Assembly (NCBI GenBank): GCA_963760795.1
Contig: CAVXEP010000032.1
Span: 224,001-288,000 of the forward strand
DNA from: an uncultured delta proteobacterium
GTDB taxonomy: Bacteria > Desulfobacterota > Binatia > UBA9968
Reading direction: 5' to 3'
Length of the DNA: 64,000 nucleotides
Of this stretch, positions 1-64,000 are shown piece after piece; positions within the stretch are counted from its first letter, which is position 1, and every line of letters begins with the position of its first letter. Both the position numbers and the translations under genes were made by a program. A model generated the notes under the pieces. The model worked only from the letters and a program-made list of their open reading frames with translations, searched no databases and had not been told where the DNA came from.

Positions 1-368
1 TAGCCTTGGCGGGGCCGGTGACGAATTTACTGCTAGCGTTGGGTTTCGTCATGATCTGGCGACTGTTCCTGCCGCAAAGCCGGGCGGATTTAGGAAACTC
101 AACCTTCTTGACTACGCTGGTGCTGATGGCCCAGGCCGGTTTATTGATCAATATCTCGTTGGCGGTTTTTAATATGTTCCCATTGCCACCGCTAGACGGT
201 GGCAGGGTGTTGGTCGGGCTTTTGCCGGAACCGTTGTCATCGAAAGTTGCCGGTATCGAGCGCTTTGGAATGTTGATTCTGATCGGTCTCCTGTATACGC
301 GCGTGATTGATCGATTCATCGACGCGCCAACGAACTTTTTGTTGAAACTGTATTTGGGAATTTTCTAA
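1..368 (+). CDS. Site-2 protease family (peptidase M50), 5'-truncated by window edge
   Basis: AGPVTN and FNMFPLPPLDGGRV motifs, hydrophobic segments; directly upstream of trpS. Confidence 0.9.
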   Translation, partial: ALAGPVTNLLLALGFVMIWRLFLPQSRADLGNSTFLTTLVLMAQAGLLINISLAVFNMFPLPPLDGGRVLVGLLPEPLSSKVAGIERFGMLILIGLLYTRVIDRFIDAPTNFLLKLYLGIF

Positions 369-378
369 TTGAGGAGAC

Positions 379-1356
379 ATGGACACCATCGTTAGCGGCA
401 TGCGGCCCACCGGACGGCTTCATCTTGGACATTATTTTGGCGCGTTGACCAATTGGCTCAAACTCCAAGAGCAATACCGTTGCTACTTTTTCGTTGCCGA
501 TTGGCACGCGCTGACGACCGATTATGCGACGCCGCAGGGGATCAATCAGAACACCATCGAGATGGTCATGGATTGGTTGAGCGTCGGCCTCGATCCGGCA
601 AAGGCGGTGGTGTTTCGCCAGTCGCGGGTGAAGGAGCATGCCGAGCTGCATCTGCTCTATTCGATGATCGTGCCGGTCCCTTGGCTTGAGCGCAACCCGA
701 CCTACAAAGATCAGCTCAAGGAGTTGGTCGGCAAGGATCTGTCGACCTATGGCTTTCTCGGTTATCCAGTGCTTCAGGCGGCCGATATTACGATGTACAA
801 GGCCAACAAGGTTCCCGTAGGTGTCGACCAGGCGCCCCATGTGGAGTTGACCCGCGAGATCGTGCGTCGTTTCAATCAGGTTTACACGCCGATCTTTCCT
901 GAGCCTGAGGTTCTGCTGACCGAGACCCAGAAGCTTCCAGGACTCGACGGGCGCAAGATGAGCAAGAGCTTCGGTAACGCGGTAATGCTCTCGGACACGC
1001 CCAAGGAGATCGATCAGAAGCTGAGCAAGATGATTACCGATCCGGCGCGAGTGCGGCGCAGCGATCCCGGCGAGCCGGAGAAGTGCCCGGCGTTTCAATT
1101 TCATAAAATCTATTCGACCCCGGAAGAAATCGCCGAGGTCACTCAAGGTTGCCGCACCGCAGGAATCGGCTGTCTCGATTGTAAAAAAATCATGATTAAA
1201 CATGTAGTGGCGCAGTTGGCGCCAATCGCGGAGAAACGCGCGGCGTTGGAGCAGCGGCCGAAGGATGTCGAAGATATTTTGCTCGCTGGCAACAGGGTCG
1301 CACAGCACAAGGCCGGCGAAACCATGACTGAAGTCAGAGAGGCCCTGGGACTGTGA
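379..1356 (+). CDS. trpS: Tryptophan--tRNA ligase
   Basis: SGMRPTGRLHLGH (HIGH), YPVLQAADI, VPVGVDQ and KMSKS motifs; GAGGAG RBS. Confidence 0.97.
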   Translation: MDTIVSGMRPTGRLHLGHYFGALTNWLKLQEQYRCYFFVADWHALTTDYATPQGINQNTIEMVMDWLSVGLDPAKAVVFRQSRVKEHAELHLLYSMIVPVPWLERNPTYKDQLKELVGKDLSTYGFLGYPVLQAADITMYKANKVPVGVDQAPHVELTREIVRRFNQVYTPIFPEPEVLLTETQKLPGLDGRKMSKSFGNAVMLSDTPKEIDQKLSKMITDPARVRRSDPGEPEKCPAFQFHKIYSTPEEIAEVTQGCRTAGIGCLDCKKIMIKHVVAQLAPIAEKRAALEQRPKDVEDILLAGNRVAQHKAGETMTEVREALGL

Positions 1357-2126
1357 GTACCCGCGTCGAATTGGAAATTTTCGAAGGCCCTCTGGACCTG
1401 CTGCTGCATCTGATCAAGAAAAATGAAGTCAGCATCACCGACATTCCGATCGCGACCATCACCGAGCAGTATTTAGCCACTCTCGACCTGTTGCAGACTT
1501 TGAGTCTGGATGTCGCCGGAGAGTTTTTGGTCATGGCCTCGACGTTGATCCACATCAAGTCGCGCATGCTGCTGCCGGCGGGGGACGACGGCGGCGACGA
1601 TGAGGATGAAGGGTTTGACCCGCGCGATGAATTGGTGCGCCGTCTGCTCGAATACCAGCGCTACAAGGAAGCGGCGCAAGATCTTGACCAGCGCGAGGTG
1701 TTGAGCCGCGACGTGTTCGCCCGTTCGGCTTCACCCACCGAAGAGGCCGGACCGCGCGGCTTCCGCGAGGTGTCGGTATTTGAACTGCTGGCGGCGTTGA
1801 AGCGCATTATCGACCGCTTGCCCAAGGATACTTTTCACGAGGTTACGCTGGAAAAGATCACGGTGCGCGAGAAGATGACCCATCTGCTCGATATCCTGCG
1901 GGCGCAGAGTTCGATCTTGTTCGAATCTCTTTTCGCCGAGGTCAGTTCGCGCATGGAGATCATCGTAACCTTTCTCGCTATGTTGGAGTTGGTCAAGGTC
2001 CGGGCGATTCGTATCGTTCAGGAGGAAATGGCCGGGCCGATCAAGATTGAGGCCGCGGCCGACATGGACGGCGTCGTTGAGAACGTAGTGCGCGATCAGT
2101 CTGAGGAAGATCCCTATGGAGCGTGA
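1353..2126 (+). CDS. scpA: Segregation and condensation protein A
   Basis: FEGPLDLLLHLI N-terminus and TFLAMLELVK C-terminus. Confidence 0.95.
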   Translation: MSTRVELEIFEGPLDLLLHLIKKNEVSITDIPIATITEQYLATLDLLQTLSLDVAGEFLVMASTLIHIKSRMLLPAGDDGGDDEDEGFDPRDELVRRLLEYQRYKEAAQDLDQREVLSRDVFARSASPTEEAGPRGFREVSVFELLAALKRIIDRLPKDTFHEVTLEKITVREKMTHLLDILRAQSSILFESLFAEVSSRMEIIVTFLAMLELVKVRAIRIVQEEMAGPIKIEAAADMDGVVENVVRDQSEEDPYGA

Positions 2127-2691
2127 GGAAGTCAAATCGATCTTGGAAAGTTTGCTGTTCGTCGCCGATGGGCCGCTGACCGTGCAGCGATTCTCCGAAG
2201 TGGTCGATGGCATCGACAAGGAGACGATTCACACCCTGCTTCAGGAACTGCAAAGCGATCTCGAAGCGCCGAGCCGCGGTTTGCAATTGGTTGAAGTGGC
2301 CGGCGGTTATCAACTGCGCACCGCCAAGATCAACGGCGAGTGGGTGAAAAAGCTTCTCGGCGGCCGGCCGGCGCGCATGGGCCGGGCGACCTTGGAGACC
2401 TTGGCGATTATCGCTTACCGCCAGCCGATCACCAAAGCGGAGATCGAAGCGATTCGCGGTGTCGATGTCGACGGCGTGATTACGACGCTCTTGGAGCGCA
2501 ATTTGATTCGCGCGGTGGCGCGCAAGGATGTGCCGGGGCGGCCGTTTCTGTATGGCACGACGGCGGAGTTCTTACAGTTGTTTAATCTCAACGACTTGAC
2601 CGATTTACCGACGCTCAAGGAAACTGACGAAATCTCGCTGCCGGAGATTTCCCGCGATACGATTCCGCTCGAACAGGCCGAAGAAAGTTAA
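2116..2691 (+). CDS. scpB: SMC-Scp complex subunit ScpB
   Basis: LETLAIIAYRQPITKAEIEAIRGV and GRPFLYGTT motifs. Confidence 0.96.
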   Translation: MEREEVKSILESLLFVADGPLTVQRFSEVVDGIDKETIHTLLQELQSDLEAPSRGLQLVEVAGGYQLRTAKINGEWVKKLLGGRPARMGRATLETLAIIAYRQPITKAEIEAIRGVDVDGVITTLLERNLIRAVARKDVPGRPFLYGTTAEFLQLFNLNDLTDLPTLKETDEISLPEISRDTIPLEQAEES

Positions 2692-2703
2692 GCGCTAACC
2701 GAG

Positions 2704-3570
2704 ATGGAACGGCTGCAAAAAATTATCGCGCGGGCGGGATTGGCTTCACGCCGGGAGGCGGAGCGCTGGATCGTCGAGGGACGCATCACGGTCAATGGGA
2801 CGGTGGTCGATAAGTTGGGTTCGCAAGCCGATCCCTTCAAAGACAGTATCAAGATCGATGGCAAGCGGGTGAAGTCGGCCGCGGAGCCGCTTTATTACGC
2901 GCTGCACAAACCGCCTGGCGTCATTACCACCTTGAACGATCCGCAGCACCGGCCGGACATCACGCCGTATGTCGCGCGCCTGGGCGAAAAAAAGCGGCTC
3001 TTTCCGGTGGGCCGCTTGGACTACAACACCACGGGGTTGTTGCTCTTGACCAATGACGGCGATCTGGCCATGCGCATTGCCCATCCCAGGTATGGTATTC
3101 CAAAGCTCTATCAGGTGAAGTTGAGCGCTTGTCCGACCGAGGACGATTTCGCGATTTTGCGCAAAGGCATCCGCTTGGAAGACGGCATGACCGCTCCGGC
3201 GCGGGTGCGGGTGATCGAGAAACTGCGTAAAAACGCCTGGGTCGAGATCGAAGTCCATGAGGGCAAGAAGCGCGAGGTGCGCCGGATGTTCGAAGCACTC
3301 AATTACTTCGTCGAGAAACTCATTCGCGTCAAGGTCGGACCGATTGAATTGGGCGCACTACCGGTCGGCGAGTTGCGGCCGTTGTATCAAAGCGAAGTGA
3401 CGGCGCTTAAAATTGCCGTTGGTCTGGCCAAGCCAGGTCGATCAGGCGTTGAGCGCCGCCCTGTGATCACGCCAAAAAAAAGCGGCGGCTTCAACAGCCG
3501 CCGCTCCACTTACTCGAATAAACCGCCGGCGTTTAGTGGCGCAAGGAACAGAACTCCTCGTAGTCGATAA
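2704..3570 (+). CDS. rluB: rRNA pseudouridine synthase (RluB/RsuA family, S4 domain)
   Basis: RLQKIIARAGLASRREAE S4 domain, PVGRLD catalytic motif, EGKKREVRRM; scpAB-rluB synteny. Confidence 0.85.
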   Translation: MERLQKIIARAGLASRREAERWIVEGRITVNGTVVDKLGSQADPFKDSIKIDGKRVKSAAEPLYYALHKPPGVITTLNDPQHRPDITPYVARLGEKKRLFPVGRLDYNTTGLLLLTNDGDLAMRIAHPRYGIPKLYQVKLSACPTEDDFAILRKGIRLEDGMTAPARVRVIEKLRKNAWVEIEVHEGKKREVRRMFEALNYFVEKLIRVKVGPIELGALPVGELRPLYQSEVTALKIAVGLAKPGRSGVERRPVITPKKSGGFNSRRSTYSNKPPAFSGARNRTPRSR

Positions 3571-4702
3571 GTTCCTTGATCGTCGGGTTGTCGCCGCACA
3601 TCGGACAGTTGGGATCGCGCCGCAGCTTAAGCGTGTTGATCTCCATGGTCAGAGTGTTGAAATGCAGCAGCCGGCCGACCAAGCTGTCGCCTTTGCCGAG
3701 AATTAGCTTCACCGCTTCCAACGCTTCAATAACGCCAATCAATCCGGGAAGCACACCTAGGACGCCGGCTTCGGCGCAGCTCGGCGCCATTTCCGCCGGA
3801 GGCGGCTCGGGGTACAAGCAGCGATAGCAGGGGCCTTTGCCCGGATAAAAAACCGTCGCCTGTCCCTCGAACTGAAATATACTGCCATGGACGTTAGGCT
3901 TGCCGGCGAGCACGCAAGCGTCATTGACGAGATAGCGCGTCGGAAAATTATCGCAACCGTCGAGCACCAGGTCATAGTCCTTCAAGATCTCCATGATATT
4001 CTCCGACGTGAGCTTGGCTTGATAGGGCACCACCTTCACATCGGGATTTAACCCTTCCAAAGTTTTCTTCGCCGACTCGACCTTGGGCATGCCGACGCGG
4101 TCGTTGGCGTGCAGGATCTGCCGCTGCAAGTTGGAAATATCGACCACGTCGTTGTCGATAATACCGAGAGTGCCAACACCAGCCGCCGCAAGATAGTAAG
4201 CTGCAGGCGAGCCCAGGCCGCCGGCGCCAACCAGCAAGACTTTTGCTTGGAGCAATTTAGCCTGGCCGTCTTCGCCGACTTCCGGCAGGAGAAAATGGCG
4301 GCTGTATCGGATCAGTTGCTCTGGCGTATACTGAAAGTCTTGCACCCACTTGAAGCCGCCGTTCTTCCAGGCGCCGTAACCACCGGCCATGGAAGTGACG
4401 TTTTGATAGCCCATCTCACGCATGACTTTGGCGGCCAATAGCGAGCGCACGCCGCCGGCACAATAGGCGACGATCGGCGTGTTCTTGTCGGGAATGGCGG
4501 TTTCGACTTTGATTTCGAGAAAGCCGCGGGGCAATGGAATCGCTCCCTCCAGATGACCCTGGCGCCACTCGTCGCTCTCACGAACATCAAGTAAAACCGG
4601 CGACTTGCCGTTGTTTTTCAACAGTTCGCTGACTTGCTGTGGCGACGCTTCGGGGATCTCCTTGCGCGCCTCGGCCATGATATCTTGAAAACTCTTGGCC
4701 AT
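3533..4702 (-). CDS. moeB: Rhodanese-ThiF/MoeB fusion (MoeZ/MoeB-like adenylyltransferase/sulfurtransferase)
   Basis: N-terminal rhodanese (YCAGGVRS), RYSRH, GAGGLGSP, SNLQRQ, CYRC and CPMC Zn motifs. Confidence 0.9.
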   Translation of the reverse strand: MAKSFQDIMAEARKEIPEASPQQVSELLKNNGKSPVLLDVRESDEWRQGHLEGAIPLPRGFLEIKVETAIPDKNTPIVAYCAGGVRSLLAAKVMREMGYQNVTSMAGGYGAWKNGGFKWVQDFQYTPEQLIRYSRHFLLPEVGEDGQAKLLQAKVLLVGAGGLGSPAAYYLAAAGVGTLGIIDNDVVDISNLQRQILHANDRVGMPKVESAKKTLEGLNPDVKVVPYQAKLTSENIMEILKDYDLVLDGCDNFPTRYLVNDACVLAGKPNVHGSIFQFEGQATVFYPGKGPCYRCLYPEPPPAEMAPSCAEAGVLGVLPGLIGVIEALEAVKLILGKGDSLVGRLLHFNTLTMEINTLKLRRDPNCPMCGDNPTIKELIDYEEFCSLRH

Positions 4703-4965
4703 GTTTCCTCCTAGATGGACCTTAGAGGTCTAAGTTATGTCTCGGTATGCTCAAAGTCAAGGTCGTGTGTTCGTGCGGCAGGCGCAATTCCATTTTGACG
4801 CCGTGACAATCTTTGACAAATAAAGTCGTTACCATGCCTTCGTTAGATTCTTGTAAGAGCGCGATGTAGTCCAAGCGCTAGTTCATGTGTCGCCGCAAAA
4901 TTTAATGAATGTGAAAGTAACCGGAAAGGGTTTCCACCGTCAAGCCGTCTAGCCTCTCAGGGTTG

Positions 4966-5241
4966 TCAGGGTGCACTACTCTGACGCGCGAAGCCGCTTC
5001 TCTCTAATTGACGGGCGCAGGCCTCGACGGTGTCGGCAAGCATATCGCGATCGGCCCGGCCCAGATCGCGGGCTTCACAGTTAAGCGTGGTGTTGGTCTG
5101 GGCATTGAACATTTTGATCGACAGCGGGCGCTGTCCGACGGCACAGCCATGGAGTAGGGTTAGGAAAATTACCAGTGCAGCCGGGAAAAAAATCGCCGTG
5201 AGCCTGGTTTGTGGTCTTTGCCGCGCTGTTTTTCGTTTCAT
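4966..5241 (-). CDS. Putative small lipoprotein
   Basis: Basic N-terminus, hydrophobic stretch, LHGC lipobox-like motif, two further Cys. Confidence 0.55.
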   Translation of the reverse strand: MKRKTARQRPQTRLTAIFFPAALVIFLTLLHGCAVGQRPLSIKMFNAQTNTTLNCEARDLGRADRDMLADTVEACARQLERSGFARQSSAP

Positions 5242-5353
5242 AAAGTCGCAATCACGCCTCGCTGGCTGAATGTCGCCGCCTCGAGTGACCCGCGTTCGCC
5301 ATTGATGGTAACAAATAGCCGAGCCAACGACAAAACAACACTGGCTTTCGCCA

Positions 5354-5402
5354 AGAAAACCTATTCGCCCCCGTAGCTCAGGTGGATAGAGCGCAGGATT
5401 CC
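5354..5402 (+). repeat. 5'-half copy of tRNA-Arg(CCT) plus 13-nt leader (att-like direct repeat)
   Basis: 48/49 identical to 7932-7980; identity ends in the anticodon loop (TTCCCAA vs TTCCTAA). Confidence 0.9.
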
Positions 5403-6023
5403 CAAGAAAGTTCAGCCGTCCAACTCGGTTAACTTCCGTTCAAGTCAGCTAGGAAATACGATTTGTGTTAATGCATTTCAGTTGAAGTGCCATTGGCACG
5501 GCGGTTGGCACAAAGGGCTGATGCTATCACAGCTACTTGTGTCGCTATGTCGCGCCGCAGCGAAGTCGAACGGAACCGCCAGCAAGCCTATGGCAGAGCC
5601 GCGAAGACGCCAAGCCGGACTTACTCGGCTGCGTTTGCTCATATCCCGCTATTCCTTAATCTCCAGCACCATCGTCGCCACGTTCTTATTGACGGCAATG
5701 AACGGGCTTCCCATTTCTCGTTAGGATCGGGTCAGGCCTCTACCCTCGTCTTAATCAGTGCAAGGACCTGAACTTCTCATTTGTTTAGTAGGTCAGACAG
5801 GTGGGAACTATAGCCAACCTCGCCAGCCATCGGGAAGAACAGCGTCCGGCGAATCTTGTAGGTGTCAGTGAGTAACTTAACGTCAACTCGTTTGCACTTA
5901 GAGGTGCCTGGGCCATGGTGCCGCATTATTGCTGCGTTGGACTGGCTACAAGTGGTGGCACGCATATCGCCGCCCGCACCGGCGAGTCAACTTGTGCTAT
6001 GAGACGACTGAAACACCGGAGAA

Positions 6024-7559
6024 TTAACCCTCGATGAGGCGCGTGCTGGCTATGCTTTTGGTTACGTTTCTTTCACGGCATCCAACCGTCTGAACGAAAT
6101 CTGTAGCTTGTATCGCCTGCCCATTAAAAGTCTCTCCTGAGATTGAAACGCTGCTATCGCCGCATTGGATACCACTTTGCGAAATGTTGAAACGCAGAAT
6201 CAAGTCATCGAGACCGTCTCCATTAACATCCCTAAAACGCCCCTTTCCATCGATATCTGAAACCTGATTAGGTCCGAATCTCACAGTCTCTGGATCAATT
6301 GCGCGAGCGTCAAAACTTGTGGAGCTAAGGATGGCGACAGGACTATCGCTTCTGCTTGGATTGACCGTATTGGCAGGGTCGTTGGGTTGAAAATCGAGAG
6401 CAACATTCAAGGGGCCAGTCTGAAACTCGACCGCGCCGATGTCGCAGGTTGCCACGCGGAAAAAGCCAAGCTGATCGGTCTGTGGACAGGCGGCTGAATT
6501 ACCTGCGCCGATCGCCGGACTGTCGGAGAGGAGCGGGAAATATCCAAGCCCCGGTTCGCCGTTGTCGGTAAAGGGACCCAATTTTGGATCACCGATGAAA
6601 TCGGTTGGCTGTAGTTCAACAGTGCAGCCAATGAGGTCGTCGAATAAGTTGTTGCCTAGCGAGGTAATTTCACCGTCGCAATTGGGCCCTCCAACGAAAG
6701 GGGCACTGGAAGTATTTTTTGCCAGGATCGTGTTTTGTAGGATCATTGAGTCGTTGTTTTGAACGTCATTGGCTATGCCGCCAGTACGGGGGAAAGCTAT
6801 AGCGGTGAACGACAAATTTTCCGCAATCGTGCCATTGGTGATACGAACAAGCCCAAGTATATTGCGAATGCCGCCGACACCAATCCCAGAATTGTTAGCA
6901 ATCGTCGTATTTATAATGGTCATTTCTCCGCTGGAGTTTAAAATACCGCCCGTGCGATCGCCGATATTGTTGGTTATGGTCGTATCCCTTATGGTTACAA
7001 GACCAGTGTCATTACTTATGCCTCCTACATGATGAAATCCACTGTTGCGGGCGACGCTGCTACCGGTAATAGTTAAAGTACCATGATTCGCGATACCGGC
7101 GCCGCCGAATTCATCAGCCGTGTTTCTTTCTATCACGCTGTTCGTTACGGTCGCCGTACCAAGATTGAATAGTCCAGCACCGCCACGTAAGGTATCGCCT
7201 TGCGTAAGAACCAGCGCATCGAGAGTAACTATTGCGCCAACCGCGACGTGAAAGATACGGAAGCGAGGCGCGTTGACATCCCTCTGTATTACGGCTTCCC
7301 CTGGTGAGCCACCACGGATCGTCAATTTCCCCGTTATAATCGGTAAACCATTTGGGCCATCGTTGTCGTTATCGACCTGCGTCAATGTATAGGTTCCAGG
7401 ATCGAGAAGTATCGTGTGCGGTCCCACCTTGAGATTGGCTTTGTTGATGGCTGCGATTAAGCAAGTCACATTACCCGATGAGCAGTGGAATTTAGCGGCG
7501 TGGAGCGGCGCCGACACTCCAAATATCAGTATGATTATGGCGAGAGTGAATACAGTCAT
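6024..7559 (-). CDS. Secreted beta-helix protein (polymorphic-membrane/choice-of-anchor-Q-like) with C-terminal DVNGDG Ca-binding-like domain
   Basis: Signal peptide, GGGI-N repeats, SPAIGAG...CPQTDQLG...CDIGAVE motif, PVAILSS...FDA...DVNGDGLDDLILRF tail. Confidence 0.75.
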   Translation of the reverse strand: MTVFTLAIIILIFGVSAPLHAAKFHCSSGNVTCLIAAINKANLKVGPHTILLDPGTYTLTQVDNDNDGPNGLPIITGKLTIRGGSPGEAVIQRDVNAPRFRIFHVAVGAIVTLDALVLTQGDTLRGGAGLFNLGTATVTNSVIERNTADEFGGAGIANHGTLTITGSSVARNSGFHHVGGISNDTGLVTIRDTTITNNIGDRTGGILNSSGEMTIINTTIANNSGIGVGGIRNILGLVRITNGTIAENLSFTAIAFPRTGGIANDVQNNDSMILQNTILAKNTSSAPFVGGPNCDGEITSLGNNLFDDLIGCTVELQPTDFIGDPKLGPFTDNGEPGLGYFPLLSDSPAIGAGNSAACPQTDQLGFFRVATCDIGAVEFQTGPLNVALDFQPNDPANTVNPSRSDSPVAILSSTSFDARAIDPETVRFGPNQVSDIDGKGRFRDVNGDGLDDLILRFNISQSGIQCGDSSVSISGETFNGQAIQATDFVQTVGCRERNVTKSIASTRLIEG

Positions 7560-7944
7560 ACTTTACCCTCCGGTCCTTACTGAATGATTGAACCGCGAGC
7601 CATATCGTAGGGCCGCCAGGGAGTCAACCTATTTATGACTTAGGAAGAAACGCCGTCATGGACAGCCAAACCGCATCGAACCTACTGCAAACGGCTAAAG
7701 ATCGTTGCCGCACCGAAAGCTCGATGCACCACAAACCCATGCTGCGCGTGATACTCTTGAAGCGCGTGCCAGCGTCAAGTGGCCAGTTCCGTGAAGCGCT
7801 AAAGAATAAGCCCGGTTAAGGCTGGGAAATTGAGGGGCGCCGTCACCCTAAGGAAACGCTGGCGTGAAATTGGTTGACACAATCGGCACAGGGCCGAGGA
7901 TGGTAGAAAAATTACGTAGCTGATATATAACAGAAAACCTATCC

Positions 7945-8018
7945 GCCCCCGTAGCTCAGGTGGATAGAGCGCAGGATTCCTAATCCTGAGGCCGCGCGTT
8001 CGAATCGCGCCGGGGGCA
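7945..8018 (+). tRNA. tRNA-Arg(CCT), CCA not encoded
   Basis: GCCCCCG/CGGGGGC acceptor stem, D-arm AGCTCAGGTGGATAGAGC, CAGGA-TTCCTAA-TCCTG anticodon arm, GTTCGAATC T-loop. Confidence 0.97.
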
Positions 8019-8038
8019 TTTTTAAGCAGTCGGAATGT

Positions 8039-8076
8039 AAGGGGAAAGCTGGAAACGGTTTTCCCTTTTTCTTTTT
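8039..8076 (+). terminator. Intrinsic terminator after tRNA-Arg
   Basis: AAGGGGAAAGCTG-GAAA-CGGTTTTCCCTT hairpin followed by T-tract. Confidence 0.75.
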
Positions 8077-8086
8077 CAAGTTCACC

Positions 8087-8112
8087 AAGGTCAACAAAAG
8101 GTCAACATGACG
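8087..8112 (+). repeat. Tandem AAGGTCAACA pair (putative integrase arm-type site, left)
   Basis: 25/26 identical to 20571-20596; a related pair CAAGTCAACA at 8245-8266. Confidence 0.7.
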
Positions 8113-8291
8113 GTGCGTCGGGGTTTCGCATCGACGCACTTGCTCGCCTTGGCCATGATCCGCGATTCTTACTCGCGAACCGACCCAGGATTGTCAATGC
8201 TGCGCTTGAAAAAAACTCTTGTGATTTCTGCAAGTTGAAAAGAGCAAGTCAACATCAAGTCAACAGAGTACAAAACGGTGTTGAGACAAGC

Positions 8292-8744
8292 ATGAACCCA
8301 GCACAGAACGGCAAGACAAAGCCCCGGACCTACTCGAAGCATGGCCTTACTACCTTGAAGCGAGCCGTTAACGGGCTTGGTAACCGTGTGATCGACAAGA
8401 GGACGGCAACGGGCAAAGCCTTGGCTAAATGGCGCGCTGACTTGATTGAGGATCTCGGCGGCGACGACACCATTAGTACCCAACGAGTGGCGCTCATAGA
8501 TCTTGCCGTCAAATCCAAGCTTCTGTTGGATAGCATCGACACATGGTTACTCACCCAACCAACGCTTGTGAATGTCCGCAAGCGCTCGCTCATCCCGATC
8601 GTGCTTCAACGCCAGACCCTAGCCGATGGACTGGCGCGCTATCTGACACAGCTCGGCCTTGAGCGCCGGCACAAAGTCAAAACCATCACCGATCTACTCA
8701 ACGGCCATGATGAAACCAGGCCGGAGACCGAGACAAGGCAATGA
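8292..8744 (+). CDS. Putative terminase small subunit-like protein
   Basis: KHGL N-terminal motif, helical body, LTQLGLERR C-terminus; lies two genes upstream of TerL. Confidence 0.5.
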   Translation: MNPAQNGKTKPRTYSKHGLTTLKRAVNGLGNRVIDKRTATGKALAKWRADLIEDLGGDDTISTQRVALIDLAVKSKLLLDSIDTWLLTQPTLVNVRKRSLIPIVLQRQTLADGLARYLTQLGLERRHKVKTITDLLNGHDETRPETETRQ

Positions 8745-9004
8745 CCATGCTCGCGACTGAGCCTGTCACAAGCGCAGAGCACGTAGCGTGCGCCAGAACT
8801 GCGTTAACGGCACCAGACAGCCACTCTCACGCGTGTGCTAATCCTTTCTGCAAGGCTTCAATGGGTGAGGCATCGCCACAGGGGAAGCATCGCCTTTATT
8901 GCTGTGACCGTTGCCGGCTGGATGCCTACGCACTGCGGCGGGCTAGAGCTCTGCTAAATCAATTCGGCATAGTTCGATTTCACAGTCTCTTGGATCAAGT
9001 ATGA
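8741..9004 (+). CDS. Small zinc-finger protein
   Basis: CANPFC...YCCDRCR motif; overlaps neighbours by 4 nt. Confidence 0.6.
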   Translation: MTMLATEPVTSAEHVACARTALTAPDSHSHACANPFCKASMGEASPQGKHRLYCCDRCRLDAYALRRARALLNQFGIVRFHSLLDQV

Positions 9005-11070
9005 AAATAATTCACCCGCTAACCGTCATCGACCAGCTGATCAAGAAGAACGAGCTAGGCCAGCCCTTCACCCTCATGGATCACCAGCGGGAAGTCTTGC
9101 GGCTGGCGTTCGACTTCGACAAAGACGGCCGGCTTCCTTGGGATACGATCATTTACAGCTGCATCAAGAAGAGCGGCAAGACCACGTTGAACGGCGCCAT
9201 CACCCTGGCATGGGGCTTTACCCAAGAGGCACCGAACGAGATTCTTATACTCGCCAACGACCTTGAGCAAACCCTGGCGCGCGTGTTCAAGACCATGGAA
9301 GGCATCATCCAGCATAACCCCGAGCTCCAGCGCGAAGCCGAAGTACAGGCCCGCAATATCTACCTGGCCAATCTGACCACCATCACGGCGATCAGTGGCG
9401 ACTATCAGGGCGCCGCGGGTTCTAATCATGGCTTTGTTTCCTATGACGAGCTGTGGGGCTACACCAGCGAAGCATCAACGCGTTTATGGGAAGAACTCAC
9501 ACCGGTGCCCACGCGCAAGAACTCGATTCGTTTCATTACCACCTATGCCGGCTTCGAGGGCGAGTCAAAACTGTTGTGGGATCTTTACAAGCAGGTGGTA
9601 AGCAAGGACGAACACCCCGAGGGGCAAGGCGAGCGGCTACACCCGGATTTACCGATCTTCGCCAATCGCGAAGCCAGGATCTTCGCCTATTGGGACCACG
9701 AACCGCGCATGGCTTGGCAGACTCAGGAATATTACCAGAGCCAGAAGAAAACCCTGCGGCCTGGAACCTATCTTCGCCTGCATGAAAACAAGTGGGCTAG
9801 TGCAGAGCAGATATTCATCACCGGCGAAATGTGGGACCCCTGCGTCGATCAATCCCATAGCCCGACTACCACCAGCCGCGAACCGTTATTTGTTGGCGTC
9901 GACATTGGCATCAAGCACGACAATGCGGCACGCGTCGCTGTTCGGTGGGATGAGGCCGGCGAGAAGTTGATACTTGTCAGCCATCGAATCTGGAAGCCGA
10001 CAGCAAGCCAGCCCCTAGACCTGGAAAACACCGTTGAGCAGGATCTCCGCGACCTGCACGATCACTGCGACGTCGTTGAATGTTTGGCCGACCCGTACCA
10101 GTTCCATCGGTCCATGACCACGCTACAGGCGGCCGGGTTGCCTATCCGCGAGTTTGCTCAGACCACTGCCAACACGACCTTGATGGGTCAAACCCTATTC
10201 GAGCTGCTCACCGGCAAGAATCTGGTGATCTATCCATCCGACGAGTTGAGACAGCAAGCCCTCTCGACCGTGGCGATTGAGAATCCCCGCGGCTGGCGCA
10301 TCGCCAAGGAAAAGTCATCGAAGAAGATCGACGCCATTGTCGCCTTGACCATGGCCTGTGTCGCCGCCATGGCTCACCGTGGCGAAGTCGGCGCGAGAGT
10401 GGCCCGGGGCTTCAACCGATCGCAGCACGTACCACAGGAAGGCATTGCTGCCGCAGGCGGGCCGGTATTCATCGGCCAGGTGTTTGGCGATTGTCCGTCA
10501 ACGGTGATTGTTCAAGCGGAGAATAGCGGCCAGGTGCGCGTATTGGCCGCGTTTGCCAGCGACGGCATGAGCCTGCGCCGGCACATTGAAACCACCGTTC
10601 GCCCCTGGTTATCCATCCATGCGCGGCAGGTGTTCAGTAATCGCCGCTTACTCTTGGGCACCCATGACGATACAGAGAGCTGGGACCTCATAGAGATCCT
10701 CGAAGAGCTACTAGGGGGAAGATGGGAACCTCCGACAAGCCCATGGGACAGCCGCAAAGACGCCATTCTGGATTTGCTCGCCAAGGCCACGCCTTTTAAT
10801 TTCACCCCCATGCTTCAGATCGATAGGACCAATGCACGGCTGGTTGTCGACGCGTTAAGCGGCCGGTGGAGCTATCACAAGGAACGCACCGACCGGCAGA
10901 ACACTTTCTACCATGTCGCCAACGCGTTGAGCCTGGCGATTTCACGGATCGCGCCGGAAACGGCTAACCGCAACCGCGAACCGTTCACGGTGAATATGAA
11001 ATTCAACCCTAGAAAGCCCCCGCAAGCGACAACGACCAACAGCCGATTTAATGTTTTTGGGCGGCGATAA
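9001..11070 (+). CDS. Phage terminase large subunit with ~230-aa C-terminal extension
   Basis: LMDHQRE, Walker A SCIKKSGKT, Walker B VSYDELW, ITTYAG coupling motif, nuclease GVDIG...ADPYQ...KIDAIVAL. Confidence 0.88.
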   Translation: MKIIHPLTVIDQLIKKNELGQPFTLMDHQREVLRLAFDFDKDGRLPWDTIIYSCIKKSGKTTLNGAITLAWGFTQEAPNEILILANDLEQTLARVFKTMEGIIQHNPELQREAEVQARNIYLANLTTITAISGDYQGAAGSNHGFVSYDELWGYTSEASTRLWEELTPVPTRKNSIRFITTYAGFEGESKLLWDLYKQVVSKDEHPEGQGERLHPDLPIFANREARIFAYWDHEPRMAWQTQEYYQSQKKTLRPGTYLRLHENKWASAEQIFITGEMWDPCVDQSHSPTTTSREPLFVGVDIGIKHDNAARVAVRWDEAGEKLILVSHRIWKPTASQPLDLENTVEQDLRDLHDHCDVVECLADPYQFHRSMTTLQAAGLPIREFAQTTANTTLMGQTLFELLTGKNLVIYPSDELRQQALSTVAIENPRGWRIAKEKSSKKIDAIVALTMACVAAMAHRGEVGARVARGFNRSQHVPQEGIAAAGGPVFIGQVFGDCPSTVIVQAENSGQVRVLAAFASDGMSLRRHIETTVRPWLSIHARQVFSNRRLLLGTHDDTESWDLIEILEELLGGRWEPPTSPWDSRKDAILDLLAKATPFNFTPMLQIDRTNARLVVDALSGRWSYHKERTDRQNTFYHVANALSLAISRIAPETANRNREPFTVNMKFNPRKPPQATTTNSRFNVFGRR

Positions 11071-11175
11071 AAAACTACACCATACAGGAGGGCTTACCAA
11101 GCGATATTGACGCGCCTCGTGGGCGCGAATAGAATCGCGCCTCTAAGCCAAAATCAAATCTAGAGAGGCGCGCGC

Positions 11176-12012
11176 ATGGCTGAATTTGACGCGGAGTCGT
11201 TGCGAAAGGATGTAAACAAGTCGGGATTTCCTTTCCAGCTCAAAGTCGCCGACCAAATAAATTCTGCAAAACCTAAGCACCCCTGGTCAGTTGAATCCTC
11301 GGAACACTCTTGGGTCGATCCGGAATCAGGGAGTCGAGGGTTTATTGATCTAGTTCTCGCACACGAAACCTCCAACGGGTTAAAGCTCATTGTCGAATGC
11401 AAGCGTCCGCTCGGCGGCCGTTGGATTTTTTTAGTTGATAGGAAGGCAACCCCACAGTCCATGATTAAAAGCTTCTGGGCGTCCGGGGATAGCCCGCCGA
11501 AAAGCGGTTGGGACGACTTGCCATTTCAGCCCGTATCGCTTGAGGCTTCGGATTGCATAATTGCCGGACAGGACGAACGATCACCTTTACTTGAACGACT
11601 TGCTGATGGACTTCTACAGTCAATTAACGGCGTATCCGACCAAGAGCAGAAAATATTTGAGCGCTATCGTCGCTGCTCGCTCAGAATTTATATTCCCGTA
11701 ATAGTTACCGCCGCTGAGCTATTCGTCTGTTATGTTGACCCCACGTCGGAAATCTCAATCGATGGGGTGCTAGCCAAATCCGTAACATTCGAGTCGGTAG
11801 ACCATATTCGCTTCCGAAAGAGCCTCGCGAGTAAACTAAATTACCGCGAGATTTCCCACACCTTGCGCGGGGAAAACCTCCAAAAGGCGCGGAGCGTGTG
11901 GATTTTTAATGCTAACAATCTTGTGGAGTCGCTTCGCCAGTTAGATCTGATTCGTCCCACTAAGCGGGAATTGGCTATCGGTTTGGGGCACCCCTGGCCG
12001 TGGGCCATATAA
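11176..12012 (+). CDS. PD-(D/E)XK nuclease-fold protein (restriction endonuclease-like)
   Basis: SGFPFQLKV...FIDLVL...LIVECKR arrangement; lower GC cargo. Confidence 0.65.
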   Translation: MAEFDAESLRKDVNKSGFPFQLKVADQINSAKPKHPWSVESSEHSWVDPESGSRGFIDLVLAHETSNGLKLIVECKRPLGGRWIFLVDRKATPQSMIKSFWASGDSPPKSGWDDLPFQPVSLEASDCIIAGQDERSPLLERLADGLLQSINGVSDQEQKIFERYRRCSLRIYIPVIVTAAELFVCYVDPTSEISIDGVLAKSVTFESVDHIRFRKSLASKLNYREISHTLRGENLQKARSVWIFNANNLVESLRQLDLIRPTKRELAIGLGHPWPWAI

Positions 12013-12856
12013 AAAACTTCAGGCGCCGACCCCTACGCCCGCGGGTGCGACTTACCGTCGATACGGCGATTTCCGGGTTTGCCGTCCAATAACTCGCCCG
12101 TTTCCTCCCGCTCGCGCAGAAGTTCAGAGTAGCAAGTGTCAACGATCAGCCTGGCGAGTTCCAGACCGATCAACTCAGCTACATCGGGGTTCTCCAACTC
12201 GAAGTTGTGTACATTCAGTGTCGTTAGCTCCACCACTGAGTTGTTGGGGCGCTGATATAGGACGCAAGCGCCAGGCGCGGTAAGCACTAAAATGGGATCC
12301 GTTCAAAGAATGGCATAGGCAAGGCTTAATATCGCGGTAAAATAAGTTAGCCAGAAAGTTAGAAATGGCCAGTTAAACTTTTGTTCGATTGGCTGGATTC
12401 TGCTTGGCTGAATTTTACTTGGACGATGTCGTGATGTGGTCCGGAAGCCGCCAGGTGTTGGGCTCTGCGCCAGCGTTGTTTTCATCTTGTTTCTCCTCTC
12501 TGACAAGAACATACGCAATGGATATGCCAGATTCATAACCGCCTAATCTTACAGGATTACTGCTTCACAGATAGGGGAGACAAAGTTCCATTGCAGGTGC
12601 AAATTTGGGAATCTGTCAGTGTTCTTCCTACACTAACCATCGATATAATATCTTGTCGTCCGAGGAATTATCGTGGCTGGGTGTGAAGTGCGAACGGCCT
12701 TTGCCGTTTCCGATATGATGATTGCCCGCCGTTGTATTCGATTGCAGCTTATCTCGGAATCGTTGTCCGACGGTATGGCGTAGGCGCGAGAATCTGTAGC
12801 GCTACGATGAGAAAAGTGAATTTACGGGATCTTCGGCAGTCTAACCGCACGACTGG

Positions 12857-13838
12857 CTACCCCAACTCGCGCACCACGTCTCGCGCTTTCTTGTCATTGC
12901 GAAGCCCGACAAACGAGGCATGCCGCAAGTGATCGTCCGGTGTCCATTCCGTAAATTCGATTTGTACGACTAGCCGAGGTTTGAGCCAGACGCAGTTTTT
13001 CATTTCTTCAGCAGTAAGCGCCCATTGGGTGCGTCTCTTTTTCTCCGGCAGATTCGCGAACGGGCAGACATCGGTTTCCAGTGGTTTCATCCGGGCCATG
13101 ACCTCGCGCCGTACATGGTGCACAAAGCCGGCGCGAACTTTACCGGCGTAGAGCAGCTTGTCGCCCTGATAATACCCTACGATTATGGCATCGAATGGAT
13201 TGCCAGGCGTGTAGCCGCCAACGACGAGCTCCTGGCCTTGGTTGACCTTATATTTGACCCAGGCTCCGCTGCGCTTGCCAGGCTCGTAAAACGAATCTTG
13301 CCGCTTGGCGATGATACCTTCGAGTCCGAGTTCCGTGATCGCCCGAATCATGTCGTGGGCGGAAGCGGTGACGGTTTGCGACAGGTCAACCGCTGATGAC
13401 TTCTTACGGACAGGTCCCAACAGGTCGCGTGAGCGCCTCACGGCGTTTCAACAGCGGCTCATGGAGCATGCTTCGGCCACGAAGGATCAGAAGATCAAAG
13501 ACGTAAAAGCGGATCGCGGACGCTTCGGAGCGGTGGCGCTGGAGCGTATTGAACGAGACTTGACCCGCGGAATCCATCGCGACGATCTCGCCGTCGACAA
13601 GCGTGCCGGTCGGCAGAAGTTCACATGCTTTGGCAATTGCGGGGAACTGAGACGTGAGAGCATTTGCTCTGCGCGACCACAGGCTCACGCCGCTGGCATC
13701 CTTCCCTGCCAAACATCGATAGCCGTCTAACTTGATTTCGTAGAGCCAGTCCGGTCCTTCGGGCAGGTTACGGACGCCGAGCGCATACATCGGCTCGATA
13801 AAGCTGATTTTCTCTGGAAGTGATTTCGGCACGCTCAT
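12857..13838 (-). CDS. ATP-dependent DNA ligase (LigD ligase domain-like), split by one indel near 13427
   Basis: EIKLDGYR, DGEIV, YVFDLL in the first frame; EGIIAKR, WVKYK, GKVRAGF, LRHASFVGLRNDK in the second. Confidence 0.85.
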
Positions 13839-13974
13839 GTTAACGGGTGGAGAAGGGCGTTGCTAAAAGGCAACCGAGGCCCATTGCGTGAAGATGAGCG
13901 CCGAGCCCGAAGACGCGCCCGATCCTCAAGCCCGCGGGTGCGTATTCGTGTTTGCGCACTGAGCCCCAATTCTT

Positions 13975-14823
13975 TCAAATCAAATGAAACTTCTTCTCTA
14001 AAATTCTTAATGCATCGCACGGCAGGTCTTTCCTAAATGCCGGTATGCTCGGCGCAGCTTCCAGTTTTTTTAGTAAGTCATCTTGCGCTTTTCGCCGGGC
14101 GTTAGGACCACCGGGCAAGGCTTTGTTAAAATCAAACCCTTGTAAAATGCGTTTCATCGCTGCTTTGTCTTGGGCATCCTTTTTTTGTTGGAGCGTCTGT
14201 CGTTTTTTGCTTCTAACTTGGGCTTTTAGCTCGTTCCGTCTTCGATTGTCGTAAATCTTGCCACAGGTTTTGGGGTTACAGCAGACCTGCCGCTGACGCT
14301 TTTTGGCGAAGAACTTTTGACACACCAAGCAGCTTCCTAGGTTTAGGATTTCGCCCGTTTCTAACAGTCGAGCGAGGTCAAGCCACATAGCCCCGGCGTC
14401 GATTGAAAATGAACCGTTGCCCGTTTTAATCTTGCCGCGCGGGTTAGAAAGTAAACGCCATTGCGGCTTGCGCGCTCGGGCGTTAACGAAGCGGACTAGC
14501 TGGCGCAATCGATTAACCGGAGTCAGGTATTTCACGATGATCGTTTTCTTGAAATGTTCTCGAATATCTCTGTTTACTGTCCAGGGTAGTGTGGCTTCCG
14601 GTGCGACTAGGTGTCGAAGCTCATCTTGAATTCGCTCGTGACGTTCTCGGTTTTTTGCCAGTACCGCGTCTCCCGATTCATTTCCAAACATCCATTTGTG
14701 GAGAAGGGACCCTTCGCCCTCCTTGGCGAACTTGTGGCTTTTTGGAGGCGACGTGTTTAGGTAATGAATCAGTTTGGTGAGTTCGGCGCTTGGTCCGGTC
14801 ATATAAAAAGAAGTTCCTACCAT
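13975..14823 (-). CDS. Hypothetical protein with CGNR-like zinc finger (possible regulator)
   Basis: CLVCQKFF...CCNPKTC motif; divergent from the MerR-HTH gene. Confidence 0.55.
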   Translation of the reverse strand: MVGTSFYMTGPSAELTKLIHYLNTSPPKSHKFAKEGEGSLLHKWMFGNESGDAVLAKNRERHERIQDELRHLVAPEATLPWTVNRDIREHFKKTIIVKYLTPVNRLRQLVRFVNARARKPQWRLLSNPRGKIKTGNGSFSIDAGAMWLDLARLLETGEILNLGSCLVCQKFFAKKRQRQVCCNPKTCGKIYDNRRRNELKAQVRSKKRQTLQQKKDAQDKAAMKRILQGFDFNKALPGGPNARRKAQDDLLKKLEAAPSIPAFRKDLPCDALRILEKKFHLI

Positions 14824-14901
14824 GTGAAACGATTTTTGTTGATCTAATGCTATATCGGATTTAGATTGCGGTCAACAACGTTAAGCAGAAAGGGGCAATA
14901 C

Positions 14902-15084
14902 ATGTTGATTTCAGAAATCGCCGAGAAGGCTGGCCTGCATCCCGAGACTATCAGGCGCCTAGAAAAACGCGGGCTCATTAGTTCCAAGCGCGACGTGAAC
15001 GGCTGGCGCAATTACTCGCCGGAGGTTCTCGTTAAATTAAAAAGTCTCTATGTGCGCGGCACTGAGGAGCAAACAGCAGCGTAA
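14902..15084 (+). CDS. MerR-family HTH protein (AlpA/Xis-like)
   Basis: MLISEIAEKAGLHPETIRRLEKRGLI...RDVNGWRNY. Confidence 0.85.
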   Translation: MLISEIAEKAGLHPETIRRLEKRGLISSKRDVNGWRNYSPEVLVKLKSLYVRGTEEQTAA

Positions 15085-15166
15085 CGTATTTTGTCATGAG
15101 TCCGGTGCGGGTAAAAAAAGCCCGCCGGCCACCACGCCGAACGGGCTTTAAACGAAAGGAAATGAT

Positions 15167-15403
15167 GTGCAGACCATTACCGCAGCCAAACAATTTAGTC
15201 AACGACGAAGAATCGACCCCGACTTTGAGCCCGAGCTTCGCAAGCTCTTCGATCTTGCATTTGTTTTTCTAAACGCCAGTGACGGCGACATGGCGGAAGC
15301 TGAGGGCTTACTTGATGACTTCATTGATCTGCTTTTCGAAGGCGGCGTTTTGTCTACGTGGCGCTATCGAATCTTACTGGCACAGGTGCGCGAGGGTCTG
15401 TGA
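15167..15403 (+). CDS. Hypothetical protein
   Basis: AAGGA RBS; stop overlaps start of primase gene. Confidence 0.5.
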   Translation: MQTITAAKQFSQRRRIDPDFEPELRKLFDLAFVFLNASDGDMAEAEGLLDDFIDLLFEGGVLSTWRYRILLAQVREGL

Positions 15404-17399
15404 GTAATCTCGATACTGCGATCGGTTATCGGCGCCGCGGCTTCTCGGTTATCCCGATCAGGCCCAAAGGTAAAAAACCCTCGTCGCCTGGGAACCCTTT
15501 CAGTCAGAACCCGCATCCGAAGAAATTATCAAATTTTGGTTTACCAATTGGCCTAACGCAAACATAGCAATCGTGACGGGCGCTATCTCGGATGTTGTTG
15601 TGATTGACCTGGACAGCGACGGAGCCAAGGAGAAGATCAAGGCGCTAGTCCCTGACTATGATCTTTCCGCTGTGCCAAGAGTGCGGACCGGCCGCGGCGG
15701 GTATCATCTGTTTTTCAAGCATCCGGGGGGCAGCGTTCAAACTCGCGCGGGCGTTCTTCCAAAGACCGACATCCGCGCCGATGGCGGCTATGTCGTCACG
15801 GCGCCTTCTATCCATGAGAGCGGGAAAACCTACATATGGGAAGTACCGGTAAGCGCGGAACTGCCCACATTGCCCCCAGAGCTATTCAAGCTTCTTTCGG
15901 CGCCATCTAGCAACAACAACAACAACGACAATGGCTATCGCGAGCGATTCAATACAGCGCAATCGCTAGACGGAGTTCCCGAAGGCCAGCGCGATGAAAC
16001 CATTTTTAAACTCGCCTGCAAATTGAGATCAGCCGATGTGCCGCAAGAGATGGCCGAGACTCTAATTGTTGAAGCCGCGAGAAACTGCCAGCCGGCGTTT
16101 TCTGAAAAAGTAGCATTAGAGAAAGTCAAAAGGGCTTATGTTCGATACCAGCCGACGGGAGCGAAGGGACCACCTAATCAGAAGGAAATATGGCCAGAGT
16201 TTTTGACCGCGAAAGAGATTCTTCAGGCGCCGAAGGATCCGACCCGATGGATAGTTTCGGAGTGTTTGCCGGCTGGCGGTGCTTCCGTCCTAGTCGCGAA
16301 GCCGAAGGTAGGAAAGAGCACAATCGCCGCGGACCTCGCTATATCGGTATCGCGTGGCGAACCATGGCTAGAGCGCTCGACACAACAATCGCCAGTTGCC
16401 TACGTATTCCTTGACGGTCCGCTTACCGATATTGCCGATACGTTCGTGCAGCTTGGGCTGCGTGAATCGGATCCGGTGTTCATTCATGCCGGCAGCGCGC
16501 CTGCTGATTCTATCCCGTGGATACTGGCCGCGGTGAAAGAGAAAGGCGCCCGGCTGGTGATCATCGATGTTTTACAGAAGTTCTGCCGGTTCGAAAACAT
16601 CAACGACTATTCCGAAGTCTCGACGAAGATGGAGCCCCTACTCGAGGCGGCCCGGGCCGGGAACTGCCACTTGATGACGTTGCATCACGCCAAGAAGGAT
16701 TCCCACGACGACCTTGACGCGGCGATTGGATCAACGGCCATCCGGGGGCTTTGCTACACCTACGTATTCGCCAAGCGGCTGGCTAATAGCGAGCGGCGCA
16801 TCCTGAGCAGCGACCAACGCGGCGGAAAAAACTTCGGCGAAGTGGGTATCGGCTTCGATAAACTCACCGGGCGGCTTTACGTGCAAGGCACGATTGACGA
16901 TGTTGAGATCGAAGAGGCATCGCCGTTGATTCTCAAAGTGCTTGAAGGCGACGACGAACAGCGCGAGAACGAAATCCGAAAGTCCGTTCCTATGCGCGGC
17001 TGGATTGTCGGCAAGGCGCTGCGTTCGTTAGTCAAAAAAGGTGACGTTGAGCGCACTGGTACCGGGAAGAAGGGAAGCGCATTCCGCTATTCTCTAGCCT
17101 CTAACCTGCTGGCCAATAGCGAAGGACCGATGGGCCATTCCGATGGCCTCTTAGGAAGGGGGATTGTTAAGGGGGAAACGGATTCTAGTCCCTCTTTTCA
17201 TTCTCTAGGAAACGGCACTGTGGGACTAGCATCCCAAAAAAACCTTCAAGATGTTGAAAACACTAAAAAAGATTCTAGTCCCAAGGTTCGGGACGAGCAT
17301 GGGACGAGCAGGGACGAGAATCTTTTTTCGGGGGGGTCGGGACTAGCATTTACTGGCGCCGAAAATGTTCCTGAAAGTGGCTGGACAAAGGTGCGATGA
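15400..17399 (+). CDS. Bifunctional primase-polymerase fused to AAA_25/RepA-like helicase; single-base frameshift near 15480
   Basis: GFSVIPI..GKKP, then W..F..WPNANIAIVTG, VIDLD, RTGRGGYHLFF, DIRADGGYVVTAPS; PEGQRDETIFKLA primase C-term; Walker A AKPKVGKS, Walker B LVIIDV, HHAKK. Confidence 0.88.
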
Positions 17400-17596
17400 G
17401 ATACGCCGAAGACATACTGATTGAAGTCAAGATTCTTGACGATGGCGCCATACTGGGGCGTCGCAAAGATCGAAAGCCGATGACCGCGGTCGACCTAAAA
17501 GCGGCGCAGCAGTTGGCAGACAGTGAGCCGGGAATCACGGTCGGTGACGTGCTGCGAGTAATTCCGGGCGCAAAGGTTCTACAGAAAGGCCGATGA
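17396..17596 (+). CDS. Hypothetical protein
   Basis: ATGA overlap with the primase stop. Confidence 0.5.
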   Translation: MRYAEDILIEVKILDDGAILGRRKDRKPMTAVDLKAAQQLADSEPGITVGDVLRVIPGAKVLQKGR

Positions 17597-17663
17597 GACA
17601 GTTTAGTTTCACGGGATTTTAGAAAACCAAGGAGAGGCTCATTTCTCTCGGAGACCTGATTTT

Positions 17664-18038
17664 ATGATCACCACAGGCGCGCTGAATTTTGAGAGGGTTG
17701 GATTATCCGAGCTAATCATCACCGCCGGCCCGGACAGTCTGCGAACTATCACCAGCGCCGCCGCGATGCATGAACACGCGGTCCAGATTCGCGCGGCATT
17801 GGCGCAATTAGCTCAGCACGGGACGCCGCGCATCATGGACATTGTGCTAAACCACAATCGCTTTTCTTCCCCATACGTCCCTTACCTGTTTACGATTACC
17901 GCCGAGGGCTCGCAGCGTAAGCTTGATGTCGGTACCCGCGGTTACATATGCGTTGCTGACCATCGCCCTGGTGTTCTTACTAGCGGTTTGGTCGAACCTT
18001 CAGTCTTGGAGTCATTAGCCGACTTTTTGGATGGATGA
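17664..18038 (+). CDS. Hypothetical protein
   Basis: GGAG RBS, co-oriented in the island operon. Confidence 0.5.
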   Translation: MITTGALNFERVGLSELIITAGPDSLRTITSAAAMHEHAVQIRAALAQLAQHGTPRIMDIVLNHNRFSSPYVPYLFTITAEGSQRKLDVGTRGYICVADHRPGVLTSGLVEPSVLESLADFLDG

Positions 18039-18059
18039 TAAACAAGGAGAAATCTATTT

Positions 18060-18676
18060 ATGAGTATAGATCTTGAACAATTGCGCACCGACCGCGGCCA
18101 GATCGCCAACGATCGCGCATGGCGAGAACCGCGGCGCCTGTTGGAAGATTTAGAACCAGAGTTAGCCGAATTACGCGGCGAAAGGGCTGTGCTTGAAAAT
18201 CCGCCGGCATCGGTCAAGTCAACGGCGGACAGGATTTTACGCGAGTGGAATCCTTCGCCGACCGATCCGAAGGGGTTGGCGACAGCGGTTCGCGAGCTGC
18301 GTAGCGCCGCCATCGGCGCCTTGCAACTGATTTTTGACAAGCCCGCAGAGATCGCGGCATTACTGGAGGAGATCGAAACCGTAATCCGGCAACCTTTACG
18401 AGTACCAGCCCGGCCGTGCTCGCCGCTGTCTATCGTAGACGGATCGCGCCGTTACTTGGCAACGCCAAGGGCCTTGAGACCATCGTTGATGAGCTGTTGC
18501 GCCAGGAGCAAGACGCGCTTGCGCTGGCAAAGCAGCATTTAGAAGCGCAGCAGGCAAACCAAGCTGAGCCCGTACCGAAACAGCGTCGCACGCTTTCGAC
18601 TGTGCTGTCCCCCGACGATGAGCCCAAGCATCGGTCGTCGCGCGAATTCTCGGTGCTATCCGGCTCGGTGCGATAA
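18060..18676 (+). CDS. Hypothetical helical/coiled-coil protein, probably one gene split by an indel near 18390
   Basis: AAGGAG RBS; two overlapping ORFs with continuous helical character. Confidence 0.45.
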
Positions 18677-18692
18677 TTGGCCGAGCGCAGGT

Positions 18693-18960
18693 ATGAGCGA
18701 GCCGGCGAAAAATCCGTTTGACCTGTTAGTCGATCAGATCCGCGAAGTTGTGCGCGAAGAGATCCGGGCAACCACAAAGGAGACCCCGCAGAAGAGTCTT
18801 TTTTCAACCAAAGAGGCGGCCGCCATTTTGAACGTCGAAGAGTCATGGCTTGGCGCGAAAGCGAGAGCCGGAAAAATTCCGCACCGTATGCTTGGCCACT
18901 ACCGTTATTTTTCCGTGAGCGACATTGACGAGATCATTGCAAGCGCTGGTGTACCCGTGG
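18693..18960 (+). CDS. Excisionase-type HTH_17 domain protein (ORF formally runs to 19238; true end uncertain)
   Basis: LFSTKEAAAILNV..SWL...ARAGKIPHRMLGHYRYFSVSDIDEII. Confidence 0.75.
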
Positions 18961-18965
18961 TACAC
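18949..18965. promoter_or_regulatory. Perfect inverted repeat GTGTACC-cgt-GGTACAC, putative operator
   Basis: Ends 7 nt before the XRE gene ATG and lies just downstream of a TTGCAA -35-like hexamer. Confidence 0.55.
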
Positions 18966-18972
18966 ATGAGCC

Positions 18973-19143
18973 ATGAAGGGCAAGGAGTTCAAGCGAACAC
19001 GGAAGGCGTTGAAGATGAGTCAAGCCCAACTGGCGAAAGTGATGGGCGTTACGGTGACGGCGGTGGCGAGATGGGAGAGGGACGAGCGGCCAATCTCCGG
19101 GCCGGTAGCGTTGGCGATGAAACTCTTGCTCGAAAAAAAATAG
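18973..19143 (+). CDS. XRE/Cro-family HTH protein, 56 aa (absent from ORF track)
   Basis: MKGKEFKRTRKALKMSQAQLAKVMGVTVTAVARWERDERPISGPVALAMKLLLEKK. Confidence 0.85.
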   Translation: MKGKEFKRTRKALKMSQAQLAKVMGVTVTAVARWERDERPISGPVALAMKLLLEKK

Positions 19144-19155
19144 CCGGAGGGGAAA

Positions 19156-20051
19156 ATGTCGACACACAAAACCAGCGCGGACACTTGGGAAGTCAGATTT
19201 CGAGTCCAAGGGCAGCAAAAGCAAAAGACCTTTCGTAACTACCGGGCGGCGGTGAGTTTTGACGAGAAAACCAAAACGCAATTGCGCGACGGCGACTACG
19301 TGGCGCCGTCGGTTTTCAACGTGAAGGAGATCGTTGAAAAGTGGCTGGAGGCGCGCCGGCCCCGGTGGAAGGAGCAAACCTATCTCAGCCACAAAACACA
19401 CTTGAGCAAATACATCACGCCACGGCTTGGGGAGATAAAGGCAACGAGCCTTCGGGCGGTTGATGTGGAGACGGCCGGCGCCGAGTGGGAAAAATCAGTG
19501 AGCGCGAAAACCGTCAACAAAATATTCGCCACGTTGGCGAGTTGAACGCCTTGCGTTGGGCGACGATTAGTTTCAAAACTTCAAAGATTTTTGTGAACCG
19601 ATCGCTAACCGAGCTCAAAGGCGGCGCCGTACTCGAAAAGCCCAAGACACCTAACGCATATGGTTACGTCAAGGTACCGGCCGAGCTTGTCGCAGAGCTT
19701 CGACGCTGGAAACTTCGCTGTCCGCCGTCGCCGAACGACTTTGTTTTTGCCGATGAGTTGGGCCGGCCGATGAACCGCAAGCCAAACAACCGGATGCTTA
19801 AAGCGGTATGCGATCGCGCCCAAGTCCGAGCCTTGACGATGAATAACTTGCGCCATTCCTTTGCCAGCCAACACTTGATCGCTGGAACCGCGCCGCTCGA
19901 AGTCTCAAAACTCATGGGCCATAGCGATCCGGCCGTCACGCTGAAAGTTTATTCACGATGGGCAGAGCGAGAAGAGTCAAAGGCGGAACTGGCACTGGCG
20001 AGCCGGATATTCGGAGCCGCAGAACCGCAGGAACAAACCGGGAGCGAGTGA
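19156..20051 (+). pseudogene. Tyrosine integrase with internal deletion and frameshift near 19535
   Basis: N-terminal arm/SAM-like region (YITPRLG...SAKTVNKI) joined directly to GELNALRW; C-terminal NLRHSFAS and LMGHSDPAVTLKVY intact; box-I TG.R Arg missing. Confidence 0.85.
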
Positions 20052-20599
20052 TGAAAGAGGACGCACCATTCGAGACCGTAACCAAGTTGGAAGCGGCAGA
20101 GCGGCAGTTGCGTGTCGCTATCCGAATGTTCTTTGAGTGTAAAGACATGATCGCGGTCCACGTACTTGCGGTTGGCGCGCAGGAAATTTTCAGCAAATTG
20201 GGTAAGAAGCATGGATTCAAAGGAATGTGGGAATCTATCGACTCTTTACCGCCGGAAAACAAAAAAGTGCTTGTCGACCATCTGAGAAAGGCGCAGAATT
20301 TCTTTAAGCATGCCAGCCGGGACCCAGAGGAGAAATTAGACTTCGATTATGAGGATACACGCTTTGTCCTTTTTGATGGGGTTGGGCTATGCCACGCCCT
20401 CATCGGTCGCTTCAGCCCAGAGATGACGATGTATCTCGGCTGGTTTGCGTCAAAGTACCCCGCGATGCTGAGACTAACGCCGCTGAGAGAAATACTCATC
20501 GATTCGACCAGCAAAATTAACTTTGAAAACTTCGAGAACGTCCTTCAGTTCCTCGATAAGCGGAACACTGAAGGTCAACACAAGGTCAACATGACGTGA
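20051..20599 (+). CDS. Hypothetical protein, possibly HEPN-like
   Basis: TKLEAAERQLRVAIRMFF...AVHVLA...QNFFKHA; last cargo gene before attR. Confidence 0.6.
   Translation: MKEDAPFETVTKLEAAERQLRVAIRMFFECKDMIAVHVLAVGAQEIFSKLGKKHGFKGMWESIDSLPPENKKVLVDHLRKAQNFFKHASRDPEEKLDFDYEDTRFVLFDGVGLCHALIGRFSPEMTMYLGWFASKYPAMLRLTPLREILIDSTSKINFENFENVLQFLDKRNTEGQHKVNMT
20571..20596 (+). repeat. Tandem AAGGTCAACA pair (putative integrase arm-type site, right)
   Basis: 25/26 identical to 8087-8112; ~100 bp inside attR. Confidence 0.7.
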
Positions 20600-20698
20600 G
20601 ATTTTCTGAAGTAAGGTCAGTTAAGAGAAACATGCAACCCGTTGATTTACATAGCGCAGGTGAGTTGATAACACCGGATGAACGCAATGTCCCATCGT

Positions 20699-20744
20699 TT
20701 CCTAATCCTGAGGCCGCGCGTTCGAATCGCGCCGGGGGCATTTT
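20699..20744 (+). repeat. attR: 3' half of tRNA-Arg(CCT)
   Basis: 46/46 identical to 7977-8022. Confidence 0.95.
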
Positions 20745-20978
20745 AAATCAAGTCTCTCCCACGCCGGTTGCAAGTTATCCTCTGTCGAAGTTTCTCCATG
20801 GTGTGGCGTTTTCAACTTATTGAATCTGCCGTCGGATACAGCAACTGGCCGAATGGTTTGGGCTGGAGGTTGCCCAGGTCGTGGCAATTGCGCGCGCGCC
20901 TCTAACTAACCCCTTTCTTCTCCTGCTTGCATTACCACCTGGTATAGCGATAAGAGTGCGGCAAGGAAAAGGTGCACC

Positions 20979-21245
20979 ATGCCGACATATGACCTAACTG
21001 TTCGTTGCAAGGATTGCGGCCACGATCATTCGATTCTCATGAGGCTCCACATCGAAGAGGGTGCGGACCGCAAGCAAAGCATCGCTGAGCTATATCATGG
21101 GCGTTCTGTCCCTCCACAGGTTGCGGCCATTCGCGGGCACCTCGCGTTCTGTCACAAAACGGGTAGGAAGTTCCCGCTGGAAAACGATAGCGAAATTTAT
21201 TTAGTGCCGCCGACGGTTTTCAGACGATATACGGTCACCCAATAA
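20979..21245 (+). CDS. Small Cys-containing (zinc-ribbon-like) hypothetical protein
   Basis: CKDCGHDH and CHKTG motifs; AAGGT RBS. Confidence 0.65.
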   Translation: MPTYDLTVRCKDCGHDHSILMRLHIEEGADRKQSIAELYHGRSVPPQVAAIRGHLAFCHKTGRKFPLENDSEIYLVPPTVFRRYTVTQ

Positions 21246-21477
21246 GCGCGCCAAAAGCCTGGTTAATAACGCCAACATCATTCATAAAGTCGATTAGGTT
21301 GTGTCCCGTAACGCACTCCCCGGGCTTGGTGTGGCGGAGCGAAGCCTGCCATCGCTATCAAGAGCCGAATTGACCAATGCGATAAAGGCGGCCAACTGTC
21401 TTTCCAGGTTTTTTTTCATGTGGTAAGTGTTCTTAAGTGTTGCAGCTTCCGGTCTGTTTTTCAGTCCCGTATTGGCA

Positions 21478-21502
21478 CGTGCGAATCGCGCCGGTGGCAT
21501 TT
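21478..21502 (+). repeat. Degenerate third copy of tRNA-Arg 3' end
   Basis: CGTGCGAATCGCGCCGGTGGCATTT vs tRNA CGTTCGAATCGCGCCGGGGGCATTT (23/25). Confidence 0.7.
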
Positions 21503-21543
21503 ACTTTGTTTACGAGTTACCGACAATCGAGGAGATAGTTGCC

Positions 21544-22290
21544 ATGGCGGTGGTGTCGAGCAGCGATTTCGTTAAAGAGATCCAGCAAATGGTGCGGGCC
21601 AAGCACTCCAAGCATCATCCGATTATCGGCATGATCGAAGACGGCAAGCTCGACCGCGAAGCGCTCAAAGGCTTTATCGGCCAGTTTTATTTATTTTTCC
21701 CCAAGCCCTTCCCGAAACCGATCGCGGCGATGTTGGCGCGTTGCCCGGACGATCCCGAGCTCGAAAAAATGTGGATCGAGAACGTCGTCGAAGAGGGCAC
21801 GGGAGAGATCACCGGCACCGATAGCCACAAGGCGCTGTTTATCCGCTTCGCCAAAGCTTGCGGTTACGCCAACAAGGAAGAGCTCGACCGCATCGAGCCG
21901 ACGCCGGAGACCCAGGCGTTTCTCGACTGGCGCGAGCTGTTGATGTCCCAACGCACTTGGCTGGAGCTCTATGCTTGCCAGGGATTCTGTCTCGAAGGCA
22001 CGGCGAACGAGCGCATGACGCGCATCGTCAACGGCCTCACCCAGCATTATGGCTTTACCCGCGAGTCGGAAGATATCCGTTACTGGACGCTGCACATGGG
22101 CGTCGACGAGGAGCATATGAAAGTCGGACCGCTGGCGGTGGAACGTTACGCCGTGACCGAACCGCAGCAAGTGGCGGTGCGCGCCGCGGTGTTGAAAACT
22201 TTAGACCAGTTCTGGTTGGCGTTCGACGGCATTGTCCGGGCCTACGTCGACAAAGATCCGCTCTACGGACGCTGGCGCGGCGGCAAGTAA
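21544..22290 (+). CDS. Heme-oxygenase-like diiron enzyme (PqqC/CADD/TenA superfamily)
   Basis: HPII, ENVVEE-x9-H, CLEG, WTLHMGVDEEH ligand pattern; GAGGAG RBS. Confidence 0.85.
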   Translation: MAVVSSSDFVKEIQQMVRAKHSKHHPIIGMIEDGKLDREALKGFIGQFYLFFPKPFPKPIAAMLARCPDDPELEKMWIENVVEEGTGEITGTDSHKALFIRFAKACGYANKEELDRIEPTPETQAFLDWRELLMSQRTWLELYACQGFCLEGTANERMTRIVNGLTQHYGFTRESEDIRYWTLHMGVDEEHMKVGPLAVERYAVTEPQQVAVRAAVLKTLDQFWLAFDGIVRAYVDKDPLYGRWRGGK

Positions 22291-22300
22291 ACAAGGAGAT

Positions 22301-22963
22301 ATGTCTATGGAAATGATCGATTTGTCACGGCTGATTTACGACGGCATGCCGAAGATTCCGATCCTACCGGAAGTCCACGTGACGAAGTTTTTGAGCCTGG
22401 ATAAGGGCCACCCCTTGAACGTCACTGAGTTGTCGATGCCCTGTCATGCTGGTACTCATGTCGACGCGCCGATCCACATAATGCCCAACGGCAAATCTAT
22501 CGACGAGTTACCGGTGGATGCCTTCGTCGGCACCGGCGCGGTGATCAGCGTCAAGAAGAACGGCGGCGAAGAGGTGACGGCAAAAGATTTAGAAGCATCC
22601 GGCGTCGCGGTCAATCGCGGCGATATCCTCATGCTCCATACCGGCTGGGACGTGAAGTTCGACAGCCCGGATTACAATCTGCATCCTTATCTTTCCGTCG
22701 ACGCCGCCGAGTGGATGGTCAAGAAGGGTATCAAGATGTTCGGCATCGACTGCATCACCGTCGACCTGCCGACGCCGCTGCGGCCCAAAGGGTTCGATTT
22801 TCCGGTGCATCGAACCTTGCTCGGCAATAATGTTCTGATCGCCGAGAACGTCACCAACTTGGGTGCGGTGGTCGGCAAGCGCACGCGCATCATGGCGCTG
22901 CCGCTGCGGGTCAAAGGCAGCGACGCCGGCCATGCGCGCATCGTCGCTGAAGTTTTAAATTAG
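22301..22963 (+). CDS. Cyclase family protein (KynB-like metallohydrolase)
   Basis: IDLS, HAGTHVDAPIH, VHRTLL...IAENVTNL, GSDAGHARIVA. Confidence 0.92.
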   Translation: MSMEMIDLSRLIYDGMPKIPILPEVHVTKFLSLDKGHPLNVTELSMPCHAGTHVDAPIHIMPNGKSIDELPVDAFVGTGAVISVKKNGGEEVTAKDLEASGVAVNRGDILMLHTGWDVKFDSPDYNLHPYLSVDAAEWMVKKGIKMFGIDCITVDLPTPLRPKGFDFPVHRTLLGNNVLIAENVTNLGAVVGKRTRIMALPLRVKGSDAGHARIVAEVLN

Positions 22964-22993
22964 CGGTGTCGCCGGGTTGCTGTGAAGACGATT

Positions 22994-23067
22994 TTCACCA
23001 CGAAGGACACGAAGATCACGAAGTTCGGAAAAGTAAATTATTGAAAACCTTCGTGCCTTCGTGGTGA
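22994..23067. repeat. Palindromic intergenic element with CACGAAG 9-nt units (copy 1)
   Basis: CACCACGAAGGACACGAAG...CTTCGTGCCTTCGTGGTG; related copies at 25591 and 28995. Confidence 0.8.
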
Positions 23068-23127
23068 GCTAAACATTTCTGCATCGCACAAATGTTTCAC
23101 ATCTGGCTGAAGAGCTTGAACTAGACT

Positions 23128-24096
23128 ATGGTAACGACCAAACCTATCAGTGGCATCATTGGCGCCTGTTTGACGCCCTTCGACGTGAATGATCGCGTCG
23201 ATTACAAGGCGCTTGAAAAGGAAATCGAATTTCTTATTCCCGACTGCGACGCGATCACGGTGGCGGCGGTGGAAGCGGCGGAATACACCATGCTGTCGCG
23301 CGACGAGCGCAAGGAAGTGCTCAAAGTCGCCACCGAAATGATCGGCGGCCGGGTGCCGGTGATCTTGGGCTGCTCCAGTCCGGCGCCGCGCGAGGTTATT
23401 GAACTCGCCGAGTATGCCGCTACGGTGAACGGCGACTTCATTCAGGTGCTGATGCCGCTGCGTCCCTGGGGCGGTCAGCCGACCATCGCCGAGCTCATGG
23501 AGTTCTACACCCAAGTGGCTTCGGCTAGTCCTTTGCCGGTTACTTGTTATCACAATCCCGGTCCGGGCGCCGATCCACCTCAGGATGCCTTCGTTAAGAT
23601 CAGCGAGATCGACAACATTCGTTACTTCAAAGAAAGCTCCCGCGACATCACCAAGATTTCGCGTTTGATCGAGCAGATCGAGCTGGCTGGGCGCGGTCAC
23701 TATTTTACCACTATGCAGCCGCTCTTGGTCACGCTCATGCTTGGCGGTTCCGGCGCCACCATGCCGCCGCCGGGGACGCGCATTGGCGCGCAGATCGTCA
23801 AAGCATTTCGCGCCGGCGATTTGGAGACAGCCAGATTTTGGGCGCGCTGCTACGCGTTATTTCCCGGGAAATGGGGCGCCTACGGTTTGCCGCCGGTGAT
23901 GAAGTCGGCGATGAAACATTTCGGTGTTGATCTCGGCCAGCCTTGCCGGCCGTATGCGCCGGTGAGTCCGCGCGACCATGAGCAGATTGGCCAGTTCTTG
24001 CGCCAAGTCGGTCTCATCGGCGAGTCCGGGCCATCGCCACAGGGTTTGCTTGCTGCCGGCGAAAAGCTCCGGCAAGAAGATACCTTCTTAAGATAG
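23128..24096 (+). CDS. Dihydrodipicolinate synthase/N-acetylneuraminate lyase family aldolase
   Basis: LTPFD..DRVDY, GRVPVILG, CYHNP, FKESS Schiff-base Lys. Confidence 0.9.
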   Translation: MVTTKPISGIIGACLTPFDVNDRVDYKALEKEIEFLIPDCDAITVAAVEAAEYTMLSRDERKEVLKVATEMIGGRVPVILGCSSPAPREVIELAEYAATVNGDFIQVLMPLRPWGGQPTIAELMEFYTQVASASPLPVTCYHNPGPGADPPQDAFVKISEIDNIRYFKESSRDITKISRLIEQIELAGRGHYFTTMQPLLVTLMLGGSGATMPPPGTRIGAQIVKAFRAGDLETARFWARCYALFPGKWGAYGLPPVMKSAMKHFGVDLGQPCRPYAPVSPRDHEQIGQFLRQVGLIGESGPSPQGLLAAGEKLRQEDTFLR

Positions 24097-24163
24097 TCAA
24101 CGACGCAGCTGCGGCAGTTTTGGATAAGCGAAGCCGGACGGCGTGGCGGAGGTTTGTACAATT

Positions 24164-24349
24164 ATGGAATGGCTTAAAGATCTTTCCGACAAATTGATCA
24201 TCTGGTTTTTGCGCGCGTTATCCGGCTTTGGCAAGGAACTCACCGCCGACGGCAGGCGCGAGCAGCAACTCTGGCGCGAGCAGCGGCTGAGAAATCTCCA
24301 GGGACTGGCGCAACGCTCGAAGCAGCGCTTTGGCGCTCAAGATAAATAA
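24164..24349 (+). CDS. Small hypothetical protein
   Basis: GGAGG RBS, 61 aa, between aldolase and SQR-like genes. Confidence 0.5.
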   Translation: MEWLKDLSDKLIIWFLRALSGFGKELTADGRREQQLWREQRLRNLQGLAQRSKQRFGAQDK

Positions 24350-24373
24350 ATTCCGCGAAACCAAGAACTCAAC

Positions 24374-25531
24374 ATGCAACTCGTATCGCGGCGAAAAAAG
24401 ATTGTCATTTTAGGCGGCGGCTGCGGCGGCGTGGTGGCGGCGACCCATTTGGGCCGCAAGCTCGGCGCGGATCACGACGTCATTCTAATCGACCGACGCG
24501 CCGATCATATTTTCATGCCGGCGTTTCTGTTCATCATGATCGGCGAGCGCCAACCCCGCGATATCAGCCGGAATTTGAAAGTAATCGAGAAGCGCAACGT
24601 TAGAGTCATTCAGTCGGAGATACTTGGCATCGATCCGATCCGCCAGGAAATTTCTCTGGAAAACGAAAAGATCAATTACGACTACTTGATAACTTCGCTA
24701 GGGTTGCAGACCCGTCCCGACTTGGTTCCCGGCTTTGCTGACGCCTCGCAGCATCCCTGGGAGATGGAATCGGCGCTGCGTTTGCGTGCGAGCCTGGAAT
24801 TGTTTCGCGGTGGCAGGGTAGTCGTTGGTGTGCCGCTTGGACCGTACCGCTGCCCGCCGGCGCCCTATGAGGCGCAGTGGATGCTTGACGGCTATTTCCG
24901 CCAAAAGGGCATCCGCGACCGCGTTCAGATCGATTACTTCACTCGAGAGGCGGAACCAACCGGCGAAGCTCATGATCCGACGGTGTGGATGAATGCCGAA
25001 AGCAAACGGCGCGGCATCAAGCAGCACTTCGAGTTTGTCGTCCGGTCAATCGACCCGGAGAAAAAGGTTGTGCAGGGTTTGTACAATTACAGTGTACCCT
25101 ACGATCTGCTGGTCATGGTGCCGCCGCACCGGCCGGCGCAGGTGCTGCTCGATAGCGGTCTGGCCGAGAGCGAAACCGGTATCCGCGTCGACTACGACAC
25201 GCTGCAAACCAAATGGGACAATGTTTACGCCATCGGCGATTGCGCCGACATGCCGGCGTCGAAAGCCGGCGGCGTTGCGCACCAAGAAGCGGATGTGCTG
25301 GCGCATAATCTCGCCGTCGAGATCACCGGCAAGGGCAGACCGGTGGACCTCTGGCTGCACACCATATGACTACTCGCCTTCGGCGCTGGACGCGCCGCCG
25401 CAAACCGAACGACGTATCCTACCGGCTGGCCGCCCTTCGGCGTCACCGATCCGCGCACCTGGGGGCCGTCTAGGGCGATCTATTGGGCGAAGGTCGGCTT
25501 CGAGAAATGGTGGCTGTGGCGTTATTTTTAA
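24374..25531 (+). CDS. Sulfide:quinone oxidoreductase/FCSD-like flavoprotein, predicted selenoprotein (UGA 25367-25369 = Sec332), 385 aa
   Basis: GGGCGG FAD motif, YRCPPAPYE, AIGD..KAG; frame continues past TGA into family-typical GPSRAIYWAKVGFEKWWLWRYF; hairpin CGGCGC-TGGAC-GCGCCG at 25381-25397. Confidence 0.82.
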
Positions 25532-25590
25532 TAGTTAAATGGACTCGTCTGTGGTCGAAACGAATCTGCTTATTGAATAACATCACTTTC

Positions 25591-25668
25591 CACCACGAAG
25601 GCACGAAGGACACGAAGGTTTCGGATGATTAAAATTCCGAATTTCGTGCTCTTCGTGCCTTCGTGGTG
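25591..25668. repeat. Palindromic CACGAAG element (copy 2)
   Basis: CACCACGAAGGCACGAAGGACACGAAG...TTCGTGCTCTTCGTGCCTTCGTGGTG. Confidence 0.8.
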
Positions 25669-25729
25669 AAGACAATCTTTGCTTCGTCGATTGCGGCGTG
25701 ATCACGCTGCTCTATTCACAATCGCCCGC

Positions 25730-27229
25730 TCAGGACCACGCTTGCTCCGCCGCGGCATTCTGCCCGGCGATTTTTCCCGCGACGAAACATTCGGTGATGT
25801 TGCCGGCTTCCAAATAGAGATGGCCGTAGATCGAGCTGATCTCGCCGGCGACGTAGAGGCGCGGGATCGGGCGCTTCATCGGATCGAGCACGCGTTGATT
25901 GACGTCGTGTTCGGGGCCGCCCTGAGTGTTGTTGACGATGGGCCAGGCTTCCATGACGTAGAACGGCCCGGTCTTGATCGGCATCATGGTTTTCGGCGGC
26001 CGTTTGTGGTCCTCGTCCTGGCCTTTGGCGCAGAGTTCGTTCCAGCGTTCCACCGTGGCTCTGAGCACTTTGGGATTGACGTCGATCTGCGCCGCGATGT
26101 CTTCCAGCGAGTTGCCTTTTTTGATCCAGCCTTTGTCGATCTCGGCGAGATTGTCCGCGCTCCAGCTGGCGTCATAACGCTCGTCATTGACGATGGGAAT
26201 GCCGATCGGGCCCAACTTGCGGCCTTCCTCGTCGAAGATCAGATAGCAGGGGATGCGCGGATAGTCCTGAATATCGGCGTCGTAGTATTCCAGCGCCCGG
26301 GTGCCGGTGTCCTGGGGCGCGGGCGGGTACTCGTCCATGAAGCGCTTGCCAGATTTGTCGACGCCGATCCAGATCATCTTGCGGTTCTCGTTTCTCGGTC
26401 CGGCCCAGACATGGCGGATGGCGAAGGGCAGTTCGGCAAACTTGAAGCCGTAGCCGCCGTGAAAGTGCCACATATGCCAGAGGCCGGCGCCGGCTTTCTG
26501 CGCCATCTTCAAGCCGTCGCCGGTGTTGCCGAGATAGACCGGATAGACCGGCTGGGCTTGGAAGTATTGCAGCTTCAGGGCATCGTCGTTTTCGTAGCCG
26601 CCGCAGCACAGAATGACGCCCTTATTCGCCTTGATACGAATCGTCTTGCCGTTATGCTCGGCGACCAGGCCGATCACTTCGCCGTCGCCATTCAAGACCA
26701 ATTCTTTCGCCGGCGTCGAGAGCATCACTTCGATGTTGCGCTGGTTGACGTTGTCGTAGACGACTTTGAACAGCCGCGCGCCGCCGCGCAGTCCTTTGGC
26801 CCAGGGGAATTCCTCGTAGGCTTGGAAGTCTTTGAGCTTGATCGAATCGATCTCGTTGGTGCCGGGAAATGGATAGGTGCCATGGCCGCGGGTCTCGGTC
26901 TTGGACGGCTCGGTGCCGCTGACTTTGGCGAGCTCGGTGACCCAGTCGATCATGCCGACCATCTCTTCGGCCATCTTGCGCAGTATGTCGTCCGGCGTGG
27001 TGCCGTTGCAGGTCCGTTGCAAATATTGAAAAGCGCCTTCGGCGTTATGCGCGAAGGCGACGCCGCCGCCGGAGAGAATCGAGATGCCGCCGGGGTGGGG
27101 CATTTTTTCGATCAATAAAACTTTCGCGCCGGCGTCGTGGGCGGTGATCGCCGCGATGCCACCCGCGGCGCCGTAGCCGACAACGAGCACGTCGACTTCT
27201 TTGTCCCAAACTAAATTCGCTGTTGCCAC
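25730..27229 (-). CDS. FAD-binding dehydrogenase (flavocytochrome c/KstD/TcuA-like family)
   Basis: WDKEVDVLVVGYGAAG, GGISILSGG, NTGDG, TQGGP, PIPRLYVAGE; GGAGG RBS. Confidence 0.88.
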   Translation of the reverse strand: MATANLVWDKEVDVLVVGYGAAGGIAAITAHDAGAKVLLIEKMPHPGGISILSGGGVAFAHNAEGAFQYLQRTCNGTTPDDILRKMAEEMVGMIDWVTELAKVSGTEPSKTETRGHGTYPFPGTNEIDSIKLKDFQAYEEFPWAKGLRGGARLFKVVYDNVNQRNIEVMLSTPAKELVLNGDGEVIGLVAEHNGKTIRIKANKGVILCCGGYENDDALKLQYFQAQPVYPVYLGNTGDGLKMAQKAGAGLWHMWHFHGGYGFKFAELPFAIRHVWAGPRNENRKMIWIGVDKSGKRFMDEYPPAPQDTGTRALEYYDADIQDYPRIPCYLIFDEEGRKLGPIGIPIVNDERYDASWSADNLAEIDKGWIKKGNSLEDIAAQIDVNPKVLRATVERWNELCAKGQDEDHKRPPKTMMPIKTGPFYVMEAWPIVNNTQGGPEHDVNQRVLDPMKRPIPRLYVAGEISSIYGHLYLEAGNITECFVAGKIAGQNAAAEQAWS

Positions 27230-27257
27230 GATAAATCCTCCGAGGAGTAAAATCTTT

Positions 27258-27371
27258 GTTCCAAGGGTTCCAGCCGTTTCAGCTGTTCCAACCCCCACAT
27301 CTTTCCTCCCCCGCGACGCGGGGGATGAAGGAGGGGGCTTGAACGATTGGAACTATTGAAACGATTGAAAC
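27258..27371. repeat. Palindromic intergenic element with 9-nt GTTCCA/TGGAAC units around a GC hairpin
   Basis: GTTCCAGCC-type arms, CCCCCGCGACGCGGGGG core, TTGAACGATTGGAAC arms. Confidence 0.7.
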
Positions 27372-27383
27372 ATTTTGTCTTTT

Positions 27384-28493
27384 TTAGAGCCTTTCTTCGA
27401 GCCAATCCAACATGTACGGCAAATTATGCGCCCAGTAGTCGTGGCTGCAATGAATCCGGCCGCCGCCGTCTGTTTCGCCGTAGATTTTTAACGTTTTGTC
27501 GGTGGCGCCGATTTCATTGAATAACTTCTTCGCGCCTTCGACGGACATCAGCGTGTCCTTGTCACCATGGGTGATCAGCGTCGGGCAGGTGATGTTCTTG
27601 GCGATGCCGGCCATGGTGAAATCTTTCAATTGCCGGCGTGCTTCTTCGTGGCTGACGCCGCCGAGCAATCGTTGACACACCGGCTGTAGATGCACGCACC
27701 AGTCGTAGAGATCGTCCAAAATACTGTAGCAGCCGCTCCAGGCAACCAGTGCTCTCAAGCGTTTTTCGAAGGCCGCGACGCGCGGCGCGTAATAACCGGC
27801 CATGCTGATGCCAAGGAGCGCGACGCGGTTGGCGTCGACTTCCGGCCGTGAGACTAAATAATCGATGCAGGCTTTGCCGGGCACTTCGTAGTCGGGCCGG
27901 GTCTTGATGCCTTTCAGGTACATCGACGAGCCGCGTCCCGGCGTGTCGACCAAGAGCATCGCCCAGCCGCGCTCGAGCATCTGCTTGCCGCCGAAATATA
28001 TCTCTTCGGCGTAGGCGTCGGCGCCACCGAGAAAAAGTACCGCCGGCCATTTGCCCGGCTTGGGACTCACGGGATGGCAGAAATAGCCGTCGTACTGTTC
28101 ATCGCCGCAGCGCACTGAAATCACTTCGATCTTGGGGGAATTGAGATTAGCGGCGGCGCGAAACATTGCTTGGGACCGGCGAAAGCGCTCGCCGCGTTTG
28201 CTTTCCTCGGCGATGGTCAGGAGCACGTCGGACATCCGATAATAATTGCTGGCGTGGAAAAAATTCTGCCGCGCCGTGCCTTGATGGCCGGCCGCCATTG
28301 CGCTATGGGCGCGTGCTTCAGTCTTTTCAGCTAAGGCCAGCCACTCGCGCTCCCAGCCGTCCTTGTCGCCGGCTTCGACGTTCTTCATCGCCCGGGCGAT
28401 ATCGAAGACATCGCCGCCGCCTTGCTGCGCTTGCGCGACCAGGCGCAACGTGTGGCCGCCGAATGGATGGGTGGGAAAAAGAAAATCGAACAT
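27384..28493 (-). CDS. Alpha/beta hydrolase (2,6-dihydroxypseudooxynicotine hydrolase/FrsA-like)
   Basis: GGAD..AEE, DTPGRG, GISMAGYYAPR nucleophile elbow, HGDKD, HC. Confidence 0.88.
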   Translation of the reverse strand: MFDFLFPTHPFGGHTLRLVAQAQQGGGDVFDIARAMKNVEAGDKDGWEREWLALAEKTEARAHSAMAAGHQGTARQNFFHASNYYRMSDVLLTIAEESKRGERFRRSQAMFRAAANLNSPKIEVISVRCGDEQYDGYFCHPVSPKPGKWPAVLFLGGADAYAEEIYFGGKQMLERGWAMLLVDTPGRGSSMYLKGIKTRPDYEVPGKACIDYLVSRPEVDANRVALLGISMAGYYAPRVAAFEKRLRALVAWSGCYSILDDLYDWCVHLQPVCQRLLGGVSHEEARRQLKDFTMAGIAKNITCPTLITHGDKDTLMSVEGAKKLFNEIGATDKTLKIYGETDGGGRIHCSHDYWAHNLPYMLDWLEERL

Positions 28494-28994
28494 GCTGCCT
28501 CCGATAGCGTCAAACTGAATAAACCTATTTTGAACGCTCGCCGCAAAGTGTCAGAATTAATCCGAATCGCAGCAAAAGTACAAGAGTTTGCACGTGGATC
28601 ATATGATTTTGTGTTGCGCCGTGGTTTCGTCGAAATACGGCAACGGTATCAGGTGGTGTGTGGACAAATTCTCCATCGCCCTTTCTCAAAGGGGAATGAA
28701 AAGTCTCCCTTTGTAAAGGGAGATTTAGAGGGATTTGTTTTTCAAACGTCTTTGACGAAAACCGATCGTTGCAAAGTTAAGCTTGACAGTGGCGAGGGGC
28801 GTTGGTAGTTGTCTCATCACAACAAGATTTCCTCAACTTTGATAATCTCTCGCGATTCAGAGCAGCAGTGCAAGGAGCGCGGCGTGATATTTAAAGGGGA
28901 ATTAGGTGGCGAAGAGCCGGTTGCTTTTGCGACATGTCGCGGGAGCTGGCCGGCTTTTTTATTTGGCACGTGCGAGCTCACTGTGAATTTGGTT

Positions 28995-29068
28995 TTCACT
29001 GCGAAGGAGGCGAAGGGTTCGGATGATTAAATCTCCGAACTTCGTGCTCTTCGTGTCCGTCGTAGTGA
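28995..29068. repeat. Palindromic CACGAAG element (copy 3, degenerate)
   Basis: Shares TTCGGATGATTAAA..CCGAA.TTCGTGCTCTTCGTG with copy 2. Confidence 0.75.
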
Positions 29069-29149
29069 ACAAGACCATCTGAACGGCACCGATAATTCAC
29101 GTCAAGGCGTGAAGAGCCATTCAATTGGTCAATCAGCCGGGAGGTTTCA

Positions 29150-29467
29150 ATGGCGACTTATGTTTCGCTGGTAAACTTTACCGAAGAAGGCGCGCGTCAT
29201 ATCCGCCACACCACCGAGCGCGCCAAAGGGCTAGTCAATGCGGCGGCTAATCTTGGCATCAAGATCAAAGATATTTACTGGACCATGGGCGTATTTGACG
29301 CGGTGTTTACCGCCGATGCGCCGGACGATGAGACGATGACGGCGTTCGCCATAAGCATGGCGTCTCTCGGTAATATCCGCACGCAGACCCTGAGAGCCTT
29401 TTCCGTTAGTGAAATGAGCAAGATTGTCGCAATGCTTCCGGCAACCGATGTGACTGCGACCAAATGA
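29150..29467 (+). CDS. GYD domain protein
   Basis: YVSLVNFTEEG...YWTMGVFD...GNIRTQTLRAF. Confidence 0.88.
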   Translation: MATYVSLVNFTEEGARHIRHTTERAKGLVNAAANLGIKIKDIYWTMGVFDAVFTADAPDDETMTAFAISMASLGNIRTQTLRAFSVSEMSKIVAMLPATDVTATK

Positions 29468-29500
29468 AGGCTTAACAACCGGTCAGAGGAGGTCTTGAGT

Positions 29501-31292
29501 ATGGCGAAAGTCGATCTTTCCATCGCAATTGGCGGCGCAGCCGGCCAGGGCATCGCCACGCCCGGCGATATCCTGGCGCGCATCTTCGTGCGCCGCGGGT
29601 TGCATCTAAACGCCTACAACGCCTATCAGTCGATTGTGCGCGGCGGTCATATTTTTCTCACCCTGCGCACCAGCGACGCGCCGGTGCTGAGCTTCGGCGA
29701 CAAGCTCGATGTTTTAATCGCGCTCAATCAAGATACCATGAATCGCCATCTCGGCTTGATGACGCCGGGCTCTTCGGTGCTTTACAACAAGGACAAGATC
29801 AAACCTGGACGCTGCTCGGCCGGGCGTCCAGCTTTGCGGTTTCTCGGTGAAGGAACTGGCGCCGGCGGTCCGAGGCGATTTGGTGCAGAATACCATTGCG
29901 TTGGCCGCGGTGCTGCAGTTGATCGGCGTCGAATTTAAAATTCTCGAAGAGATACTCACCTTGCAGTTCAAGCGAAAGGGCGACGCGGTGGTCGCCGAAA
30001 ACGTCGGCGTGGCGCGCGCCGGTTACGATTACGCCGCGGCGCAATTCAAGTCCTTGCCGGTCACGCTGCCGGATACCGGCAAAAGACTTGCGTTCTTCGA
30101 AGGCAACCAGGCGTTGGCCATGGGCGGCGCGGCGGCGGGAGTTCGATTTTACTGCGCCTATCCGATGAGCCCGGCCTCCGGCGTGTTGCACTGGATGGCG
30201 CGCCACGCGCGCCAATTGGACATCATGGTGCGCCAAGTGGAGGACGAGATCGGTGTCATCAATATGGCCATCGGCGCCGCCCACGCCGGCTGCCGCGCCA
30301 TGTGCGCGACCTCAGGTGGCGGGTTCGCTTTGATGACCGAGGGACTGGGCGCCGCGGCGATGATGGAAATCCCCGTTGTCTGTATCAACGTGCAGCGCGC
30401 CGGGCCGGCCACCGGCGTGCCGACGAAAACCGAGCAGGGCGATTTGTGGCAAGTGTTGGGTGCGGGGCAAGGAGATTATCCGCGCATCATCGTGGCGCCG
30501 ACAACGATCCCGGATTGTTTCAAAACGGTACCGAAACTTTTTAACCTAGTCGATAAGTTTCAGTGCCCCGGTATCATCTTGTCGGATTTACTTCTCTCCG
30601 AGGGCAGATCGAGCGTCGACCCGGCGGAGTTGGATTTCAATGTAGCGATCGAGCGCGGTGAGGTGATCGGCCTAAACGGCGCGACGCCGCCGCTCAACGG
30701 CGGCTACAAACGTTATGAGATCAACGACAGCGGCATCTCGCCGCGCGCGCTGCCGGGCACGCTGGGGTTCGAGCATGTGGTCGCCACCGACGATCACGAT
30801 GAAGACGGCGTGCTGATCAGCGACGAGTACACCAATCCGCACAAGCGCCAGGCGATGCATGAGAAGCGCATGCGCAAGATGGATTCGATTCTGCCGCTGC
30901 TCGACGCGCCCAAGCTCTGGGGCGCCGCTGACGCGCAAGTCACGCTGGTCGGCTGGGGCTCCACCGAAGGGGTCGTCCAGGAGGCGATCCAGAAGCTGGC
31001 CGACGAGGAAGGCATCGCCGCCAATCAGCTGCAGATCAAATGGCTCGTGCCGTTACATGGCGAAGCGATCGTTTCGACTCTGGCAAAGAGCAAGAAAACC
31101 ATCATCGTCGAGAACAACTATAGCGGCCAGTTCGCGCGTTATTTACGGTCGGAGACCGGCATCGTCGCCGACGGTCATATTCGCAAATATGACGGCGAAC
31201 CGTTCATGCCTCATCATATTGTCGATGGTGTGAAAGCGATCTTGGCCGGCGGAACGAAACAATATGTGCCGGTGCATGAAATTATGGTCTAA
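29501..31292 (+). CDS. 2-oxoacid:acceptor oxidoreductase alpha subunit (gamma-alpha fusion); one frameshift near 29815
   Basis: IGGAAGQG, YQSIVRGGH, GNQALAMG, YPMSP, QVEDE, ATSGGGF, QRAGPATG. Confidence 0.9.
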
Positions 31293-31379
31293 CAAATCCT
31301 TGTTTCGAGTCTCGTGTTCCGGGTTTCGGGTTGAACTCGAAACGCAAAACTCGTAACCCGAAATAATCAAAAGGAGCGA

Positions 31380-32313
31380 ATGATGACATTATCTACGGTC
31401 GAACTTGAATCTAAGGCTTCTGTGCCGCCGCGGGCGAACATGCCGTTGACGGTCAAGGATTTTAAAGGCAAGGCCGAACCGGATTGGTGCCCGGGCTGCG
31501 GCGACTTTGGCGTGCTCGTCGCGTTAAAGCAGGCGCTCGTGGAGCTGGGTATTCGTCCGCACCAGGCGATGGTGATCAGCGGTATTGGCTGCTCTTCGAA
31601 CCTGCCCGGTTACATGAGCACCTACGGCATGCATACTTTGCACGGCCGCGCGCTGTCAGTCGCCACCGGCGCGCAGATGGCCAATCACGAGCTGAAAATC
31701 ATCGTCACCGGCGGCGACGGCGATGGCTACGGCATCGGCGGCAATCATTTCGTTCACTCGATGCGGCGCAACGTCGATCTCACTTATATCGTGATGAACA
31801 ATCAAGTTTATGGGCTGACGACCGGCCAGATCTCGCCGACCAGCACCAAGGGAATGAAAACCAAGAGCACGCCGGCGGGCAGCGTGGAGAATCCGCTTAA
31901 TCCGATCCCGCTGGCGATCGCCGCCGGCGCGACCTACGTCGCCAGGGCGTACACTGGGCAGGTGAAACATATGGTCGAGCTCATCAAGGGCGGCATTCAA
32001 CACCGAGGCTTCTCGCTGATCGATGCCTTCAGTCCTTGCGTAACCTTCAATCTCGAAAACGATCACGATTTTTTCAAACAGCGCACGTTCAAGCTGGAGG
32101 ATAAGAAGCATGATCCGACCGACTTCGCCGCCGCCATGAAGTATGGTTACGATTGGGGCGATGAGATCGCCATCGGTTTGTTCTGGAAACGCGACGATCT
32201 GCCCGCCTTGGATCAGCTCGAGCCCGTGCTCGACGAAGGCGGTCCGCTGGCGCGCCGCTCCCTCGGAATTTCTCCGGATGTCGGCAAAATCGTTGATTCG
32301 AGAGTTGATGTAA
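31380..32313 (+). CDS. 2-oxoacid:ferredoxin oxidoreductase beta subunit; likely extra A near 32288, true end KSLIRELM*
   Basis: WCPGCGD, SGIGCS, HGR, GGDGD TPP motif, YGLTTGQ, SPCVTF. Confidence 0.9.
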
Positions 32314-32624
32314 CGGACCGCGTCCGTCATACCGTTGAAGAACGGTATCCAGATTCTGGGGATGGACCCCGGTTTTCACCGGGGTGACGGTCAGTTCGGA
32401 ATGACTGAATTAAGATTCGATCTTTAGTTCACGAATTCAGCGCCCTTTGGAATAGAGCCAACGGACTTTAGTTTGCCCTCGGTTTACCCGCATCGGTACG
32501 GGGCAGGTTTCAAACCTGCCCTACGAAGATCCGCGCACCTCAACTTAGTCTCGCTTCCCACATAGTTGGCATCCCGCTATCGCCTCGTGATACTCCTGAA
32601 ACAAAAATTTACGGGAGCGATCAC

Positions 32625-33734
32625 ATGAAAGATGGTTTTAAGATTCTCGATTCCGACATGCACCTGCGCGAGCCGGGGAATCTGTGGGACAAGTACATGG
32701 AGCCCGAGTGGCGCGAGCGGGCGCCGAAGATTTTAAGCTCGACGGCGCGCAGCTCGGCGATGGTGATGATCGAGGGCAAGATACTTCAAGGTTACAAGCC
32801 GGCTTATCGCGGCGGTATTTTCGACGCCACGCGCATCGACGAGGAGATCAAAGACTACCGGGCCAACGGTTTCGATGCCAAGAGCCAGCTTCAAGCCATG
32901 GACCGCGAAGGACTCGATGTCGCGGCGCTGTATCCATCCATCGGATTGGGCATCATGATGCGCGACGAAATGGATCCTAAACTGGCCGCGGCCATCGCGC
33001 GGGCTTATAACAATTGGCTTTACGATTTCTGCCAGACCGATCCCAAGCGGTTGAAAGGCGTCGGCATGTTGCCGCTGCAAGATCCCAACGAGGCGGTGAA
33101 GGAAGCCCAGCGCGCCGTCGGCAAGCTGGGCTTTGTCGGCGTCTTCGCCCGGCCGGAGCCGATGCGCAATCTGCCCTGGCATTCGCGTTACTTCGATTCC
33201 GTGTGGTCGGCCTTGGAAGAGCTCGGTGTGCCCATCGGTTTTCACTCGGCGACGGCGGCCGGCGAAGTGGCGCAGATCGGCGATCGCTTCGGCGATAATT
33301 TGCTCCTGCGCCATGTGGTGTCGCATCCGTTGGAAAATATGGTGGCGATGGTCGACACCATCGGCGGTGGCGTCTGCGAGCGCCATCCAAACTTGAAGCT
33401 GGCATTTCTCGAATGTTACTGCGGCTGGGTGTCTTTCTTGCTTCACCGCATGGACAATGCCATGGCGAAGGGACGTTTCCCGACTGCGGGTAAGTTAAAG
33501 CCCAGCGAATATTTTCAGCGCCAGTGCTGGATCTCCACCGAGCATGAAAAAGAGTTGCCGATGATTATCGACTTAATCGGCGACGACAAAATCGTTTTCT
33601 CGACGGATTATCCCCACGGCGATTCGGATTTCCCCGAGGCGGTGGAAGAATTTCTTGAAATGAAAAACGTTTCGAAAGAGAGCCAGAAGAAAATTCTCTG
33701 GGACAATTGCGCGGCGCTGTATAACTTAACGTGA
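32625..33734 (+). CDS. Amidohydrolase_2 family protein
   Basis: DSDMH, AYNNWL, FH, STDYPHGD, ILWDNCA. Confidence 0.92.
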   Translation: MKDGFKILDSDMHLREPGNLWDKYMEPEWRERAPKILSSTARSSAMVMIEGKILQGYKPAYRGGIFDATRIDEEIKDYRANGFDAKSQLQAMDREGLDVAALYPSIGLGIMMRDEMDPKLAAAIARAYNNWLYDFCQTDPKRLKGVGMLPLQDPNEAVKEAQRAVGKLGFVGVFARPEPMRNLPWHSRYFDSVWSALEELGVPIGFHSATAAGEVAQIGDRFGDNLLLRHVVSHPLENMVAMVDTIGGGVCERHPNLKLAFLECYCGWVSFLLHRMDNAMAKGRFPTAGKLKPSEYFQRQCWISTEHEKELPMIIDLIGDDKIVFSTDYPHGDSDFPEAVEEFLEMKNVSKESQKKILWDNCAALYNLT

Positions 33735-33836
33735 TCAAAGTTGGCGCGTTAAGTGGTTACGAATGACAGAGTGATCAATTTTGTGATTTTCGACTTGCTC
33801 GGAATGACAACAAGGATTGGCGGGCATCGCGAACGC

Positions 33837-34893
33837 ATGAAAGTATCTCGACTTCGAAGCAAGTTTCCAAGTCATGTTCCAGATAATCAAAAATCCAAAA
33901 TGCCAAAATCCAAAATGGGTGGGGCTTTTTGCAATCGTCGTCGCGCTCACGTGTGCTGGGCGAGGGTCGACGCGCAGCAGCCGGAGAAAATCTTCCGCAT
34001 CGGTTTGCTGGATTCAAGCAATGCTTCCGGTAGGGCAGGGCTTTTGGAGGCGTTCCAGCAAGAGCTGAACAAGCTTCGATGGATTGAGGGAAAGAATATT
34101 ATCATCGAGTACCGATTTGCAGAGGGGAAACGTGAGCGCCTTCCTGATCTCGCGGCGGAGTTGGTTCGTCTTAAGGTCGATCTGATCGTGGTCGCAGGGA
34201 CGCCATCGGCGTTAGCGGCGAAGAAAGCGACTACTACCATCCCCATCGTGATGACGACCGCCGGTGACCCCGTGGGTGCAGGTTTGGTTGCCAGTCTGGC
34301 GCGGCCGGGAGGCAATGTCACGGGGTTTTCGAGTTTAGGTCGAGCTAAATACCAAACGGCTAGAGATACTGAAGGACGCAGTTCCCAAGCTCAGCCGAGT
34401 TGGACTTTTGCGTCTGTCGCAAGGCGGTATATCACACGAGCTCCAATTGAAAGATCTCAAGCCTGCGGCTCTGGCACTGAAGCTAAAATTGGAGGAGATC
34501 GAGACTCAACCCGACGCCAAAGGTTTAGCGAGCGCCTTTCAAACCGCAAAGCAAAAGCAGGTCAACGCGATGACGATGATCCCCACTGGTCCCTTTTTCG
34601 CCGAAAGAAAGCGGATCGTCGAGCTTGCCGGCAAATACCGGTTGCCGGCTATTTACCCAGACAAGGAGTTTGTCGATGAGGGCGGTTTCATGTCCTATGG
34701 GGCGGACCTCATTGACCTCTATCGGCGCACGGCTGTTTACGTGGACAAGATCTTGAAAGGCGCCAAACCGGCTGATTTGCCGGTGCAGCAGGCAACGAAG
34801 TTTGAGTTTGTCATCAATCTGAAGGCGGCGAAACAGATCGGGCTGACACTCTCGCCGGAGTTTCTCTCGCGGGCGAATCGGGTCATCAAGTAA
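33837..34893 (+). CDS. ABC_sub_bind-type substrate-binding protein, frameshifted (start uncertain)
   Basis: AQQP.KIFRIG, IEYRFAEG, SLARPGGNVTG; second frame YVDKILKGAKPADLPVQQATKFEFVINLK. Confidence 0.8.
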
Positions 34894-35015
34894 TTTTGGA
34901 TTTTAGATTGCCGATTTTGGATTGGGGGACTAGGACATGACAAAGATATTTTGGACTGGAATTCGGTGGCGTAGATCCGCTAATCTAAAATCCAAAATCG
35001 AATTGGAGGTGGACA

Positions 35016-37262
35016 TTGGCTTATCGCACCATTGGTAAAACATTACCCCGAGTCGAGGGGTACGGCAAAGTAACTGGGCAGACCAAGTACGCGGCGGATT
35101 TGCCGTTTGAAGGGCTGCTCTGGGCGAAGGTGTTGCGCGCTTCGGTGGCCCATGCGCGCATCGTCAAGGTCGATACTTCGAAGGCCAAGGCGTTGAAGGG
35201 CGTGCACGCGGTGCTTACCGGCGCGGACGTGCAAGACATCTTCGTCGGCACGCGGGTGAAAGACCAGCCGGTGTTGGCTTATGACAAGGTACGCATGGGC
35301 GGCGATGCGATCGCCGCGGTGGCGGCGGACAGCGAGGCGATTGCCGATGAGGCGATCGGTTTGATCGACGTTGACTATGAAGAGCTGCCTTACGTCGACG
35401 ATCCGGTGGAGGCGCTGAAGCCGAGCGCGCCGCTGATCCACGAGGATCGCAACAAATATAAAAACACGCCGAAGCTGCCGGAAGGGATGTCCGGCCATAA
35501 TCTGCAATCCTACGTGCGCTGGAAGAACGGCGATGTCGAGGCCGGCTTCGCTCAGGCGGCGCGGGTTTTCGAGCACACCTTTCGCACGCCGCTGTCGCAT
35601 CATGGCTACATCGAGCCGTGCGCCTGCACGGTGCAGGTTCACGCCAATGGTCAGGTTGAAGTCTGGGCGTCGAACAAGGGGCCTTGGGGCTTGCGCGAGC
35701 AGATGGCCGAAGACTTCGGCGTGCCGCAGGAGAAGATCAAAGTTCACATCGTCCACGTCGGCGGCGATTTCGGCGCCAAGGCGTCGTTGATCGACGTGCC
35801 GATCGCTTATTACTTAGCCAAAGCTGTCGGCGGCAGGCCGGTCAAGTTAGTGCTCGACTACAACGAGGAAATCTTGATCGGCGGCCATCGCCATCCGTCT
35901 GTAATCACGGTGAAGACCGGTGTCGCCGCGGATGGCACGCTGCTGGCGGTGAAAAGCGATATTTACTTCAGCGGCGGCGCTTACGGATCGCAGAAGGCCA
36001 ATCCGCAAGTCACCGTGCTTGGCGGGCGGCGTTTGGCGAGCATGTATCGCTGTCCGGCCATCGATGTGCAGACTTTCTGTTCGTACACCAATCAAGTGCC
36101 TTGCACCCAGACGCGCACGCCGGGGAGTCCGCAAGTCGTCTTCGCCTTCGAATCGCAGATGGACATTATCGCCAAGGAGATGGGCATCGATGCCCTGGAG
36201 CTGCGGCGCAAGAATATTTTGCACGACGGCGACGCCAATCCCATGGGCGAAAAGTGGAATCACATCCTCATGGGCGAAGTGCTGGAGCGCATCGTCAAAA
36301 CTTCCGGTTGGAAAAAAGGCGGCGCCAAGAAGAATCGCGGCTGGGGCATGGCGCTCTACGATCGCGGCACGCCGGAAGGCAAGGCGAGCTCGGCGTTGAC
36401 GCTTGAGGCCGACGGCCGAGTGAATATTCTCACCGGCGTGCCCGACGTCGGACCGGGCTATTACACCGTCAGCCAGCAGATGGTTTGCGAGGCGCTCGGC
36501 TTGCCACCGGAAAAAGTCGGCGTGGTTTTCAAAGACACCGACAGCTTGCCCTTCGATCCGGGCACGGGCGGCAGCAAGCAAACCAATACTTCCGGCCACG
36601 CGGTCAACCAGTCGGCGCAGGAAGTGCGCGCCAAGTTAGTCGCCCTGGCGGCGCGCGAGTTGGGTTGCCAGGCCGAGGAGATTCAGCAACAGGGCGGCAA
36701 ACTCACGGCGCCCAACAAGCAGTCGACGACCACCGAGAAGATGATCGCGCTCGCCGTCAAAGAAAATGGCGGCCCGGTATTTCATCTGACCAACTATGTG
36801 CCGAAGGATATGCCGAAAGTCACCGGCTTCGCCGCTCAAGTGGCCGAGGTTGAAGTCGATCCGACCACCGGCGGGGTCAAGGTTTTGAATCTAACCACGG
36901 CCCACGACACCGGCACGGTGCTCAATCATCTGACGCTCACAGGGCAGATCGAGGGCGGTATCGTTACCGGCTTTGGCTTCGCCTTGATGGAAGAGAATCC
37001 GCTGGTGGACGGCAAGATCGCGACCCTGAACCTGGGCGAAGCGAAACTGCCGTGCATCGCCGACGTGCCGCCGTTGAAGACGGTCCTGGTCGAAAGCCCG
37101 ACGGGGCCGACGCCCTATGGCGGCAAGGCCATCGCCGAGAATCCCAACGTGCCGACCGCGGCGGCGATCGCCAACGCTATCGCTGATGCCTGCGGCGTGC
37201 GACTGTTCGAGCTGCCGCTCAACGCCGAGAAAATTTACTGGGCGATGAATCGGAAGAGTTAG
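35016..37262 (+). CDS. Xanthine dehydrogenase family molybdopterin-binding subunit
   Basis: KVTGQTKYAAD, YIEP, GGDFGAK, FAFESQMD, GQIEGG, GGKAIAE. Confidence 0.92.
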   Translation: MAYRTIGKTLPRVEGYGKVTGQTKYAADLPFEGLLWAKVLRASVAHARIVKVDTSKAKALKGVHAVLTGADVQDIFVGTRVKDQPVLAYDKVRMGGDAIAAVAADSEAIADEAIGLIDVDYEELPYVDDPVEALKPSAPLIHEDRNKYKNTPKLPEGMSGHNLQSYVRWKNGDVEAGFAQAARVFEHTFRTPLSHHGYIEPCACTVQVHANGQVEVWASNKGPWGLREQMAEDFGVPQEKIKVHIVHVGGDFGAKASLIDVPIAYYLAKAVGGRPVKLVLDYNEEILIGGHRHPSVITVKTGVAADGTLLAVKSDIYFSGGAYGSQKANPQVTVLGGRRLASMYRCPAIDVQTFCSYTNQVPCTQTRTPGSPQVVFAFESQMDIIAKEMGIDALELRRKNILHDGDANPMGEKWNHILMGEVLERIVKTSGWKKGGAKKNRGWGMALYDRGTPEGKASSALTLEADGRVNILTGVPDVGPGYYTVSQQMVCEALGLPPEKVGVVFKDTDSLPFDPGTGGSKQTNTSGHAVNQSAQEVRAKLVALAARELGCQAEEIQQQGGKLTAPNKQSTTTEKMIALAVKENGGPVFHLTNYVPKDMPKVTGFAAQVAEVEVDPTTGGVKVLNLTTAHDTGTVLNHLTLTGQIEGGIVTGFGFALMEENPLVDGKIATLNLGEAKLPCIADVPPLKTVLVESPTGPTPYGGKAIAENPNVPTAAAIANAIADACGVRLFELPLNAEKIYWAMNRKS

Positions 37263-37389
37263 CCACAGCTTCGACTGTTTCAGGACGATCAGGAATTCAA
37301 AGGAATGCAGAAAAGAAATCGGAGGAATTGCCGCAATGGCGTTACAAAGTTGACGGGCTGCCCTGTCATCCCGAATGTGGGTTTATTTA

Positions 37390-38560
37390 TATGAATAAGA
37401 TCGAATGGGCAAAAATCCTACTGGCGTTTTCGCTGTCGAGGCTGGTCCTGGCCATTGGCATAGCCTGGTTCATCATCGGAGAAATACGCCCGACTCTTGC
37501 CGCTGAATCAAAGTGGCAGGCCGAGTGGGATCGCACGGTGCGCGCTGCCGAGCAAGAGGGGCAGGTCAGCGTATCCATCGGCGGCTACGGCGCGCTTATC
37601 GAATTCGGCGCATTTCAGAAGGCCTATCCCAAGATCAAGGTCAATTACATCACCGGCGCGGGCACCGATATTACCCAGCGCATCGTTGCCGAGCGGCGGG
37701 CTGGCAAGTATCTGCTCGATGTCTACAACGGCGGCGGCGTCTCGCTCCACCAAACCCTCTACTTGGGCAAGATGCTCGAGCCGATCAAGCCGGCGTTGAT
37801 CCTCCCGGATGTCTTGGACCCCAGCAAGTGGTGGGAAGGCAAACATAAATACTCCGACAAAGAAGGCGAGTATGTTTTCGTCTACGAAGGCAATGTCTCG
37901 GCCGGCGCAGGCGCCGCCTTCAATACGCAGCTTCTCGATGCGCGCGAGTACAAGAGTTACTGGGATTTGTTCAATCCAAAGCTCAAGGGCAAGATCCTTT
38001 CCAGCGATATTCGCCGCGTGCGCGGCGCGGGAATTCCCTGGCAATTCCTCTACTATAGTCCTGAGATGGGGCCAAAGTTTTTGCGCCGCTTCTTCAGTGA
38101 AATGGACGTGACCATGAGCGCCGACATTCGTCAATCGGTGGATTGGTTGGGCACGGGTAAATATAGCCTGATCCTGCCGATCCAAGGTGGCCAGGTTCAT
38201 CGGGCCAAAAATCAAGGGCTGCCGGTGGAAGAATTCGAACCTTATCATTTCAAGGAAGGCGTAAACTTGTCCTCGGCTTTCGGCTCCCTGGCCCTGATGA
38301 ATCGCGCGCCCCATCCCAACGCGGCCAAGGTGTTCATCAATTGGCTGTTGTCACGCGAAGGCCAGACGCTGTTTCAGAAAATCATCAGCGTCCCCGGCGA
38401 CGCGCGCAATTCGCGGCGTATCGACGTGCCCAAGGATCATGTGCCGGCCAGCGAAACGCGCAGGGACAAGATGGCCTATTTCGATACCGACGATCCAGAT
38501 ACCAAGGATCTGGCGCCGCTCTACAAATTGCTTGACGAAGTCCTGCCGGCGAAAAAGTAG
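37390..38560 (+). CDS. Extracellular solute-binding protein (SBP_bac_6/Fe-ABC-like)
   Basis: Signal peptide, AAEQEG, YWDL..PKLKGKI, APHPNAAKVFINWLLSREGQ. Confidence 0.88.
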
Positions 38561-38569
38561 CGTGAAGCC

Positions 38570-39713
38570 ATGAGCCCAAGAATCGTTGTCTATTTGCGGA
38601 TGGTTGCCGCCTTGGCGGCGGCGCTTTGGGCGGCTGAGCCGCTACTGGCGGCGCAAAGCGAGGCTAACTGGCAGGGGCAATGGGACAAGACGGTGGCCGC
38701 GGCCAAAAAGGAAGGGCGGCTCAATTTCTACGTCGGCCGCTATGGCAGCGAGAAATTGTTGAATGAGTTTCGCAAGGAATTCCCCGAGATCAAGATCGTC
38801 AGCACCAACGGCGCCGGCAACTCGCTGGGGACGCGGATTGTCGCTGAAGCGCGCGCCGGCAGTCATGGTTGCCGATCTCTACAGCGGCGGCGCGGTGACC
38901 AACTTCGAGTTTCTTTACAAGGGCAAGGTGCTCGACTCGATCAAGTCAGCTTTAGTGTTGCCGGAAGTGCTCGACGAGTCCAAATGGTATGGCGGCAAGC
39001 ACCGCTACAACGACCCGGAACAGCAGCATGTGTTTATCTACATCGCCAATCCGACTTCGGCGAGCTTTTATTACAATACCAATATGGTCAATCCCAAGGA
39101 GTTCAAATCGTTCTGGGATTTGGCCCAGCCCAAGTGGAAAGGCAAATTCGTCTCCCAAGAGCCGACCGGAACTGGCATCGGGCCGTCGCTGCAATTTTTC
39201 TATTATCATCCGGAGCTCGGGCCGGAGTTTTTGCGCAAGCTGTTTGTCGACCAGCAGCCGGTCTATTCGAAAGACCGCCGCCAGATGACCGATTGGCTGG
39301 CCCAGGGAAAGTTCGCGTTGTGCATGGGCTGCCGGGATTCGGAGAAGGCCAACAAGCAGGGACTGCCGGTGGATGATCTGGACATGGTCGATTGGAAGGA
39401 AGGCGCGCATATTTCTTCCGGCGGCGGTTCTCTCGGTTTGATCAAAGGCGCGCCGCACCCCAACGCCGCCAAGTTGTTCATCAATTGGTTTTTGTCGCGC
39501 CGTGGCCAGATCGCCCTGCAGACCTACGAAGATCTCTATGGTGAAGACCCGCCCAACTCGCGGCGCGTCGATATTCCCAAAGACGCTCTTCCGGCTACCA
39601 GCAGGCTCGTGGAAGGGCGGCGCTACTTCGACTTCTCCGACCCCAAGCATTCCGATATGACGCCGATCTTTCAATTGACCAGGGAATTTATGAAAGGGCG
39701 TGAAGGAAAATAA
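38570..39713 (+). CDS. Extracellular solute-binding protein; frameshift near 38860
   Basis: Paralog of next gene (AAAKKEG.LNFYVGRYGSE); two frames join at RAG/VMVADLYSGG. Confidence 0.85.
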
Positions 39714-39715
39714 AC

Positions 39716-40843
39716 ATGATAGCTGTTCAGTTGATCATTCTGATTCTCGCTGCCCTTGGCTGGGTGCCGTCTGGTGTTGGCGCCGATGCCAAACCGGTCT
39801 GGCAAGCGAGTTGGGAGAAAACCGTCGCCGCGGCAAAGAAAGAGGGCAAGCTCAACTTCTACGTCGGGCGTTACGGTAGCGAGCCGTTGCTGAACGAGTT
39901 CCGCAAGGAATTTCCCGAGATCAAACTGGTCACGGTGAATGGCGCCGGTAATACGTTGGGCACGAGAATCATAACCGAGACCCGTGCCGGCCATGTGCTC
40001 GCCGATCTGTTCAGCGGTGGGGCGAATACCAATTACGAAGTGCTCTATGAAGGCAAGGCGCTCGATTCGATCAAATCGCTGTTGGTTCTTCCCGAAGTCC
40101 TCGACGAAACTAAATGGTTGGAAGGCCGGATTCGCTACACCGATCCCGAGCAGCGCCATGTGTTGATCTATATCGCTAATCCGTCGTCCTCGGGCTTTTA
40201 CTACAATACGAACTTAGCGAGTCCGAAAGAGTTCAAATCCTATTGGGATTTGGTTAATCCGAAATGGAAAGGCAAGTATGTTTCTCAGGATCCGTTGGAA
40301 ACGGGACTGGGCGCGTCGCTGCAGTTCTATTACTATCATCCCGAGTTGGGCGCCGATTACATCCGCAAGCTCTTCGGTGATATGCAGCCGGTATACGGCC
40401 GTGACCGCCGGCAGATCACCGATTGGCTGGCGCAGGGACGTTATGCCATGTGCGTCGGTTGCCGCGATACCGCCCGGGCCAAGTCGCAGGGACTGCCGGT
40501 GGACGAACTCGACAACGTCGACTGGAAAGAAGGCGTGCAGCTAACCTCCGGCGGCGGTTCCATGAGTTTCATCAAAGGCGCGCCCAATCCCAACGCGGCC
40601 AAGGTTTTCGTCAACTGGTTTCTCTCCCGCCGCGGCCAGATCGCCCTGCAAAAGTATCAGGACCTCTACGGCGAAGACGCCCCCAACTCACGCCGCACCG
40701 ATATCCCCAAAGACGTCTTAGTCCCGGTCAACCGCATGCAAGCCGGCAAACGGTATTTCGATGTCTCCGATCCCAAGTACGCCGACATGACGCCGATGTT
40801 CGATCTGCTCAAGCAGATAGTGAAGGTGAAAGAGGGGAAGTAG
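39716..40843 (+). CDS. Extracellular solute-binding protein
   Basis: Signal peptide, APNPNAAKVFVNWFLSRRGQ. Confidence 0.88.
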   Translation: MIAVQLIILILAALGWVPSGVGADAKPVWQASWEKTVAAAKKEGKLNFYVGRYGSEPLLNEFRKEFPEIKLVTVNGAGNTLGTRIITETRAGHVLADLFSGGANTNYEVLYEGKALDSIKSLLVLPEVLDETKWLEGRIRYTDPEQRHVLIYIANPSSSGFYYNTNLASPKEFKSYWDLVNPKWKGKYVSQDPLETGLGASLQFYYYHPELGADYIRKLFGDMQPVYGRDRRQITDWLAQGRYAMCVGCRDTARAKSQGLPVDELDNVDWKEGVQLTSGGGSMSFIKGAPNPNAAKVFVNWFLSRRGQIALQKYQDLYGEDAPNSRRTDIPKDVLVPVNRMQAGKRYFDVSDPKYADMTPMFDLLKQIVKVKEGK

Positions 40844-40858
40844 CCGGTCGCTAAATTC

Positions 40859-41149
40859 ATGCCGACGCAGATTCATATCTATACCATCAATCGCGGCAGT
40901 CTCGATGAGTTTGCCACCGAGTGGCGCGACAAGATCAAACCATTAAGAGAGAAGTTTGGTTTTCATGTGAGTGGCGGCTGGAAGGTGAAAGAGACCAACC
41001 AATTCGTTTTGTTTCTGAGCCGCGACACTGAGGACGATTGGGAGTCGCAGAATCAAGCGTTCTATCAGTCAGACGAACGGCATTTGCTGCAACCCGATCC
41101 TGCCCGGCATATTGCCCGGGTGGAACAGTATTTTGTCGAGGTGGTGTAG
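40859..41149 (+). CDS. NIPSNAP-like protein
   Basis: YTINRGSLDEF..EW..KIKPLR.KFGF...GW pattern. Confidence 0.7.
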   Translation: MPTQIHIYTINRGSLDEFATEWRDKIKPLREKFGFHVSGGWKVKETNQFVLFLSRDTEDDWESQNQAFYQSDERHLLQPDPARHIARVEQYFVEVV

Positions 41150-41362
41150 CTCGGTCGCAAAATACAGAAGGGCACCCCCGGGGGGTTGGCCCTACGATTC
41201 TGATTTCGCACCGTTGGTATGGCAATAGTTGGACGCGCCCGCGCATGGTGTAAACAGTTCAAATAGGTGGATCCAAGAGGCCGGGTTTAAACCACGCCCC
41301 TACAAGACTCAACTCCTTTTAACGTTTTTTGCGCCCTTGCGGTTGATTCCCAGATTCCGAAT

Positions 41363-43589
41363 CTATTTTCTTAACACCCCATAAATCTTTTCCGCCGTTA
41401 TCGGTAAATCCAAGATGCGCACACCGCAGGCGTCTTGGATCGCGTTGGCGATGGCGGCGGCGGTGGGGACGTTGGGAATTTCCGCTATGGCTTTGCCTTG
41501 ATAGGGAATCGGTCCCGCCGGAGATTCCATCAGCACCGTCGTCAGTTTCGGCACGTCGGCGATGTTGGCCATTTTGAATTCGCCGAGGTTGACGGTCGGC
41601 ATCTTGCCGTCGACGAGCGAATTGTCTTCCATCAGCGCGAAGCCTAAGCCGGTGATGATGCCGCCGTCGATTTGCCCCGTATAGCTCAAGTGATTCAAGA
41701 CCGTGCCAGAATCATGAACCGTCGTGAGTTTTGTCACCTTGACTTGGCCAGTGGCCGGGTCGACTTCGACTTCGGCGACCTGCGCGGCAAACGACGTGAT
41801 CGGCGCGCGTGCCGGTTCGTAGTTACTCAAGTGCGTCAGCGCGCCGCCGTTCTGCGCGACGGCGTGGCGGATCATGTCGGTGCATGACATCGGCTTTTGC
41901 CCTGGCACGTTATACCGGCCCTTCGATTCCGCGATCGCCTCGCGCGTGCAGCCAAATTTCGTTGCCGCTAGAGCGATGAGTTTTTCCTTAACTTCGGTGA
42001 CGGCTTGATAGGCGGCGGTGCCGACGCTGTTGGTCGACTTGCTGCCGCCGGTGCCGGAGTCGTAGGGCGAGCTGTCTGTGTCTTGCACGCGAACCGCCAC
42101 CCGCTCGCGGGGCAATTCGAGCACTTCGCTGACGATCTGCTGGACCACGGTATGGATGCCGGGTCCGACGTCCGGCACGCCTAAATGAACGCTGAGGCTG
42201 CCGTCGGCTTCGACGGTGATTGCCGCGCCGGATTTGCCGGCGCCGGATGGGCGTTCGTAGACAGCGACGCCGCGGCCGACATTCTTTGCCTTGGGCTTAT
42301 TCCAGCCGGAGATTTCCAGGGCTTTGGTCAGGGTTTCCTTGACGACGATGCCTTGGAGCTTTTGACCGAAGGGGGTTGGGTCGCCGGCGTTGAGCAGATT
42401 GTTCATGCGAAATTTCACCGGGTCGAGTCCGAGCTCGCGGGCGATGATGTCGATCTGCGATTCGACGGCGAAGGTAGTCTGTGGGCTGCCCGGCGTGCGA
42501 GTCTGGGTGCAGGGGACTTGATTGGTGTAAACGCACAAGGTTTCGACTTGGATCGCCGGAAAGCGATAGTAGCTCGCCGCGCGGCGCGGGCCTTGGACGG
42601 TGACCTCCGCGTTGGCTTTGAGCGCCGCATAACCGCCGCCGCTAAACACCGCTTTGATCGCCATGGCGCAAATCTTGTTGTCGTCATCGACGCCGGTGCG
42701 CAGCGTGATCACAGCTGGATGGCGGTGTGAGATGGCAGTAACCTCTTCGGTGTATTCCAAGACCATGCGGACTGCTTTACCGGTCTTCTTGGCGAGGAAG
42801 TAACAGATCGGCGCCTCGGCTACCGAAGTCTTGCCGCCGAAATCGCCGCCGACGGGAAGAATGTGAACTTTGACTTTCGCTTCCTCGACGCCGACATCGC
42901 GGGCAAAACGAGCGCGCAGTGTAAATGGCGCTTTATTCGACGCCCAGATTTCAACGCGGCCGTCGTCATGAATCTCGACGGTGCATGCGTGCGGCTCGAT
43001 GTAGCCGTGAAATCCCAATGGCGTGCGGAAGGTATGTTCGAAAACGCGCGCGGCCTTTTGCAAGCCGGCGTCGACATCGCCGTTGGACCATTTGCCGTAG
43101 GACTGCACATTGGGCAGATCGATGTCGCGCTCCGGGGCATTCTTGTAGGACATTGGATCGTCGTGCAGCACCGGAGCGCCAGCCGTGGTCGCTTGCACCG
43201 GGTCGGTGACGAAGGGTAACGCTTCATATTGCACGTCGATAAGATTCAAGGCCTCTTCGGCGATCTCATCGGTGTCCGCGGCAACCGCCGCTACCGGTTC
43301 ACCGGCATAACGTACCTTGTCATGGGCGAGCAGCGGCATGTCTTTCATGCGCAGTCCGACCATGACGCCTTTGACATCGGCGCCGGTGATGATGCCACGG
43401 ACGCCGCGCAACTTCGCAGCCTTGCGAGGTGTCGATGCTGACGATGCGGGCGTGGGGCAGGGATGTACGTAGTATCTTCGCCGCCAACGCGGCCGGGAAG
43501 TCTAGATCCGCTGCGTAACGCATGTTGCCGGAAACTTTATCCGCTCCTTCGATGCGCGGGACTGCTCTGTTGACGCTCTTGTAGGCCAT
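41363..43589 (-). CDS. Xanthine dehydrogenase family molybdopterin-binding subunit (paralog); frameshift near 43425
   Basis: MAYKSV..VPRIEGADKVSG then GGDFGGK, CTQTRTPGSPQ, GQIDGG, GKAIAE. Confidence 0.9.
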
Positions 43590-43645
43590 CTATGTCTCCG
43601 TTGCTGTTATTAACTCACGCCGGTGCTGAGACGCGAGTAGGATTC

Positions 43646-43711
43646 GTCGAGAATAGAGGATGGAGGATCGATGTTTCGAAACCTACTGATCCTCCATCCT
43701 CAATTCTCGAC
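43646..43711. repeat. Long inverted repeat with GAGGATG units
   Basis: GTCGAGAATAGAGGATGGAGGATC ... GATCCTCCATCCTCAATTCTCGAC. Confidence 0.7.
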
Positions 43712-43715
43712 CGCT

Positions 43716-44696
43716 TTAGATTTTTACTTTTGTGAAAACTTTCAAAGGGTTTTTCTGGAAGATCTTCAGCTTATCCTCGGCACTCAAGAAGCTGAGACCA
43801 TCGATTACCGGGATCATGTCGTCCGATGGCTTTCCGGTATCTTTGCGCACGGCGCCGCCGGAGCCGGGGGACTCGGTGCCGAACAGGACTTGGTCGACGC
43901 CCCGTTGCTTGATGCCGGCTTCCAGATAATTGACATCGTACACGCAGGAGTCGAAGAACAGGTTCTTGCTGAAATCACCCTGGCCGACATGGTGATCGTT
44001 GGGAATAAAGCGGTTCAAGCCGCCGCCGCAGTGGCAGATGACGATCTTCAATTTCGGGAAGGTCTGGAAAATCTTGCTGTGCATGTAGAGCTGCATGGCG
44101 ACGAACTCTTCGAGATAGTTGTTCATCTGATAGTTCGCCGGGATGACTTCCAGTCTGCGATCATAAGTGGTCGACGGATGGACCATCAGCGGGACATCCA
44201 ATTGCACCGCCTTGTCGTAGAGCGGGTGCCAATACTCTTCATGCACGCCGGGAGTCTGCTTGTCGCCGGCGGGATCGGGATTCAGATAAGCGCCGACGAA
44301 GTTCAGCTCTTTGATGCAGCGCTCGAACTCGGGCAGACAATTGCGCGTATCCTTGTCGCGGGACTGCGGCAGCTGCGCCATGCCGCGGAAGCGGTCGGGA
44401 TGCAACTTGACGATGCGGGCAATTACATTGTTCGTCGTGAACGCCCAGAACTCTTGCAGGAACGGCCTCATCCAGTGCCACATGGCGATGGGCCGCGGGC
44501 CGATCAACTGAACGTCGATGCCGCGGTCGTCCATGAATTTCAGATGGCGCTGCTGGGCGGCTTCGAGCTGCTCGTCGCTCATGTCCAGTTTGCGATTGGG
44601 CGTGTTTTGCGAGACGGTTTCCGCCAGAAACTGGCGGAATACTGCGGGTGTCGTCATATGACCGTGAACGTCGACGGTGATTTGATTGTTATGCAT
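43716..44696 (-). CDS. Amidohydrolase, 4-oxalomesaconate hydratase (LigJ)-like
   Basis: DVHGH, IGPRP, AQLPQ, LNPDP, CHCGG, FFDSCVY, FGTE.PG. Confidence 0.8.
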   Translation of the reverse strand: MHNNQITVDVHGHMTTPAVFRQFLAETVSQNTPNRKLDMSDEQLEAAQQRHLKFMDDRGIDVQLIGPRPIAMWHWMRPFLQEFWAFTTNNVIARIVKLHPDRFRGMAQLPQSRDKDTRNCLPEFERCIKELNFVGAYLNPDPAGDKQTPGVHEEYWHPLYDKAVQLDVPLMVHPSTTYDRRLEVIPANYQMNNYLEEFVAMQLYMHSKIFQTFPKLKIVICHCGGGLNRFIPNDHHVGQGDFSKNLFFDSCVYDVNYLEAGIKQRGVDQVLFGTESPGSGGAVRKDTGKPSDDMIPVIDGLSFLSAEDKLKIFQKNPLKVFTKVKI

Positions 44697-44847
44697 GAGC
44701 TTCTCCTTGTTATTGTCTGAATCGTTTTCAGTTATGAGGTGTCGGTTCCTTTCGTCATGCCGGCGAAGCCGGCATCCTCTTCGGTTGCACTGTAATGCAA
44801 AGAAAACTGGATTCCGGCCTGCGCCGGAATGATGGCAGCAGACCACG

Positions 44848-46059
44848 TTAATCTTCTTCCGGCGCCGGCACCTGGTGCTTCAGATAAATCTCTTTTCTTT
44901 GCTTTGCCGATTCGATAATCGCCAGGCAGACTTCCAGCGTCGCCATGCCCCAGGGGCCGGTGTGGCGGATCGGTTTGTCGAGTATGACGGCATTGTAGAG
45001 TTCCATCAGCTCACCGCGCCGCGACGGACCGCCGCCGCCGATGAGCGGCACGTCTTTGGTGCCTTCGTCGCTGTGGACGAACAGGCCATGTTGCGACTGG
45101 CGGATGTCGCCTTTTTCACAGGTCGCGACCAGAATGCCCAGGTCGTTGGGCAGCCAGGGTTTGACCTTGCTGCGGTCGCGAATTTCTCCTTCGTTGGCGC
45201 CGCCGATGCGCATGGCGTCCTTGTCGGCGTTCTCGTCCCGCGTGCCGTCGAGCAAGGACTTGCGCACGGCTGCGCGTTCGGCTTCGCTGTAGCGGCTGTT
45301 CTGGCCGCCCCAGGGGACTAATTCCGATGCGAGAAAATAGCCGTAACCGTTGTGCATCAGCGTCGCCGGCGTGCCGTCTGCGAATTCCATGAAAGCCGAA
45401 TAGTAGCCGGGAATCGGCCGGCCTTTGAACCAAGCACCGGTGGAACCGCGCACGCTGCGCACCATGCCGCCGCCGAGGAGCCTCAATGTGTCGATCTGGT
45501 GCGGCCCCTGGCGGTAGGGCACGCCGCCGCCTTGATTGATGTCCAGTTCGTCCGCCGTGCGCGGTCGGAGCATCCAATCGGTATAGGCCCAGACATGAAG
45601 GGCGCAGAGGCGGCCCAGCTCACCCGAGCGGATGATTTTACGCATGGTCCTGATATGCGGCCCGAAGCTCTGGGTATGTCCGCATAGGAGCTTAGTTTTG
45701 TTCTTGATCGTCGCCTCGATCATTTTTTCGGCTTCTAGGAGCGAGATCGCCATCGGCTTTTCGACCACGACATGCTTGCCGGCGTTGGCGGCAATGATCG
45801 TGTGCGGCGCGTGAAATCGATTGGGCGTCGATATCCAGACCGCCTCGACGTTGGGATCGGCGCAAAGTTTTTCGACGCTGTCATAGGTCTTCGCTCCATA
45901 ACGTTCGCGAAATGTTTCGAGCACGCGTGGGTTGACATCTGCGGCGGCGGCGAGCTCGAACTCGGGGATTTGCTCCATGGCCGGCAGGATTTCCGAGGCG
46001 CCGACGCCGATGCCGACGATGCCGAGTTTGAGCTTTCTGATTGGGCTTTCATTCGCCAT
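44848..46059 (-). CDS. Gfo/Idh/MocA oxidoreductase (phthalate cis-dihydrodiol dehydrogenase-like)
   Basis: GIVGIG, VEKPMA, YTDWMLRPR..ELD..QGGG, HQID, YSAF..F..G..A...NGYGYF. Confidence 0.85.
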   Translation of the reverse strand: MANESPIRKLKLGIVGIGVGASEILPAMEQIPEFELAAAADVNPRVLETFRERYGAKTYDSVEKLCADPNVEAVWISTPNRFHAPHTIIAANAGKHVVVEKPMAISLLEAEKMIEATIKNKTKLLCGHTQSFGPHIRTMRKIIRSGELGRLCALHVWAYTDWMLRPRTADELDINQGGGVPYRQGPHQIDTLRLLGGGMVRSVRGSTGAWFKGRPIPGYYSAFMEFADGTPATLMHNGYGYFLASELVPWGGQNSRYSEAERAAVRKSLLDGTRDENADKDAMRIGGANEGEIRDRSKVKPWLPNDLGILVATCEKGDIRQSQHGLFVHSDEGTKDVPLIGGGGPSRRGELMELYNAVILDKPIRHTGPWGMATLEVCLAIIESAKQRKEIYLKHQVPAPEED

Positions 46060-46148
46060 GAGATTAGTTCTTCCGTTGGAGAATTCCTCTTTGTTAGCAG
46101 GAGTGCGCACCAGCCGCAAGCAAGCGTTACGTCTGAGCGCTAGAACGA

Positions 46149-47285
46149 CTAGCTAACTTTGTAGAACTCGGCGCAATTGTCCCAGAGTATTTTGCGCTTG
46201 TCGTCGTCTGAGATTTTTAGCTCGAGAAAGCTCTCGATGGCGTGGGGGTATTTTGAATCGCCGTGGGGGTAGTCGGTGGAGAAGACCAATCGATCGGTGC
46301 CGATATAGTCGATAACATATTTCACGCCGGCTTCGTCCGGTTCGACGGAGACGAACACTTGGCGTTTGAAGTATTCGCTAGGCTTCATGGTCAGGTCCTT
46401 GGCCCAGATATCCCCTTCGCGTTCCCAGCCTTCGTCCAGGCGCCACAGGAGCCAGGGCAGCCAGGTGCAGTTGGCTTCGAGAAAGGCGACGCGCAGCTTG
46501 GGGTGGCGGGCGAGGACGCCGCCAGAGCAAATCGCCACCAGTCCGAGCATCTGTTCCATCGGCTGGGCGACGGCGCGGCGCAGCATGAAGTTGGGCTCGA
46601 ACCAATCGCCGGTCTGACGCGCGGCGGAGGACGACGATTCGTGAAAACCCACCGGCACCGCCAGCTCTTCCAAGGTGCTCCACAGCGGTTCGTAATAAGC
46701 GTCATACCAATTGCGTTCGTTCATAATGTTGGAGCGCAGAAACACGGCGCGAAAGCCCAGCTCTTTGACACAGCGTTTGGCTTCCTTGACCGCGTCGTCG
46801 ATGTCGAAGGGCGAAAGCATGCCGGCGCCGAGAAGCCGGTTGGGATCCTTCTCGCAAAAATCATAGAGCCAGTTATTATAAGCGCGGGCCAATGCGGCGG
46901 CGAAGTTGGGCTCCATATGCGGCTCGCTCAGCACATTCAGCCCCCGGGTAGGAAAGAGCACGGCGACATCTATGCCTTCGATATCCATGGCTTCGAGTTG
47001 GACTTCGGCGGTCCAGCCGCGCTCGGAGTGGTCGCGGTAGGTGCCCTGGTTGCGATTGAAATTTTGACCGCGGTTGGGAGCACCGCTACGCACACCCTGC
47101 GATTGGAAGACGCCCCACGCCCGGCCGTCGTCGGGATGGGCCATGCGAAGATCGCGGACATTCTCGCTCGTCAGGCCGCGCGGTGCCATGGCTTTGAATT
47201 TGCTGTCGATGTAGCGGTCCCACAGATCCACCGGCTCCATCAGGTGCATGTCGCTATCCAAAACTTTCATGCCGTTCTTGGTCAT
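46149..47285 (-). CDS. Amidohydrolase_2 family protein
   Basis: DSDMHLMEP, AYNNWL, FHE, STDYPHGD; GGAGG RBS. Confidence 0.92.
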   Translation of the reverse strand: MTKNGMKVLDSDMHLMEPVDLWDRYIDSKFKAMAPRGLTSENVRDLRMAHPDDGRAWGVFQSQGVRSGAPNRGQNFNRNQGTYRDHSERGWTAEVQLEAMDIEGIDVAVLFPTRGLNVLSEPHMEPNFAAALARAYNNWLYDFCEKDPNRLLGAGMLSPFDIDDAVKEAKRCVKELGFRAVFLRSNIMNERNWYDAYYEPLWSTLEELAVPVGFHESSSSAARQTGDWFEPNFMLRRAVAQPMEQMLGLVAICSGGVLARHPKLRVAFLEANCTWLPWLLWRLDEGWEREGDIWAKDLTMKPSEYFKRQVFVSVEPDEAGVKYVIDYIGTDRLVFSTDYPHGDSKYPHAIESFLELKISDDDKRKILWDNCAEFYKVS

Positions 47286-47376
47286 GGCAGCCTCCTTTGA
47301 ATGTTCAATGATCGTTACAACAGCACTCGTATTTATGTCAACGTATCTGATAAATTGCTCTGCGGTGGGAGGATCT

Positions 47377-47844
47377 ATGCGAATTAGCCGTTTTGCCTCT
47401 TGTTGCGTGCTCGCTTTGGGCCTGTTCCTGGTTGCTCCGACGTTAGGCCAAGCGCCGTCGAAATCGGCGGCAAAATCCATCACGGTCTACAAGACCCCGA
47501 CCTGAGAATGCTGCGATGGCTGGGTCGTGCACCTGGAAAAAAACGGATTCAAAGTGGAAAAGAAAATCTTATTTGGCAACGCGTTTACCGACCTTAAGCG
47601 CCAGCGTGGTGTGCCGCAACAACTTTTTGCTTGCCATACAGCTTTGATCGATGGCTACGTGATCGAAGGCCACGTGCCAGCCGACGTAATCGAAAAATTA
47701 CTCAAGGAAAAACCGCCAGTCGTCGGTCTCGCAGTTCCTGGCATGCCAGCCGGGTCACCGGGGATGGAAGGCGGCAAGCCAGAGCCGTACAACGTGCTCA
47801 CGTTCGACAAGAACGGCAAGACCGCCGTGTATGCGAAAAGGTGA
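47377..47844 (+). CDS. DUF411 (CopG-like) periplasmic metal-binding protein, predicted selenoprotein (UGA 47503-47505 = Sec43), 155 aa
   Basis: GGGAGG RBS, signal peptide, VYKTPT-U-ECCDGWVVHL matching family VYKSPTCGCC..W..HL; ACHTA, EGHVPA, GLAVPGMPAGSPGME. Confidence 0.85.
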
Positions 47845-47884
47845 GAGAAACAAGCTTGGAGTGCTGGAGTAGAGGAGTGATGGA

Positions 47885-48889
47885 ATGATGGGTATTCGGA
47901 AAATACTGCAAGTTGGGATTTGCCTTATCGTCGTGGTTCTTTGCGGCGGGCTTGCGTCGGCGCAGGAGAAGAAGAACATCCGCATGGTGTTCGTCAGTCT
48001 GGCCTGGAATAGCGAGATTCCGTTCCGGGCGGCGTTGGCGCGCGGCTATTTCAAGCAGCAGGGGTTGCAGATCGAGCCGATCTTGATTGGCGGCGGTCCG
48101 GCGGCGATCGCGGCTTTGATCTCCGGCGAAGTGGACTTTGCCAGCATCGGCGGCGCGCAGGCGATATTTCGCGGCAAATCGCGCGGACTCGACTTGACGA
48201 TACTTGGCTGTATCTCGAGCACGACCAACTATATCCTGCTCGGCAATAAGCAGACGCGCACGGTGGAAGACTTGCGCGGCAAGCCGATCGGTGTCACCGG
48301 CGCGGGAACCTATTCGGAATTCGCAGTCAAGGCGTTTCTGCGCAAACACAATCTCAATCCCGATAAAGACGTGATCCTGCGCGCCATCGGCGGCACGGTG
48401 CTGCGCGCCGCGGCGATAGAAAAAGGCATGATCGCGGCGGCGCCGTTCTCCCCCGAAGACGGCGTGCGCTTGATGCGCGCCGGCTACTCGGTCATCAGCA
48501 ACATGAGTGAATCGCTGGGAATCCCGCAGAATATTCTCGTCACGCGCAACGAAGTGCTCGACAAATATCCCGAAACCAGCAAGCGCATGCTCAAGGCCTA
48601 CATCCAGGGCATGCAGTTGGCCAAGTTCAACAAGAAAGAAGCGCTCAAAGCCGGCTTCGATGCCGGTCTGAAGGGCGACCCGGACATCGTTAGCACGGCT
48701 TGGGATCTCTACTCGGGCGGGTTGCAAGGCGACTTGTCCGTGGCCGTGCCGGGTCTGCAACAAATGCTCGACGAAGATATTCGCGCCGGCCTGGTGGACA
48801 AAAACTTTACCCTGGACCGAGTGGTCAACGACCGTATTTTAAAAATCGCCCAGCAGGAGCTTCGCGCTGAAGGCAAACTGAGACAGTAA
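47885..48889 (+). CDS. ABC substrate-binding protein (NMT1/SsuA-like)
   Basis: Signal peptide, ARGYFKQQGL, ALISGEVD, DLRGKPIGVT. Confidence 0.88.
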   Translation: MMGIRKILQVGICLIVVVLCGGLASAQEKKNIRMVFVSLAWNSEIPFRAALARGYFKQQGLQIEPILIGGGPAAIAALISGEVDFASIGGAQAIFRGKSRGLDLTILGCISSTTNYILLGNKQTRTVEDLRGKPIGVTGAGTYSEFAVKAFLRKHNLNPDKDVILRAIGGTVLRAAAIEKGMIAAAPFSPEDGVRLMRAGYSVISNMSESLGIPQNILVTRNEVLDKYPETSKRMLKAYIQGMQLAKFNKKEALKAGFDAGLKGDPDIVSTAWDLYSGGLQGDLSVAVPGLQQMLDEDIRAGLVDKNFTLDRVVNDRILKIAQQELRAEGKLRQ

Positions 48890-48898
48890 GCGGCGGTC

Positions 48899-49900
48899 AT
48901 GATGCACAGAGCTTTGACGATTCGAGTCTTGCTAGCGCTCCTATCGGCCCTATCGGTCGGATCGCAGCTCTCGGCACAGGATAGGAAAGCTCTCCCGGTC
49001 GTCTTCACCGGCTTGGCATGGAACAGCGAGCTGCCGTTTCGGGTGGCGTTGGCGCGCGGCTATTTCAAAGCGCAAGGTCTCGAAATCCAGCCGATCTTCG
49101 TGCGTGGCGGGCCGATGGCATTGGCGGCATTGTCGTCGGGCGACGTGAACTTCGCCGAGATCGGCGGTGCGCAGGCCGTGATGCGCAGCCGGGCGCGTGG
49201 TCTAGAGGTGTCGATCATCGCTTCCATCGCCAACGCGACGACGTTTCAGTTGATCGGCGGCCGAGCCGCGCGCAGCCTCGAAGACTTGAAAGGGAAGATT
49301 ATCGGCGTCACCGGCGCGGGAGCGTTTTCCGACTTTGCCATGAGAACGTTTCTGCGCGTCAAGGGCATCGATCCCGACAAGGATGTGACGCTGCGCGCCG
49401 TCGGCGCCGGCAGTGGGCGCATTAGCGCTTTGGAAAAGGGCATCATTGCCGCGGCGCCATTTTCGCCGGAAGACACTGTAAGACTGCTGCGTCTCGGCTT
49501 TCCAATGATCGCCAACATGGGCGACAGTTTGAACATTCCGCAAAGTATCGTCGTCACGCGCAACGATGTGCTGGTGAAAACGCCGGATACCGCCAAGCGA
49601 TTTCTAAAAGCATTGCTGCTTGGCATGCAGCACGCCAAATCCAACAAAGCCGACGCGATCAAAGCGGGATACGAAGGCGGACTTCAAGGCGAGCCGGATA
49701 TCGTCAGCCAGGCATACGACCTTTTTGCGCCGGCCTTTTCCGCAGATCTTTCATTTAACCTTGCTGGTTTTCAGTTCATGCTCGATGAAGACAAGCGCGC
49801 CGGATTGATCGACGGCAAATTTATCCTCGAGCGCGTGCTCAACGATCGTATCTTAAGGACCGCTCAGCAGGAGCTGCGCGCAGAGGGGCGGCTCAAGTAA
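48899..49900 (+). CDS. ABC substrate-binding protein (NMT1/SsuA-like), tandem paralog
   Basis: Shares LAWNSE.PFR.ALARGYFK and AQQELRAEG.L with previous gene. Confidence 0.88.
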   Translation: MMHRALTIRVLLALLSALSVGSQLSAQDRKALPVVFTGLAWNSELPFRVALARGYFKAQGLEIQPIFVRGGPMALAALSSGDVNFAEIGGAQAVMRSRARGLEVSIIASIANATTFQLIGGRAARSLEDLKGKIIGVTGAGAFSDFAMRTFLRVKGIDPDKDVTLRAVGAGSGRISALEKGIIAAAPFSPEDTVRLLRLGFPMIANMGDSLNIPQSIVVTRNDVLVKTPDTAKRFLKALLLGMQHAKSNKADAIKAGYEGGLQGEPDIVSQAYDLFAPAFSADLSFNLAGFQFMLDEDKRAGLIDGKFILERVLNDRILRTAQQELRAEGRLK

Positions 49901-49903
49901 GCG

Positions 49904-50311
49904 GTGATGATGGATCCACATGTTTCGCTGCGTCAACTTTCCGCAACGCAAGCTGGCGCCATGGGTTTCTGGAATATTCGCTGGCAAGTCGAGAATCTTG
50001 GGGCGGAGGGTCTAAGAATTAATTCAGCGCGCTTGCCGCATGGGCAATTCAAATCGGATGAGCAGTCTTTTGCTCCGGGCCTCGATCTGGCACCGGGCGG
50101 GAGCGCACAGTTTCACAGCCTCGTGCAATGTCATGAGCCGGCGGGACTGGTTACGGAAAACGCTTTCGTCATTTTTCACTGCCAATGGCGCGGCGAAGCA
50201 TGGCGAATTTTCGTTCGTATTCGCGTCACTGTAACGGCTGACGGCGCGCCGGAAACGGCGGCTGAGCTGATCACCACACAGAAGGTTGGTTTTTCCGGAA
50301 TCTCGAATTGA
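49904..50311 (+). CDS. Hypothetical beta-rich protein
   Basis: 3 nt after the previous stop; RLPHGQF and ENAFVIF motifs. Confidence 0.7.
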   Translation: MMMDPHVSLRQLSATQAGAMGFWNIRWQVENLGAEGLRINSARLPHGQFKSDEQSFAPGLDLAPGGSAQFHSLVQCHEPAGLVTENAFVIFHCQWRGEAWRIFVRIRVTVTADGAPETAAELITTQKVGFSGISN

Positions 50312-50322
50312 GGTGCACCGAC

Positions 50323-50544
50323 ATGGCTAGCAAAGAAGAGGATCTGTACATTCTCAAGCGGATGCGCGGCTGACACAGCAATTGAGGCCTCGGCTTCGAA
50401 GAGACCACGGGTATGGTCTCCAACGCGGTGAAGCAGGATCAGAAGGAAGTTGTCGCGGCGCTCAAGCGGTTGCGCGCCCAGCACAGCGACGACGCGGAAT
50501 ACAAAAAGCTTAGGAAAGATCTGCCGAAGGAGTGGCCGTGCTGA
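50323..50544 (+). CDS. Predicted 73-aa selenoprotein with two Sec (U17-H-S-N-U21)
   Basis: GAGGTG RBS; MASKEEDLYILKRMRG-U-HSN-U-GLGFEETTGMVSNAVKQDQKEVVAALKRLRAQHSDDAEYKKLRKDLPKEWPC; perfect hairpin GAGACCA-CGGGTA-TGGTCTC at 50401-50420. Confidence 0.72.
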
Positions 50545-50601
50545 AAGCAGTTTCGGGTTACGGGTTTTCTGCCAGGGGCACAGAAGAGATTCGCAAGAAC
50601 C

Positions 50602-50632
50602 GTAGGATGGGTGGAGCGCAGCGATACCCATC
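50602..50632. repeat. REP-like palindrome
   Basis: GTAGGATGGGTGGAGCGCAGCGATACCCATC (GTAG foot plus hairpin). Confidence 0.7.
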
Positions 50633-50650
50633 GATCATATTCCGCGCAGG

Positions 50651-51406
50651 TTAGTCGGTCAATTTCACACGCGGTTGGCGAAGCTGTAGATCCTTAACCC
50701 CGCCCCAAAATTCACGTTTGCCGGTCATCGCCTGGACATGGCCGTCCCATTCGAGCGTGAAGGCGGTCAATCCCAACTTAACCGCCGCGCGAATTTTATT
50801 TTGCGTTACATCGTCGGTGGCAAGAAGGCGGATAGCGTCAATCTGTCGGCTGCCATGGCCTTCGTCCTGGGCCGCGTGAAGTTGATAGGTCGCCGCGGCC
50901 CGCGGCGAGAAGCCGTAGTGGCCGGTCAATTCGCGATAGACCTTCTCGGAGATTTTTCCCTCGCCGCCGAGTTGGCTTTCGACAAAGGCGAGCATGGCGA
51001 CGCCTTCGAGGGCGGAGCGGCGCTGGCAGCAGCCAACGATCATCTCGATCGCAGCCAAGGTGCCTGGCGCCGGTTCGGCATTGTCCGCCTGTTCGCGCGA
51101 AATGCCGCCTGCTTCGAGAAATTGCAGCATGATGTCGACGTGGGTACGCTTGCCGCCGAGTTCTTCCATGAAGTTTTCTAAGACCGTCGCCATCACGGTG
51201 TATTCCTTTGCCGACACCGCGTTGATCGCCATATGGCCGAAGAAGATCGGGTTGGTGCGCACCCGCAGATAGTGCTGCACTTCGCCGAGAATGATTTGTT
51301 CCTTGGTCCAACGGTGCTTGATGATGCCGTCGAACCAGGGATGTTGCTCCATTGGCACTTCCGCGGCGTAGCTCCACAGTTCATCGATAAATTCTTCTGG
51401 CTTCAT
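50651..51406 (-). CDS. Heme-oxygenase-like diiron enzyme (PqqC/CADD-like)
   Basis: HPWF, ENFMEE-x6-H, FVESQ, YQLHAAQDEGH. Confidence 0.85.
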   Translation of the reverse strand: MKPEEFIDELWSYAAEVPMEQHPWFDGIIKHRWTKEQIILGEVQHYLRVRTNPIFFGHMAINAVSAKEYTVMATVLENFMEELGGKRTHVDIMLQFLEAGGISREQADNAEPAPGTLAAIEMIVGCCQRRSALEGVAMLAFVESQLGGEGKISEKVYRELTGHYGFSPRAAATYQLHAAQDEGHGSRQIDAIRLLATDDVTQNKIRAAVKLGLTAFTLEWDGHVQAMTGKREFWGGVKDLQLRQPRVKLTD

Positions 51407-51559
51407 GGCCAACCAAGTAGCGCAAGTGTTCGCCATTGTCCACCCCATGCTAGCCCTGATACCTGTGCCATGCCTTTGATATGGCTTGATTGCACCGACA
51501 CTTCGGCGCTAGATAGCTAAGGGAAACGATTCGGCCGATTGTGCGCTTGGGAGGGAATT

Positions 51560-52090
51560 ATGGCAGCAGTCGTTGGGCTCGGACATGTCGGGATTTACGT
51601 TCGGGACCTGGAAGCAATGGCGGCGTTCTACCGCGATACCCTGGGTATGCGCATCACCAAGCAGAACTGGCGCGCCGGGATCGTTTTCTTTAGCACGGAC
51701 CCGGACAAGGCCGATCATGAGATCGCGCTGTTTCGCGGCCGGCCGGAAGACGCCGATTCACGGTTGATCAATCAAATCTCACTGCGTGTCGAGACACTGG
51801 AAGATTTGCGCATCATGCACAAAAGACTCGTTGCTGCCGGTTTACGCATAGATGCCGTAGTCAATCATGTCAGCGCTCTGGGCTGCTACTACTTCGATCC
51901 CGAAGGTAATCGATCGGAAGTGTTCTGGCTAACCGGGCGGGCCTGTTGGGTGCCGATCGCGCACTTGATCGATATTCATCGTGCCGACGCCGCCGTGCTG
52001 GCGGAAGTCGACGCCTTGTGGGAAAGGTTGCGCCATGTCGGCATGGGTGAGCGCATGGCCAATGAGCCGGCGACGTTGCAGTTGGATTGA
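51560..52090 (+). CDS. VOC/glyoxalase family protein
   Basis: LGHVGIYVRDL...FYRDTLG, HEIAL, YYFDPEGNRSE. Confidence 0.9.
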   Translation: MAAVVGLGHVGIYVRDLEAMAAFYRDTLGMRITKQNWRAGIVFFSTDPDKADHEIALFRGRPEDADSRLINQISLRVETLEDLRIMHKRLVAAGLRIDAVVNHVSALGCYYFDPEGNRSEVFWLTGRACWVPIAHLIDIHRADAAVLAEVDALWERLRHVGMGERMANEPATLQLD

Positions 52091-52098
52091 GGTAATCA

Positions 52099-52970
52099 AT
52101 GGAAACAATCAAAATTGGCATCGGTACTTCGAGCATCGGCCGGTTCCTGCCCTATGTGGCTGAGGCGGCCGGTTTGTTTGCCGAGCAAAATATCGCCGTT
52201 GAGATCGTCAACCAGCTCGACGAAGAGAAAGTTGTCGAGGACATCGTCTCGCAAACTATCCCCATCGGCACCCCCAACGCGCCGTCGCTGATTTTCTCCC
52301 AGCTCAACGGCAACGACCTGGTCATGATCGGCGGCCTGTTGAACCGTCCGGCATTTTATTTGGTGGCCAATCCGAAGATCGAATCGATCGCCAACCTGAA
52401 AGGCAAACGAGTCGGGATCAATCAACCCCGCCGGATGGCGGGCATGATGATGCTGGCGCTATTGCGGCGCTGGCAGTTCGATCGCGACAAGGATCTCGAA
52501 CTGGTCGATCTCGGCCTCAACGATCGCAGTTTCGAGGCGCTTCAGTAGCGGCGATCTCGACGCCGCGCTCTTGCCGCCGGAGAAAGCCTTCATGGCCGAG
52601 GCCGAATGGCTTGCGCATTGTCGCCGATACTCTCGCACTCGATAGCCAATGGGTGCCGCTGGCGACCACGCGGCGTTTTCTCGCCGGTAACCGCGACCTG
52701 GTTGGCAAGGTCGCGGCGATCTACCGCGACAGTGTCCAACTATTCAAGAACGATGCGCCATTGGCGCGCGCTACCATCGGGCGCCAACTGCCGGCTTTGC
52801 GCAACCAACCGCAGGTGCTCGACAAATGTTACCGCGTCTTCGCCGAGCTGTTTGAGCCGACGTTAATTGTCGCGCCGGCCGCGCTCACCGCCGTGCTTGC
52901 CGAAGTCGCCTTGCAGGATGCACGAGCCAGCCGCCTGGTGCCGGAGAATCTGATTGCTGAGCTGGGCTAG
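52099..52970 (+). CDS. ABC substrate-binding protein (NMT1-like), two +1 indels near 52546 and 52607
   Basis: Removing two single T bases gives a continuous EALQSGDLDAALLPPEKAFMAEAEGLRIVAD. Confidence 0.8.
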
Positions 52971-53139
52971 TCTCGGACATTAGCGGTGTTGCCGCGCCGC
53001 AAGGAAGGATGACCATGCTTGAACTCTATCACGGATACACTTCCGTCTGTGCCCAGAAGGTGCGGCTGACGTTTTCATCGAGCTCGAGGGTAGTTTAATC
53101 GGCGATTTGTTACCGCTATTCAAAAAAAGGAGAACCACG

Positions 53140-53982
53140 ATGGCCAAGAAGAAAGAATACACCTGTGTGCTTGTCGAGACCGACGATGAAGGCATTACCT
53201 GGATCACCTTCAATCGGCCGGAGAAGCGCAACGCCATGAGTCCGACGCTCCATGTCGAGATGGAAGAGATTCTTTACGGCCTGGAGACCGATGATGAGAC
53301 CAAAGTCATTGTGCTCACGGGGGCGGGGAATAGCTGGAGCGCGGGCATGGACTTGAAGCAGTATTTTCGCGAGACCGACAAAGATCCGGTGGCGCGCTTT
53401 CGCGCCGCGACGGCGCACCGGCGCTGGGCGACCGAGTTGCTGGCCTGGTCGCGCAAGCCGACCATCGCCATGGTCAATGGCTACTGTTACGGCGGCGCGT
53501 TTGTCTCGCTGGCGGCCTGTGACATCGTCATCGCCGCGGACAGCGCCACCTTCGGTTTGTCAGAGGTCAATTGGGGCATCATTCCCGGCGGCAATGTCAG
53601 CAAAGTCTTCGGTGAAATGGTGGGGTTCCGCAACGCCATGTTCTACGCCATGACCGGCCGCACCATCGATGGCCGTAAGGCTGCCGAGATCGGCATTGCC
53701 ACTATGGCGGTGCCGGCTGAAAAATTGCGCGATGAGACGGTCACGATTGCGCGTGAACTAATCGCCAAAAGCCCGATGGTTCTGGCCTACACCAAGCATG
53801 CGATCCGCGCTGTGCGCGGCATGGATATGGATCAAGCGTACGAGTATTTGGGGGCGAAGAGTATGGCGTTGCGCGCTGCCGACCCCGAACGCACGCGAGA
53901 ACGCGGCATGCGCGAATTCTTGGACGAAAAGAGCTACCGCCCTGGATTGGAGCCGGTAAAGCGGCCGACGGGCGAGAAATGA
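53140..53982 (+). CDS. p-Hydroxycinnamoyl-CoA hydratase/lyase (crotonase family)
   Basis: NRPEKRNAMSPTL, WSAGMDLK.YFRE, LSEVNWGIIPGG, C-terminal FLDEKSYRPGL signature. Confidence 0.9.
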   Translation: MAKKKEYTCVLVETDDEGITWITFNRPEKRNAMSPTLHVEMEEILYGLETDDETKVIVLTGAGNSWSAGMDLKQYFRETDKDPVARFRAATAHRRWATELLAWSRKPTIAMVNGYCYGGAFVSLAACDIVIAADSATFGLSEVNWGIIPGGNVSKVFGEMVGFRNAMFYAMTGRTIDGRKAAEIGIATMAVPAEKLRDETVTIARELIAKSPMVLAYTKHAIRAVRGMDMDQAYEYLGAKSMALRAADPERTRERGMREFLDEKSYRPGLEPVKRPTGEK

Positions 53983-54033
53983 GCTAGTTCCTTGGCAAAC
54001 TTGCACTGCTAACAAGAATTAAGGAGGAAGAGC

Positions 54034-55050
54034 ATGGATCGCTTCCGTTCGGTTCTTGTCTCAATGGTTTTCCTACTACTCACGGCGGCGCAGTTTTCGC
54101 TGGTGTCGGCGCAAACCAAGCTTACCATCGGCTATGCCGCCGTTAGTCCGCGTACCACTCCGCTATATCTCGCCCAGGAACAGGGTCTGTTCGCCAAGTA
54201 TGGTCTCGATCCGAAGATCGTACTGGTGCGCGCCGCGGCAACGCTTGTGGCGACTTTAGTTACCGGCGAAATGGACGTGGGCTACACCGGCGGCACTTCC
54301 GTATTGGGCGCGGCGGGGCAGGGATCGTATCTGAGAATTCTCTCGTCGATCTCCAGCACCCTGACCCATACCTTGGTCGCATACCCGAGCTTCAAGCGCG
54401 CAGAGGAGTTGCGCGGCAAACGCTTCGGCATCCAAAACCCCGGGGGCACCACCTGGATCAACACAATCTTGGCCTTGGAGCATGTCGGCCTAGATTACAA
54501 GAGGGACAACATCAATTTACTAGCGATCGGCGATTCGGTTTTGGTCGGACAGGCACTCGAAGCTGGTCGGGTAGACGCAGCGGTTCTCGACGGCGCATTG
54601 GTGCGCCGGTTGCGCAGCAAAGGATTCACCATCATCGCGGAGCTCCAGCCGGCGAAGATTCCCTTGCTCAGCCAAGCGATCGTTGTGTCACCGGAGTTCC
54701 TGCAAAAGCGCGCGGACATCGCTGAAAAACTCCTCATGACGCTGGTCGAGAGCCTGGCCTACAGCATGGCGCCGGCGAACAAAGCGGTGGTGATCAAAAC
54801 TATGATGCGCAAGTTTCAGATCGCTGATCCCGCGGTGGCGGAGGAGGGCTATCAAGATTATTTGAGCAGCGTCGAGCGCCGGCCGATTCCCATGGTGGAC
54901 GGGATGCACAACATTCGCCGCCTGCTAGCCACGCTCAATCCGAAAATTGCCAACGTCAAAGTCGAAGATCTGATCGATAGCCGCTTGATTCGCAAACTTG
55001 ATGACAACGGTTTCATCGATAAAATCGCCGCCAGTTACGGATTGAAATAG
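54034..55050 (+). CDS. ABC substrate-binding protein (NMT1/SsuA-like)
   Basis: Signal peptide, AQEQGLFAKYGL, ELRGKRFGI, LDDNGFID. Confidence 0.88.
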   Translation: MDRFRSVLVSMVFLLLTAAQFSLVSAQTKLTIGYAAVSPRTTPLYLAQEQGLFAKYGLDPKIVLVRAAATLVATLVTGEMDVGYTGGTSVLGAAGQGSYLRILSSISSTLTHTLVAYPSFKRAEELRGKRFGIQNPGGTTWINTILALEHVGLDYKRDNINLLAIGDSVLVGQALEAGRVDAAVLDGALVRRLRSKGFTIIAELQPAKIPLLSQAIVVSPEFLQKRADIAEKLLMTLVESLAYSMAPANKAVVIKTMMRKFQIADPAVAEEGYQDYLSSVERRPIPMVDGMHNIRRLLATLNPKIANVKVEDLIDSRLIRKLDDNGFIDKIAASYGLK

Positions 55051-55130
55051 TCATCGGCACGAGGCGCACATTCGGTGTTATTGCACCGCTCGCGCTTTTC
55101 TTCACGCCAAGTTTTCGTTAAGTCTAACCC

Positions 55131-55802
55131 ATGGCAAAAAACTTTAGCGTCGAACTGCGGCAGCGCAGCGAGCGTATCTGGCGGGCAATTGACGGACATC
55201 CGTTTCTCTGTGAGTTGGCGGCGGGGAGTTTGCCGATGAATCGGTTTACCTACTTCATCTTGCAAGACTATGTTTACCTTCTCGACTTCGCTCAGGTGCT
55301 CTGCCTTGGCGGCGCCAAGGCGTCGAATTTGGAAATCTTAGAACTCTTTTGCCGTCACGCTTTAGGCGCGGTGGAGGTCGAGCGCAGCTTTCACGCGAGC
55401 TTCGGCAAAACGTTGAGGCTGTCGCGTAAACAGTTGGACGCCGTGCCCAAGGGACCGCGCACGCAGGCGTACATCGATCACTTACAGTCGGTGGCGCGCG
55501 GCGGCAGTCTGGGTGAGTTGGTGGCCGCGGTATTGCCTTGTTATTGGATCTACGGTGAAACCGGCAAGCGCTTATTCAAGAGCCGGCCCGCCAAGCCGAA
55601 AATCTATCGCCAGTGGATCGAGACCTACGCGTCTGAGGCTTTTTGGCAACCGGTGCGCGAGCAGATTCGCCTGATGGATCGGCTCGCCGCGATGGCGAGC
55701 CCGGCTGAGAAAAAACGCATGGTCGAGTTGTTCATTCTCAGCAGTCGCTATGAACTATTGTTTTGGGAACAGGCCTATCGGTTGGAGAGCTGGCCGATTT
55801 GA
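55131..55802 (+). CDS. tenA: Thiaminase II / TenA
   Basis: HPF, YFILQDYVYL, VLPCYWIYG, WIETY, SSRYE..FW. Confidence 0.9.
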   Translation: MAKNFSVELRQRSERIWRAIDGHPFLCELAAGSLPMNRFTYFILQDYVYLLDFAQVLCLGGAKASNLEILELFCRHALGAVEVERSFHASFGKTLRLSRKQLDAVPKGPRTQAYIDHLQSVARGGSLGELVAAVLPCYWIYGETGKRLFKSRPAKPKIYRQWIETYASEAFWQPVREQIRLMDRLAAMASPAEKKRMVELFILSSRYELLFWEQAYRLESWPI

Positions 55803-55855
55803 CCATTCCTTCAATACACTGCTGTTGCCAATAACGAAGGGCGGGTTTGTCGATA

Positions 55856-56224
55856 CTATCCGACTGCTGCCCGGCGGTGGCGCGCAGCGGCCATATGGTT
55901 GACACCGATGCTTAGGATGCCCAGGACTAAATGGCTGAGTTGAACCAGCCAGTGATGTTCCCCAGCAACCATAGCGGCTTGATTTAGGCCGATGTAGATC
56001 GTTAGCGCTCCGACAATGAATGCGATCGCCGCCAAAATCCAGCTTCCGCCGGTCGAGAGGGCTTGAGCAATGCCGACGGTCCACAGCCCAATTACCGTTA
56101 AAAAGCCCAGCAACATATGCATCGACACTAAACTTGGCGGCCCGCCGGCCCAGAATACCAGACCGGAGGCGAGCGCGAGTATTCCCGCAATAGTCACGAC
56201 GGCGGATGCGTAACGAATCACCAT
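55856..56224 (-). CDS. Small four-TM membrane protein
   Basis: Four hydrophobic segments with HMLLG and HLVLG. Confidence 0.7.
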   Translation of the reverse strand: MVIRYASAVVTIAGILALASGLVFWAGGPPSLVSMHMLLGFLTVIGLWTVGIAQALSTGGSWILAAIAFIVGALTIYIGLNQAAMVAGEHHWLVQLSHLVLGILSIGVNHMAAARHRRAAVG

Positions 56225-56519
56225 GGCGCATTTTGTATAGACTTGGGCTGGCGGTATTGCAATCCCGATACGCTCGGACTGCACGGAATTATACGACAAA
56301 GCTAGTTGGACCTAAGTTTGCTTCATGCGGGGTGTTCCTATAGAGTACTTTAGATCATGTCTCGATCCTATTGGCGCGAAAGAGGTCGAAGACCGGGGCT
56401 ACACCTTCGAATGGCATGGTTGGCGGCGTCGATGCTTCGCCGCAAGATTTCCTGGTCTTGCACCCCATCCCTCTTCCTATATCCGCGGATTTCAAGCATC
56501 CGTTTGCGGAGGGAGTAAT

Positions 56520-57062
56520 ATGCATCCTATTGTTATCGTGCTCATACCCCTGGTTTTGATCATCGTCGGCATGGTTTTAAACAGCATGGGCTTATCGTTC
56601 GATCAACCGCCGAGCTCCGCCGAGCAAGATCCAACCAAGCGGCTGACCCTCGAACGCGACACTTTTCGCCAGTTTTTTGATCGCCAGCGTATAACTGTCA
56701 TGAACCGACAGAAGCGGGTCGGGCAATTCGCTTGGTTGCTAATGTTCGCGACCATCGGTTCGTTTGTCTGGTTGTATAACTATACCGTCGACAAGACCGT
56801 CGGTTTGAATCGCATCGCGTCGTTGCAGACGCTGGGTGCGCAAGAGGTCAAGGATCTGATTCTTTCCGTGACACTGGTCGACGGCAGTAATGTCAAGTAC
56901 ATCATCAAACTTCCGGCAGCCGATCAGAAGGTCGATCCGAAGGTCAAGGAAGCGATCTCGACAGAGAAGGTTTCCTCCTGGGAGATGGAAAAGCTAACCA
57001 CCGCCTTGAGCATCGGCGACAACGTTTTGCCAATGGGCGTCGCCTTGAAGATTGCCAACTGA
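56520..57062 (+). CDS. Hypothetical membrane protein
   Basis: GGAG RBS, two TM segments. Confidence 0.65.
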   Translation: MHPIVIVLIPLVLIIVGMVLNSMGLSFDQPPSSAEQDPTKRLTLERDTFRQFFDRQRITVMNRQKRVGQFAWLLMFATIGSFVWLYNYTVDKTVGLNRIASLQTLGAQEVKDLILSVTLVDGSNVKYIIKLPAADQKVDPKVKEAISTEKVSSWEMEKLTTALSIGDNVLPMGVALKIAN

Positions 57063-57199
57063 CGGATCACCCAGCGATGTCGCGACGGCCGCTGCCATGT
57101 CGCTAGGTGCGACTATCGAAGGCGCGTTCGCTGCCCCTGCGGGCTAATGCAACACCTGTCGTGGTGTGAGCGTGCGACGCTTGAGAAGGGAGCTGTGAG

Positions 57200-57490
57200 A
57201 TGGCGGACGAGTCTAAGCCGTTGTTCGTCGGGATCAAGATATCGAAGGCGTTACAGAACGACCTCGATAGCCCCGCACCGGGGACGAAGCATTACTTCGA
57301 TGGCAACGAGAACAAGGACTATCTCCAGATCATCGACGTGGGCGAGGATAAGTTCATCGGTCGTTATATCAAGAGCGGTTACCCCGCAGCGGGAATCACG
57401 GACGTGAGCCGCAATATTTGCAGTATCATCAAGCTCATCGCCCGTGGCCGCCGGATCGAGGAAAACGACGTGCATATTTATTCCTCGTGA
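57200..57490 (+). CDS. Hypothetical protein
   Basis: GGAG RBS, protein-like composition. Confidence 0.65.
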   Translation: MADESKPLFVGIKISKALQNDLDSPAPGTKHYFDGNENKDYLQIIDVGEDKFIGRYIKSGYPAAGITDVSRNICSIIKLIARGRRIEENDVHIYSS

Positions 57491-57550
57491 GGGTCGAAAG
57501 CGTTATGACATGGCAATGAGAACCTGAGGCTTTTTACAGAGAAGGTGTCT

Positions 57551-57991
57551 ATGGAAGAAAAACATGAGATTAGTTTGCGCGACGGCACAGTCGTGCGCCA
57601 CAAGAATAAGGGGTACGAAGGCAAGATCGAAGGTACGACGGCGATCAAGGCCTGCTTCACTAGGGGCGGGATGCTGTTGGATACGCCGCTCTCGAAAGAA
57701 GCATTTCAATATAGAGTGGTGGTAAACGGTGAAGCTGCGCGTTGTATCGCTCCCGCTGAAGATCTAGAAATCCTCGATGCCACCAGCGCAATTATCTGTG
57801 TCCGTTGTCAAAAGAACTTTAATACCAAACCCGGCTTAGCCGGCAAACCGGGCGGTCGATGCACCTGCGGCGGCTGGATCTGCCCCGCTTGCCAGGGTTG
57901 CCGCGTCGAAGTTAGCGGCGAAGATAAAAAAAAGGCATGTCTCAATCAGCGCAAGCGTTTTCTGCGCAAGACGGCTAGTCTGAAGAAATAG
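57551..57991 (+). CDS. Hypothetical protein, SH3-like N-terminus plus Cys-rich zinc finger
   Basis: CVRC, CTCGGWICPACQGC motifs. Confidence 0.7.
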   Translation: MEEKHEISLRDGTVVRHKNKGYEGKIEGTTAIKACFTRGGMLLDTPLSKEAFQYRVVVNGEAARCIAPAEDLEILDATSAIICVRCQKNFNTKPGLAGKPGGRCTCGGWICPACQGCRVEVSGEDKKKACLNQRKRFLRKTASLKK

Positions 57992-58040
57992 CCAAATAAA
58001 GTGGCGGGGATTTGCTCAACCTTGCAGGTAATGAGCTTGT

Positions 58041-58340
58041 TTAGCTTTCTAGCTTAGCGTATTCACACCGCGGGCAAGCGGCTCCGACCAACACCGGCCA
58101 GCCGCAGTCATTGCAGGTCGTCACCGGTTCACCGAGCATGCCGCGCACGAGAGAGCCGCAGCGCCGCCCGCCGCAGGGGCCGGTGCCGACGCCGGTGCGC
58201 TTACCAATCTGTTCAAAGGTTTTAGCGCCGGCTTGAATCGCTTTGGCCACGGTACCGCGGCGGATCTTGTTACAGATGCAGGCGGGTTTGAAGTTATCGA
58301 TGACCGCTTGCTGCCGGGCTTTTTGTTCTTGCTCGTCGAT
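58041..58340 (-). CDS. BFD-like (2Fe-2S)-binding protein with C-terminal zinc ribbon; start appears to be ATC
   Basis: ACICNKIRRGTV...TGVGTGPCGGRRC; CNDC...CPRC; AAGGA 8 nt before ATC. Confidence 0.75.
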   Translation of the reverse strand: MDEQEQKARQQAVIDNFKPACICNKIRRGTVAKAIQAGAKTFEQIGKRTGVGTGPCGGRRCGSLVRGMLGEPVTTCNDCGWPVLVGAACPRCEYAKLES

Positions 58341-58403
58341 GGTCGGGTTCCTTGCCTTTGCCGTTTAATGAAACCACTCTAGCATAAAATGCCCTGAGAC
58401 TAA

Positions 58404-59393
58404 CTACTTCGAAGCGACGACGAGGGACGAAGTCATCGGCGCCGGCAGGTCGATGTGTTCGACGCGGTTCATTCCCGCCTGTTTCATCCAAGTTTCAATC
58501 TCTCTGAAACTATAACAACGGCCGCCGTCGGTGGTGAGGAGCATGAGCAGACTGAAGATCGCGCCGACGGGCGGCTGGGAGCGGCTGTCGTCGAGAATAT
58601 GGTCTTTAACGATCAAGAGCCCGTCGGGCTTTAGATTCGCCGCCAACTTGCGTATCAGCGCGCCATTGCGGTCGTAGTTCTCACCGTGAATGATGTTCGA
58701 TAGTAAGATTGCGTCGTAGCTGCCAGTGATCGGATCGGTGCGGTAATCGCCGGCGATCAGTTCGATACGCGCCGATAGATTCGCGCTCCTCACGAAGCGG
58801 TCGGTGATTTCCAACGTTCCAGGCAGATCGACGATGGTCGCGCGCAGTTGGGGAAATTTTTGACATAAGGCGATCGGATAAGTGGCGGGTCCGGAGCCGA
58901 CATCGAGAATCGACTCGACCTTGGACCAGTCAAGGTCAGTGGCCAAAACTTCCGCGTCGCCGCGCGCTTTGACCAAAGAGTCCATGGCGTTGATGAAGAC
59001 CTCGGTTTCCCGCGCATCGGACTGATACATGTTGGGCGGGCGGGTTGGCAAACCGGTACGGATCGCTTCGGGAAGTTTTTCCCAGTCGTGCCATAACATG
59101 GCATCGAAACCGATCATGCCGCCGACGTAATTCGGCGATCTGCGCAGCAGATGGCGCCGGCTAACCTCGGTCAATGCAAACTCTGTGCGATGTTTTGCCA
59201 GCAAGCCGACGGCGGTGAGCGCGTTGAGCAACAGCTCCGTTGCTTGTTCATCCAGTTCTAAGTTTTGCGCCAGAGCTGGTGCGTTAAGAGCCGTGGCTTC
59301 GAGTGCGTCGAAAATGGCGAGTTCAACGGCCGTCTGAACGATGCGCGCCTCGACATGGCCGGCGGCCAGACCCATGAGCTGGGAGAAATTCAT
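58404..59393 (-). CDS. SAM-dependent O-methyltransferase with dimerisation domain
   Basis: AVELAIFD, LDVGSGPA, DLP, GDY, SNIIH. Confidence 0.92.
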   Translation of the reverse strand: MNFSQLMGLAAGHVEARIVQTAVELAIFDALEATALNAPALAQNLELDEQATELLLNALTAVGLLAKHRTEFALTEVSRRHLLRRSPNYVGGMIGFDAMLWHDWEKLPEAIRTGLPTRPPNMYQSDARETEVFINAMDSLVKARGDAEVLATDLDWSKVESILDVGSGPATYPIALCQKFPQLRATIVDLPGTLEITDRFVRSANLSARIELIAGDYRTDPITGSYDAILLSNIIHGENYDRNGALIRKLAANLKPDGLLIVKDHILDDSRSQPPVGAIFSLLMLLTTDGGRCYSFREIETWMKQAGMNRVEHIDLPAPMTSSLVVASK

Positions 59394-59405
59394 CGCCTGG
59401 TTCGC

Positions 59406-60851
59406 TTAGAGCTTTTCGACGATGCGATAGCTGCGGCTTTTCGGTTTGAGCGGCGCGACGATGCCGCTCTTGACCATCAGGCGAATGTCGCGGTAGGCGG
59501 TGTCGCGGTCGACCTCGGCGATACGCTCGTACTCCGTGGTCGAAAAGGTCTTGCCATGGCAGTAAGCGTAAGCCAGCAAGCGGCGTTGGCGCAGATTGAC
59601 TTGATTGTTGGCGAACTGGCTCAGCCAGCGCAGCGTGGCTTCGTCGTAGACCGGCGCGTTGCGCAGAGTCACGGTAAAAACGAATCCTTCGGCGGAAAGC
59701 TCCGGCGGATGCAGTCCGTAAGTTTCCATTTCTTGATAGATGCGCGGCACGCCTTCGCCCATGTCGCGCACAAAGCCCAGGTCGGCGAGCACGCGGACGA
59801 TCAATGGATTACGCGAGAAATGAATGCTTTTCTGTAGGCGCAACTGTTCGAGCGTCACCGGCGCCGGCGGCAAGCCGGGGCTGCGCACACAGATGTGATC
59901 GTCGAACATCCACACTTCCACCGGCGCGCCGGTGAGCGAATAATCGCGGTGGGCCACAGCATTGACCAGCGCTTCCTGCCAGGCAAAGGTCGGATACTCC
60001 AAGCGTTCGCGGAAAAACAGATCGTGGAGTATGGTGCGCCCGCGCACCTGTTCTTTGATCCGGCCCACCGCTTCGTCAATCAAGCGCACCAGCGGCGCTT
60101 CAAAGCGCATCCGTTTAACGACGTTGAGCGATGCGCCATGCTGCCGTTCATTGCCTTCGTACTTGACGAAGTCAATGCCGGCGCGCGGATGCCAGCGCGT
60201 CGGATCTTTGGCGAACAGCAGCAGCGCCGCCATGTTGGGGCAGGGGATGGCGCGCGAGTTGTCGAGCAAATGATAGGTCTGGCTTAACACCGTCTGGGGA
60301 TCTTGACCGGGATGAAGTTTGTTGACGAACTGGCTCACCAGATCGGTGTCGAGGTCGAACCAAGTGGCGTTTAAGGTTTGCTGGCGCTCATAAAAAACGT
60401 TGCGCTTGGCTTCTTTCAACGAGTGAATCTGCTCGGCCGGCAGAGCCGGTGTTTCCGCGGCGATGCGATAAAACGAGCGGCCGCCGGCGATGCGGTGAAT
60501 GTCCATGCTCGAAGCGACTTCGAACTTGAGCAGTTGCAGGCTGCCCAAGCGAATTTTTTCACAGGCGGGAGTGAGCTGGGGGCGCAGCAAATTCTGCGGC
60601 GCCTGAATCAAGGTTTGCAGCTCGTCTCCATCGTGGGGGATGCCGGTGACGCTCTTATCGGGCTCGACTCCGACTAAAACCGTGCCGCCGTCGGCATTGG
60701 CCATGCCAGACAAGACTCGCACCAGCTCGCGGGAAAGCTCCTCTTCGCGTTTCTTCTGTCCGGATTTGCGCCGATACTCGAAGGCGCTGATGAATTCAAG
60801 GAATTGGCCGCGTTCTTGTTTGAGTAAAAGGCCGATTTCTTCGGTTTTCAT
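59406..60851 (-). CDS. Schlafen/AlbA_2 + RecG-C-like (HATPase) + HTH protein
   Basis: ERGQFLEF, GMANADGGTVLVGV, EALVNAVAHRDYS, RNPLI, GEGV, C-terminal wHTH. Confidence 0.88.
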   Translation of the reverse strand: MKTEEIGLLLKQERGQFLEFISAFEYRRKSGQKKREEELSRELVRVLSGMANADGGTVLVGVEPDKSVTGIPHDGDELQTLIQAPQNLLRPQLTPACEKIRLGSLQLLKFEVASSMDIHRIAGGRSFYRIAAETPALPAEQIHSLKEAKRNVFYERQQTLNATWFDLDTDLVSQFVNKLHPGQDPQTVLSQTYHLLDNSRAIPCPNMAALLLFAKDPTRWHPRAGIDFVKYEGNERQHGASLNVVKRMRFEAPLVRLIDEAVGRIKEQVRGRTILHDLFFRERLEYPTFAWQEALVNAVAHRDYSLTGAPVEVWMFDDHICVRSPGLPPAPVTLEQLRLQKSIHFSRNPLIVRVLADLGFVRDMGEGVPRIYQEMETYGLHPPELSAEGFVFTVTLRNAPVYDEATLRWLSQFANNQVNLRQRRLLAYAYCHGKTFSTTEYERIAEVDRDTAYRDIRLMVKSGIVAPLKPKSRSYRIVEKL

Positions 60852-60860
60852 GTTATTAGA

Positions 60861-60927
60861 CAGTAAGGAGTCAGGAGCAAAGGCTTCAATCCGATTCTCC
60901 TTACTCCTAACTACTGACTCCTTACTG
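60861..60927. repeat. Inverted repeat with 7-nt AGTAAGG units
   Basis: CAGTAAGGAGTCAG ... CTGACTCCTTACTG. Confidence 0.65.
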
Positions 60928-62073
60928 GGTTTCGGCTGCATTGAGTTTGACGACTTCGAGAACCATCTGCGCCGACAGATAGAGATCTTTCAGATCGAGC
61001 CATTCGTTGACCGTGTGGATCTCGCGCATGCCAGTGCCGAGGTTGGCGACTACCAGCCCTTTTTGATTCAAAACATTGGCGTCGCAGCCGCCGCCGGTAG
61101 CGTGGGTTTTGACGTCGAGATGCAAATTTCTCGCGGCGGCATGAACCAGCTGGACGATGGGAGCGCTTTCCGGCACATCCATGCGGTCGTAATCGCGCTC
61201 GATCTTGGCTTCGACCCGCGCTTGATGGCGCTTGCCGTCGAACTCCAACGAATGTCTGGCGGCGGCAGCTTCGAGGCAGCTCTGCATATGTTCGGTCTGG
61301 CGTTTGAGTTTGTCCGAGTCATGACTGCGCGCCTCGCCTTTGAGGACGACTTGATTGGGCACGATATTGACCGCCATGCCGCCTTCGACGACGCCGATGT
61401 TCGCCGTGGTCTCGTGATCGATGCGGCCAAGCTGCATTTGCGCGATACCTTCGGCGGCGACTTTGATCGCGTTGATGCCTTTCTCGGGACAGACCCCGGC
61501 ATGGGCTTCCAGGCCGTGGACGCGAAACTCCATGCGGTTGGCCGCCGGCGCTCTGGTGAACAGGAAGCCGACCGAGTCGCTGTCGAGCACCAGGCCGGTG
61601 CGTGCGCGCAGGCTCGCGATGTCCAAACACTTGGCGCCGATCAGCCCGGCCTCTTCGCAAATCGTGAAGACGACGTCGACGGCGGAGCAGGGCAGGCCAT
61701 TCTCCTTTATAACACGCATGACTTCGCAGATGATCGCGACGCCGCTTTTGTCGTCGCCGCCGAGCACGGTGGTGCCGTCGGTGCGCAGGATATCACCGTC
61801 GAGGATCGGTACGATGCCTTCGCCGGGGACCACCGTGTCCATGTGAGCGGAAAGCAGCAGCGGCTGGCTCGCCGGCGCGTTACCGGGAAACTTGGCGATC
61901 AAATTGCCGACGTTGCCGCCGACCTTCGCACCGGCGTCATCGATGGAGACCGCCGCGCCAAGTTCTTCGAGCTCCCGTTTAAGGCGCATGGCGACGTCAT
62001 ATTCGCGCCGCGACAAGCTGTCGATCTTGATCAGCTCGATGAGAAAATTCCTTATTCGTTGTCGATTTATCAC
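60922..62073 (-). CDS. M20/M25/M40 metallopeptidase (peptidase T-like)
   Basis: SAHMDTV, LGGDDKSG, EEAGL, GGGCDAN, IHT. Confidence 0.92.
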   Translation of the reverse strand: MINRQRIRNFLIELIKIDSLSRREYDVAMRLKRELEELGAAVSIDDAGAKVGGNVGNLIAKFPGNAPASQPLLLSAHMDTVVPGEGIVPILDGDILRTDGTTVLGGDDKSGVAIICEVMRVIKENGLPCSAVDVVFTICEEAGLIGAKCLDIASLRARTGLVLDSDSVGFLFTRAPAANRMEFRVHGLEAHAGVCPEKGINAIKVAAEGIAQMQLGRIDHETTANIGVVEGGMAVNIVPNQVVLKGEARSHDSDKLKRQTEHMQSCLEAAAARHSLEFDGKRHQARVEAKIERDYDRMDVPESAPIVQLVHAAARNLHLDVKTHATGGGCDANVLNQKGLVVANLGTGMREIHTVNEWLDLKDLYLSAQMVLEVVKLNAAETQ

Positions 62074-62216
62074 GGTGAACTCCTCGCATCGGTGGCGGGG
62101 ATAGATTGGAGTTGAGACTCCGTAGGGATTTTCCCCCCGGCTGGTTCAATCTGCCATAGTTCCCGGTTCAAAGCCAAGCCGTTGACAGGGGATTTTACCA
62201 GCAGGGTCAGAGCGAT

Positions 62217-63101
62217 TCAGCCGCCGTTTTCGATGAGCCTGACGAGGTTGGTGAATTCCAGTTCAGTAAACAGCGTGCGGGTTTTTTCCAGATTGAAGCC
62301 GGTAAATTTCAATTCTTCGAGTCCCGTGTCGAGGGGCACATCGCGTTTGACTGTGGCCAGAGCGCGGCTCAGAAAGGCTTGGTCTTTGCCGGCTTGGAGA
62401 ATTTGCCGGATGCGCGCCGCACCGCGCAGTTTCATCTGCTCCATGTCGTCGAGATGATCGAAGAGGTTTTCTAAACTTTGAAACTGCTGGATCAAGGCGC
62501 TGGCGGTCTTTTCACCGATGCCTTTGACGCCGGGAATATTATCGGACGCGTCGCCCATCAGGCCCATGACTTGGGTGATTTGCTCCGGGGTGACGCCGAA
62601 CTTTTCGCGTACCTCGTCGGTGCCGATCCAACGGTCTTTGGCGCTGTCTAACAGCTTGATCCCGTCGGTGACGAGCTGCATTAAATCCTTGTCGCTCGAC
62701 ACGACCACCAGCTCGCAGCCCTGGTTCGCCAAGCGCTCGCACAAGGTCGCGATGATGTCGTCGGCCTCGTAACCCGGTAATTCGAGCAACGGCAAGTTTA
62801 GGGCGTCGAGGACTTTGCGAAAATAGGGAAACTGCGGAATCAAATCGGCAGGAGCTTCGGGACGGTTGCCTTTGTAGTCGGCGTACATTTCGTTGCGAAA
62901 GGTCAGCCGGCCGGCGTCCAATGCGACTGCGACATACTCGGGCCGGTACTGTTTCAAGAACTTCAGCAGGATGTTGGTGAAACCGAAGATAGCGTTAGTT
63001 GGCAGGCCGCCGGCATTGGTCAGCGGCGGGATGGCAAAAAAGGCGCGAAAAATATAAGCGCTGCCGTCGATCAGGAACAGCTGCCGCGCTTGATCCGTCA
63101 T
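62217..63101 (-). CDS. Stand-alone 5'-3' exonuclease/flap endonuclease (PolA N-terminal domain-like)
   Basis: LIDGSAYIFRAFFA, YKGNR, EADDIIATL, SSDKD, GDASDNIPGV.GIGEKTA; ends at 294 aa. Confidence 0.9.
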   Translation of the reverse strand: MTDQARQLFLIDGSAYIFRAFFAIPPLTNAGGLPTNAIFGFTNILLKFLKQYRPEYVAVALDAGRLTFRNEMYADYKGNRPEAPADLIPQFPYFRKVLDALNLPLLELPGYEADDIIATLCERLANQGCELVVVSSDKDLMQLVTDGIKLLDSAKDRWIGTDEVREKFGVTPEQITQVMGLMGDASDNIPGVKGIGEKTASALIQQFQSLENLFDHLDDMEQMKLRGAARIRQILQAGKDQAFLSRALATVKRDVPLDTGLEELKFTGFNLEKTRTLFTELEFTNLVRLIENGG

Positions 63102-64000
63102 GACGCACTGCGCCGCGACATAGTGTGCGTCGCCGTGCCGTAGAAAGACTCCGCCGCTTCCATGAAGGTTTCCGACAGCGTCGGATGCGGATGCACCGAG
63201 TCGGCGATGTCGCGTGCCGTGGCGCCCATCTCTACGGCCAATACCCCTTCGCTAATCAACTCGCCGGCGCCGACGCCAACAACGCCGACACCGAGAATGC
63301 GTTCAGTCTCCGGTTCGATAATTAGCTTGGTCAAGCCATCGGGGCGGTCGAGGGTCAGCGCTCTGCCCGAGGCGCCCCACAAGAACTTGGCGACTTTGAT
63401 GCCGATGTTATTCTGCTTGGCTTCGGCTTCGGTGAGGCCGCACCATGCCACCTCCGGGTCGGTATAGACGACCGCCGGGATGACAATATTTTCAAAAGCG
63501 CTGGGCTCGCCGAGAATCGCTTCAACGGCGATTTTGCCTTCCCGGGTCGCCCGGTGCGCCAGCAGCGCGCCGCCGTTGACGTCACCGATGGCATAGATGT
63601 TGGGATCTTCGGTCTGCTGCTGGGCGTTGCAGTGAATAAACCCTTTGTCGTCCTTGGTGACCTTGGTGTTTTCCAGACCGAGGTCGGCGAGATTGGGCGT
63701 GCGGCCAACACTGACGAGTACGCGATCGTAAAGCTCTTCGCGCGGCTGTTTATCCATTTCGATCGTGACTTTGATCTGTTTACCTGCGGTGGCCATCTTC
63801 AGAACTTTGGTATTGAGGCGGATTTCTTTAAAGGCCTTCTGTGCCGCGCGCATTACCGGGCGGGCGAGGTCAGCATCGACGCCGGCAAGAATCGACGATA
63901 AGGCTTCCAGCACGACGACGTTGCTGCCGAGGGCAGCATAGACCGTGCCGAGCTCCATGCCGATATAGCCGCCGCCGACGACCAGTAGGTTTTCCGGAAT
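63098..64000 (-). CDS. lpdA: Dihydrolipoyl dehydrogenase, 5'-truncated by window edge
   Basis: GGGYIGMELG, AIGDV, LAHRA, YTDPEVA, HPHPTLSE. Confidence 0.92.
   Translation of the reverse strand: MPENLLVVGGGYIGMELGTVYAALGSNVVVLEALSSILAGVDADLARPVMRAAQKAFKEIRLNTKVLKMATAGKQIKVTIEMDKQPREELYDRVLVSVGRTPNLADLGLENTKVTKDDKGFIHCNAQQQTEDPNIYAIGDVNGGALLAHRATREGKIAVEAILGEPSAFENIVIPAVVYTDPEVAWCGLTEAEAKQNNIGIKVAKFLWGASGRALTLDRPDGLTKLIIEPETERILGVGVVGVGAGELISEGVLAVEMGATARDIADSVHPHPTLSETFMEAAESFYGTATHTMSRRSAS

Follow-up and report, generated by a model that had tools for sequence, protein, structure and literature searches.

A Putative Selenocysteine-Containing Flavoprotein of the Sulfide:Quinone Oxidoreductase Family, Truncated by Annotation in Uncultured Candidatus Binatia

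Introduction

Among the type III sulfide:quinone oxidoreductases (SQRs), the enzymes of Caldivirga maquilingensis and Methylacidiphilum fumariolicum (MFUM_v2_0219) have been characterised (PMC10205796). A selenocysteine (Sec) "type III SQR", represented by the NCBIfam family NF049943 (SQR_III_seleno), was predicted in 2025, and the supplement of that paper shows a Sec protein with the segment ...GHAVU FIESG..., whose Sec falls in the same alignment column as the HTIU motif discussed here (PMC12013277). The family appears with the motif HxxU in a 2026 review, which refers to the deep-Sep paper (PMC13188914). As a Sec at this position of an SQR has thus been published for a different clade (PMC12013277, PMC13188914), the idea of a Sec-containing SQR is less new than was assumed in an earlier reading of the present locus made from the nucleotide letters by themselves (the sequence-only reading). 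A literature search found no paper joining 'Binatia' and 'selenocysteine'.

The locus described here lies in a 64,000-nucleotide stretch of DNA from an uncultured member of the Binatia; this whole stretch is called the window, and the flavoprotein gene, the elements within it and the four ORFs described directly upstream of it are on the plus strand. Its flavoprotein gene is a variant of the Sec-SQR kind first predicted in 2025 and belongs to a separate clade that is still truncated by annotation. New here are a conserved 61-aa upstream ORF, fused to the flavoprotein in three MAGs, and the invariable linkage of the gene to a DHDPS-like/cyclase/haem-oxygenase-like cluster.

Reading Frame and Conservation of the TGA Codon

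The called ORF (24374–25369) encodes 331 aa and ends ...LWLHTI before a TGA at 25367–25369. Translation through this codon continues for 53 extra codons (LLAFGAGRAA...KVGFEKWWLWRYF) to a TAA at 25529–25531, as the sequence-only reading had claimed, and yields a gene of 385 aa (24374–25531, TAA included) that was assigned to the SQR flavoprotein family by translation, Pfam, an AF2 model and structural matches. The TGA is codon 332, in the motif HTI-U, and its identity in orthologous loci together with the conserved Cys aligned with it mark it as a predicted Sec codon. When 61 genomes of the same order, among them the window's own, were searched in six frames, 53 of them (window's genome counted) gave a match at the threshold of E ≤ 1e-120; these tallies include the genomes G004 and G035, flagged as unpublished, and the loci fetched for further analysis contain none of their DNA. 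Every search row spanning residue 332 had exactly one TGA, with one row also having a TAG. The aligned codon was TGA in all 40 loci taken from the order relatives, and the 53-codon tail was present in 39 of 39 loci reaching its end, the remaining locus stopping at a contig end. Similarly, TGA was found in 78 of 80 loci from public species-representative genomes, at identities down to 61%, and the tail had 53 codons in all 77 loci that reach its end. In the other two public loci the single-frame alignment did not include the query position, and the matches were one base longer than the rest, so that indels are suspected. The public loci come from MAGs, most of which carry the label Candidatus Binatia or 'delta proteobacterium' and some the labels Acidobacteriota, Chloroflexota, Verrucomicrobiia and others (labels as deposited). 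TGA-containing orthologues, which the sequence-only reading had proposed to look for, thus proved to be the rule.

If the TGA were a true stop, translation would give a truncated 331-aa protein, and the 159 nt that follow would be either an unrelated element or a remnant in decay. The public records are written in this way, as all gene callers end the ORF at the TGA, and 117 of the best 120 listed homologues are exactly 331 aa long; among the 120 listed matches to residues 300–385, only P0027, a full-length Cys form, covers the tail. The constant length of the tail in all loci reaching its end speaks against a remnant, and so does its median dN/dS of 0.083 (672 pairs), compared with 0.098 for the 100 codons preceding the TGA. 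The tail is under purifying selection equal to that of the body, and the decay of the 3′ part that would have undone the sequence-only reading was seen in none of the loci reaching the end. Furthermore, Cys-containing relatives have a C-terminus homologous to the tail, which is modelled at high confidence as three strands and a helix, and the truncated protein would be left without its second redox residue. A true stop at this codon is considered extremely improbable.

A second concern raised at the outset was a read-level error, in which the TGA would stand for a TGC or TGT Cys codon. The assembly may indeed have homopolymer errors, as suggested by a frame change in its selD gene (see below), but the identical TGA was recovered in 118 of 120 independently assembled loci. 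In addition, a separate soil DNA run yielded contigs that span the codon (record 3, 24856–25408), with no change at the codon among the differences listed, 67 more lying beyond the list. With more than 100 independent assemblies and the bridging DNA-run contigs, this source of the TGA is excluded for practical purposes, and its probability is regarded as negligible. RNA-library contigs from the same sequencing-run search cover positions 24372–24669, 24719–24980, 25115–25169, 25208–25354 and 25379–25576; none of those listed spans the TGA, and DNA carry-over is possible for them.

Global reassignment of TGA was rejected as an explanation. The codon is a true stop in 13 of 38 long ORFs of the window, and it ends the flavoprotein gene itself, downstream of the recoded position, in 14 of 39 orthologues from the order relatives and in 24 of 77 public ones; since TGA also serves as a normal stop, the code is not reassigned.

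Selenocysteine Machinery and the Downstream Hairpin

Searches of the window's genome detected selB (410 bits), selA (612 bits) and selD (379 bits), and a tRNA-SeC with the anticodon UCA was also found. In all five single-contig relatives, selB and tRNA-Sec lie on the gene's own chromosome. The RF01852 control also matches genomes that are not known to use Sec, and for this reason selA and selB carry the weight of the machinery argument. The selD gene (L009, G000:C11:1948–2862, minus strand) has its own in-frame TGA (...AAG-TGA-AAKLGPGDL), and an N-terminal piece, 'RLTQ', is encoded in a different frame some 20 nt further upstream, where an AAAA run occurs; the frame change near the 5′ end of this gene is probably a homopolymer or assembly error.

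A SECIS-like hairpin occupies positions 25381–25397, with a stem strand CGGCGC at 25381–25386, a loop UGGAC at 25387–25391 and a stem strand GCGCCG at 25392–25397. It starts 11 nt past the UGA and its loop starts 17 nt past it, in agreement with the placement given in the sequence-only reading. Bacterial SECIS models of the bSECISearch type describe a stem-loop shortly after the UGA with a G in the apical loop, and the present element, with its 11-nt spacer, 6-bp stem and loop of the form NGGNC, has this arrangement; we take its spacing and GG loop to fit such models. The hairpin was found in the minimum-free-energy fold of an 81-nt stretch, the folding energy of which did not exceed that of dinucleotide shuffles (z = 0.42; 127 of 200 shuffles at least as stable). 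An Rfam scan of 25300–25560 at E ≤ 10 returned no SECIS family and just a chance match to a viral stem-loop (E 1.6). As the shuffles fold equally well, the case for the hairpin rests on conservation and not on stability.

Conservation of the stem was evaluated in 39 distinct sequences, in which 99.6% of 234 stem cells pair; three of the pairs are invariant, three change only to G-U, and no pair shows compensatory double changes. A shuffle control of the pairing was uninformative, the columns barely varying. The stem is formed by the codons GGC, CGC and GCC of the segment G-A-G-R-A, and protein constraint explains most of its conservation. Given that the Gly, Arg and Ala codons also constrain the stem bases, only three synonymous sites speak for RNA structure. 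These four-fold sites, in stem codons +5, +8 and +9, have entropies of 0.17, 0 and 0.29 bits and are the three lowest of 61, the other four-fold sites having a median of 1.42 bits and a minimum of 0.57 bits. The loop codons +6 and +7 are variable (1.72 and 0.83 bits, respectively), and in MAGs that have Ser in place of the Arg (AGC for CGC) the sole change is at the base adjoining the stem.

Reading of the UGA with a standard amino acid, either by a near-cognate Trp or Cys tRNA or through local reassignment, would also give a 385-aa product. Nothing specific was found in its favour, and it is at odds with the complete Sec machinery of the genome, with a conserved hairpin at the distance usual for bacterial SECIS elements, with the use of TGA as a normal stop elsewhere, and with the position itself, a redox Cys site at which Cys and Sec are classically exchanged. 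This alternative is judged highly unlikely. Decoding of UGA-332 as Sec, the preferred reading, is very probable on the combined sequence evidence. The SelA/SelB/SelD/tRNA-Sec system of the organism would decode the codon, and SelB would be recruited by the hairpin within the coding sequence, formed by the codons of G-A-G-R-A.

Family, Fold and Catalytic Residues

The protein matches Pfam Pyr_redox_2 and FCSD_central and carries an N-terminal GxGxxG, which places it in the SQR/flavocytochrome-c sulfide dehydrogenase (FCSD) family. The dinucleotide (FAD) binding motif is GGGCGG, residues 14–19 (24413–24430), in which G14, G16 and G19 are at least 90% conserved. The best PDB sequence match was human SQOR (E 3e-32); in this alignment C160 corresponds to the Cys of 'vkCagap' and residue 332 to that of 'ytsCpl', which we take to be the two Cys of the catalytic trisulfide. 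Cys160, the first redox-active Cys, is encoded by the TGC at 24851–24853 within YRCPPAPYE. The sequence-only reading had located this Cys correctly in the motif CPxAPYE, which is present as CPPAPYE; the Cys is residue 160, not 159. Its further claim, that the TGA stands at the second redox Cys, agrees with the alignment to human SQOR and with the presence of Cys at column 332 in 101 of 118 full-length family representatives. In an alignment of 78 sequences, C160 and C332 were each at least 90% conserved. P0027 is 71% identical over the 385 aa and has Cys at 332, and in the trees it is nested within the Sec clade. The Glu of the family motif C-F-x-E-x-G is replaced by Ala in the window's Sec clade.

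The AF2 model built on the 78-sequence alignment had a pLDDT of 94.4 and a pTM of 0.92. Residues 328–385 are modelled as three strands, the first of which includes residue 332, and a terminal helix at residues 367–384 (SRAIYWAKVGFEKWWLWRY; 25472–25525). This helix lies entirely downstream of the TGA and, by comparison with the SQR family, is likely to be a membrane-surface anchor. According to the model, a 331-aa product would be without the redox residue, part of the sheet and the likely membrane helix. The best PDB matches found with Foldseek were the SQRs of Aquifex, Acidithiobacillus and human (3hyv, 3sz0 and 8dhk; E ~1e-32, TM 0.82–0.86), followed by flavocytochrome c sulfide dehydrogenases. 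The Sec-containing SQR-like enzyme with a Cys-Sec pair put forward in the sequence-only reading is supported by these results in its pair and family; 'SQR' is here a family assignment, and sulfide:quinone activity is a prediction from homology.

Small Upstream ORF

A conserved small ORF (24164–24349), of 61 aa from an ATG at 24164 or 68 aa from a GTG at 24143, ends 24 nt before the flavoprotein start. In 77 of 80 loci, tblastn located it immediately before the Sec gene, and it matches no Pfam or NCBIfam family. Its near-invariant residues include S8, D9, F22, E25-L-T27, G30, E33-Q34, W37-R38 and R41. In three MAGs labelled Acidobacteriota (L129, L144 and L150), the small ORF and the flavoprotein share one continuous frame, in which the small ORF forms the N-terminal part, and the L150 fusion has an additional hydrophobic, membrane-helix-like N-terminal leader. 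From this arrangement, the 61-aa protein is likely a subunit of the flavoprotein.

Upstream Cluster and Neighbouring Genes

Further upstream, a DHDPS-family (class I aldolase-like) gene (23128–24096; Pfam DHDPS) ends 67 nt before the ATG of the small ORF, and was present in each of the 72 loci that extend 1300 nt or more upstream. It is preceded by a cyclase/arylformamidase-like gene (PF04199; 22232–22963, the true start probably being later than 22232), found in 56 of 65 loci with at least 2200 nt upstream, and by a gene for a Haem_oxygenas_2/CADD/PqqC-like iron redox enzyme (21427–22290), found by tblastn in 57 of 80 loci, many of which are too short to reach it. The three genes lie on the same strand as the Sec gene, with short gaps. 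Linkage to the DHDPS-like gene was kept down to 48–65% DHDPS identity in MAGs labelled Acidobacteriota and Chloroflexota. In the nearest Cys clade (P0201-like), the small ORF and the DHDPS-like, cyclase and haem-oxygenase-like genes were found in none of five loci. A promoter and terminator scan of 21000–25800 gave no more than chance and no information on operon limits.

A fusion of metallo-beta-lactamase (MBL) and rhodanese domains is the usual partner of SQR in heterotrophs. Such a persulfide-dioxygenase-like fusion, with the Blh sulfur transferase/dioxygenase as its best NCBIfam match, follows the gene in 16 of 66 loci, all of them from the order's two sister families. In the 64-kb window, no sulfur-oxidation neighbour was found, a convergent FAD_binding_2 gene standing in place of the fusion, and an MBL homologue lies about 50 kb off on the contig. 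Elsewhere in the genome (L155, G000:C15:120213–121402, minus strand), an intact MBL-fold (HxHxDH) gene comes after a rhodanese gene, and the two are possibly a persulfide dioxygenase pair. This MBL-fold gene on contig 15 was also considered as a selenoprotein and was rejected, the flagged '1 TGA' lying upstream of its start.

Several other elements were observed around the cluster. A few kb upstream of it, positions 15573–20599 encode a Prim-Pol + AAA_25 protein (608 aa), an HTH_17 protein and a short phage-integrase-family ORF, and this region appears to be left over from an integrated mobile element. A long inverted repeat at 25590–25670, right past the stop of the flavoprotein gene, is possibly a terminator or an intergenic element of the REP type; 15 nt of it are found again on the opposite strand at 23049, in the spacer between the cyclase and DHDPS genes. 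Further downstream, two adjoining 2-oxoacid:ferredoxin oxidoreductase genes (29847–32387; POR_N/POR and TPP_enzyme_C/PFO_beta_C) are followed by an Amidohydro_2 gene and one for an ABC substrate-binding protein.

An alternative reading is a selenoprotein that is not a sulfide detoxifier. The flavoprotein, with its small subunit, would be the last enzyme of a conserved five-gene array, comprising a haem-oxygenase-like iron enzyme, a cyclase/amidohydrolase, a DHDPS-like aldolase, the small protein and the Sec flavoprotein, and its substrate, to be oxidised or reduced, would be a product of that pathway: an organic thiol, persulfide, disulfide or selenium compound. The constancy of the DHDPS-like and cyclase genes, the persistence of the linkage at low DHDPS identity, the minority of loci with a persulfide-dioxygenase-like neighbour, the absence of the array from the sister Cys clade and the Glu-to-Ala replacement in the C-F-x-E-x-G motif all point in this direction. 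They have to be weighed against the fact that synteny is not co-function, that the 24-nt gap joins only the small ORF to the flavoprotein, the DHDPS-like gene being 67 nt off, and that the protein is of the SQR type in its fold, in its two redox positions and in its terminal helix; moreover, no known pathway unites the DHDPS-like, cyclase, haem-oxygenase-like and SQR families. A role of this kind is possible and is the less favoured alternative.

Proposed Function and Significance

The explanation that we prefer, and consider likely as a whole, combines SelB- and hairpin-dependent Sec decoding with a Cys160/Sec332 FAD enzyme of the SQR fold that acts with the 61-aa partner. The product would be a 385-aa FAD enzyme with the sulfide:quinone oxidoreductase/flavocytochrome-c sulfide dehydrogenase fold, in which a redox-active pair of Cys160 and Sec332 would replace the usual Cys and Cys, and to which the last 53 residues would contribute three strands and the terminal amphipathic helix. 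If the mechanism follows that of SQRs, the pair would form a selenenyl-sulfide or a bridging S/Se chain beside the flavin, and electrons would pass from sulfide or a related persulfide to FAD and on to a membrane quinone. Of the two residues, Sec would be the stronger nucleophile and the better leaving group. The enzyme most likely works together with the protein encoded 24 nt upstream.

Sulfide or a persulfide is slightly favoured as the physiological substrate. Free sulfide may not be the substrate, because the gene is linked to the DHDPS-like/cyclase/haem-oxygenase-like cluster in all of the loci long enough to show it (72 of 72). A more specific proposal, which we regard as rather unlikely, is that the Sec flavoprotein and its 61-aa partner form a two-part selenoenzyme that ends a five-gene pathway, with an organic S/Se intermediate or selenide, instead of free sulfide, as its substrate. 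Should this be true, abundant uncultured bacteria of soil would have put the SQR fold, with a Sec gained independently, to a new chemical use.

As currently annotated, an enzyme found in the majority of genomes of a major uncultured soil lineage loses its second catalytic residue and its likely membrane helix, and NCBI's Sec-SQR model misses the window's clade. A second, probably independent, replacement of Cys by Sec at one SQR site suggests that this position profits from selenium, and P0027 offers a natural Cys counterpart to the Sec form. The small partner and the fixed link to a catabolic-looking cluster provide leads on the real role of the enzyme.

Comparison with Known Systems

The phylogenetic position of the protein was determined with FastTree (130 rows) and with IQ-TREE in quick mode (LG+G4, 61 rows), the published Sec sequence being left out of both. 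The Sec clade, with 99–100% support, comprises 18 Sec rows, the nested Cys form P0027 and two database proteins that end at 331. The database representatives P0190 and P0198 (57% and 48% identical to the window's protein, respectively) end exactly before position 332 and branch at the base of the Sec clade; on these grounds, the distribution of the Sec form is probably wider than the lineages sampled here. The NF049943 group falls within another clade, which has 100% support, and Cys forms occur on either side. Its representatives that pass the model's cut-off (P0232, P0237 and P0245) are Cys forms of 412–420 aa, and they are 31–35% identical to the window's protein. Since branches with 100% SH-aLRT support and Cys forms separate the two clades, two gains of Sec are the simplest reading, and Sec probably arose independently in the window's clade.

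Compared with human SQOR and the bacterial type I SQRs (6oi5, 3hyv and 3t2y) and with FccB (1fcd and 5n1t), which gave the best PDB sequence and fold matches, the window's protein has both redox positions aligned and differs in its low identity (22–25%), in Sec at the second position and in having no cytochrome partner. With the characterised type III SQRs it shares a short SQR-type flavoprotein, and its best NCBIfam match by far is to NCBI's only 'type III' model. The characterised enzymes carry Cys where the window's enzyme has its predicted Sec, and the Methylacidiphilum gene sits with the TusA and DsrE2 carriers, whereas the window's gene does not (PMC10205796). The NCBIfam name is the sole indication of a type III subtype for the window's enzyme, which is a provisional label, the named type III sequences being absent from the trees.

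The closest described relative in kind is the Sec SQR of NF049943. The superfamily, the fold and the Sec column are common to both, and in both the first Cys lies in a K/R-C-P-x-A-P-x-E motif. A His three residues before the Sec column is likewise shared, as seen in HTIU (window), in GHAVU (the protein displayed in the published supplement) and in GHSNC (Cys members), and the window's HTIU conforms to the family motif HxxU. The NF049943 model scores the window's protein at 255.2 bits, and its genome at 249 bits, against a curated cut-off of 525, and the two groups fall in separate clades with 99–100% SH-like support. Unlike the members of the NF049943 group, which have 406–420 aa, the window's protein has 385 aa and a different C-terminal helix, and its clade is further set apart by the small partner ORF and by the DHDPS-cluster context.

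Follow-up and report, generated by a model that had tools for sequence, protein, structure and literature searches.

A putative di-selenocysteine (UxxxU) protein encoded beside a heme-oxygenase-like dimetal enzyme in uncultured Binatia

A 64,000-nucleotide stretch of DNA from an uncultured delta proteobacterium (Desulfobacterota; Binatia; contig CAVXEP010000032.1, positions 224,001 to 288,000), here called the window, contains a short gene at 50323-50544 that, judging from sequence comparison, very probably encodes a genuine selenoprotein. The preliminary description of this DNA had proposed a 73-residue protein with two selenocysteines (U-H-S-N-U), and the part of that proposal that sequences can test is held with high confidence. 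The 73-residue family appears to be previously undescribed. Taken as a whole, the explanation that we consider reasonably likely is that of a selenoprotein that assists a heme-oxygenase-like dimetal enzyme (HDO) by handling electrons or metal.

Results

A short gene with two in-frame UGA codons

The gene, its start signal and its two in-frame UGA codons are located as follows.

50323..50544, plus strand: gene of the putative di-selenocysteine protein, 73 codons and a TGA stop at 50542-50544 (direct reading)
50310..50315, plus strand: Shine-Dalgarno-like GAGGTG, 7 nt 5' of the ATG at 50323, overlapping the TGA stop of the 49904-50311 gene
50371..50373, plus strand: first in-frame UGA, putative Sec17; TGA in 105 of 107 sequences and TGY (Cys) in 2, aligned with an invariant archaeal Cys
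50383..50385, plus strand: second in-frame UGA, putative Sec21; TGA in 106 of 107 sequences and TGT in 1, aligned with a second invariant archaeal Cys

Translation from the ATG at 50323 gave a read-through product of 73 residues with selenocysteine (Sec) at positions 17 and 21. The GAGGTG ribosome-binding site and the ATG, 11 nt past the stop of the upstream gene, were both present as first described, and so were the TGA codons at 50371 and 50383 and the open frame that runs from them to the stop. Purine-rich motifs of the GGAG/AAGGA type occurred at the matching position in most of 29 relatives. A scan for promoters and terminators returned site counts equal to those of shuffled sequence, and an Rfam scan of 49800-50800 returned nothing relevant and no bacterial SECIS match.

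RNA libraries from four runs were also inspected; they yielded only short contigs at the locus, at a depth unfit for ranking expression, and the parts left uncovered carry no information. One contig of 267 nt, from the library of another sample, reached from the end of the upstream beta-sandwich gene over the two TGAs and the hairpin described below, which gives a weak hint that the beta-sandwich gene and the small gene are co-transcribed.

Conservation of the UGA codons and of the reading frame

A search of genome contigs recovered 194 relatives of the small gene, and 107 distinct nucleotide sequences from MAGs, labelled mostly as Binatia or delta proteobacterium and in some cases as Chloroflexota, were compared. 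All hosts of the gene are uncultured. The motif was U..U in 105 of these sequences, CxxxU in one (L112) and CxxxC in one (L099). Among 61 related genomes the gene was present in 49, and 49 of the 50 match rows carried two TGAs, down to 43% identity. The distant relatives from Thermoplasmata MAGs were full-length and all of the CxxxC form, with both Cys invariant. The preliminary description asked for homologues with Cys or a conserved TGA at the two positions; both kinds were found, the Cys forms as CxxxC, CxxxU and archaeal CxxxC, and the positions were never occupied by Trp or by variable residues.

The coding conservation expected upstream of the TGAs was likewise seen, with pN/pS of 0.476 before and between the TGAs (codons 4-16 and 18-20) compared to 0.493 after them (codons 35-73). 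Variation by codon phase in the plus frame (0.243, 0.129 and 0.352) had the usual coding signature. Conservation along the protein was highest in the Sec loop, in helix 2 and in the C-terminal tail, and lowest in residues 40-54. Met31 was invariant and Tyr60 near-invariant, and the C-terminus was of fixed length with a variable last residue (I, L, V, M, F or C).

Several simpler accounts of the locus were rejected. Sequencing error or a pseudogene was ruled out by the conservation of the TGAs across more than 100 genomes; that the TGAs are not read errors is further borne out by their presence in the 267-nt contig from the RNA library. A genetic code with TGA as Trp or Gly was ruled out, as Cys occupies the aligned positions and the small gene, like others, itself ends in TGA. 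The antisense open reading frame at the locus (50176-50631, minus strand, 151 aa) was interrupted by stop codons in 56 of the 107 sequences, consistent with its earlier dismissal as a shadow.

Public gene calls covered only the last 43 codons, from the ATG at 50413, and such calls dominated the 120 profile matches; the five public records that were checked were named 'hypothetical protein' or had no name. These calls, which make up most of the profile matches and start at the invariant Met31, would fit a locus without read-through that encodes a 16-residue peptide and a separate 43-residue protein from the ATG at 50413, with a hairpin that is merely coding or regulatory. However, a standard gene caller unavoidably produces 43-residue calls from such a gene, and Met31 lies inside the hairpin, with no ribosome-binding site noted before it. 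Purifying selection was as strong on codons 4-16 and 18-20 as on codons 35-73. The two stops were both TGA, and neither TAA nor TAG, in 105 of the 107 sequences, and they aligned with the invariant Cys of stop-free full-length homologues. Translation without read-through is thus very improbable, and read-through of both UGAs is the explanation that we follow below.

A SECIS-type hairpin within reach of both UGA codons

50401..50420, plus strand: SECIS-type hairpin with a 7-bp stem and a 6-nt loop, within codons 27-33 (E-T-T-G-M-V-S)
50382..50399, plus strand: weak predicted helix round the second UGA, arms TTGAGGC/GCTTCGA, 4-nt loop at 50389-50392 (RNAalifold consensus)

The perfect 7-bp hairpin of the preliminary description was found as reported. 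It consists of GAGACCA (50401-50407), the loop CGGGTA (50408-50413) and TGGTCTC (50414-50420). From the first TGA to the loop is 34 nt and from the second 22 nt, and the hairpin folded alone had an energy of -9.2 kcal/mol. The rules for bacterial SECIS elements quoted in the accessible part of PMC13188914 allow loops of 3-9 nt and stems of 4-16 bp, require a G within the first two positions of the loop, set the distance to the UGA at 16-37 nt and ask for a minimum free energy of -7.5 kcal/mol or below. The hairpin agreed with all of these rules for both UGAs. The proposal that one hairpin suits both codons therefore agrees with the spacing rule twice over, and the synonymous sites of the stem were frozen.

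All seven stem pairs were kept in 105 of the 107 sequences, counting a change of A-U to G-U in 22. The stem codons were nearly fixed (GAG in 107/107; ACC in 107/107; ACG in 85/85, the other 22 being GCG with the G-U pair; GTC in 105/106), and synonymous variation occurred in the loop codon GGN (78/25/3/1), the following TCN (79/21/4/3) and the preceding GAR (87/20). Synonymous diversity was 0.217 in the hairpin compared to 0.63-0.66 elsewhere. The 20-nt hairpin pattern occurred once in the 6.58-Mb genome, and this single occurrence together with the retention of both TGAs in 105/107 sequences is far beyond chance. The hairpin was absent from the equivalent place in all eight of eight archaeal Cys-form genes.

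Other observations temper the SECIS reading. Two sequences had an altered stem pair, the Cys/Cys form L099 (G-C to G-U) and L132, and the latter counts against a SECIS element in that it keeps both TGAs despite a C-A mismatch in the stem. The first UGA is about as far from the hairpin as the accepted SECIS range allows; the loop G lies 36 nt from the first UGA and 24 nt from the second, compared to 18-19 nt in the selD and fdhA genes of the same genome. Two-sided covariation was almost absent because the hairpin is nearly invariant. The hairpin also falls where the protein is most conserved, and since its bases encode E-T-T-G-M-V-S, which is conserved in the Cys/Cys form too, the nucleotide conservation partly reflects protein constraint.

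The hairpin resembles the bacterial SECIS consensus in its 7-bp upper stem and in its 6-nt loop with a G at position 2 followed by another G. It differs in that a single hairpin would act on two codons spaced 12 nt apart and in that an extra small helix, at 50382-50399, encloses the second UGA. In this helix the pairing third codon positions were near-fixed (GGC in 87/87, GGC in 99/99 and TTC in 105/107), two-sided covariation was not found, and amino-acid constraint is confounded with the pairing; whether the helix has a role is uncertain. On balance the sequences strongly support decoding of both UGAs as Sec by way of the one putative SelB-binding hairpin at 50401-50420, shared between them and located inside the coding sequence.

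Selenocysteine machinery and other selenoprotein genes

The genome was checked for the machinery that the proposal requires, and it encodes selB (410 bits), selA (612 bits), selD (379 bits) and tRNA-Sec (76.7 bits), all above curated cut-offs. Its selD itself carries one in-frame TGA. The hairpin of selD has a CGGGC loop, which resembles the one in the small gene, and the hairpin of fdhA has a GGUCU loop; each of the two lies 12 nt past its UGA. A second unannotated selenoprotein gene, encoding a DUF411 protein with Sec in a Cys-rich motif, is the first gene of the run to which the small gene belongs; this hidden gene suggests that Binatia selenoproteomes are under-counted.

Family status and predicted fold

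The preliminary description could not assign the protein to a known selenoprotein family, and neither could we. The read-through protein matched no Pfam family at E <=0.01 and no NCBIfam family at E <=1, and ten Cys forms compared with Pfam gave only chance-level matches below the cut-offs. A UxxxU motif has no row in a 2026 table of 119 selenoprotein families (PMC13188914). A literature search found no paper on a UXXXU selenoprotein, and the accessible parts of the deep-Sep paper, the BSepDB paper and the Haft 2022 preprint name no UxxxU family, although supplementary tables, including those of a groundwater MAG survey, might contain one. Only two longer homologues were found, both domain-free and probably with mis-called starts, and there is slight evidence that the small protein stands alone and is not fused.

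An AlphaFold model of the small protein (pLDDT 86.9) had helices at residues 4-21, 25-35, 40-54 and 58-65. The protein is thus predicted to form a small four-helix domain in which the end of helix 1 would carry the two Sec residues, separated by one turn of the helix (i, i+4). A fold search returned no PDB match at E <=0.001. Below that threshold, Foldseek against the PDB returned the DNA-binding domains of NarL, DosR and LiaR at TM scores of about 0.5 and E >1. For the natural Cys form P0002, the ESM Atlas returned GerE, Sigma70_r4 and HTH_Tnp_1 clusters at TM 0.55-0.65, under the bar for naming, and no usable feature match. The model did not resemble the thioredoxin-fold CxxC/UxxC proteins, as it is all-helical and places the Sec residues, with three residues between them, at the C-terminal end of helix 1.

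That small helix-turn-helix domains are the only structural neighbours raises the alternative of a Sec-bearing helix-turn-helix regulator, which would sense redox state or metal through the Sec pair and control the neighbouring genes that it adjoins. We consider such a regulator unlikely. The structural matches all fall below the thresholds of the tools, no helix-turn-helix Pfam family was matched, the would-be DNA-reading helix (residues 40-54) is the least conserved part of the protein, and the translation is near neutral, with 14 basic and 12 acidic residues.

The neighbouring beta-sandwich and HDO genes

49904..50311, plus strand: gene of the upstream partner, an all-beta protein of 135 residues that belongs to no known family; in 78 of 80 loci it immediately precedes the small gene on its strand
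50651..51406, minus strand: CADD-like HDO (Pfam PF14518, 3.2e-17), convergent with the small gene, in 72 of 80 loci

The preliminary description had placed the small gene at the end of an operon with two NMT1-type genes and a beta-rich gene. The beta-rich neighbour proved constant (78/80 loci; 84/86 by clustering), but the NMT1-type genes were not part of the core, occurring in 36/80 and 38/80 loci. The two constant genes on the plus strand are probably co-translated. No other gene cluster exceeded 35 of 86 loci, save three (72, 58 and 46 loci) that are presumed to be antisense shadow open reading frames. A thiamine-salvage unit composed of the NMT1 binding proteins, an amidohydrolase and a TenA-like gene was considered and rejected; the binding proteins and the amidohydrolase occurred in less than half of the loci, and the full dimetal ligand set of the HDO also opposes it. 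The HDO gene on the other strand, the helix round the second UGA and the DUF411 gene were not part of the preliminary description.

Across the 61 genomes, the presence or absence of the beta-sandwich gene followed that of the small gene, in line with the co-occurrence expected of the pair. Ten genomes lacked all three genes, and the four discordant genomes were fragmented assemblies with matches at contig ends. The beta-sandwich protein had no Pfam or NCBIfam match, and the ESM Atlas gave unnamed clusters only. Its AlphaFold model (pLDDT 95.0) had eight strands, and its PDB matches were only generic Ig-like sandwiches (TM 0.3-0.44).

The HDO gene probably starts at the ATG at 51406 and not at 51448, as relatives carry stop codons upstream of 51406. 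Its closest solved structures were CT610/CADD and 4-aminobenzoate synthase (E about 3e-14). The residues aligned to E81, H88, E142 and H-x3-D-x2-H of CADD, which we take to be the metal ligands of CADD, were invariant in 47 sequences. This motif agrees with the three-His/three-carboxylate ligand set given for HDOs in the accessible part of PMC13108848. In the profile alignment, Tyr27 and Lys152 of CADD corresponded to an invariant Phe and a near-invariant Val, so the sacrificial residues are missing, and the HDO scored 57 bits against TIGR04305, whose cut-off is 200. On both grounds the HDO is not a CADD-type pABA synthase. The self-sacrificing 4-aminobenzoate synthase CADD (1rcw, 8va9), with which it shares the heme-oxygenase-like fold, is nonetheless its nearest characterised HDO relative, and it differs in having no known partner protein.

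In the five Thermoplasmata loci inspected, the Cys form was followed directly, on the same strand, by an open reading frame of about 300 aa, and the two of these that were scanned were TENA/PqqC/Haem_oxygenas_2 proteins. The bacterial and archaeal HDO-like neighbours shared 29% identity over 107 residues. From gene neighbourhood and co-occurrence we conclude that the small protein and the HDO, together with the beta-sandwich protein, probably form a functional unit. Against this stand the low identity of the bacterial and archaeal neighbours and the position of the bacterial HDO gene, which is convergent and not co-transcribed with the small gene.

The recurrence of the HDO-type gene link in archaea also bears on a different proposal, namely that the small protein is a general selenol/thiol oxidoreductase (an antioxidant or disulfide reductase) and that adjacency to the HDO is meaningless. 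Most uncharacterised selenoproteins are probably redox proteins according to the accessible part of PMC13188914, and exchange of Sec and Cys is typical of redox-active sites. Yet the presence and absence of the small gene closely follow the HDO and beta-sandwich genes, and the predicted fold is all-helical, unlike thioredoxin. The classical enzymes, moreover, keep one Sec and one Cys (UxxC/CxxU, as in nearly all rows of the PMC13188914 table), whereas both positions are Sec here in 105/107 sequences. A general oxidoreductase is accordingly improbable, and a role tied to the HDO remains our preferred explanation.

Discussion

In the proposed mechanism the Sec pair would be the working site of the small protein and would serve the two-metal centre of the HDO. 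On the evidence of gene neighbourhood and co-occurrence, an action of the Sec pair on this centre seems somewhat favoured. Our single best guess, which is tentative, is that the pair may act as a two-electron donor, going from diselenol to diselenide as the centre goes from M(III)M(III) to M(II)M(II). It is also possible, if doubtful, that the pair binds metal and delivers it to the HDO. A diselenide would be difficult to reduce again, a point that favours the metal version over electron donation. According to the accessible part of PMC13108848, no protein effector is needed by the HDOs examined to date. A complex prediction for the archaeal pair P0243 and P0122 scored 0.00, which is no answer and carries no weight either way.

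Small proteins that assist diiron oxygenases offer a partial parallel. Such accessories (ferritin-like effectors or redox partners, and MboB of the HDO MboA, as given in the accessible part of PMC13108848) are likewise small separate proteins whose genes adjoin that of a dimetal O2-activating enzyme, and they too are proposed to act on the metal centre of the enzyme. They differ from the present protein in that their sequences and folds are unrelated and none is a selenoprotein, and the role suggested here is deduced from linkage alone.

Two further readings draw on the chemistry of CADD, in which two of the enzyme's own residues, Tyr27 and Lys152, are turned into the product through long-range radical transfer (accessible part of PMC13108848). 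Y27F abolishes pABA formation in CADD. As the present HDO has Phe and Val at these positions, any sacrificial residue must come from elsewhere, and the small protein could be a substrate or scaffold of the HDO, either a side-chain donor (Tyr60, for example) or a carrier of a small molecule. The near-invariant Tyr60 and the fixed-length C-terminus would suit such a role. It would leave the two selenocysteines unexplained, though, and to consume a selenoprotein stoichiometrically would come at a very high cost; the last residue varies, nothing places Tyr60 near the HDO, and the complex prediction gave no verdict. We regard a substrate or scaffold as quite improbable.

It is also unlikely, in our estimation, that the HDO activates O2 and passes an oxidising hole, in the manner of RNR, to the Sec pair or to Tyr60 of the small protein. 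The HDO would then be a CADD relative minus the sacrificial Tyr and Lys, and the small protein would either quench and recycle the hole or use it for chemistry. We know of no example of Sec as an inter-protein radical or electron relay. If true, such a relay would amount to a dedicated small partner of a kind unreported among the HDOs reviewed in the accessible part of PMC13108848. We retain the reading in which the small protein assists the HDO by handling electrons or metal.

Close pairs of Sec residues have been predicted in other bacterial selenoproteins, in the UxxU metal-binding family NF041115, a UxxU FmdB-family protein and the UxxxxU rhodanese/DsbD-like TsoB (PMC13188914). These families resemble the present one in that two Sec codons stand few codons apart, relatives carry Cys, and the proteins were found by sequence analysis only; in each case a single downstream SECIS presumably decodes both codons. 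In contrast, the spacing here is UxxxU and the motif is part of a helix in a small, predicted all-helical domain. Those families have an HMA, zinc-ribbon or rhodanese fold, and the partner gene here is an HDO.

If the assignment holds, it would add a selenoprotein family whose motif (UxxxU in a helix) and fold lie outside every current model. The family is widespread in Binatia and in some Chloroflexota soil MAGs, where it is publicly annotated only as a 43-residue stump. It would provide a natural test of the reach of bacterial SECIS elements, with two UGAs 12 nt apart, one hairpin, and Cys variants as controls. To our knowledge, the physiological supply of electrons and metal to HDOs is largely unknown; the family would tie selenocysteine to these heme-oxygenase-like dimetal enzymes, and the conserved three-gene unit offers a concrete candidate for an HDO partner.

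A small gene with two in-frame TGA codons

The preliminary description had proposed a small read-through gene downstream of the 49904-50311 gene, and the ribosome-binding site, start codon, both TGAs, open frame and 7-bp hairpin that it listed were all located, on the plus strand, as follows.

50310-50315 (+): Shine-Dalgarno-like GAGGTG, read in the sequence
50323 (+): ATG start, 11 nt past the stop of the 49904-50311 gene
50371-50373 (+): first in-frame TGA, read in the sequence
50383-50385 (+): second in-frame TGA, read in the sequence
50382-50399 (+): small helix around the second UGA, predicted by RNAalifold
50401-50420 (+): hairpin with a perfect 7-bp stem and loop CGGGTA, stem within codons 27-33
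50542-50544 (+): terminal stop TGA, the frame being open from the second in-frame TGA to here

Translated with TGA as selenocysteine (Sec), the product is 73 residues long, Sec17 and Sec21 forming a UxxxU motif. At this place the table-11 ORF list holds, on the plus strand, only a 43-codon ORF from ATG 50413, and a 151-codon antisense ORF, which was rejected as a gene as its frame is disrupted in 56 of 107 sequences. The genome that carries the window (6.58 Mb, 35 contigs, 88.9% complete) encodes selA (612 bits), selB (410 bits), selD (379 bits, itself with one in-frame TGA) and tRNA-Sec (76.7 bits), the machinery whose presence was to be checked.

A six-frame search found the small gene in 49 of 61 related genomes. 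Two in-frame TGAs were present in 49 of 50 match rows, at identities down to 43% and across three families of the order; the remaining row was a contig-end fragment. A pattern scan in which each species was represented by one genome returned 194 relatives, of which the best 80 were kept. Most relatives are MAGs that carry the label Binatia or 'delta proteobacterium', some carry the label Chloroflexota, and other taxon labels may reflect binning; because the 'complete' genomes among them are long-read Binatia MAGs, a cultured host is not known. The gene was readable in 108 of 110 loci, with UxxxU in all but a Chloroflexota MAG locus, L099 (CxxxC), and L112 (CxxxU).

When 1.84 billion representative proteins were searched with a profile, 120 matched. 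The bulk are 43-residue gene calls beginning at Met31, the product that a gene caller must yield for such a gene, and a minority have the full length of about 71 residues and contain CxxxC. For one CxxxC protein, P0082, those of the nearest relatives that are named come from Thermoplasmata MAGs; nearly all are annotated hypothetical, and no Pfam domain was found in any. Joint alignments place Sec17 and Sec21 on invariant Cys columns. Among 107 distinct nucleotide sequences, pN/pS was 0.476 in codons 4-16 and 18-20 versus 0.493 in codons 35-73, and variation by codon phase was 0.243, 0.129 and 0.352. Two unpublished genomes, G004 and G035, are included in the 61-genome counts; through loci L035 and L046 they also supply two of the 107 sequences used for codon, hairpin, selection and phase counts, and L046 is one of ten rows in the profile behind the 194-relative scan and the 120-match search. 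Since both have the ordinary UxxxU form, omitting them changes no conclusion.

A constrained SECIS-type hairpin

According to a 2026 review, a bacterial SECIS element has a 3-9-nt loop on a 4-16-bp stem, a G among the first two bases of the loop, a UGA-to-loop distance of 16-37 nt and a minimum free energy of -7.5 kcal/mol or lower (PMC13188914). The hairpin lies within all of these limits for both UGAs, at spacings of 34 and 22 nt, and synonymous sites of its stem are frozen (GAG in 107 of 107, ACC in 107 of 107, GTC in 105 of 106), which fits the proposal that one hairpin is placed for both codons. ACG stands unchanged in 85 of 85 sequences, the other 22 having GCG, so that A-U becomes G-U. 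Outside the stem, synonymous sites vary, with T/C/A/G at 78/25/3/1 in the loop GGN, 79/21/4/3 in TCN just 3' of the stem, and 87/20 in GAR just 5' of it. Synonymous diversity was 0.217 in codons 22-34 versus 0.63-0.66 elsewhere.

A stem pair is altered in only two sequences: the Cys/Cys form L099, in which one pair is weakened to G-U and the energy rises from -9.2 to -6.6 kcal/mol, and L132, which has a C-A mismatch and retains both TGAs. No equivalent hairpin was present in eight of eight archaeal Cys-form genes (+3.0 to -4.3 kcal/mol). In the same genome, selD and fdhA each have a hairpin 12 nt past the UGA, with loops CGGGC and GGUCU respectively. The Sec codon of fdhA (formate dehydrogenase alpha; G000:C10:54434, outside the window) is followed by CACAGC (His-Ser), identical to the six bases past the small gene's first UGA; as positions 18-19 are variable among the small proteins, the match is probably coincidental. 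In the helix at 50382-50399 the paired third codon positions are nearly fixed, and because two-sided covariation was not seen there, it is regarded as only possibly a real RNA element.

Each of the points on which the preliminary description could have been refuted favoured a read-through gene: aligned Cys, coding selection upstream of the TGAs, TGA conservation and Sec machinery. The rival explanation that no read-through occurs is considered very unlikely. At the sequence level, these results show that the gene is coding and conserved, that it has two Sec codons and a single SECIS-type hairpin under constraint, and that its genome is Sec-competent.

Family and predicted fold

Neither the small protein nor its Cys forms matched Pfam or NCBIfam (June 2026 release), and no UxxxU motif appears in the 119-family table of the 2026 review (PMC13188914), in keeping with the preliminary description, which could not place the protein in a selenoprotein family. 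The same table has UxxU and UxxxxU families, so closely spaced double Sec has precedent, at least in predictions. This family is likewise not described in the accessible text of that review, the deep-Sep paper, the BSepDB paper, or Haft and Gwadz 2022, although supplementary files may list it, and a literature search for a selenoprotein with a UXXXU motif gave no match. Public records in the five clusters examined give 'hypothetical protein' or no name, mostly for the 43-residue stump.

The AlphaFold model is confident (pLDDT 86.9) and has four helices, with Sec17 and Sec21 both in the final turn of helix 1. No match to a solved structure was found (E up to 0.001). Small HTH domains came nearest in shape, at TM about 0.5-0.65 and under the tools' bars; a regulator is among the remaining rival explanations. 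Invariant across the superfamily are the two Cys/Sec residues, Phe25, Thr28, Met31, Arg64, Pro68 and Pro72, and the C-terminus always lies one residue beyond a W/F-P pair.

Conserved neighbours

The upstream gene for a 135-residue protein lies on the same strand in 78 of 80 loci and the convergent gene (50651-51406, -) is present in 72; the NMT1-type binding proteins are found in 36 and 38, and an amidohydrolase in 33. Of the operon first proposed, the beta-rich upstream gene was thus retained and the two NMT1-type genes were not. The small gene, the upstream gene and the convergent gene are all absent from 10 of 61 related genomes, and the presence of the upstream gene tracks that of the small gene, the co-occurrence that was to be checked; the four genomes that disagree are fragmented, their matches lying at contig ends. 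Clustering of all ORFs from 86 loci gave no further widely shared cluster resembling a real gene, and three clusters (72, 58 and 46 of 86 loci) are taken to be antisense shadow ORFs. The upstream protein was modelled as an eight-strand beta sandwich (pLDDT 95.0), and a fold search gave generic Ig-like matches only. Downstream of a glyoxalase-family gene, a third NMT1-type ORF of 149 residues (52099-52548, +) may be a truncated binding-protein gene.

In a sediment RNA library, one contig of 267 nt covers 50155-50421 with five differences, joining the upstream gene's end, both TGAs (unchanged) and the hairpin; within the small gene it differs only by a synonymous change in an Asn codon. Because such libraries can contain DNA, it is only a weak hint that the two genes are co-transcribed.

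A second selenoprotein candidate

The gene run that includes the small gene is headed by a further, unannotated candidate.

47248-47847 (+): DUF411 selenoprotein candidate, start codon provisional, in-frame TGA at 47503-47505

The product matches PF04214 (E 4.6e-26) and has a signal-peptide-like N-terminus. Sec opens a U-x-C-C motif, at the place that Cys has in the CxCC motif of the family. ORF lists break the gene at the TGA. P-T/G-U-x-C-C is kept in 15 of the 16 loci with a DUF411 gene upstream, one being broken. The candidate has no NCBIfam match and no row in the 119-family table (PMC13188914).

The convergent gene and its archaeal counterparts

By sequence, the convergent gene product is assigned as a heme-oxygenase-like dimetal enzyme (HDO). 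It matches PF14518, and its closest solved relatives are CADD and 4-aminobenzoate synthase. Residues aligned to CADD E81, H88 and E142 and to the H-x3-D-x2-H motif are invariant. Phe and Val stand at the positions aligned with the sacrificial Tyr27 and Lys152 of CADD (PMC13108848). A CADD-type pABA synthase was rejected, with a score far under the CADD family cut-off. The ORF list places the start at ATG 51448 (-); because relatives have stop codons further upstream, the start is probably 51406, the first 14 codons of the 51448 ORF then being untranslated. Between the two convergent genes lies a 34-nt palindromic repeat (50600-50633), with 8 copies in the genome at up to 4 mismatches. It is also carried by many contigs, unrelated to one another, from a single RNA-library run, and is possibly REP-like or a terminator acting in both directions.

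ORF context was inspected in five of eight Thermoplasmata loci (L159-L166). In all five, the ORF directly after the Cys form lies on its strand and encodes a protein about 300 residues long; both of the two such proteins scanned combine a C2H2 zinc finger with a TENA/PqqC/Haem_oxygenas_2 domain. The next ORF in both of two loci scanned (about 6100-6440) encodes a Ta0938-family Cys-rich protein (PF11494), which in L166 is part of a fusion with an alpha/beta hydrolase. A tblastn search of these loci (E up to 0.01) did not recover the bacterial beta-sandwich gene, and the bacterial and archaeal HDO-type enzymes are distantly related (29% identity over 107 residues). A small CxxxC/UxxxU protein directly 5' of an HDO-type gene in Thermoplasmata means that the linkage recurs in another domain of life.

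Proposed function

The small protein is predicted, from its model, to be a four-helix domain presenting two selenols one helical turn apart; a general oxidoreductase is a further rival explanation. We propose that its partners would be the beta-sandwich protein and the HDO, whose two-metal centre the Sec pair would serve; a rival here is a substrate or scaffold. A site for metal binding or delivery, to which we give slightly less weight than to the electron-donor role described next, is favoured by the 2026 review, in which several metal-binding double-Sec families have Sec at both positions, as here, and not one Sec and one Cys (PMC13188914). Invariant Met31 and the Cys- and zinc-site-rich archaeal neighbours also favour it.

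As a tentative and slightly preferred version, the Sec pair may instead be a two-electron donor to the HDO dimetal centre, a stoichiometry that suits reduction of the oxidised centre. This donor role is also favoured by the resistance of Sec to irreversible oxidation next to an O2-activating site, and by the fact that one HDO has already been reported to need a redox partner (PMC13108848).
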